Source of the DNA: Actinocatenispora thailandica | GTDB lineage: Bacteria > Actinomycetota > Actinomycetes > Mycobacteriales > Micromonosporaceae | Length of the DNA: 24,000 bases | NCBI RefSeq assembly: GCF_016865425.1 | Contig: NZ_AP023355.1 | Location: 842,198-866,197, forward strand | Direction of reading: 5' to 3' | Part shown: one piece after another, positions 1 through 24,000 of the stretch | Layout of the letters: each line of letters starts with the position of its first letter | Position numbering within the stretch: the stretch's first letter is position 1 | The notes under the pieces: model-generated | What the model was told of the DNA's origin: nothing | Databases searched by the model: none | The model's input: only the letters and a program-made list of their open reading frames with translations | Made by a program: the position numbers and the translations under genes

Positions 1-7608: not shown

Positions 7609-8494
7609 CGGCGTCCCTGTTCCGCCCCGGCAGCCGGCCGGAGCGCAGATCGTCGAGCCGGCTGGCCAGGGTGTCGGCGCGCAGCCCGCGCACCAGCACC
7701 TCCAGCGCCGGCTCGATGCTGGTGCCGAGGAAGAACTCCTCGGCCGGGTGGCTGAGGTACAGCCGGCCCTGCTCGTCGACGATGAGAATGCTGCCCTCGT
7801 CGCCGGTCCGGCCGACCGGGAACGTGCGGATGCCGAGCCGACTCGCAAGCCGGAACGCCGACACCTCGACCAGGCGCACATCGGCCGGGAAGAAGTGGAT
7901 CGGAAACGCGCCCACCTGTTCGCCTCGCCCGTAGGGCACCAGGTCGAGCAGGCCGAACTCGCGGTACAGGTCCCGAGCGGCGGGGAACGGTTCGTGTCGC
8001 TGGCCGCGCCCGTCGGTCTGGGCCGCGAACTCGGCCAGCCACGGGTCGACCCGGGCCGCCGCATCCCTCCCCGGCAGCCAACCGGCCGCCAGCAGGGCCG
8101 CTTCGACGTCTCGCTGGAACCGCGGGTGGTGCACGTCGATCTCGTCGAACCGGTCGGCGTCGAACGGGATCGTCGGCGGCTCGTTGGACAACTCGCCCCG
8201 CACCAGTGTGGCCGGCGTGCTCTCCCGGGACTGCCGCTGCTCGTACTCGGCGCGCAGTCGTTTCTCGATCCGACCGGACTCGAACAGCGCCTCCCGGGCC
8301 GCGAGCCGCACGTCCTCCGGGACGGGCGGGCAGCGGTAGCCCTGCTCGACGATGTGGTCCAGGAACGCCGGCTGCGGCGCGAGCCGCCGGTGTTCCAGCT
8401 GGTACGTCGAGATCGTGGACCAGATCCAGACCCCGTCGGTCAGGTACTGCACCGGGACCGCCCAGCGCAGCGCGGGGTTGGCGGGATCGAACAC
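7601..8494 (-). CDS. SUKH-3 domain immunity-type protein with a conserved actinobacterial N-terminal domain (5' end uncertain, see finding)
   Basis: Track ORF with GTG start at 8494. The C-terminal ~170 aa show the SUKH-3 pattern (AGWLPGRD...FGLLDL......FFPADV....LGIRTFPVGRT.....ILIVDEQGRLY...FLGTSIEPALEVLVRG). The frame stays open and protein-like up to 8697 with no ATG/GTG/TTG, so the real N-terminus is probably longer. Confidence 0.7.
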   Translation of the reverse strand: MFDPANPALRWAVPVQYLTDGVWIWSTISTYQLEHRRLAPQPAFLDHIVEQGYRCPPVPEDVRLAAREALFESGRIEKRLRAEYEQRQSRESTPATLVRGELSNEPPTIPFDADRFDEIDVHHPRFQRDVEAALLAAGWLPGRDAAARVDPWLAEFAAQTDGRGQRHEPFPAARDLYREFGLLDLVPYGRGEQVGAFPIHFFPADVRLVEVSAFRLASRLGIRTFPVGRTGDEGSILIVDEQGRLYLSHPAEEFFLGTSIEPALEVLVRGLRADTLASRLDDLRSGRLPGRNRDADG

Positions 8495-8745
8495 GTCGTA
8501 GGTGCGCTCGTCGGAGGGGACCAGCAGCGCACCGGACTGCAGGTAGCGCAGCAGCCGGTCGCGTTCCTCGTCGTCCTCGATCCAGGGCCGGCTGGCCCAC
8601 GGGCGCGGCCGATCGTGCTCGTCGAAGCCGTCCGCGACCGGGGCGAACCGGAACCCGGCGACCTGTTCCGGGGGGTGATCGGGAGCGGTCGAGGCGGTCG
8701 CCAGCCGGCGTCACCCGATGCCGACCCCTGTGCGCGCTCTGCCAT

Positions 8746-8905
8746 CTCACCGCCCTCGGATCCGTTCCGCCAACCCTAACCCGGCGACGCATCCGCCGGG
8801 CGGCAGGCGATGCGCGGGGCGACCCGCCCGTCGCCACCCGCGTACCGGGTGATCGGCTTGGGTAGCCTCGACCGGGGTCGTGGGAACGATGGCACGGGAG
8901 GGGTC
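8746..8905. promoter_or_regulatory. Divergent intergenic region between the minus-strand SUKH-3 operon and the plus-strand deaminase-like/SUKH-3 operon
   Basis: Inferred from gene arrangement only. It is bounded by ATG 8745 (-) with GAGGGCGGTGAG upstream and GTG 8906 (+) with GGGAGGGG upstream. I could not call -10/-35 boxes with confidence. Confidence 0.3.
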
Positions 8906-9622
8906 GTGTTCACGCTGGACGAGGCTCGGCGCATCGCTGCCGCCTGGGTCGACCGTGGGCGGCCGGACGGTGCTCGCTGGCAGGCTCGGGTGCACGAGTT
9001 CGAACTGGGCTACGTGATCTGGGCCGTCCCGGCCGACGGCGACCGGCGCGAGGTCGGTGCTGGCCGTGGTGTCGTGGACAGGATGACCGGCGAGCTGTCG
9101 CTGTGGCCATCGCTGCCCGTGTCGAGCATCGTCGAGATGTTTCGTGCCGAGCGTGCCCGGGAGATCCCCGCTCCACGCACCTGGGACCCAGCCACCCAGG
9201 CCCGCCGCGACCTGGCCCGCGCCGGGTTCCCGGAGCACGTCACCCACCTGACGCTGGCGGATGGGCGAGCCCAGATCAGCCGCAGCACGAAGGGTGACGG
9301 TGAGCTCAACCTGCATCCGCTCGTCGCCGCGGCGCTGGCGGAGCTGCCGCCAGGATCCCGGGAGCGGGCCGCCGAGAGGTGCTCGGAGGTCGCGGCCTTC
9401 TCCGACGTGCTGCACCGGGCCGACACCCAGCGCCAGGCGGACCGGCGGCCGACGCTGTCGCTCGACGAGGTACGAGCCACCCTGTTCCGCGGCGCCGAGA
9501 TCGTCACCTACCGGGTGTGCGAGCCGGGTGACGAACTCGGTGGTCGGACCGTGCCGCCCTGCCTGGCCTGCCAGTACCTGCTCGGGTGGTTCGGCTTCGA
9601 GATGGCGGGGGGACGGCGGTGA
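8906..9622 (+). CDS. YrhB-like (immunity-type) N-domain fused to YwqJ-like deaminase-fold domain with intact CxE / PCxxC motifs
   Basis: Track ORF 8810..9622. I prefer GTG 8906 (VFTLDEARRIA...) because GGGAGGGG lies 4-5 nt upstream. The N-half has GYVIW.....G.GVVDRMTGELS.WPSLPV. The C-half has LADGRAQISRST....LHPLV....ERCSEVAAFSD (Cys 9380-9382, Glu 9386-9388) and PPCLAC (9557-9571). This motif order matches module 2 of the giant gene. Confidence 0.7.
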   Translation: MFTLDEARRIAAAWVDRGRPDGARWQARVHEFELGYVIWAVPADGDRREVGAGRGVVDRMTGELSLWPSLPVSSIVEMFRAERAREIPAPRTWDPATQARRDLARAGFPEHVTHLTLADGRAQISRSTKGDGELNLHPLVAAALAELPPGSRERAAERCSEVAAFSDVLHRADTQRQADRRPTLSLDEVRATLFRGAEIVTYRVCEPGDELGGRTVPPCLACQYLLGWFGFEMAGGRR

Positions 9623-10128
9623 CCGCGCGGTTCGGCCGTACCGCCGAGACGGCGTTGCGGACCGCCGGCTGGACCCCCGGCCGGGACGTGTCGGCCGCGA
9701 CCGCCGAGGCGATCCGGCGCACCGGTGAGCGGATCGGCGCAGACGGTGCCCGGCTGCGGGCGTTCCCGGCGGCGGTCACGGCGCTGAACGAGTTCGGCGG
9801 GCTGGCGATCGTCCCCAGGGAGCCGGGCGTCGATCAGGTACCGCAGCCCTTCGCGTTCGATCCGTTGCTGGCGCCGTTGTGTGCCGAGACCCTCGCCGAC
9901 GTGTCCACCGTCCTCGGTCTGCCGCTCTACCCGCTCGGCGTCGAGGGTGACGTCGCCGCGCTGCTGGCGATCGACGAGCAGGGCCGGGTGTTCTCCATCG
10001 ACCACACCGGCGAGTGGTTCCTCGGTGCGACGGTGGACGCGGCGATCGAGACGCTCGTCGCGGGGCGCCGACCGCCCCGGCTGCGGGACGACGGGACCTG
10101 GCCGCCGGCGGTTCAGCCCGCCTCGTAG
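9619..10128 (+). CDS. SUKH-3 domain immunity-type protein
   Basis: Track ORF 9586..10128. GTG 9619 overlaps the upstream stop (GTGA), which implies translational coupling. The product shows RTAGWTPGRDVS....ALNEFGGLAI......FAFDP.....LGLPLYPLGVEG....LAIDEQGRVF.......FLGATVDAAIETLVAG. It is paralogous to the C-half of 7601..8494. Confidence 0.8.
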   Translation: MTARFGRTAETALRTAGWTPGRDVSAATAEAIRRTGERIGADGARLRAFPAAVTALNEFGGLAIVPREPGVDQVPQPFAFDPLLAPLCAETLADVSTVLGLPLYPLGVEGDVAALLAIDEQGRVFSIDHTGEWFLGATVDAAIETLVAGRRPPRLRDDGTWPPAVQPAS

Positions 10129-10703
10129 CGGTGCTCGAAGTCGGCCAACGCCTTGCGCCGGCCGGCCAGCTCCGCCTCGATTGCGTCCCGCCGGAACCGC
10201 TCGGGTGCCACCTGGAGCGCGAGCCGGCCGGCCGGCGTCCAGAACGACGCCTCGGGCACCTCGTCGGCCCCGGACGCCGCGAACTTGAGCACCTCCGCGG
10301 TTGCCGCTGTCGCCGCGGAGAGCAGGTAGTAGACCGTGGTGAGATCGTCGTCGGACAGGTCGCCGGAGCCGAGCACGGCCTCGGCGTTCATCGTGAAGAG
10401 CTCCGCCGCGCCCAGCCACTCGCCGGCGTCGAGCAGCGTGGACGGCACGTCGTCCGGCCCGTACCGCACGTCGAAGGAGACCACGGGGGGCTCGGTCGGC
10501 AGTTCGAAGGTGAAGCTGCGGTCCCGGCCGCACGCCGGGCACCGACCCGAGTACCGCACGACGAACGCGCCGTCCGCCGAGCTGTGGTCGCTCTGCCGGT
10601 CGAACTGCGCCTCGCCGCAGGCGCACGGCCGCAACTCCATGTAGAGGTACGCCTCGTCGAAGGTGCGGGCGCGGGGAACAGCCATGGGCGCCACGATAGC
10701 CAC
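10113..10703 (-). CDS. Hypothetical protein with CxC...CxxC zinc-ribbon-like motif
   Basis: Track ORF with a GTG start at 10703; the alternative ATG 10685 gives MAVPRARTFDEAYLYMELRPCACGE...GRCPACG. Good G/C third-position bias. Its 3' end overlaps the convergent SUKH-3 gene by 16 nt (10113-10128). Function is unknown and the start codon is uncertain. Confidence 0.6.
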   Translation of the reverse strand: MAIVAPMAVPRARTFDEAYLYMELRPCACGEAQFDRQSDHSSADGAFVVRYSGRCPACGRDRSFTFELPTEPPVVSFDVRYGPDDVPSTLLDAGEWLGAAELFTMNAEAVLGSGDLSDDDLTTVYYLLSAATAATAEVLKFAASGADEVPEASFWTPAGRLALQVAPERFRRDAIEAELAGRRKALADFEHRYEAG

Positions 10704-10747
10704 CGCGGTCGAGCCGCGGTCGGGCGCCGCGGTACCGAGGACGGCCC

Positions 10748-12430
10748 CTACTGGGTGGCGCCGAGCAGGTCCTCCAGCTCCAGGGTGCGCAGATCGTCGC
10801 GGGACGGCATCCGGCCGAGCCTGCGCAGCCGGCCGGACTGCGCCTTACGCATGCTTTCCAGCAGCTTGCGGGCTTCGCGGGCGTTGCCGAAGTTCTGCCC
10901 CATCTGGATCTGGCTGAACCATTCGTACAGCGCGTCGTCCAACCCGTCGCCGAGCAGGTAGTCGTCGTTCTTGGCGATGCGGCTGACGATGAGCAGCAGT
11001 TCCTTGGGCGTGTAGTTCTCGAACTCCAGCGTCTTGGCGAACCGGGAGGCCAGACCGGAGTTGGCGTCGAGGAACTCGGTCATCTCGTTGGTGTAGCCGG
11101 CGACGATCACCGCGATCTCGTCACGGTGGTCTTCCATCAGCTTCACCAGGGTGTCGATGGCCTCCTGACCGAAGTCGCCGCTGCCGCCCCCGGATGCCCG
11201 GGAGAGCGTGTACGCCTCGTCGATGAACAGCACGCCGCCCATCGCCTCCTCGATGACGGCCGAGGTCTTCTCCGCGGTGTGGCCGATGTACTGCCCGACC
11301 ATGTCTCGGCGGGCGACCTCCTTGAACTTGCCGGCCGGGAGCACGCCGAGCGCCTTGAGCAGTTGCCCGTAGATGCGGGCGACGGTGGTCTTGCCGGTAC
11401 CGGGGGCGCCGGTGAAGATCAGGTGGTGGCTGACCGCGCCGACCGCGAGGCCCGCGTTGCGGCGCCACTCGTTGACCTGGATCTCGTCGATCAGCGCCCG
11501 GACCTCGGCCTTGACCGAGGCGAGGCCGACCATGGCGTCCAGGTCGGACAGCAGCCGATCGATCTGGGCGGGGTCCTGCTGGGTGGCGCCTTCCAGCGCG
11601 GCGACGCCGACCTTCGGTCGGTGTGCGGTGGACAGCGGCTCCCGGATGCTGGGGTTCGCGCCCTCGTCGACGTGGATGCCCGGGCTGGCGGTGTTCTCGA
11701 CCCGGCACTCGTCGACCTTGCCGCCACAACCCCGGCCGAACATGATCCCGACGCCCTGAGTGTCGTGGATCCAGGAGCCGTCGATCGTGGGTGAGCTGCC
11801 GTGGGCGATGGAGATGCCCGCGTCGCCGGTCTGCGAGATGTCGCAGCGTTCGATGGTCGGACGCCCGGACTGGTAGACGTACACCCCACGGAAGCCGCAC
11901 CCGGTGATGGTCGAGTTACGGATCGTGGGGTCGGCGCCGAGTCGGACGATGATTCCGTCGTCCGCGACGTTGGTGATCTCGCACTTGTCCAGCAGCCCGC
12001 CGGCGTCCTCGATGACGAAGCCGTACTGCCCGCCGGTCACCTTCGTGTCGGCGGCCTCCAGGCGCGTCCGGTTCGTCACGTTCACCGCGGGCGCGTACCC
12101 GGCCTGCAGAGTGCACTTCTCCAGCGAGATGCGGCCGCCGCGGACATCGACGGTGGCCCGGTCCGCGGACCGCAGGGACAGCCCGCGAACGGTCACCTCG
12201 CAGTCGCGCGCCTGCAGCGTCGGCAGCCCGGCCGAGGTCGAGTCGACCGTCACCGACCCCGCGTCGCCGGACGCCACCAGGGACACCCGCAGGCCGGACA
12301 GCACCAGCGCCTCCGGATACTCACCCGGAGCGATCGAAATGGTGTCGCCGGGCGAGGCGATCTCCAACGCATCGCGGATCGTGGGGTAGGCCCCGGGCTG
12401 CTGGGTCGAGACGACAAGGTTGCGTGCCAT
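10748..12430 (-). CDS. Right-handed beta-helix repeat domain fused to CbbX/SpoVK/EccA-type AAA+ ATPase
   Basis: Track ORF 10748..12655. I prefer ATG 12430 (MARNLVVSTQQPGAYPTIRDALE...) with GGCGGAG upstream; the earlier residues are Arg/Pro junk. The N-terminal ~330 aa have repeated G..V.......I..C.I pectin-lyase-like beta-helix rungs. The C-half has Walker A FTGAPGTGKTTVARIYG (~11380-11412), Walker B VLFIDEAY (~11210-11233), IVAGY and the SRF..T..F..Y tail typical of the CbbX/SpoVK clade. Confidence 0.85.
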   Translation of the reverse strand: MARNLVVSTQQPGAYPTIRDALEIASPGDTISIAPGEYPEALVLSGLRVSLVASGDAGSVTVDSTSAGLPTLQARDCEVTVRGLSLRSADRATVDVRGGRISLEKCTLQAGYAPAVNVTNRTRLEAADTKVTGGQYGFVIEDAGGLLDKCEITNVADDGIIVRLGADPTIRNSTITGCGFRGVYVYQSGRPTIERCDISQTGDAGISIAHGSSPTIDGSWIHDTQGVGIMFGRGCGGKVDECRVENTASPGIHVDEGANPSIREPLSTAHRPKVGVAALEGATQQDPAQIDRLLSDLDAMVGLASVKAEVRALIDEIQVNEWRRNAGLAVGAVSHHLIFTGAPGTGKTTVARIYGQLLKALGVLPAGKFKEVARRDMVGQYIGHTAEKTSAVIEEAMGGVLFIDEAYTLSRASGGGSGDFGQEAIDTLVKLMEDHRDEIAVIVAGYTNEMTEFLDANSGLASRFAKTLEFENYTPKELLLIVSRIAKNDDYLLGDGLDDALYEWFSQIQMGQNFGNAREARKLLESMRKAQSGRLRRLGRMPSRDDLRTLELEDLLGATQ

Positions 12431-12561
12431 GGCTCCGCCGGTGGAAGGGTTGACTTCTGCGCACACTATCTCAGGGGGTCCACGCAGGCGCGGGACGCGG
12501 TGACTTCCTGGCCACGCCCTAGAGTACTGACGACGCAACAGCTTGAGGAGACGCGGACGAC
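12431..12561. promoter_or_regulatory. Divergent intergenic region between the AAA+ gene (-) and the SseB-like gene (+)
   Basis: 131-bp gap between two divergent starts. Inferred from arrangement only; no box-level call. Confidence 0.3.
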
Positions 12562-14100
12562 GTGGATCTCGGCGAGGACGAGCAGCCGCCGGCCTGGCAG
12601 CCGGCGAACGACGTCGAGCGGCTGATGCTCGACGCCCTGGTGCGCAACCACTCACAGGACTACTTCCGGCTGGTGGCGACCGCCCCGCTGTACCTGCCGG
12701 TCTTCCTGGGCGACGCCAACACCGACCGCCAGCGGGTCGTGGTGAAGACCATCTCCGACGCCGAGCACCTGCTCGTGTTCACCTCGGTGCGGGGGCTCAC
12801 CGGGTACGTCGAGGCCGGCTACACGCCCGACAGTCGCCCCGACGGGTACGCCCAGACCAGCTACGAGGAGTTGGCCGCCCGGCGGCCGGAGCCGGAGTGG
12901 CGGCTGGCCATCAACCCGGGCCAGCCGATCGACGCCTACGTCGAGATCGACGCGGTGATGCACGCCGCGCTGGGTGACATCCAGATCCCGCTCGCGGACG
13001 AGCTGATCGACCCGGCCGGGGTCGGCGAGCGCGCGCCGATCCCGGCGGACTTCGTCCCAGCGAACGAGGCGGAGCGGGCCATCGAGTACGGACTGGTCCA
13101 CCGCGACATCGACGTCGCGATCGACGCGTTGGTCGTCGCGGACGTGCTGGTCGCCACGGCGGAGCAGGCCCGGCCGGACGCGGCGCTGACCGACCCGGAC
13201 TTCCCGTGGCAGCTGGAGTCGATCGACGACATCCCGTCGATCTGCGTGTTCACCTCGCAGCAGCGGCTGACCGAGGTGCTTCCACCGGACACCCCGGCGT
13301 ACCCGACGACGCTGGTCAAGCTGGCGCTGGCCTGGCCGGACGAGGACTGCCAGCTGATGGTCAACATCGGTTCGGCGATCGAGCTGGCGTTCGAGGGCGC
13401 GATGATCCCCTCGTTCGTGTCCTGGGCCTCGGACCTGATGGAGCGGGTCGAGTCCGGCGAGTACGCGGAGCCGGCCGATGCCCGGTTGGCGGACGCGGCC
13501 GGCACCGGTGTGGTGGTCGGAGGGCATGCGGTGGACGCGGTGATGCCGCCGGCGATCGGCGACCTGGCGCCGCCGGTCGGTGCCGCGGCGCCGGTGGCCG
13601 ACCCGGTGCTGTTCCAGAAGGTGCTCACGCCCGAACAGGTCCAGGCGTACCTGCGGGGCGGTGACCGGCGTGTCGCGGGCTTCGTCCACCCGTACGAGAG
13701 CGTGCGTGAGCTGACCACGCCACAGCAGCTCTACACCGGGCTCGGCCTGCTGCACGATCGCACCCCGTTCCGCGTCGACGACGAGGAAGTGCACGTTCTG
13801 CGGTGGACTGCCTACTGTCCGGAGCTGTATCGGCTCGCCATCGGTGGACGTGACGAACGGACCCGAGCCGCGGTGGATGGCTGGGTCGTGGCGCCGGCTC
13901 CGTTCCTGGGCAGTGGGATCGCGCCGGGCAGCGCCGGGGCACCGGAGTTCAAGGTGGACAGCGTCGAGTTGCCACACGGCGCGCAGCTGTGCCGGCTGGA
14001 CCGGTACGGGCGGCAGAGCGAGGTGGCGAACTTCGACGCGGACACCGGGACCTGGGCCGCCGCCGTCGGACGGCCGAGCTGGACGGAGGACGTTCGATGA
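12562..14100 (+). CDS. Tandem SseB-like (secretion-chaperone-like fold) domains + uncharacterised C-terminal domain
   Basis: Track ORF with a GTG start. Two copies of the SseB N-domain pattern: PANDVERLMLDAL....FRLVATAPLYLPV......LLVFTS and PANEAERAIEYGL....ALVVADVLVAT......ICVFTSQQRL. The C-terminal ~170 aa (VLRWTAY...GWVVAPAPFLGSGIAPGS..PEFKVDSVELPHGA.L.RLD) match nothing I can name. Confidence 0.75.
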   Translation: MDLGEDEQPPAWQPANDVERLMLDALVRNHSQDYFRLVATAPLYLPVFLGDANTDRQRVVVKTISDAEHLLVFTSVRGLTGYVEAGYTPDSRPDGYAQTSYEELAARRPEPEWRLAINPGQPIDAYVEIDAVMHAALGDIQIPLADELIDPAGVGERAPIPADFVPANEAERAIEYGLVHRDIDVAIDALVVADVLVATAEQARPDAALTDPDFPWQLESIDDIPSICVFTSQQRLTEVLPPDTPAYPTTLVKLALAWPDEDCQLMVNIGSAIELAFEGAMIPSFVSWASDLMERVESGEYAEPADARLADAAGTGVVVGGHAVDAVMPPAIGDLAPPVGAAAPVADPVLFQKVLTPEQVQAYLRGGDRRVAGFVHPYESVRELTTPQQLYTGLGLLHDRTPFRVDDEEVHVLRWTAYCPELYRLAIGGRDERTRAAVDGWVVAPAPFLGSGIAPGSAGAPEFKVDSVELPHGAQLCRLDRYGRQSEVANFDADTGTWAAAVGRPSWTEDVR

Positions 14101-14468
14101 TCGCGTCCGGATACCGAGCCCGCTGGCAGGGCACCGAGTACGAGGCGAGCCCGGACGGCGCCCTGGTCCGGCTGTACGGGTCGGACCAGGCCCCGGGCTT
14201 CGACGAGGTGCGGCCCGGCCGGTACCGGCGGATCGTGCCGGTCACCGAGCTGGAGTGGTTCGGTTACCTGCACGTGACCGGCCGGATCGACGGCGCGCCG
14301 GTCGTGCTGCTCGCCGAGCGCGGCGACGAGGTCCTGGCCGAGTACGTCGGCGGCCGGGGCCCGGTCGGAGCTGCGCTCGGACTGCCCGCGGTCGAACCCG
14401 GGGTGTACCGGGGTTGGGTGCCGCGGGCCAGGGTGGCCGATGTCATGCCCCGTCGAACCGGCTCGTGA
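14097..14468 (+). CDS. Small hypothetical protein (123 aa), translationally coupled to the SseB-like gene
   Basis: Track ORF 13989..14468. ATG 14097 overlaps the upstream stop (ATGA). The product MIASGYRARWQGTEYEASPDG...LLAERGDEVLAEYVGG...GVYRGWVPRARV has good codon bias. I do not recognise a named domain. Confidence 0.65.
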   Translation: MIASGYRARWQGTEYEASPDGALVRLYGSDQAPGFDEVRPGRYRRIVPVTELEWFGYLHVTGRIDGAPVVLLAERGDEVLAEYVGGRGPVGAALGLPAVEPGVYRGWVPRARVADVMPRRTGS

Positions 14469-14575
14469 ACTGCCGTTCACTTGCTCGCGGCGATTACCGT
14501 TTTCTCGGATAGAGTCGGCATCATTTCTCGTCGATGCGTGCATCGCGACGCGAGGAACGTCCGAGGAGGTGCTGG
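14469..14575 (+). promoter_or_regulatory. Candidate promoter/5' leader of the YbaB-like / EspC-like / giant-toxin operon
   Basis: This is the most AT-rich stretch of the window (…cgattaccgttttctcggatagagtcggcatcatttctcgtcgatg…). It has a TANNNT-type -10 candidate TAGAGT at 14510-14515 and the RBS GAGGAGG at 14563-14569 before ATG 14576. No convincing -35 sits at 17±1 spacing. Confidence 0.35.
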
Positions 14576-15013
14576 ATGATCGACGGGCCGGACCGGCCGC
14601 AGCGACCGGTCGACCACCCGGACTGGAGCGCGCTGCACGGCGCGTTCTCCGACCTGCGCAAACAGGTCGCCCGGGCGAAGGATGTGCAGAAGAAGGTCTT
14701 CCATCTCACGGCCACCGCGTGGTCGCCGGACCGGATGATCAAGGTCGTCGTCGGCCCGCGGGGCCAGCTCGTCGACCTGGACATCGACCCCCGGGTCTAC
14801 CGGCAGCCCAACTCCAAGGCGCTGGCCCGGTCGATCCTGGAGACCAGCCGGCAGGCGATCGAGCAGATCGCCGTGCAGACCGAGCAGATCCTCGACGAGG
14901 ACGTCCCGGCCGACCTGCGCATCGGCCGCACCGGTGCGGTCGATTTCCGCGCCGTGCTGAAGAGCCACGACGCCGAACTCCCGAAGAAGGTCGACGCGGA
15001 GGAGGACGACTGA
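14576..15013 (+). CDS. YbaB/EbfC-like small protein (type found in ESX-associated operons)
   Basis: Track ORF 14534..15013. I prefer ATG 14576 (MIDGPDRP...) with GAGGAGG 7 nt upstream. The core MIKVVVGPRGQLVDLDIDPRVYR.PNSKALARSILETSRQAIEQ fits the YbaB/EbfC pattern. Acidic tail. Confidence 0.75.
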   Translation: MIDGPDRPQRPVDHPDWSALHGAFSDLRKQVARAKDVQKKVFHLTATAWSPDRMIKVVVGPRGQLVDLDIDPRVYRQPNSKALARSILETSRQAIEQIAVQTEQILDEDVPADLRIGRTGAVDFRAVLKSHDAELPKKVDAEEDD

Positions 15014-16167
15014 TGGGCGAGGGCACGTTCGTCCAGATGGACGGCGACGCAACCAACTCCGCCGGCGCCCGGTACGCGCTGGCCGGTGACCGGTTGACCG
15101 CCAGAGGGTCGGCGGTGCGGTCCGGGATCGAGTCGGCCGAGGGACCGGCGCCCTGGGGCGACGACAAGTTCGGTAAGGCCTTCCTGGAAAAGTACGGCAA
15201 CCCGCAGGACGGCGACGAGACGCTGACCTTCATGACCGACGGTGGCGACCAGGTCAGTACGGTCGGCAACGCGGTGCAGTGGGCGGCCGTCGACGGAATC
15301 GACGCGGACTCGCAGGCCAAGCAGGCGATCCACTCGCTCGAGACCGACAAGCCGAAGGTGGCGGGCTCGCGCAGCGGCAGCATCATGACCGCGACCCGGA
15401 CCCGCTCCGAGCGGACCGGCTCGTCCGGCAACGGCACCGGGTCCGGGTCCGGCGGAAGCCGAACCACCGGAGCGGTCGACGCGAGGTACGCGACCGCCGA
15501 GGCCACCGGCGGCGAGGGCACCGACAGCCGGCAGCCGGACCGCCGGCTGTCGCTCGCCAGTGTCGCCACCGGCGGCATGACGATGCTGCATGCGGTGGAC
15601 GAACCGACCCCGCACGAGGGCGACCGACGGATGGCGCACGAGGTCTTCCGTTCCGGCGTCGGCTGGGTCACCGACGGTGTGTTGCCGGAGGGCTCCGAGC
15701 GGCCCGGCGACGGTTCCGATCAGGTCGAGTTCCGGCGTGCCACCGCCGCGGAGTTCACGCCGGTGGACGGCGCGTCGGCGCGGGCCGGCGAGTTGCACGC
15801 GGTGTACCGGCAGGACGGCGCACCGACCGACGGGGCCGCGCCGATGCACCCCGCGGGCTCCCCGCAGCCGGGATCCGGCTGGTCGGCCGGCCATGGCTAC
15901 CCGGAGTTCCGCGCCGTGGACCAGACCGGCGGGGTGGTCGGGCAGGCGCAGGACGTCGTGTCCACCGACCAGCACGGCGGAGTGCAGGGCATGGAGCACG
16001 CCGAGTTCCGGGTGGACGGTGCCGGCCAGCCCGTCGACGGAGCCGAACGGTACGTGCAGGAGGTCTACCGGCAGGACGGCGGCTGGACCCCGACGGCGGC
16101 GGTCGCCGATCCCCAGGGAATGGTCCGGGCCGAGGGAACGGTGCTGCCGGGGGCAGAACAGGTCTAG
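15013..16167 (+). CDS. EspC/WXG-like N-terminal helical domain protein with Gly/Ser linker and repeated C-terminal motifs
   Basis: Track ORF 14440..16167. ATG 15013 overlaps the upstream stop (TGATG). The N-terminus has FVQMDGDATNSAGARYALAGDRL......PWGDDKFGKAFLEKY, the W-G-x-D..G..F...Y pattern of small T7S-associated proteins. The C-half carries two copies of EF..VDG......VYRQDG (identical 15-mer taccggcaggacggc at 15805 and 16066). Confidence 0.7.
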   Translation: MGEGTFVQMDGDATNSAGARYALAGDRLTARGSAVRSGIESAEGPAPWGDDKFGKAFLEKYGNPQDGDETLTFMTDGGDQVSTVGNAVQWAAVDGIDADSQAKQAIHSLETDKPKVAGSRSGSIMTATRTRSERTGSSGNGTGSGSGGSRTTGAVDARYATAEATGGEGTDSRQPDRRLSLASVATGGMTMLHAVDEPTPHEGDRRMAHEVFRSGVGWVTDGVLPEGSERPGDGSDQVEFRRATAAEFTPVDGASARAGELHAVYRQDGAPTDGAAPMHPAGSPQPGSGWSAGHGYPEFRAVDQTGGVVGQAQDVVSTDQHGGVQGMEHAEFRVDGAGQPVDGAERYVQEVYRQDGGWTPTAAVADPQGMVRAEGTVLPGAEQV

Positions 16168-16191
16168 CCCGCCCCAGGACGGAAACACAAC

Positions 16192-16222
16192 CTCGGGCGG
16201 CCGTTCTGGAGGGCCGCCCGAG
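16192..16222 (+). other. Perfect 11-bp GC-rich stem-loop between the EspC-like gene and the giant gene
   Basis: ctcgggcggcc (16192-16202), a 9-nt loop gttctggag, then ggccgcccgag (16212-16222). No U-tract follows it, and the giant gene's RBS GGAGAGGAGG (16239-16248) lies 17 nt downstream. It is more likely a processing, stability or attenuation element than a full terminator. Confidence 0.5.
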
Positions 16223-16254
16223 TCATCACATCTGCAGCGGAGAGGAGGTAGCCG

Positions 16255-16740
16255 GTGGGCGGCTCGTACGGCGCCAACGACTACCTCTTCGACCCCATCC
16301 TCGAATTCTTCCGCGAGGTCGAGGAGTGGGTGCCCGGTGTGCTCGGGGACGTCCTGCGGTGGTTGATCGAGATCCCCGCCGGCTCCGAGCACGGGCTGGC
16401 CGACGTCGGCGACTCCCGCACCAAGGCCGGCGACACCCTGATGAACGCGCTGCAGGACCAGTCGGTCCCGGCCGCGACGATCTACGAGAAGTACGTCGGC
16501 GACGGCGCGCCGGCCGCGTTCGCCGGCCGCGACGGGGATCTGCGCGACCAGTTGCAGTCGATCGCCCAGCAGCAGTACGACAAGGCCAAGATCGCCTACA
16601 ACACCTCCAGCAGCATGGAGATGTCGAAGTTCATGGCCGCCACCGACCTGTACATGTTGGGGCAGGCCATCTACGCGGCGATCATGACGGCGGTCTCGTT
16701 GCCGCCGTTCGGCGGGCTGCTCAGCATCGGCGAGGTCGGC
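16255..16740 (+). other. N-terminal WXG100-like/T7S-targeting-type helical domain of the giant protein
   Basis: YEKYVGDGAPAAFAGRDGDLRDQLQSIAQQQYDKAK (Y-x-G-x-x-A-x-A-F at 16492-16521) occupies the position of the WxG turn between two predicted helices. A hydrophobic helix-like stretch follows (LYMLGQAIYAAIMTAVSLPPFGGLL). The assignment rests on this pattern only. Confidence 0.45.
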
Positions 16741-19700
16741 GGTGCGATGGCGGCCGCCGAGGCGGGGATCAAGAAGGCGCTCGCCGAGTTCCTGGAGAAG
16801 ATCCTCGGTGAGGACGCCGTCAAGAAGATCAGCGAGCAGGGGCTGAAGAAGGCGGTCACCAATCCCAGCGTGCTGGGCCACCTGGCGACCGCGCCGATCA
16901 AGGTGATTCCGACGCTCGGCAAGGAGGCCGTCGAACACGCCCCGGACCTGTACAAGTTCGGCAAGAACGCGGTCAAGGACCTCGGCCCGAAGATCAAGTC
17001 CTCGGTGCCGAAGATCGTCGACCACATGCCGAGCAAGGGCGACATCGGCCACTACATCGCCAACGGGGCAAGGAAGAGCGGCGACGCGTTGAAGTACGCG
17101 GCCCGGCACCCGATCGAGACGGTGGGGCGTGGCGCCCGGGCCGGCGGCCGGGAGGTCTGGGACGGCGTCAAGGCGACCGGGCGTGGCCTGGGACGCGGGG
17201 CGAAGACGGCCTGGGGAGGGGCGAAGAGCGCCGGCCGGTTCGCCTGGGACTCGCGCGGCGGCCTCAAACCGAGCAACCTGGCCGCCCGGCACGCGGCCAA
17301 CCACGCCGCCGAACGGTACGCGTCCCGGACCGCGGCGCGGGAGGCGCTGAACGCCGGAAAGGGCTTCAAGGAAGCGATGCGGGCCTCGGTCCGCGAGCAG
17401 GCGGAGAACGCGGCCGCCCGCAGCGCCGCGCGCACCGAGGCACGCAACGCCTTCCTCAAGGAGTACGGCGAGCGCGGCCTGGCCGGTAAGGCCGGCATGC
17501 TCGGGAAGGAGTTCGGCAAGGACGCGCTGATGAAGGGCAAGAACTTCGCCGCCTTCACGCTCAAGACCCAGGGCGTCGTCGACGCGTACCAGGTCGCGAC
17601 CGGACACATCAGCGTCGGCGATGGTCTGAAGAACCTGTGGAACCAGGAGAGCGGCGCGCTCGTCACCGGGGTGCTCGGCGCACCGCTGAGCTTCGGGCGG
17701 CAGGGGATGCTGCCCGAGATCTCCGGCATGGTCGGCGGCACCGTGGCGTTCGATGCGGCCAGCGCCTACAGCTTCAAGGACCACCAGTTCCACTGGGTCG
17801 ACGAGCAGGGGCACGAGAAGTCCGGCGGGTTCGGTGCCTTCTGGGGCCAGGAGAAGCACAACGCCGTGCACGCCGCCGCGTACGGCGCGATGGGCGGCGC
17901 CCAGCACATGCGGCTCAAGGCGGAGGAGTTCACCGCCCAGCAGGACCTCGCGACCGACCGACCGACGACGGCGTTCACTTCCCGTACCGGTAGCCCGGAC
18001 GTCCGGACGCCGGAGAGCCGGACCACCGCCCCGGAGGCCACCCGGACCAGCACCCAGGGCAGTGGCAGCCAGGTGCGCGGCGACGGCGGCGGGCCACGGA
18101 CCCGCTCGTCGACGCAGGAGTCGAACGGACCGTCCCAGCGGGAGCGCACGCGGTCCGGCGAGCCGTCGGAGTCGCGTGGCAGCGAGTCGGGCGACAACGG
18201 CTCGCGCGAGGCCCCGGAGCGGCGCACCGTGGTGCGTCCGAGGCAGCCCGAACCGGCAACCGGGCGGCAGGATCCGTCGCAGGGTTCGTCGGCCGAGAAC
18301 CCGACCCATCGGGTGGCGCAGCGCCCGGAGCAGGCGGCCGGCGACCCGCAGCACGCCGGCGGTGGTCCCGGCCGCGGTTCCGAGGCGCCCGACCAGCCCC
18401 GCCAGCACGAGCAGGGCACCAACCAGCCGCACGAGGCCGGGCAGGGCGACAGCCAGCGCGGCGACGACGGCCGGCCGCACGAGGGCCAGTCGGGCGACGA
18501 CGGTCGGCAGGGCGACAACCAGCAGGGCGATGGTCGGCAGGGGGACGGCCAGTCGGGTGACCACCGGCAGGGCGACGATCAGCGGCAGCCGGACGGCCAG
18601 CAGGGCGACGGCACGCGGCACGGCGACCAGCAGACGGAGCACCGCAGCTCGGAGGACCGGACACAGCGTCGGATCCGGCTCGGATCGGCCGACCCGGACG
18701 CGCACACCCAACACCGCACCCTGGGCGAGGACCTGGATCTGCTCGACCGCGGTCTGGCCAACCGGAAAGAGCTGGTCGACGTCGACATGGCGGAGGTCGT
18801 CCGGCACGCGGCGGCCGGCGAGGCGGCGCCGACGGTGCGGGTCGGTGGCCGGCTGCACGAGGTGCCGGAGCTGACCCGGCTGCGCGACACCCTGGTGGAA
18901 CACTTCACCGTCGAGGGGCCACACGGCGAGCGGGTCCCGATGGGCGACGACGCGGCGATCCGCGAGCACCTGCGGGAACTGCAGGATCAGGTGCGCGCCG
19001 AGCTGAACGAGGTCCGCACCGCCGACCCGGCCACGCACAGCACCGAACAGACCCGCGATGCCGCGGGCTTCCCCACCGAGTCCACCGACCGCCGTCCGAG
19101 CTACCAGAGCCACCCGACCGACGGCAACCGGTACAGCCGGAGTGATCTGGATGCGCAGCCGGACCCGTCCCGGGCGACGGATCGCGAGGCGGCCCGCGAC
19201 GAGTCCCAGAAGTTCGCCGACGACGTGCTCACCGAGCACACCCGTCGCTGGCTGCTCGACCCGTCGGGCGAGACCGTCGGCGCGCAACCGACCCGGGGGG
19301 CCACGCTGGTCGCCCCGGAGGGCGTGTTCCACAGCACCGGCTGGGAGGGCCGTACCGGCGAGGCGCCGGAGCCGGGGGTCGCGCCATCGGTGCACGACGT
19401 GGTCCAGGAACTCACCTACACCCCGCCGGCGGAGGTCGCCGAGGTACAGCGGCGCGGCGCCGAACTGCGCGACGCGACCGCCGAACTCGACCTGACCAAC
19501 AGCCGCTACGAGGCGGTGAACGAGGGCATCCGCGGCCTGGAGGACCGGATCGCCGCCAAGCACCAGGAGATCGCCGACCTGCGGGCGGAGAAGCAGCGCA
19601 CCATCGGCCGCGGCTACGACGGGCAGCGGATCCGGGCCGCCAACGAGGCCTACGATGCGCGGATCCGGCAGGCGGGCGAGGACCTGCGGGCGATGCAGGA

Positions 19701-22700
19701 CGAGCATCGGGTGCGGGCCCGGCAGGACCTCGCCCGGGCGGCCCGCGACCGCGCCATCGCCACCGTGCGGCACGAGAACGCCGAGCGGCAGTACGCGAGG
19801 GCGGAGAAGCGGGCCGACCGGCGCCACGCGCCCGACGGGTTGCTGCGGCACCTGCCGAGCAACGCCAGCCAGGCCGAGATCGCGGTCATGTCCGACTACG
19901 CGCGGCACGTCGAGCGGCAGATCGACCCGGCCACGGTCGTCGCGGACGAAGCCCGGTACGGGCAGGAGGACTTCCAGCGGCAGGCGCTCGGCGACGACTA
20001 CGCGGCGGTGCGCGCGGATGCCCAGCGGGACGCCGGTGGCGACCCGGCCGGGGTCCGCGAGCGGATGGCCGATGCCACCCGGGAGGCCCACCAGCGTCGG
20101 GTCCTCGGCGACGGCTACGACTCGCTGCGCGCCAAGGCCGAGCAGGGCGGTCGGGACGCGGCCACGGTCGAGGACCGGATGGCACGGCACACCCACGTGG
20201 CGGAGAAGCTGGCCGACGTGCGGGTGCACGCGTACGAGATCGGCGGCGACCGGCACGGCGAGATCTCCCATCCGGACCCGGTCACCGAGCGGAGCCTGGA
20301 ACGCGCCGGGATCGACCACGACCGGCTCGCCGACGTGCTGGACGGCGCACTGCTCGCCGATCCGGAACACCCGAACCGCATCGTGCTCGGGCGGGCCGGC
20401 AGCGAGCTGCGCGAGTTCGGCGAGCAGGTGCCGGACCACCCCGACCACCTGGTGATCGTCGCCGAGCGCGGCCCGAACGGCCTGCGTTTCGACGGTCGCG
20501 ACCTGTCCCATGCCGAGCTGGTCAAGGTGCTCCGAGACGTCGGACTGCCGCGGCCCGACCAGCGGATCGTGCTGGTCACCAGCGACGGCGGCAGCGTCGC
20601 CCGCGATCTTGCCCGGGAGTTCCGCACCGAGGTGTACGCGCTGCCGGAGCACGCCACGCTCGCCGGCGACGGCACGTTCGGCGTCGAGCGGCGGGCCGGC
20701 GGCGAGGAGGTGCCGGCCGGCGACGGCTGGCGACTTCACGAGCCGTACGGCACCAGCACCGAGGCGGACCTGCACCGCGAGTACCAGGACGCCCGCGCCG
20801 AGGCACACGAGCGCGGCTGGGAGGGGTACGAGCAGCGCGAGACCCGGCACGAGCCGAGCCAGCGCCCCGACCGCGACCAGCGACCGATCCGCCTCGCCGG
20901 GAACGGCCAGAGCGACCTGCACCGCGATCTGTCCGAGGAGGGCACCGGACGGCTGAAGACGCTGTCCAACGCCCGGATCATCGACCGGGTCGTGGGCGAT
21001 CTGGGCCTCGACCGGCACCGCCCGTTGCGGCTCGACGAGCAGCGCGTCGCCGAGATCCTGAAGACGGAGGTGGACGAGCGCGACGACCCGGCGCGGCGCC
21101 GGCTCCAGCAGATCGTGGAGCAGGAGTTCACGCATCTGGACGCGGACGGCAACCGGACGCCGAACAGCACCACCGAGATCCGTCAGCGCATCGCCGAACT
21201 GCGAGCCGAGGCACGCCAGGAGTACGCGGATGCGCGGGCCGCGGGCGACACCCGCGCCGGCACCCCGGAGTACGGCGACCGGTTGGAGCAGGTCGGCGGG
21301 TCCGGCGGCGAGGGGCACGGGTACACCCGGTCGGAGCCGCCGTCGAGGCACCGGGATCCGAACAGCCCGGCGGATCGTGCCGATGCCCGCGCCAGGGCGG
21401 TGAAGTTCGCCGACGACGTGCTCTACGCCGATCTGCGGGCGTTCGCGGAACACCCGGACGATCCGCCGGCGCGGCCGTCGATGGCGACGGTCATCATGAG
21501 CCCGGACGGCACGTTGCACTTCAGTACCTCCCGGACGGGTGTCGCGGGTGATGGCGTGCCGGCGGGGACACACCCGCTGATCGCCGCGGACTACCACCTC
21601 GTCGAGCACCAGCTCACCGGACACGGCAACGGTGAGGCAGAGTTCTGGGTCGGCGACGCCAACCACGGCGGGAGCCCGGTCTGGTTCAAGGAGTGGAGCC
21701 AGCGCAACCCGGAACTGGCGGAACTGGCCAAGCAGCACGACGCGGCTCTCGACCGCCGCCAGGGGGTGCTGGACAGCCTCAGGAAGCTCCCGGCCAGCGC
21801 GCCGGAGCAGGCCCGGACGCGGCTGACCGAACTGGCGACCCAGCGGGAGACCGAGGCCGGGCAGATCGACCGGGCCCTGCAGGAGAAGGCGGCCGAGCAG
21901 GGCAAGCAGCAGGAACTCGCCGACTACAAACGGTTCAAGAGCCTGTACGACGCGGAGCGCCCGGACGAGGCCGGTCGCCGGCAGGAGTGGTTGAACCGCC
22001 GGTTGGAGATCGCCGAGCGGTACACGCCTGGCCGGGGGCACGGCCGCTGCTCCGAGGTGTCCGGGCTGTCCGACCATGCCAAGCGGCTCGACCGCGAGTA
22101 CGACCAGTTGGGCCGGCGGGACGCGGCCCGGGTCGAGCACGCCAAGGAGTCGGTGCAGCGGCGCAACCTGGGCGAGCTGTACGACCGGCTGAAGGGGTCG
22201 GGTGCCACCGACCAGGAGCTGGCCCGGCACAGCTACGTCGCCGAACGGCTGCGCGAGATCTCGATCACCGCGCACCAGATCGGCGGCACCTTCCAGGTCG
22301 AGCACGGTGAGTACCGCGCGCCGTGCACGAGCTGTGAGCATGCGGAGCGGAATCTCGGCATCGTTCCGGATCACCTGCGGGAGATCGCCGACCGGGTGGC
22401 GCTGGGTGAGCCCAACAAGCTCGTGCTGGCCGAGCCGGGCACCGATCTCGCCCGGTACGCGGCCAACATTCCCCGGCACCCGGACGCGTTCGTCCTGGTG
22501 GCGCACGGCGAGCCGAACGCACTGACGTTCGACGGGTACCGGCTGAACCCGCGCGAGGTGCACGACCTGCTCGTCCAGGCGGGCTGGCGACCGGACCAGC
22601 GGATCGTCCTGCTCGGCTGCCGGGGCGGCGAGGTCCGCTACGACTGGCCGGGCAGCTTCGGCGCCGAGCTGCACAACGAGACCGGAGTGCCGGTCGTCGT

Positions 22701-24000: not shown

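Follow-up and report, generated by a model that had tools for sequence, protein, structure and literature searches.

A YwqJ-clade deaminase gene with a conserved, unnamed head domain, coupled to a SUKH-3 gene in an ESX toxin region of Actinocatenispora thailandica

Gene organization of the locus

We analyzed a window of 24,000 nucleotides of the genome of the soil actinomycete Actinocatenispora thailandica (contig NZ_AP023355.1, positions 842,198 to 866,197), with the focus on two overlapping genes, denoted here A and B (Table 1). The GTG codon at position 8906, located inside a longer open reading frame, was assigned as the start of gene A, given that the homologues begin at the equivalent residue, that the Shine-Dalgarno-like sequence GGGAGGGG precedes it and that the stored cluster protein is 238 amino acids long. 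A homology search yielded 42 full-length homologues, and the AF2 model of the gene A protein alone has a pLDDT of 90 and a pTM of 0.85. Inspection of the sequence by eye revealed neither a signal peptide nor a WXG/LXG-type N-terminus, and the protein contains no Pfam domain of the WXG100, LXG or LDxD type that characterizes type VII (ESX) substrates; the N-terminal head instead consists of a helix, four strands and a helix.

Table 1. Features of the deaminase/SUKH-3 locus and its surroundings, in window positions
Feature	Position	Strand	Basis
WHH nuclease domain fused to SUKH-1, 337 aa	6595..7608	-	Pfam
Second SUKH-3 protein with N-terminal region outside the Pfam match	7601..8494	-	Pfam SUKH-3, aa 126-270
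ORF enclosing gene A	8810-9622	+	ORF calling
Shine-Dalgarno-like GGGAGGGG upstream of gene A GTG start	8896..8903	+	read in sequence
Gene A, 238 aa, head domain + YwqJ-clade deaminase	8906..9622	+	ORF, Pfam, homologues, AF2
Head domain, aa 1-92	8906..9181	+	alignments A1-A3, profile search
YwqJ-like deaminase domain, aa 107-230	9224..9595	+	Pfam PF14431, profile positions 15-137 of 138
His137 of 'HPLV', YwqJ-clade His in strand-2/helix-2 insert	9314..9316	+	invariant in alignment A1
C159-S-E161, [CH]xE motif: zinc ligand + catalytic Glu	9380..9388	+	sequence, alignment
P218-C219-L-A-C222, PCxxC zinc-binding motif	9557..9571	+	sequence, alignment
GTGA overlap of gene B start GTG and gene A stop TGA, 4 nt	9619..9622	+	sequence
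Gene B, 169 aa, SUKH-3 immunity-type protein	9619..10128	+	Pfam PF14433
196-aa CxxC...CxxC protein, convergent with gene B	10113..10703	-	tblastn; without Pfam family
Beta-helix + CbbX/EccA-type AAA+ ATPase	10748..12655	-	Pfam
YwqJ-like deaminase module of giant ESX-type toxin, aa 1741-2029, large inserts	21475..22341	+	BLASTP, HMM, Pfam

The similarity to deaminase profiles, on which the first-pass annotation of this DNA had staked its reading of gene A, is clear: the YwqJ-deaminase family PF14431 matches the protein with 73.2 bits (cut-off 25.9; E 3.1e-20), and all four motifs quoted in that annotation (DGRAQISRST, LHPLV, RCSEVAAFSD and PPCLAC) are present. In an alignment of 15 sequences, no substitutions occur at E161, C219 and C222, and position 159 is occupied by either Cys or His in all cases. 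H137, a conserved histidine in an insert that is a feature of the YwqJ clade (PMC3239186), follows strand 122-126 and precedes helix 160-178 in the AF2 model. The deaminase motifs are retained in 65 of the 76 deaminase-bearing family members, in line with the earlier caution that the protein should not be assumed inert. A Foldseek search of the PDB with the gene A model retrieved mostly cytidine and blasticidin-S deaminases as the best, weak matches (E 0.15-0.8; TM about 0.4 on the target); no match below E 0.15 was obtained with either this model or that of the fused homologue P0035 discussed below, which gave noise alone. Going by the domain identity and the intact residues, the gene A product is best explained as a catalytically competent YwqJ-clade deaminase and, by analogy with Bacillus subtilis YwqJ, its substrate is likely to be cytidine in single-stranded DNA.

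Gene B encodes a SUKH-3 protein (PF14433; 133.3 bits, cut-off 23; E 9.7e-39), and the claimed overlap between the stop codon of gene A and the GTG of this gene can be read directly in the sequence. With that, the initial description of a stand-alone deaminase-type protein that lacks a trafficking N-terminus, has intact catalytic residues and is coupled to a SUKH-3 gene is borne out. Among the relatives, the junction is a 4-nt overlap in L005 and L039, an 8-nt overlap in L010 and a 3-nt gap in L001, and at every head-deaminase locus examined, SUKH-3 is either encoded directly downstream or fused. In A. sera, where the locus is collinear, the orthologs of genes A and B are 82% and 85% identical, respectively, compared to 60-93% for the neighbors, so that, judging from sequence identity, the pair appears to be an ordinary-rate ortholog.

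Adjacent genes are conserved as well. The CxxC...CxxC protein shows 80% identity in A. sera and, in tblastn searches, 38-46% identity in L003, L005, L009 and L010, and the beta-helix/AAA+ ATPase gene adjoins the deaminase/SUKH-3 pair in L003, L005 and L039. The search of PADLOC-DB 2.0 yielded no defense-system match for A, B or P0035, and generic AAA matches alone for the ATPase. On the other side of the pair, the second SUKH-3 protein has a 381-aa ortholog in A. sera; the possibility that its N-terminal 'X' region is a degenerate deaminase or head received no HMM support. The WHH-SUKH-1 protein is another pair of toxin-type and immunity-type domains on one chain; it has a 337-aa Streptomyces counterpart with 37-39% identity along the entire length, and the Streptomyces gene of this kind lies directly upstream of a gene for a head-XOO_2897-SUKH-4 protein.

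The locus is located about 6 kb from the EccB gene, just after EccC, and in Micromonosporales-type genomes, the pair is always found within ESX giant-toxin loci. In four relatives, the start of the pair overlaps the stop of the upstream gene, which in L003 encodes a Gln_amidase toxin domain, and in L008, the head gene belongs to the ESX core cluster and overlaps the mycosin (S8) gene. The neighboring giant toxin produced no Pfam matches as a whole; matches appeared once the protein was cut into pieces. The motif series of gene A had been described as common to toxin module 2 of this protein. The collinear order of the motifs agrees with this claim: BLASTP aligned gene A with the giant in three pieces (aa 109-142 with 1741-1778; aa 154-195 with 1927-1969, E 0.08; aa 218-224 with 2023-2029), and our own family HMM recovered the same ones. 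However, all these pieces are weak, and the Pfam YwqJ match to the module is sub-threshold (20.6 bits against the cut-off of 25.9; E 5.5e-4). The giant also carries a Gln_amidase module at about aa 2550-2680, which corresponds to positions of about 23900-24300 when the window is extended.

The head domain and its fusions

The head shows a distinct pattern of conserved positions in alignments A1-A3 (W14, E31-F32, G35, G51, D58, T61-G62 and W67-P68) and was identified by a profile search in at least 227 protein clusters; in public records, the proteins that carry it are named merely 'immunity protein' or 'putative deaminase'. The full-length gene A protein, head included, is conserved across several genera. 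No Pfam or NCBIfam model matched the head alone even at E<=10, and among 193 relatives (45 + 148), the head was unmatched by any of these models, with 0 matches to Imm35. A genome-wide search for Imm35 found two other genes, with gene A not among the matches.

The first-pass annotation had designated this domain YrhB-like. Although no curated Imm35 model matches, a remote relationship is suggested by profile-profile comparison: when a deep alignment of the head was compared with Imm35 by hhalign (147 vs 12 sequences), the probability was 76.8% (E 2e-5, 64 collinear columns), against 0.1-1.5% for the controls, whereas the shallow version (9 vs 9 sequences) gave 3.8% (E 0.011). The signal thus varies with the alignment depth, from 77% down to 4% probability, and sequence-profile searches of the PDB with the head and Imm35 as queries returned nothing useful. 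Any relationship of the head to Imm35/YrhB would be remote, and no curated model makes it a member; despite this lack of membership, its sequence conservation indicates a real, unnamed domain, which merits its own family definition whether the enzyme is exported or kept inside the cell.

The head is found alone, fused to SUKH-3, in single chains with a YwqJ deaminase and SUKH-3, and in combination with an XOO_2897 deaminase and SUKH-4. The 148 head-bearing cluster representatives include 23 head-deaminase-SUKH-3 fusions, 11 split forms, 29 head-SUKH-3 proteins and at least 7 head-XOO_2897-SUKH-4 proteins, and the split and fused forms intermingle on the tree of the head. The model of the fusion protein P0035 (pLDDT 90.5, pTM 0.89) is a single compact body without a disordered linker. 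We detected 377 homologues of the fusion; all 120 listed matches with a source name come from Micromonospora, at 65-84% identity, and the single chains are spread over many species of this genus. Among 251 sampled genomes, 18 encode the head, in one copy each, including 11 of the 11 sampled Streptomyces, all of which possess the head-XOO_2897-SUKH-4 layout and encode the head proteins far from EccB and WXG100_2 genes. The conservation of the single-chain form, at one copy per sampled genome, in Micromonospora and Streptomyces suggests a stable, vertically inherited unit, and the A-B pair is best explained, on sequence grounds, as the split form of the single-chain head-deaminase-SUKH protein.

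Proposed mode of action and alternative explanations

We propose that the products of genes A and B form a cytoplasmic two-protein complex in which B would be the SUKH-3 inhibitor of the deaminase. The fused relatives and the pTM of 0.89 of the P0035 chain support binding of B to A indirectly. Because of the overlap between the stop and start codons, A and B are expected to be made together, so that the deaminase would be born inhibited. It would most likely be a latent effector that is active solely once the SUKH block is relieved, be it through loss or turnover of B or through a competing ligand of SUKH-3 or the head, making the pair a putative toxin-antitoxin- or guard-like module embedded in an ESX toxin/immunity region. 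Considering that the deaminase and its inhibitor are a single protein in many relatives, the enzyme probably stays locked in the cell instead of only being fired at rivals. The same fusions, together with the intermingling of the split and fused forms on the tree, make the toxin-antitoxin-like pair and the SUKH-3-checked editor the best-fitting among the three roles proposed earlier; the third, a reservoir cassette, is disfavored. Thus, we consider a cytoplasmic deaminase held by a SUKH-3 inhibitor, in a conserved actinomycete cluster of self-neutralized toxin modules, to be the leading explanation, with a probability of about 0.5, and neither the role of a spare cassette for the giant toxin nor the profile of a typical, rapidly evolving polymorphic toxin suits the pair. 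Several observations count against a cytoplasmic complex: the ESX giant-toxin setting and the overlaps with upstream genes suit an export or immunity role equally well, the conserved EccA-like AAA+ neighbor could strip B from A for export, none of the PADLOC defense models matches and the fold comparisons with Foldseek are weak (E>=0.15).

The proximity to the ESX genes could mean that A is an accessory type VII effector whose head docks onto a partner that is secreted, for instance the giant toxin, with the EccA-like ATPase removing SUKH-3 before export and B protecting the producer and its kin. Apart from the position of the locus next to EccC, this scheme would account for the adjacency of relatives to WXG100_2 giant toxins, the placement of the L008 gene in the ESX core cluster and the conserved AAA+ gene with deaminase/SUKH-3 pairs on its flanks, and it has a precedent in B. 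subtilis YwqJ, a T7SS-delivered toxin (bioRxiv 10.64898/2026.09.29.755374). Co-export of A by hitch-hiking on a partner is possible. However, the absence of a WXG, LXG or LDxD domain and of a visible signal peptide, the remoteness of the Streptomyces members from EccB and WXG100_2 genes and the ordinary evolutionary rate all argue against export, and fusing the toxin to its own inhibitor, as in 23 representatives, or keeping head-SUKH-3 without a toxin, as in 29, would make no sense for an exported toxin; we consider this explanation possible but rather unlikely. About equally unlikely is an immunity-centered hybrid, in which the head, as a diverged Imm35, would neutralize the papain-like Tox-PL1/Gln_amidase module of the giant, and SUKH-3 its YwqJ-like module, with the deaminase as a captive partner that stabilizes the immunity genes or 'addicts' the cell to them. 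The giant indeed contains both modules, Imm35 is paired with Tox-PL1 and also fused to toxins in the literature (PMC3482391), the head-SUKH-3 fusions resemble dual-immunity proteins, and to the 77% hhalign probability can be added the head gene of L003, which directly follows and overlaps a gene with a Gln_amidase domain, and a true Imm35 gene in the A. thailandica genome, immediately after a toxin with this domain at its end. Nevertheless, the head is not matched by the Imm35 model at all, and its profile comparison with Imm35 at shallow alignment depth was negative; the catalytic Glu, which a captive domain of purely structural function could do without, is conserved, and the Streptomyces genome G213 encodes a head protein but no Gln_amidase anywhere. 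This one genome is sufficient to reject the general rule that the head always accompanies Gln_amidase.

In deaminase polymorphic toxin systems, complete toxin genes have been described with free-standing toxin cassettes nearby (PMC3239186), and the order of the motifs matches the module of the giant, so that A could be an orphan cassette that is maintained, along with immunity gene B, as a source for recombination into the giant gene, in its 3' part. Yet positions 8700-10200 showed no similarity to the giant-gene region, of which 27 kb were compared, in either blastn or tblastn, the head is a folded, widely conserved domain as opposed to a truncated remnant, and full-length orthologs exist in several genera, with the collinear A. 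sera locus at 82% identity. Of a shared handle, strain variability and a remnant N-terminus, the marks of orphan cassettes, none was found. The lack of export signals, combined with the lack of a DNA or recombination handle in common with the giant, disfavors the reservoir cassette, which appears largely refuted by the sequence comparisons and is highly improbable.

The cytoplasmic deaminase-inhibitor complex can be extended to a wider, speculative and rather unlikely scenario, in which the split and single-chain head-deaminase-SUKH proteins would constitute a family of DNA cytidine deaminases, conserved in actinomycetes and self-locked, that act inside the producer, as trigger-released effectors, APOBEC-like guards (against phages, plasmids or incoming toxins) or developmental cell-death or mutator enzymes. 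SUKH and/or the head would be the sensor, and in Streptomyces and Actinocatenispora, a self-locked WHH nuclease-SUKH-1 protein would operate alongside, from next door.

Relationship to known systems

To date, the deaminases of the YwqJ clade have been regarded as interbacterial toxins that are exported, with SUKH proteins providing the immunity to them. In the head family, the same toxin-inhibitor couple is a stable, single-copy unit in the sampled genomes of whole antibiotic-producing actinomycete genera, often as one chain and always behind the unnamed N-terminal domain. An enzyme acting within the producing cell would be the bacterial equivalent of the regulated eukaryotic DNA deaminases, as well as a ready-made deaminase with a built-in inhibitor for study; in the case of export, the head would instead represent a novel means by which cargo is loaded onto ESX toxins.

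In CapRel(SJ46)-type fused toxin-antitoxin sensors, a toxin and its neutralizing domain likewise share one chain. By this analogy, the activity of the single-chain proteins would have to be released by a ligand and not via separate synthesis. The analogy is functional alone: the folds are unrelated, and here there is no phage link and no PADLOC match.

With Imm35/YrhB (PF15567), the head has in common a similar size, the alpha+beta layout and collinear motifs (E-[FY]..G[WY]V and G..VVD+..G..W), and Imm35 has been reported in fusions with papain-like toxins, an ADP-ribosyl glycohydrolase and an S8 peptidase, the latter recalling the mycosin overlap in L008. In contrast to Imm35, the head matches the Imm35 model at no threshold tried, with a profile signal that depends on depth, and its partners are deaminases and SUKH domains rather than Tox-PL1 or Ntox40.

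[quoted passage not shown] The two systems share the deaminase clade PF14431, the [CH]xE and CxxC motifs, the insert histidine, the type VII secretion context and a dedicated inhibitor gene immediately downstream, a role that is predicted for gene B. YwqJ, however, is an exported protein with an LXG domain for trafficking and a PT-TG module, whereas gene A has an alpha+beta head without a trafficking signature and relatives that are fused to the inhibitor.

Exactly these toxin-immunity pairings, YwqJ/SUKH3 and XOO_2897/SUKH4, are known from polymorphic toxins (Iyer, Zhang, Rogozin, Aravind 2011, PMC3239186; Zhang et al. 2011, 2012), for which polytoxins that join YwqJ to papain-like peptidases, free-standing cassettes and, occasionally, fusions of SUKH to toxins have been described as well (PMC3239186, PMC3113570, PMC3482391). 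In the text of these three articles, figures aside, we found no mention of the conserved head domain, of the head-deaminase-SUKH chain as a genus-wide single-copy ortholog (in our case, among the sampled genomes) or of the linkage to the WHH-SUKH-1 fusion gene. YwqJ has been known to pair with SUKH-3 since 2011; what appears to be new is the head family, along with the single-chain layout that its members conserve.

Gene structure and integrity of the deaminase

In the window (G+C content 72%), gene A is preceded by GGGAGGGG and shares the tetranucleotide GTGA, at 9619-9622, with gene B, so that the stop codon of A overlaps the GTG start codon of B, as the first-pass annotation had stated. In Pfam searches, residues 107-230 of A match the YwqJ-like deaminase family (73.2 bits, E = 3.1e-20), and B is a SUKH-3 protein (133 bits, E = 9.7e-39). 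The deaminase motifs quoted in that annotation are all found in A. Across an alignment of 15 homologs (39-82% identity), the catalytic E161, C219 and C222 of the PCxxC motif, and H137 are invariant; the split forms carry Cys at position 159, where the four Micromonospora fusions in the alignment have His. [quoted passage not shown] 2011, PMC3239186), and the R[CH]xE motif followed by CxxC is retained in 65 of the 76 family members bearing a deaminase domain. The AlphaFold2 model of A is confident (pLDDT 90, pTM 0.85; 45 sequences), and its top Foldseek matches in the PDB are mostly cytidine or blasticidin-S deaminases; given that all these matches are at E>=0.15, the fold evidence for a deaminase is weak. 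[quoted passage not shown]

Genes in the window around the deaminase-SUKH-3 pair
Feature	Position	Strand	Remarks
Substrate-like genes	847-6392	+	
WHH nuclease-SUKH-1 fusion	6595-7608	-	337 aa
Second SUKH-3 protein	7601-8494	-	
Gene A, head and YwqJ-like deaminase	8906-9622	+	238 aa; GTG start 8906, from codon-position G+C and homologs
Gene B, SUKH-3	9619-10128	+	169 aa
CxxC...CxxC protein	10113-10703	-	196 aa; convergent with gene B
Beta-helix AAA+ ATPase	10748-12655	-	
SseB-like protein	12562-14100	+	
YbaB-like protein	14534-15013	+	
385-aa protein	about 15010-16167	+	
Giant toxin	16255 onward	+	

The head domain, its relatives and its architectures

The head (residues 1-92 of A) is modeled by AlphaFold2 as a helix, four strands and a second helix. 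The first-pass annotation had called it YrhB-like, which holds at best as a remote resemblance. Searches of the head against Pfam and NCBIfam gave no match, even with the threshold relaxed to E<=10, and the Imm35 model (PF15567), which represents the YrhB family (in a control search it matches in E. coli, and NCBI names its members 'YrhB domain-containing'), matches none of the 45 close and none of the 148 distant relatives. When the window's own genome was searched for Imm35, two true Imm35 genes were detected elsewhere, and the head was absent among the matches. Comparison with hhalign of a 147-sequence head alignment to a shallow alignment of 12 Imm35 sequences yielded a probability of 76.8% (E = 2e-5, 64 collinear columns), against 0.1-1.5% in control comparisons of the head with SUKH-3 and with the deaminase, and because this value falls to 3.8% (E = 0.011) when both alignments are shallow (9 sequences each), we consider the head only a possible remote relative, and not a member, of Imm35.

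A head-only profile retrieved 227 clusters at E<=0.001 from 1.84 billion cluster representatives. Among the best 148 of these, with domains assigned using our own HMMs and Pfam, the head-deaminase arrangement of the window accounts for 11 clusters, the head-deaminase-SUKH-3 single chain for 23, direct fusion of the head to SUKH-3 for 29, SUKH-3-head for one, and head-XOO_2897 deaminase-SUKH-4 for at least 7; in the remaining clusters, the head is alone or combined with unassigned sequence. The head is thus a genuine and widespread module. XOO_2897 with SUKH-4 is another deaminase-immunity pairing, described in 2011 (PMC3239186), so the three-part layout has been built with deaminases of two clades, in each case combined with the cognate family of SUKH proteins. 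In the head-domain tree, the head-SUKH-3 forms and the XOO_2897 forms each cluster in a group of their own, and the split and fused YwqJ forms interleave, which implies repeated fusion and fission of a single functional unit. The model of one Micromonospora fusion (P0035) is a single compact body lacking a low-confidence linker (pLDDT 90.5, pTM 0.89).

Homologs of the fusion number 377 at E<=1e-10, and all source-named entries among the 120 listed come from Micromonospora (65-84% identity). The head is present, in one copy each, in 18 of the 251 sampled genomes of the class, including 11 of the 11 sampled genomes of Streptomyces (genus inferred from named homologs), where the proteins are about 900 aa long and are labeled 'SUKH-4 family immunity protein' by NCBI.

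Genomic neighborhoods

The EccB gene lies 6 kb ahead of the window; in A. sera, a block collinear with the window comes after EccC. A and B are 82% and 85% identical to their A. sera counterparts, within the range of their neighbors (60-64% for the substrate-like genes, 70% for the N-terminus of the giant toxin, 93% for the ATPase). Such divergence is ordinary for orthologs; the tips of polymorphic toxins would be expected to be hypervariable. Upstream of GTG 8494, the second SUKH-3 gene continues as an open frame of protein-like character (7601-8710, minus strand), and the alignment of this extended frame with the 381-aa ortholog of A. sera begins at residue 26 of the latter (82% identity); no in-frame start codon was found for this extension, possibly owing to a frameshift or sequencing error.

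The giant toxin contains a YwqJ-like module (residues 1741-2029) and a Gln_amidase (Tox-PL1) domain that straddles the window end. Its ORF ends after 3264 aa at L017:2049 (L017 = G000:C1:866198-884197). Long ORFs in other reading frames overlap and follow it: in extended coordinates, one of them, at 25224-29435, encodes a PP2C phosphatase domain, and a second extends from 29141 past 42001. They could reflect frameshifts or be truly separate genes; in A. sera, the annotated ortholog is a single 10,631-aa protein.

In Carbonactinospora, Cryptosporangium, Micromonospora, Allocatelliglobosispora and metagenomes, head genes adjoin WXG100_2 giant toxins bearing Gln_amidase and/or YwqJ domains, often close to YbaB, SseB and the same AAA+ gene. 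Homologs of the 196-aa protein (38-46% identity), which matches no Pfam family, are found in the equivalent loci L003, L005, L009 (broken there) and L010; it is another conserved, unnamed member of these ESX toxin loci. Beyond the beta-helix AAA+ gene, L003 (11514-12388) encodes a second, short, head-less YwqJ deaminase of 130 aa, paired with a SUKH-3 gene of its own, and L009 (11149-12051) another such pair beyond a remnant of that gene; in L005 (11099-11959), a head-less YwqJ deaminase and SUKH-3 are fused (286 aa). In an Allocatelliglobosispora ESX core cluster (L008:8001-8615 and 8603-9763), the gene for a head-SUKH-3-like protein that has no deaminase runs into the 5' end of the mycosin (S8 peptidase) gene; fusions of Imm35 to S8 peptidases have been noted (Zhang et al. 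2012, PMC3482391).

The Streptomyces head gene is distant from EccB and WXG100_2 genes. Directly upstream of it is a 337-aa WHH-SUKH-1 fusion (L036:10030-11043, minus strand), 37-39% identical to that of the window over the full length. Another neighbor is a YwqJ deaminase gene in divergent orientation, after which L035 and L037 carry a SUKH-3 gene 45-46% identical to B. These familiar neighbors indicate that a few toxin-type domains, all linked to immunity-type domains of their own, travel together across distant actinomycetes, and the WHH-SUKH-1 gene beside a head-bearing deaminase gene in both Actinocatenispora and Streptomyces suggests a conserved cluster of self-neutralized toxin modules.

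Possible roles and relation to known systems

The proposal that A is a reservoir cassette for the giant gene was rejected: region 8700-10200 shows neither nucleotide (blastn) nor tblastn similarity to 27 kb of the giant region, and the head is a folded, conserved domain. The split form may be exported through ESX, given the ESX context, the conserved AAA+ neighbor and the precedent of T7SSb-delivered YwqJ; however, A lacks a trafficking domain, and the many chains in which the deaminase is joined to its inhibitor, or the head only to SUKH-3, speak against delivery of a toxin. There is some support for dual immunity, whereby the head would counter Tox-PL1, and SUKH-3 the deaminase module: the giant toxin contains both modules, Imm35 has been paired with Tox-PL1 and Imm35-toxin fusions noted (Zhang et al. 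2012, PMC3482391), and the L003 head gene follows and overlaps a gene with a Gln_amidase domain. A textbook pair of this kind exists in the window's genome, where a canonical Imm35 gene (L013, G000:C1:3912504-3913091) immediately follows the Gln_amidase (Tox-PL1) match of a 2151-aa open frame, a useful positive control for the Imm35/Tox-PL1 pairing. Yet the head could not be shown to belong to Imm35, Gln_amidase is absent from one Streptomyces genome that encodes the head, and dual immunity gives no reason for the conservation of the catalytic Glu.

Because the reservoir role fails and export and dual immunity each meet counter-evidence, we favor, with a probability of about one half, a cytoplasmic deaminase that would be held locked by SUKH-3 and freed only under some condition. 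The toxin-antitoxin-like pair and the editor held in check, both offered in the first-pass annotation alongside the discarded cassette, overlap this reading. PADLOC linked neither A nor B nor the fusion P0035 to known defense systems.

In the text of the literature searched, we found no description of the head as a family, of a head-deaminase-SUKH chain that recurs with deaminases of two clades, of its conservation as a single copy in the sampled Micromonospora and Streptomyces genomes, or of its linkage with the WHH-SUKH-1 fusion. Publications of 2011-2012 (PMC3239186, PMC3113570, PMC3482391) already describe YwqJ paired with SUKH-3, polytoxins that include papain-like modules, cassettes that stand alone, and the occasional fusion of SUKH to a toxin. 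In Micromonospora mangrovi, an endonuclease V gene (L007:672-1334, minus strand) lies a few genes from a WXG100_2 giant toxin and a head-deaminase-SUKH-3 fusion, a placement reminiscent of the linkage between EndoV and YwqJ recently reported in B. subtilis.

Follow-up and report, generated by a model that had tools for sequence, protein, structure and literature searches.

An effector-and-accessory gene region around a giant polymorphic toxin of Actinocatenispora thailandica that probably serves an ESX (type VII) secretion system

The region of Actinocatenispora thailandica described here, which lies in a window of 24,000 nucleotides (the whole stretch of DNA that was analysed), is probably the effector-and-accessory arm of an actinobacterial ESX (T7SSa) system and would work by the mechanism proposed below. 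It is composed of two separable sets of genes: a substrate triad, which codes for a YbaB-like protein, a WXG100-family partner and a giant toxin, and an apparatus-side set, which codes for an AAA+ ATPase with the small protein u9 and for an SseB-like protein with UCP033725. From the position of the same genes in relatives, we infer that the arm depends on a T7SS in A. thailandica as well. To our knowledge, how type VII systems handle and recognise very large toxins is poorly understood beyond the LXG toxins of Firmicutes and the mycobacterial Esp and PE-PPE substrates. Conserved, genetically tractable candidates for the handling of giant toxins emerge from this locus and from its relatives: a TPR-less EccA analogue, a tandem chaperone of the SseB/Tic22 type with its accompanying beta-protein, and a WXG partner accompanied by a YbaB-like factor. 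What is new is the first of these, together with the SseB/UCP033725 pair, as candidate ESX accessories that had not been recognised as such.

Genes were called from the GC content of third codon positions (GC3) in each frame and by ORF calling, and were checked against an independent gene call on a draft contig (99.97-99.995% identical), with which the calls in the window agree. The gene order, the strands and the ATGA and TGATG overlaps that a preliminary description had read from the DNA are therefore real, and its family assignments (EccA/CbbX-class AAA+ ATPase, SseB-like, YbaB-like, WXG-like partner and WXG-like toxin head) hold as well. A further, sixth conserved gene, that of u9, belongs with those described and lies just outside the start of the part covered by that description. 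The features are the following:

10113..10685, minus strand: protein of 190 aa ('u9' family) with a CxC...CxxC motif, 3' of the AAA+ gene and in the same orientation
10748..12430, minus strand: beta-helix::AAA+ ATPase, 560 aa, EccA/CbbX/SpoVK class (Pfam)
12431..12561, no strand: divergent intergenic region of 131 bp between the AAA+ and SseB-like genes (read from sequence)
12562..14100, plus strand: SseB-like protein, 512 aa (Pfam SseB, AF2 model)
14097..14468, plus strand: UCP033725 (PF27768) protein, 123 aa, with an ATGA overlap with the SseB-like gene
14576..15013, plus strand: protein of YbaB/EbfC fold, 145 aa (PF02575), after a 107-bp gap from the UCP033725 gene
15013..16167, plus strand: partner protein, 384 aa, with a TGATG overlap with the YbaB-like gene
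16192..16222, plus strand: GC-rich stem-loop with an 11-bp perfect stem, in the gap between the partner and toxin genes
16255..24000 and past the window end, plus strand: giant polymorphic toxin with a GTG start, 87 bp after the partner gene
16255..16750, plus strand: helical toxin head of WXG100_2 type (PF25547 in homologous heads)
18652..22905, plus strand: toxin body, two tandem repeats of ~720 aa (blastp of half against half)
22015..22341, plus strand: YwqJ-like deaminase core in repeat 2 (PF14431 below cut-off, plus catalytic motifs)
23908..24000, continuing beyond the window, plus strand: start of the C-terminal papain-fold glutamine-deamidase domain (PF15644)

The divergent intergenic region holds a TAGAGT box resembling a -10 element at 12520, and a scan with the sigma-70 consensus found no promoter in it. 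The 87-nt gap in front of the toxin gene folds with -36.2 kcal/mol at a z-score of only -1.4, its stem-loop lacks a T-tract and was passed over by a terminator scan, and the GTG start of the toxin is preceded by an RBS-like GGAGAGGAGG. The upstream 10 kb belong to the same island and contain two paralogous pairs of WxG-motif proteins, a WHH nuclease-SUKH gene and a YwqJ deaminase with SUKH-3, so that immunity-type genes of both SUKH-1 and SUKH-3 families stand upstream of the set.

No ESX core was found in the window: a tblastn search with the core proteins of the metagenomic locus L005 finds no EccB, EccC, EccD or mycosin throughout the 24 kb, as the preliminary description had stated. That description had also proposed a self-contained export or assembly module, a claim that has to be abandoned, because all the products of the set are predicted, on reading their sequences, to be soluble and cytosolic (no signal peptide, no membrane segment), and they include no membrane component, candidate channel or membrane ATPase. 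Relatives carry the same genes within ESX core loci. Locus L005 has in one row eccC-eccD-eccB-esxA/B-mycP-AAA+-SseB-UCP033725-YbaB-partner (118 aa)-giant toxin (WXG100_2-headed), and a Dactylosporangium locus (L011) contains an EccE-like gene, EccB (2e-54), two WXG100 genes, mycP, a multi-SseB protein and UCP033725. Among species-representative Micromonosporaceae loci whose upstream flank measures 6.5 kb or more, the SseB-like and UCP033725 genes lie beside esxAB, mycP or eccB in 64 of 67; a T7SS marker is present in the flank of 69 of 80 species-representative loci, and mycP and the UCP033725 gene are a median of 3.4 kb apart. The pair thus gains a functional context from its location at the mycP edge of Micromonosporaceae ESX loci; no link of SseB-domain proteins to ESX loci was found in the literature searched.

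This adjacency of the pair to ESX genes, together with the single-row locus, supports one of the two hypotheses previously put forward for the region, namely that it is a dedicated chaperone and targeting set feeding a distant T7SS. The other, a new system in which the AAA+, SseB-like, UCP033725 and YbaB-like proteins would mature or deliver the toxin independently of any T7SS, is very improbable. Its proponents could point to the missing core, which is absent not only from the 24 kb but also from the A. comari and A. sera flanks examined, and to the loci of Allokutzneria and Stackebrandtia, with no T7SS gene within 10 kb; yet the substrate genes show the WXG100 and WXG100_2 families and the YxxxD/E motif, their relatives are embedded in ESX core loci, and a set of apparently cytosolic products offers nothing to cross a membrane with.

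The composition of the loci bears on how closely the two sets belong together. The triad of YbaB-like protein, partner and WXG100_2-headed giant toxin always occurs together and in this order (nine loci, 6/6 independent), and in all six independent loci it follows the SseB/UCP033725 pair on the same strand, with the beta-helix AAA+ gene in five of them. Because the compared loci were all anchored on UCP033725 or SseB-like proteins, this sampling of co-occurrence is biased, and its counts apply to triads linked to these proteins. The pair, for its part, mostly occurs without the triad and mostly without the AAA+ gene: in ~70 Micromonosporaceae loci it adjoins mycP and is followed by ordinary genes, with no YbaB, partner or giant. 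Consequently, it may serve the ESX system in general and not this toxin. The five accessory families, whose co-occurrence with giant toxins had been suggested earlier as a check, are therefore not a single unit.

The same distribution raises the alternative that the two sets are neighbours by chance. The AAA+, SseB-like and UCP033725 proteins would then be general ESX or housekeeping factors (of assembly, regulation or the envelope), only the triad would be toxin-specific, and effector cassettes would simply insert at the ESX edge. Besides the many mycP-adjoining pairs without a triad, this alternative would account for L003, in which 6 kb of unrelated cassettes separate the UCP033725 and YbaB genes, and for Stackebrandtia, where the pair stands alone among housekeeping genes. 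The constant order and strand in the six independent loci, drawn though they are from a biased sample, argue against it, as does Allokutzneria, in which an AAA+/SseB pair again abuts a giant ORF, of 25,404 aa. We regard accidental adjacency as unlikely, and retain the two-set ESX arm as the preferred reading.

In the apparatus-side set, the AAA+ protein matches Beta_helix (PF13229, 1.7e-25), NosD (5e-10), AAA (7e-19) and AAA_lid_6 (1e-14) in Pfam, and its GAPGTGKT and LFIDEAY Walker motifs can be read in the sequence. The NCBIfam models SpoVK (262.5 bits), EccA (246.7) and CbbX (225.5) all match it, each under its own equivalog cut-off; for EccA (TIGR03922) the score compares with a required 466.65 bits and comes from model positions 274-528 only. 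The closest solved structure is EccA1 (9lur_A, 3.6e-52), CbbX following at ~1e-50, and the CbbX-type C-terminal AAA+ domain by which EccA is recognised is present. Its N-terminal ~290 aa are Beta_helix/NosD, and no TPR match was found by Pfam. The ATPase shares 61-74% identity with its copies in L089, L003 and L005, far above the conservation of its neighbours; the orthologue in L005 (74%) adjoins mycP inside the ESX locus, and no ESX locus surrounds the gene in L003, in L089 or in the 24 kb of the window. The u9 gene is conserved behind that of the ATPase in L003 (31% identity, E 3e-20) and in L006 and L088 (80-83%), and a u9-like gene lies directly 3' of the giant toxin in L002. Its product belongs to no Pfam or NCBIfam family and resembles a small Zn-ribbon protein that may act as a partner of the ATPase.

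The SseB-like protein, whose homologues are named 'SseB family protein' in the databases, scores 26 bits with Pfam SseB (PF07179; cut-off 21), its relatives 40-62 bits, and in some homologues the profile matches two stretches. The AF2 model (pLDDT 81.9) bears out the earlier reading of a tandem, since it has two SseB-like domains (~aa 15-147 and 160-300) of the same secondary-structure pattern and topology; that reading had missed what follows a disordered linker (303-342), a third, conserved C-terminal domain (aa 345-503) without a family match. The best Foldseek matches are Tic22 (4e6z, 4ev1; E ~0.03, prob 0.3-0.4) and TTHA0547 (prob 0.99). A likeness of SseB to Tic22 had been obtained by HHpred, and a chaperone role proposed (PMC9503650), so that two methods reached it independently. 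UCP033725 has 33 homologues, most with a precomputed PF27768 match, and 354 relatives in genome contigs; its AF2 model (pLDDT 94.9) is all-beta with two lobes, for which the fold search gave no significant solved analogue (best, the tandem Tudor domain of FMRP, E 0.44). Sequence searches of the PDB were empty for both proteins.

The C-terminal domain could alternatively make the SseB-like protein an enzyme or toxin, with an ADP-ribosyltransferase- or NADase-like activity, and UCP033725 its inhibitor or immunity protein. TNT has such an immunity protein, IFT, and the motifs of the domain may resemble those of TNT. No part of the SseB-like protein is better conserved than this domain (invariant G-F, LRW, LYR, GG, GW, PFxGxG, LPHGA and FDAD..W), the ATGA coupling to a small protein is typical of toxin-immunity pairs, and SseB domains have been tied to ADP-ribose systems (PMC9503650). 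Nevertheless, its profile matches nothing in Pfam or in the PDB, TNT included, and the Foldseek match to the ART toxin RhsP2 (7rt7_A, prob 0.25) is far below significance, which leaves an enzymatic SseB-like protein improbable.

Within the substrate triad, the YbaB-like protein matches PF02575 with 45.7 bits (cut-off 25.5; 7.4e-12), and reaches only 19.6 of the 49.45 bits of the nucleoid-protein equivalog TIGR00103; it is therefore not the housekeeping nucleoid protein, and its context suggests an EspL-like role. EspL, EspD and EspH, which are YbaB-like, are putative ESX chaperones (PMC6109436; PMC6319747). The following gene had been described as a small EspC/WXG-like one: its first ~125 aa do belong to a divergent WXG100-type family, but with 384 aa the protein is not small, as it has a ~260-aa tail found in Actinocatenispora copies only. 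The family comprises 21 representatives only in an exhaustive phmmer search, typically of 110-128 aa, of which five match WXG100 (PF06013, best 5.4e-9) and one weakly EspC; the copy in the window has no match to PF06013 or related families even at E<=1. A PWGxD motif is invariant, and [YF]xxx[DE] follows helix 2 in 16/21 members, the window copy reading DGIDAD, with G in the place of the Tyr of YxxxD and the Asp kept. Profile-profile comparison (hhalign) of the partner and the toxin head with local EsxA/B aligned the WxG regions and was insignificant, the alignments being shallow.

The giant toxin has 2941 aa in the draft assembly and ends near the equivalent of window position 25080, ~1 kb past the window; its orthologues have 2859 aa (L002), >3000 aa (L003) and 10,631 aa (A. 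sera). Its head scores 15.6 bits with WXG100_2 (PF25547; E 0.016, cut-off 27), and the same region of the homologous heads 35.4 (L002), 45.3 (L003) and 53.4 bits (L005). The heads are 31-36% identical (tblastn), the WxG position reads YVG in the window copy, and a PDB sequence search with the head was empty. In the body, the two repeats (~aa 800-1520 and 1539-2217) are 27% identical over 775 columns (blastp, E 5e-53). Repeat 2 retains in the alignment the CxE and PCxxC of a deaminase and an AHG...LGC His/Cys pair, all lost from repeat 1, and it matches PF14431 with 22.3 bits (E 1.6e-4, cut-off 25.9), its GRCSEV and PCTSC being collinear with the motifs of the stand-alone YwqJ deaminase upstream. 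The proposal that this upstream deaminase is a close cassette copy was rejected (E 0.077), and so was a caspase/CPD-like processing protease in the AHG...LGC segment, which has no family match and an empty PDB search. The C-terminus matches Gln_amidase (PF15644; E 1e-14, 56 bits) on L001:19593-20372, a stretch that reaches 468 bp beyond the end of the window. The toxin thus has the N-terminal trafficking domain and C-terminal toxin domain that define polymorphic toxins (Zhang et al. 2012), and may be a further example of giant toxins of several modules, with decayed and apparently active copies of one of them.

We propose that the arm has been split from its ESX core in Actinocatenispora by inserted cassettes of toxin/immunity and substrate genes. 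The partner, a WXG100-type hairpin from a family with a YxxxD/E-type export motif, would pair with the WXG100_2 head of the toxin, and the resulting helical bundle would be shown to EccC as a composite signal. The YbaB-fold protein may stabilise this complex in the cytosol before secretion, as EspL, EspH and EspD may do for EspE/F and EspA/C, and the toxin would deliver several enzymatic domains, among them the YwqJ-like deaminase and the papain-fold glutamine deamidase. On the apparatus side, the tandem SseB domains (a Tic22-like, peptide-binding chaperone fold) and UCP033725 might keep long substrates competent for secretion. The beta-helix::AAA+ hexamer would be an EccA analogue, its beta-helix replacing the TPR domain, and would spend ATP on remodelling or releasing substrate-chaperone complexes at the machine. 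The stronger idea is that AAA+, u9, tandem-SseB and UCP033725 make up a cytosolic machine, not recognised before, that handles substrates for ESX systems outside the mycobacteria. It would replace EccA/EspG in function, and its Tic22-like domains and ATP-driven remodeller would prevent toxins of 3,000 to >25,000 aa from folding and pass them on to EccC; this idea is rather doubtful, if a real possibility.

Compared with known systems, the ATPase shares with EccA the C-terminal CbbX-type AAA+ domain and lid, and differs in its N-terminal half, a right-handed parallel beta-helix of NosD/pectate-lyase type where EccA has six TPR motifs (PMC6109436). The SseB-like protein resembles Tic22 and the SseB-domain chaperones in being a tandem pair of one alpha/beta domain; unlike Tic22, which is periplasmic or in the intermembrane space, it appears from its sequence to have no signal peptide, and it adds a conserved C-terminal domain and the coupling to UCP033725. 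The triad recalls the ESX-1 sets (espACD; EspE/EspF with EspH and EspL), in which a YbaB-fold protein likewise stands beside a YxxxD/E-bearing partner and a larger WXG-type substrate; ESX-1 substrates are co-dependent, and the YbaB-like proteins of these sets have been put forward as chaperones (PMC6109436, PMC6319747). There is no orthology to the Esp proteins at the sequence level, the large substrate is a multi-toxin polymorphic protein of ~2900 aa in the place of EspA or EspE, and the Actinocatenispora partners (window, L006, L088) have a 260-aa tail and miss the Tyr.

WXG-headed polymorphic toxins have been assigned to the T7SS (PMC3482391). The toxin shares with the WXG/LXG-headed ones a helical N-terminal trafficking domain and toxin domains that vary at the C-terminus; in both, genes for small helical targeting partners stand directly upstream, and SUKH-type immunity genes lie nearby. 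In contrast to those of Firmicutes (LXG-Lap complexes), it has an actinobacterial T7SSa context, its accessories (YbaB-like, SseB-like, UCP033725, beta-helix AAA+) are unrelated to Lap1, Lap2 and DUF4176, and it combines several toxin modules in tandem repeats, in a family that extends up to the 10,631 aa of the A. sera protein.

The region is probably an ESX-dependent (type VII secretion system, T7SSa) polymorphic toxin locus of a known type, with an uncharacterised conserved accessory set. Because the G+C content of the window is 72%, genes were called by third-position GC (GC3), and the calls were checked against an independent gene call on the draft contig BAAAKF010000023.1 (GCA_039527605.1), which is 99.97-99.995% identical to the window; the nearest further genomes are those of A. 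comari and A. sera. The genes of the module are the following.

10113-10685, minus strand: CxC...CxxC protein (u9 family), sixth conserved gene, after the AAA+ gene
10748-12430, minus strand: beta-helix::AAA+ ATPase, 560 aa
12562-14100, plus strand: SseB-like protein, 512 aa
14097-14468, plus strand: 123-aa protein, ATGA overlap
14576-15013, plus strand: YbaB-like protein, 145 aa
15013-16167, plus strand: 384-aa protein, TGATG overlap
16255 to beyond 24000, plus strand: giant ORF (toxin), 2941 aa in the draft

Order and strands are those of the preliminary description, which missed the u9 gene and took for a small EspC-like protein a product of 384 aa, of which only the first 125 belong to the WXG100-type family referred to here as the partner. 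The hexamer TAGAGT, which resembles an actinobacterial -10 box, lies in both intergenic regions preceding the plus-strand operons (12520-12525 and 14510-14515); there is no canonical -35 at the usual spacing from it, and a promoter consensus scan reports nothing. A perfect 11-bp GC stem-loop (16192-16222) separates the 384-aa gene from the toxin gene, lacking a T-tract and in an 87-nt spacer whose folding is unremarkable given its base composition (z -1.4).

Gene context in relatives, all of them reached through homologues of the SseB-like protein or of the 123-aa protein (family PF27768/UCP033725), is the decisive evidence for how this region is to be read. A metagenomic locus (L005) carries in one row eccC, eccD, eccB, two WXG100 genes, mycP, the beta-helix AAA gene, the SseB-like and UCP033725 genes, YbaB, a 118-aa partner and a WXG100_2-headed protein. 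Sphaerisporangium has SseB-like, UCP033725, YbaB, a 119-aa partner and a 2859-aa giant, and in another metagenome (L003/L004) AAA, SseB-like and UCP033725 genes are separated by 6 kb of cassettes from YbaB, the partner and a giant of >3000 aa. A. sera has the layout of the window, its orthologous toxin being called at 10,631 aa (L088 13804 onward), and in Allokutzneria the divergent AAA/SseB pair adjoins an ORF called at 25,404 aa (L089 1-7187), sizes that suggest large-scale amplification of toxin modules. A UCP033725 profile scan with one genome per species found 354 relatives, and in essentially all of the best 80 loci, which were analysed and are all from Micromonosporaceae, the UCP033725 gene comes after a region encoding the SseB-like C-terminal part. 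EccB, a mycosin-like S8 protease or an esxAB-like pair was present in the fetched flank of 69 of these 80 loci, and in 64 of the 67 whose upstream flank is 6.5 kb or longer.

In HMM searches of these loci, YbaB, partner and WXG100_2 head were only ever found together (9 loci, 6 independent). The SseB-like/UCP033725 pair also occurs without them. In Stackebrandtia the pair stands by itself amid housekeeping genes, and the SseB-like gene of Micromonospora and Dactylosporangium encodes a 1253-1547-aa multi-SseB protein directly beside mycP, coupled to UCP033725 (L036:6243-10004, L011:5361-10004) and followed by ordinary genes, with no beta-helix AAA+ within 10 kb. The Dactylosporangium ESX locus also contains, between eccB and the esx genes, a D12-class N6-adenine DNA methyltransferase gene (2.5e-46; L011 2601-3398, minus strand).

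The AAA+ protein consists of a right-handed beta-helix (PF13229, 1.7e-25; NosD, 5e-10), an AAA module and AAA_lid_6. Its NCBIfam scores for SpoVK, EccA and CbbX are near-equal and all below the equivalog cut-offs, the EccA model being matched over the AAA half only, and among solved structures EccA1 is closest (3.6e-52), with CbbX just behind. Because the definition of EccA requires six TPR motifs at the N-terminus in addition to an AAA+ domain (PMC6109436), whereas the N-terminal half here is a beta-helix, the protein is, as judged by sequence, an EccA-class ATPase and not an EccA. It was found in Actinocatenispora-like loci, L003, L005 and Allokutzneria, in each case transcribed divergently from the SseB-like gene, and its copies are 61-74% identical, far above the conservation of its neighbours. 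The neighbouring 190-aa u9 protein, a candidate immunity protein or adaptor, has relatives directly after the giant toxin in Sphaerisporangium (L002 20220-20447) and, in a MAG (L007 10920-11258), directly behind UCP033725, and therefore moves around within the module.

The SseB-like protein is Athai_07750 of Actinocatenispora thailandica (the listed identity of 91% reflects a linker removed from the query). It is weakly above the Pfam SseB cut-off (26 vs 21 bits), which its homologues, named "SseB family protein" at source, exceed strongly. Its AlphaFold2 model (31 homologues, pLDDT 81.9) has two N-terminal domains that match each other in secondary-structure pattern; a disordered linker connects them to a third domain, of alpha/beta type. 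Foldseek gave no match at E<=0.001; the top matches, TTHA0547 and the tandem-domain protein-import chaperone Tic22, include one that agrees with the SseB-Tic22 link published from HHpred, where SseB domains were proposed to be peptide-binding chaperones (PMC9503650). The C-terminal domain (aa 345-503; 13594-14097) is the best-conserved part, with invariant G-F, LRW, LYR, GG, GW, PFxGxG, LPHGA and FDAD..W; it has no Pfam or PDB sequence match, its sole lead is a weak Foldseek match to the RhsP2 ADP-ribosyltransferase toxin, and it could be an enzyme. The UCP033725 protein is modelled very confidently (pLDDT 94.9) as all-beta with two lobes, with no significant analogue among solved structures.

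The YbaB-like protein scores above the PF02575 cut-off and below that of the nucleoid-protein equivalog. The partner family is small, with 21 representatives in a set of 1.84 billion proteins and a usual length of 110-128 aa, and has an invariant PWGxD..G..F...Y motif; five of the 21 match PF06013 WXG100 (best 5.4e-9), and in 16 a [YF]xxx[DE] motif lies where the second helix ends, the place at which the general T7SS export signal sits (PMC6109436). Actinocatenispora copies have lost the Tyr of the motif and gained a ~260-aa tail, and in the window both partner and toxin head deviate at the sites of the canonical Trp and Tyr. The head scores only 15.6 bits against PF25547 (WXG100_2), whereas homologous heads in three relatives reach 35-53 bits over the same region.

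The toxin body comprises two tandem ~720-aa repeats (E 5e-53; 18652-20814 and 20869-22905), followed by a papain-fold glutamine deamidase (PF15644, 1e-14) that spans the window end. YwqJ-type deaminase motifs (PF14431, 22.3 bits) are kept in the second repeat only; the first lacks both the CxE/PCxxC motifs and a His/Cys pair (AERG...VTSDGG, against AHGE...LGCRGG in the second), and thus the same module is present as one decayed and one apparently active copy. No family assignment was found for the His/Cys segment of repeat 2.

Upstream lie two tandem paralogous gene pairs on the plus strand (2-802, 847-3027; 3158-4117, ~4170-6392), each encoding a ~320-aa protein, helical towards the N-terminus and Thr-rich towards the C-terminus, and a 726-790-aa protein. 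The latter has a helical N-domain that bears a WTGDAA (WxG) motif and weakly matches PPE (19.7 bits); behind it come a long linker rich in Pro and a C-terminal tail that is conserved. These are probably further ESX substrate pairs, and A. sera, A. comari and L003 have homologous pairs too. The draft contig terminates at position ~2000, leaving 1-1999 uncovered; this point lies within the duplicated pairs, which probably broke the short-read assembly there. A 337-aa ORF (6595-7608, minus strand) fuses a WHH (HNH/EndoVII) nuclease toxin domain to an SMI1/KNR4 (SUKH-1) immunity-type domain with no trafficking domain, a fusion kept in A. sera and L003. A stand-alone YwqJ-like deaminase (4e-20; 8906-9622, plus strand) shares 4 bp with a SUKH-3 immunity gene (1e-38; 9619-10128, plus strand); it has the catalytic motifs in common with toxin repeat 2, overall similarity not being significant (E 0.077). 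A second SUKH-3 gene (7601-8710, minus strand) is called at 381 aa in the draft, and its open frame in the window reaches no more than 369 aa, which is consistent with the 1-bp indel between the two sequences (at one position between 4098 and 14097) lying inside it.

The region was initially described as a self-contained export/assembly module. It is not one, because its products, as read from their sequences, look cytosolic, nothing resembling a channel is encoded and the same genes lie within ESX loci of relatives. These observations also leave the proposal of an uncharacterised delivery system without support, and the ESX linkage favours its alternative, an accessory set feeding a T7SS; the earlier observation is otherwise largely confirmed. 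Two sets are separable, a substrate triad (YbaB-like protein, WXG partner and giant toxin) and an apparatus-side set (AAA+ with u9; SseB-like with UCP033725). Folds and context suggest that partner and toxin head would form a bundle, which the YbaB-like protein may stabilise, with SseB domains binding peptide and the AAA+ protein performing ATP-driven remodelling. In the literature searched, no counterpart to the apparatus-side set is described, and this conserved accessory set deserves experimental follow-up. A 2012 survey of polymorphic toxins assigned WXG-headed toxins to T7SS, mentioning neither YbaB nor AAA+ partners. The triad itself runs parallel to mycobacterial EspD-EspC-EspA and EspL/EspH-EspF-EspE (PMC6109436, PMC6319747), and to LXG toxins with their upstream targeting partners.

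Follow-up and report, generated by a model that had tools for sequence, protein, structure and literature searches.

A putative type VII polytoxin of Actinocatenispora thailandica with an intact and a degenerate deaminase-protease module

Introduction

The closest described relatives of the deaminases analyzed here are B. subtilis YwqJ and the YwqJ-like clade (PF14431; Iyer et al. 2011, PMC3239186; PMC13648612). [quoted passage not shown] Comparison of this clade with the Actinocatenispora polytoxin revealed several shared features: (i) a Gx[CH]xE motif in helix 2 and a PCxxC motif in helix 3, (ii) a truncation after helix 3 / strand 4 and an insert that separates strand 3 from CxxC, and (iii) type VII delivery via a WXG-type N-terminus with a SUKH-3 immunity neighbour. 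The polytoxin departs from the clade in several respects: its strand-2/helix-2 insert is larger by about 135 residues and forms a helical array, another helical insert comes after helix 2, and the deaminase lies inside the polypeptide instead of at its C-terminus, joined directly to a protease domain. The native sequence of its module 2 scores below the Pfam threshold.

DddA and other interbacterial deaminase toxins, of the SCP1.201-like clade, are used as base editors. DddA-type toxins are likewise secreted bacterial toxins of the CDA fold; however, they belong to another clade, carry [HD]xE in helix 2, and are compact and C-terminal, with neither a protease fusion nor a large helical insert.

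The polytoxin class was described in 2011-2012 by Aravind's group, catalytically dead caspase-like repeats included (PMC3239186, PMC3482391). It comprises polytoxins that join deaminases with CPD-like and papain-like peptidases (PMC3239186) and caspase-like repeat arrays in which some copies are catalytically dead (PMC3482391). The Tox-Caspase polytoxins, for example that of Streptomyces flavogriseus with its caspase-like repeat array (PMC3239186, PMC3482391), resemble the Actinocatenispora protein in combining several unrelated toxin domains in a WXG-led polypeptide, in placing clan-CD His/Cys domains internally between payloads, with some repeats lacking catalytic residues, and in uniting a deaminase with CPD-like and papain-like peptidases. 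Unlike in these proteins, the repeat in Actinocatenispora is a two-domain module of deaminase and protease, one copy is inactivated in both domains together, and each unit is bordered by a conserved Leu motif. The toxin design has already been described, and the present case is an unusual variant of it, not a new kind of system.

The C80 domains of MARTX and TcdA/TcdB (3eeb, 3pa8, 3ho6; PMC2900308, PMC2780291) provide the best structural match for the His/Cys domain. As in that domain, His-Gly and Cys each follow one of two successive strands, the host protein is a giant multi-effector polyprotein, and the proposed P1 residue is Leu, with a small residue at P1'. The Actinocatenispora domain differs from them in lacking a sequence-level C80 match, in its length (about 165 aa versus 200-250), and in TM-scores of about 0.4; moreover, InsP6 would be absent from bacterial targets, and the secretion route resembles type VII rather than type I or a holin-dependent one.

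Results and discussion

Polytoxin gene and its domain order

The analyzed stretch of DNA, hereafter the window, spans 24,000 nucleotides. Both modules lie in a single plus-strand gene (16255..24000) that has a GTG start with a 5' ribosome-binding site, GGAGAGGAGG, and continues past the window end. The peptides are encoded in plus frame 1; from 16252 onward, this frame has no stop up to the end of the window (2583 codons, GC3 0.93). A minus-strand ORF at 14797-23418 (2873 aa) was rejected as a high-GC shadow. The protein of this gene, P0001, has at least 2941 aa, with residues 2-2582 identical to the window translation, and its A. comari ortholog (L001) exceeds 3879 aa.

The WXG100_2-like domain at the N-terminus, of the kind carried by type VII secretion substrates (16285..16854, plus strand, aa 12-201), was identified by its similarity to the N-terminus of the homolog P0002 (BLASTP E=6.7e-24), which itself matches Pfam PF25547 (E=6.7e-12); the Pfam search gave no direct match for the N-terminus of the window protein. 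The window contains no gene for a T7SS core component such as EccC; the sole related gene found there encodes an EccA-like AAA protein. A low-complexity disordered linker rich in G, Q, D, and R (17932..18801, plus strand) is the fastest-evolving part of the protein, with dN/dS of 0.60; all dN/dS values given here come from a single species pair. Downstream of the modules, Gln_amidase and PP2C domains are encoded. The start of the former, a papain-fold glutamine deamidase toxin domain (Gln_amidase / Tox-PL1; 23908..24000, plus strand), is seen before it runs off the window end, and PF15644 matches both P0001 (E=7.7e-15) and the A. comari protein (E=1.6e-15).

The predicted domain order is a WXG100-like export domain, the disordered linker, two tandem modules of about 700 residues each, the glutamine deamidase, a long coiled coil, and a PP2C phosphatase, and the region under study would form the middle of a giant polytoxin that this soil actinobacterium secretes by a type VII system. 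A type VII polytoxin with one live and one dead deaminase-protease module, self-release of its parts, and retention of the dead copy is the explanation that we favour, with a probability of about 0.7.

Two paralogous modules

The initial annotation had described paired deaminases, one intact and one degenerate. The coordinates given there for the motifs are exact: module 2 has RCSEVSGLSD at 22045-22074 (CSE 22048-22056) and APCTSCEH at 22318-22341, and module 1 has SQAEIAVMSD at 19867-19896 (QAE 19870-19878) and SHPDPVTE at 20266-20289. The residue-level alignment of the two copies was borne out as well: residues 903-1543 and 1643-2248 are paralogous (BLASTP E=3e-36, 28% identity, far above chance), and their motif columns align unambiguously. 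The paired-deaminase reading itself was replaced, as the unit that occurs twice in the type VII polytoxin consists of a deaminase-type domain and a clan-CD protease-type His/Cys domain of about 165 aa. Each module is a zinc deaminase of the YwqJ clade fused directly to a MARTX/TcdB-like (clan CD) cysteine protease domain. The homolog P0002 has a single module. The subfamily is very rare, with two 50%-identity clusters of the subtype among 1.84 billion representatives.

Degenerate module 1

The deaminase domain of module 1 (19174..20319, plus strand) was delineated by alignments; its spliced sequence matches the Pfam family at only E=0.048. Relative to module 2, His is replaced by Glu (19369-19371) and three Cys by Gln (19870-19872), Asp (20275-20277), and Thr (20284-20286), with loss of the three zinc ligands and of the conserved insert His of the clade. 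The claim that every metal and catalytic position had been replaced holds for the three zinc ligands, but not for the catalytic Glu of CxE, E1209 (19876-19878), which is retained here and in A. comari. The first Cys is replaced by Gln in one species and by Arg in the other, so the replacement residue is not conserved. The following CPD-like clan-CD domain (20320..20805, plus strand; jackhmmer domain E=9.5e-53, alignment) is degenerate too, with His replaced by Glu (20464-20466) and Cys by Ser (20581-20583); module 1 is inactivated in both of its domains.

Module 1 is still under purifying selection, weaker than that on module 2: pN/pS is 0.38 and 0.16, respectively, both below 1 (difference p=0.002), and for module 1 the departure from neutrality is significant (p=1e-10), in agreement with the earlier view of a maintained inactive paralog. 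Since module 1 is inactivated yet maintained, a non-catalytic role is plausible. In the favoured reading it is an internal duplicate of old date, now devoid of the zinc ligands and the protease dyad, which the weaker selection would keep as a non-catalytic part, most likely a structural spacer or a peptide-binding or substrate-presenting element.

Alternatively, module 1 could be functionless, a decaying duplication relic tolerated as a spacer and constrained by the need for an open frame and a soluble, exportable polyprotein. The loss of every conserved catalytic or ligand position except the Glu, six in all, the variable residue at the first Cys, the 2.4-fold weaker constraint compared with module 2, and the sufficiency of one module in P0002 all fit such decay. 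However, the pN/pS value lies well under the 0.60 of the disordered linker, neither species has acquired a frameshift or stop since the inactivation, the domain cores are more conserved than the inserts, and the boundary motifs around module 1 are kept. We regard decay without function as possible but rather doubtful.

His/Cys protease domain and boundary motifs

The intact CPD-like clan-CD cysteine protease domain of module 2 (22369..22896, plus strand) contains His2085 (22504-22506) and Cys2123 (22618-22620). In its AF2 model (pLDDT 86.9, pTM 0.85), His46 stands at a strand end and is followed by Gly, and Cys84 follows the next strand. Foldseek comparison of the model with PDB placed C80 CPDs of MARTX, TcdA, and TcdB at ranks 1-10 and in 13 of the 15 top matches (probability up to 0.99), followed by CHAT, caspase, legumain, and gingipain; the TM-scores are modest (0.35-0.42), and Pfam Peptidase_C80 does not match the domain. 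The best matches of the predicted structure thus place the domain closest to the MARTX/TcdB autoprocessing cysteine protease. The His/Cys dyad is retained in 12 of 15 copies of the domain. Other WXG100_2 proteins carry this domain beside ART, RelA_SpoT, and kinase payloads, and it also caps RHS toxins.

The motif R-x-[IV]-R-L-[GAS] occurs three times on the plus strand, as RRIRLG (18667..18684; kept in A. comari and also preceding the module of P0002), RPIRLA (20881..20898), and RKVRLS (22933..22950), each time at a module boundary and against 0.05 occurrences expected by chance for a motif that was defined post hoc and has two paralogous copies among its three. It is conserved in A. comari and P0002 and may be a cleavage site. 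The module 2 protease would cut the polyprotein at these motifs, which flank both modules, probably after the Leu, and free the payloads. Leu is the only residue after which the V. cholerae CPD cuts (PMC2780291).

The His/Cys domain could instead be a toxin itself, a protease attacking proteins of the target cell. In P0006 and P0008 it forms the C-terminal tip after the RHS motif DPxGL, which is a toxin position, and Zhang et al. consider C-terminal caspase-like domains to be probable toxins (PMC3482391). This is unlikely for the present protein, where, as in P0002-P0005, the domain lies inside the chain and is found repeatedly between payloads, a position assigned to processing peptidases (PMC3482391); its best structural matches are autoprocessing CPDs, and Leu-containing motifs flank the modules.

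Helical inserts

Alignment located helical inserts on the plus strand at 19417..19845 in module 1 and, together with the AF2 model, at 21616..22017 in module 2, where a second, smaller one lies between helix 2 and strand 3 (22105..22245). The main inserts exceed those of compact YwqJ proteins by about 137-144 aa, and the module 2 insert forms four or five helices in the model (aa 1809-1923). The helical insert of about 130 aa first noted in both copies is thus real; its heptad character is significant in module 1 (aa 1083-1110; 0 of 300 shuffles reach the score) but not in module 2 (37 of 300). Its position had been thought unusual, but this site is already described as the hallmark insertion of the YwqJ clade, here extremely enlarged: the usual strand-2/helix-2 insert would have grown into a helical hairpin array of about 135 residues. 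Within each module, sequence change is fastest in the inserts (dN/dS 0.41-0.43; 0.41 in module 2).

The dead and the live deaminase could also associate physically, possibly via these inserts, to form the active enzyme or its substrate-binding surface, but this is distinctly unlikely. Enzymes of the CDA fold are as a rule oligomeric, and pairings of an active with an inactive domain are found repeatedly across the superfamily: a dead paralog stands beside a live one in E. coli-type dimeric cytidine deaminase, with its zinc-less C-terminal domain, in APOBEC3G, and in ADAT3 with ADAT2. Plant Des/Cda proteins, whose second domain is inactive, are a further case (PMC3239186). The insertion at the same site in both copies, the heptads of module 1, and the purifying selection on it would agree with pairing. 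In those tandem deaminases, however, the domains adjoin each other or shape the active site through obligate dimerization, whereas about 730 residues, including a protease domain and a likely cleavage site, separate the Actinocatenispora cores; furthermore, the inserts evolve fastest and share little sequence, the P0002 homolog has a single module, and compact YwqJ toxins are active without a dead partner. Such pairing is close to the scaffold or pseudo-enzyme role suggested in the initial annotation.

Module 2 deaminase and its genomic neighbourhood

The intact deaminase domain of module 2 (21367..22368, plus strand) retains the insert His (21571-21573), GxCxE (CxE 22048-22056), and PCxxC (22321-22335), its three Cys being Cys1933, Cys2025, and Cys2028. 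Profile searches confirmed the proposed YwqJ-like lineage. The native sequence matches PF14431 in two collinear stretches (20.6 bits, E=5.5e-4), below the gathering threshold of 25.9, which is passed only after removal of the ~135-residue insert (37.0 bits, E=4.8e-9, one stretch, HMM positions 16-131 of 138). Comparison of the spliced profile with the YwqJ family alignment by hhalign gave a probability of 89-94% (E=2e-7 to 3e-6), and all motifs align by MAFFT with nine bona fide YwqJ proteins in four collinear blocks (b1-b2, His helix, GxCxE-SD, and b3...PCxxC). The element order in the AF2 model of 340 residues, which is of moderate quality (pLDDT 75, pTM 0.59) and whose input alignment presupposes YwqJ homology, is b1-b2-[His helix + helical insert]-helix2(CxE)-[helices]-b3-[hairpin]-helix3(PCxxC)-b4, in agreement with the published description of YwqJ (PMC3239186). 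The dN/dS of the domain is 0.09-0.10. We infer that it is live; it would be the toxic payload, acting on single-stranded DNA cytidines by analogy with B. subtilis YwqJ.

A fortuitous likeness, with CxE and PCxxC stemming from another zinc-binding or helical domain, would suit the sub-threshold native score, a Foldseek search of the 340-residue model against PDB that returned nothing significant (best E=1.8, scattered weak cytidine and blasticidin-S deaminase matches only), and a whole-library phmmer search that retrieved no YwqJ proteins, but is highly improbable given the four blocks shared with true YwqJ proteins, the coverage of almost the full HMM after splicing, hhalign E=2.6e-6, and the retention of the motifs in three lineages at dN/dS of about 0.1. 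In addition, the type VII N-terminus, the neighbouring SUKH-3 gene, and the presence of a bona fide YwqJ gene at this locus all fit a deaminase.

The candidate immunity protein for this deaminase is a long SUKH-3 protein encoded nearby (7604..8710, minus strand; Pfam SUKH-3 E=8.5e-31), which would neutralise the module 2 deaminase in the producer. It is 38% identical (E=4e-61) to the product of the SUKH-3 gene adjoining the P0002 toxin, and the immunity link is based on synteny of the SUKH-3, YbaB, small-partner, and giant genes in two distant genomes. The YbaB/EbfC-family gene (14534..15013, plus strand; Pfam E=1e-11) is conserved directly 5' of the toxin operon and is syntenic in L002. The small-partner gene (15013..16167, plus strand; GC3 0.91) encodes a WXG-like N-terminus with WGDDKFG that is homologous to the product of the 113-aa gene preceding P0002 (E=8e-7).

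The polytoxin gene

All peptides described in the initial annotation fall in frame 1 of the plus strand, which is open from 16252 to the end of the window (2583 codons, GC3 0.93). The gene starts at GTG 16255 with a GGAGAGGAGG ribosome-binding site in front of it, and its product is identical to the database protein P0001 (at least 2941 aa); its ortholog in A. comari (locus L001) is 88% identical and longer than 3879 aa. The opposite strand contains a stop-free ORF of 2873 codons (14797-23418), antisense to most of this gene, that was rejected as a gene, the GC3 peak lying in plus frame 1. In a window with a G+C content of 72%, this ORF is a high-GC shadow of the plus-strand gene and a trap for gene calling based on ORF length. 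A scan of genomes for relatives found A. comari alone, and a metagenome scan for more members of the subfamily found none.

The protein shares a homologous N-terminus (E=6.7e-24) with P0002, a homolog with a single module, whose own N-terminus matches the Pfam family WXG100_2. Past the end of the window, the protein contains a papain-fold glutamine deamidase (Gln_amidase), followed in the A. comari ortholog by a long coiled coil and then a PP2C phosphatase. A single polypeptide combines a deaminase-type domain, a clan CD-type protease domain, Gln_amidase and, in the ortholog, PP2C. Taken together with the gene neighborhood, this domain content makes the protein a type VII polytoxin, in which, as described by Iyer et al. 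(2011), unrelated catalytic domains of toxin type are joined in one secreted chain.

Assignment of the deaminase domain

The Pfam family YwqJ-deaminase (PF14431) has a gathering threshold of 25.9 bits. The whole polytoxin matches it below this threshold (E=0.31), as does native module 2 (20.6 bits, E=5.5e-4, two collinear stretches). After removal of aa 1789-1922, a segment missing in compact YwqJ proteins, module 2 matches in a single stretch covering HMM positions 16-131 of 138 (37.0 bits, E=4.8e-9). Similarly spliced, P0002 reaches 22.8 bits, under the threshold, and module 1 reaches 14.3 bits (E=0.048). In hhalign comparisons with a YwqJ family alignment seeded with the bona fide YwqJ gene at 8906-9619 (Pfam E=4.6e-20) and its homologs, the spliced module profile matched with a probability of 89-94% (E=2e-7 to 3e-6), whereas the unspliced profile matched in the CxE-to-PCxxC half alone (probability 51%). 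A direct YwqJ assignment of module 1 was rejected (Pfam E=0.048, hhalign probability 3%), and its membership among the YwqJ-like deaminases is proposed transitively, via module 2.

In a MAFFT alignment of the modules with YwqJ proteins, the b1-b2 hairpin, HPL, RCSE..SD, strand 3 and PCxxC are all aligned, and His1774 of module 2 (THPLI) is in register with HPLV, a motif invariant across nine YwqJ proteins. Module 2 has both clade motifs, Gx[CH]xE in helix 2 and PCxxC in helix 3; module 1 has neither. The AF2 model of the module 2 deaminase (pLDDT 75, pTM 0.59) places b1, b2, the His helix and four or five long helices ahead of helix 2, which opens at CxE, followed by four short helices, b3, a short hairpin, helix 3 opening at PCxxC, and a short b4. 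An insert between strand 3 and CxxC is also present in the model (strand 299-304, short bridges 308-317, helix 321-329, model numbering), with PCxxC at the start of the last helix; a truncation after helix 3 and strand 4 leaves a single short strand before the next domain.

A Foldseek search of the PDB with the whole deaminase model gave nothing significant (best E=1.8), and about a quarter of the weak matches are cytidine or blasticidin-S deaminases. Sequence searches of the PDB revealed no relatives of the deaminase, the second domain of the module or the YwqJ profile, and no YwqJ-family structure. The placement of module 2 in the YwqJ-like clade is supported by the spliced profile and the aligned motifs, with these structural comparisons as its weak points, and we infer a deaminase activity for it. 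[quoted passage not shown]

Duplication and inactivation of the module

Comparison of aa 903-1543 with aa 1643-2248 by BLASTP revealed 28% identity over 692 columns (E=3e-36), and the motif columns of the two modules are unambiguously aligned by both BLAST and MAFFT. All four motifs quoted in the initial annotation lie exactly where it placed them. Three motifs distinguish the modules: (i) in helix 2, G-R-C-S-E of module 2 (aa 1931-1935), also found in A. comari and P0002, corresponds to A-S-Q-A-E in module 1, where Glu alone is kept, (ii) in helix 3, P-C-T-S-C (aa 2024-2028) corresponds to P-D-P-V-T, and (iii) at the conserved His of the insert, THPLI (His1774) corresponds to PEPGV, with His replaced by Glu. 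The claim that every metal or catalytic position of module 1 is replaced stands for the three zinc ligands and for the conserved His of the clade, but not for the catalytic Glu, which is retained here and in A. comari.

The duplicated unit is larger than originally described, since each module includes a second, His/Cys domain of about 165 residues directly after PCxxC. The dyad of this domain is lost from module 1 in both species (His to Glu, Cys to Ser), and module 1 as a whole is therefore predicted to be catalytically dead, beyond its deaminase. Overall, the initial observation of paired folds is confirmed, and its interpretation is supported in part only.

A CPD-like protease domain in each module

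In module 2, the second domain reads AFVLVAHGEPN, then 37 aa, then RIVLLGCRGGE. When 1.84 billion cluster representatives were searched exhaustively with phmmer, only nine proteins matched, two of which, the polytoxin itself and P0002 (36% identity), have the deaminase part; the others share the second domain only. Three of these (P0003, P0004 and P0005) carry it twice each, located between domains of the ADP-ribosyltransferase, RelA/SpoT and kinase types, and in two others (P0006 and P0008) it follows the RHS DPxGL motif as the C-terminal tip. Of 15 domain copies, 12 retain both His and Cys. A second copy near the C-terminus of P0002 (aa 2649-2770, locus L002) has lost the His (Glu-Gly) and kept the Cys, one more case within this toxin family of partial degeneration of the domain.

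The domain was modeled confidently by AF2 (pLDDT 86.9, pTM 0.85). In a Foldseek search of the PDB, the top 10 matches and 13 of the best 15 are autoprocessing cysteine protease domains (CPDs) of V. cholerae and V. vulnificus MARTX and C. difficile TcdA/TcdB (E from 9.7e-4, probability up to 0.99, TM 0.35-0.42), followed by CHAT, GPI transamidase, caspase-3, legumain and gingipain. In the domain model, VLVAH46G ends strand 40-48, with Gly after His46, and LLGC84 follows the next strand (78-82). These features of the model indicate a caspase-hemoglobinase fold with a clan CD signature.

The fold and the His-Gly/Cys placement are like those of the peptidase C80 CPDs, whereas neither the window domains (searched to E<=10) nor 13 members of the family (searched to E<=1) match Pfam Peptidase_C80 (PF11713); weak matches to DUF4347 alone were observed in three of the 13 (E=0.013). 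The domain is therefore named CPD-like and assigned to clan CD, and not to C80.

Helical inserts and selection

[quoted passage not shown] The position had been considered odd for a deaminase fold; it is, however, a known insertion hot spot of the YwqJ-like clade, where the insert was suggested to cap the substrate pocket (PMC3239186). The unusual feature is size, which in module 2 far exceeds that of the clade: this insert is about 137 aa longer than usual in YwqJ proteins. A canonical coiled coil was rejected for it, the heptad signal being not significant and the helices broken into hairpins. There is little sequence similarity between the two inserts, or between either of them and P0002, and a Pfam search of inserts and linkers gave nothing credible.

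Selection was estimated crudely by the Nei-Gojobori method from a single species pair, A. thailandica and A. comari. For module 2, dN/dS is 0.09-0.10 in the deaminase core, 0.19 in the protease and 0.41 in the insert; for module 1, it is 0.26-0.40 in the deaminase core and 0.30 in the protease, and the disordered linker has 0.60. In both modules, the insert evolves faster than any other part (0.41-0.43), a pattern that would fit a surface under diversifying pressure, such as a contact with an immunity protein or a target. For pooled domain cores, pN/pS is 0.38 in module 1 and 0.16 in module 2; both values are below 1 (p=1e-10 and p=5e-18, respectively), and they differ from each other (p=0.002). 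In this one species pair, selection on the dead module 1 is relaxed yet not neutral.

Immunity genes and conserved neighborhood

Immediately upstream of the polytoxin gene are a YbaB-family gene and a gene for a WXG-like small partner (15013-16167, plus strand), and farther upstream are genes for a long SUKH-3 protein (7604-8710, minus strand) and a fusion of a WHH (HNH-type nuclease) domain with SMI1/KNR4 (SUKH-1) (6598-7650, minus strand). All of these genes recur beside P0002 in an unrelated genome (L002), where the order of the last two genes is also conserved. The long SUKH-3 protein has an N-terminal extension of about 190 aa and is 38% identical to its L002 counterpart; the WHH-SMI1 fusion is 56% identical. 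The small partner has 384 aa here vs 113 aa in L002, and only the first approximately 55 residues (the WGDDKFG region) are common to both; the remainder is a repetitive extension that has no Pfam match. SUKH-3 is the immunity family published for YwqJ toxins (PMC3239186). The polymorphic-toxin context of the YwqJ clade consists of a T7SS-type N-terminus and a SUKH-3 or Imm6 immunity gene, and the polytoxin has this context, with a type VII-type N-terminus (via P0002 homology) and a SUKH-3 neighbor.

The compact bona fide YwqJ-like deaminase, Athai_07710 (plus strand, 238 aa), is encoded between the gene for the long SUKH-3 protein and the polytoxin operon; it has an N-terminal domain of about 100 aa ahead of the deaminase and no recognizable secretion domain. 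It is directly followed by a SUKH-3 immunity gene (9532-10125, plus strand, E=1.6e-38), and the two form a classical toxin-immunity pair.

Candidate processing sites and proposed mechanism

The motif R-x-[IV]-R-L-[GAS] occurs exactly three times in the 2583 residues, each time at a module boundary: (i) aa 806-811 (18667-18684, plus strand), ahead of module 1, (ii) aa 1544-1549 (20881-20898, plus strand), 28 aa past the module 1 protease domain, and (iii) aa 2228-2233 (22933-22950, plus strand), 15 aa past the module 2 protease domain. For this motif, defined post hoc and with two of the three copies paralogous, 0.05 occurrences are expected by chance, and none of 2000 shuffles reached three. 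It is conserved in A. comari and ahead of the single P0002 module. For the V. cholerae CPD, Leu is the only residue after which cleavage occurs (PMC2780291), and because MARTX and TcdB CPDs prefer a P1 Leu and a small P1' residue, the boundary motifs are candidate autoprocessing sites; their use as cleavage sites is suggestive, a lead and not a result.

Beyond the observed homology, residue losses, selection and synteny, we infer the activities, the cleavage and the role of module 1 as follows. The polytoxin would be exported by a type VII-like route, via its WXG100-like head and small partners, and the live module 2 protease would cut it at the Leu motifs, freeing the live deaminase together with the dead module, as well as the deamidase and phosphatase that lie downstream. 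The freed module 2 deaminase would then damage the nucleic acid of the target, and SUKH-3 would protect the producer.

Rather than a passive spacer, the dead module could be a pseudo-enzyme that is released and works together with the live module, a reading to which we give a probability of roughly 10%. In one version, the modules may pair via their same-site helical inserts, yielding an ADAT2/ADAT3-like heterodimer from one polyprotein cut at RL|[GAS]; in the other, the dead module may act as a decoy that soaks up the SUKH-3 immunity protein of the target cell. Both versions would amount to a novel use of an inactivated warhead copy by the interbacterial toxin that carries it.

Computational work of 2011-2012 had already predicted the class of architecture, the site of the insert and the existence of dead caspase-like repeats (PMC3239186, PMC3482391). 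The polytoxin is a rare, elaborated variant of this described class and does not overturn current understanding; its distinctive features are the huge expansion of the helical insert, the site of which is known, and the duplication of a whole deaminase and protease module, followed by inactivation at both active sites. Bacterial deaminase toxins are the source of base-editing tools, and a YwqJ-clade enzyme with a helical array of about 135 residues at the predicted pocket-capping site could have unusual substrate selectivity or regulation. With one live clan CD protease and several Leu sites, the locus offers a clean natural setting in which to ask whether MARTX-style autoprocessing also operates in actinobacterial type VII toxins, and it allows one to ask what a toxin gains from keeping a module that has lost both active sites.

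Other genes in the window

The immunity cluster and the toxin operon are separated by two genes: one encodes an EccA/CbxX-like protein with a right-handed beta-helix, AAA and AAA_lid_6 (10751-12778, minus strand), and the other an SseB-family protein (12547-14097, plus strand). No gene for the T7SS core ATPase EccC was found within the window. At its beginning are two tandem paralogous gene pairs on the plus strand (2-799 / 3086-4114 and 619-3024 / 3993-6389), each pair encoding a Thr-rich protein of about 340 aa and a protein of about 800 aa. The latter proteins have a WXG/PPE-like helical N-terminus (weak PPE match, E=0.002) and a conserved C-terminus, joined by a long middle region rich in Pro and Ala, and the tandem pairs probably encode further type VII substrates.
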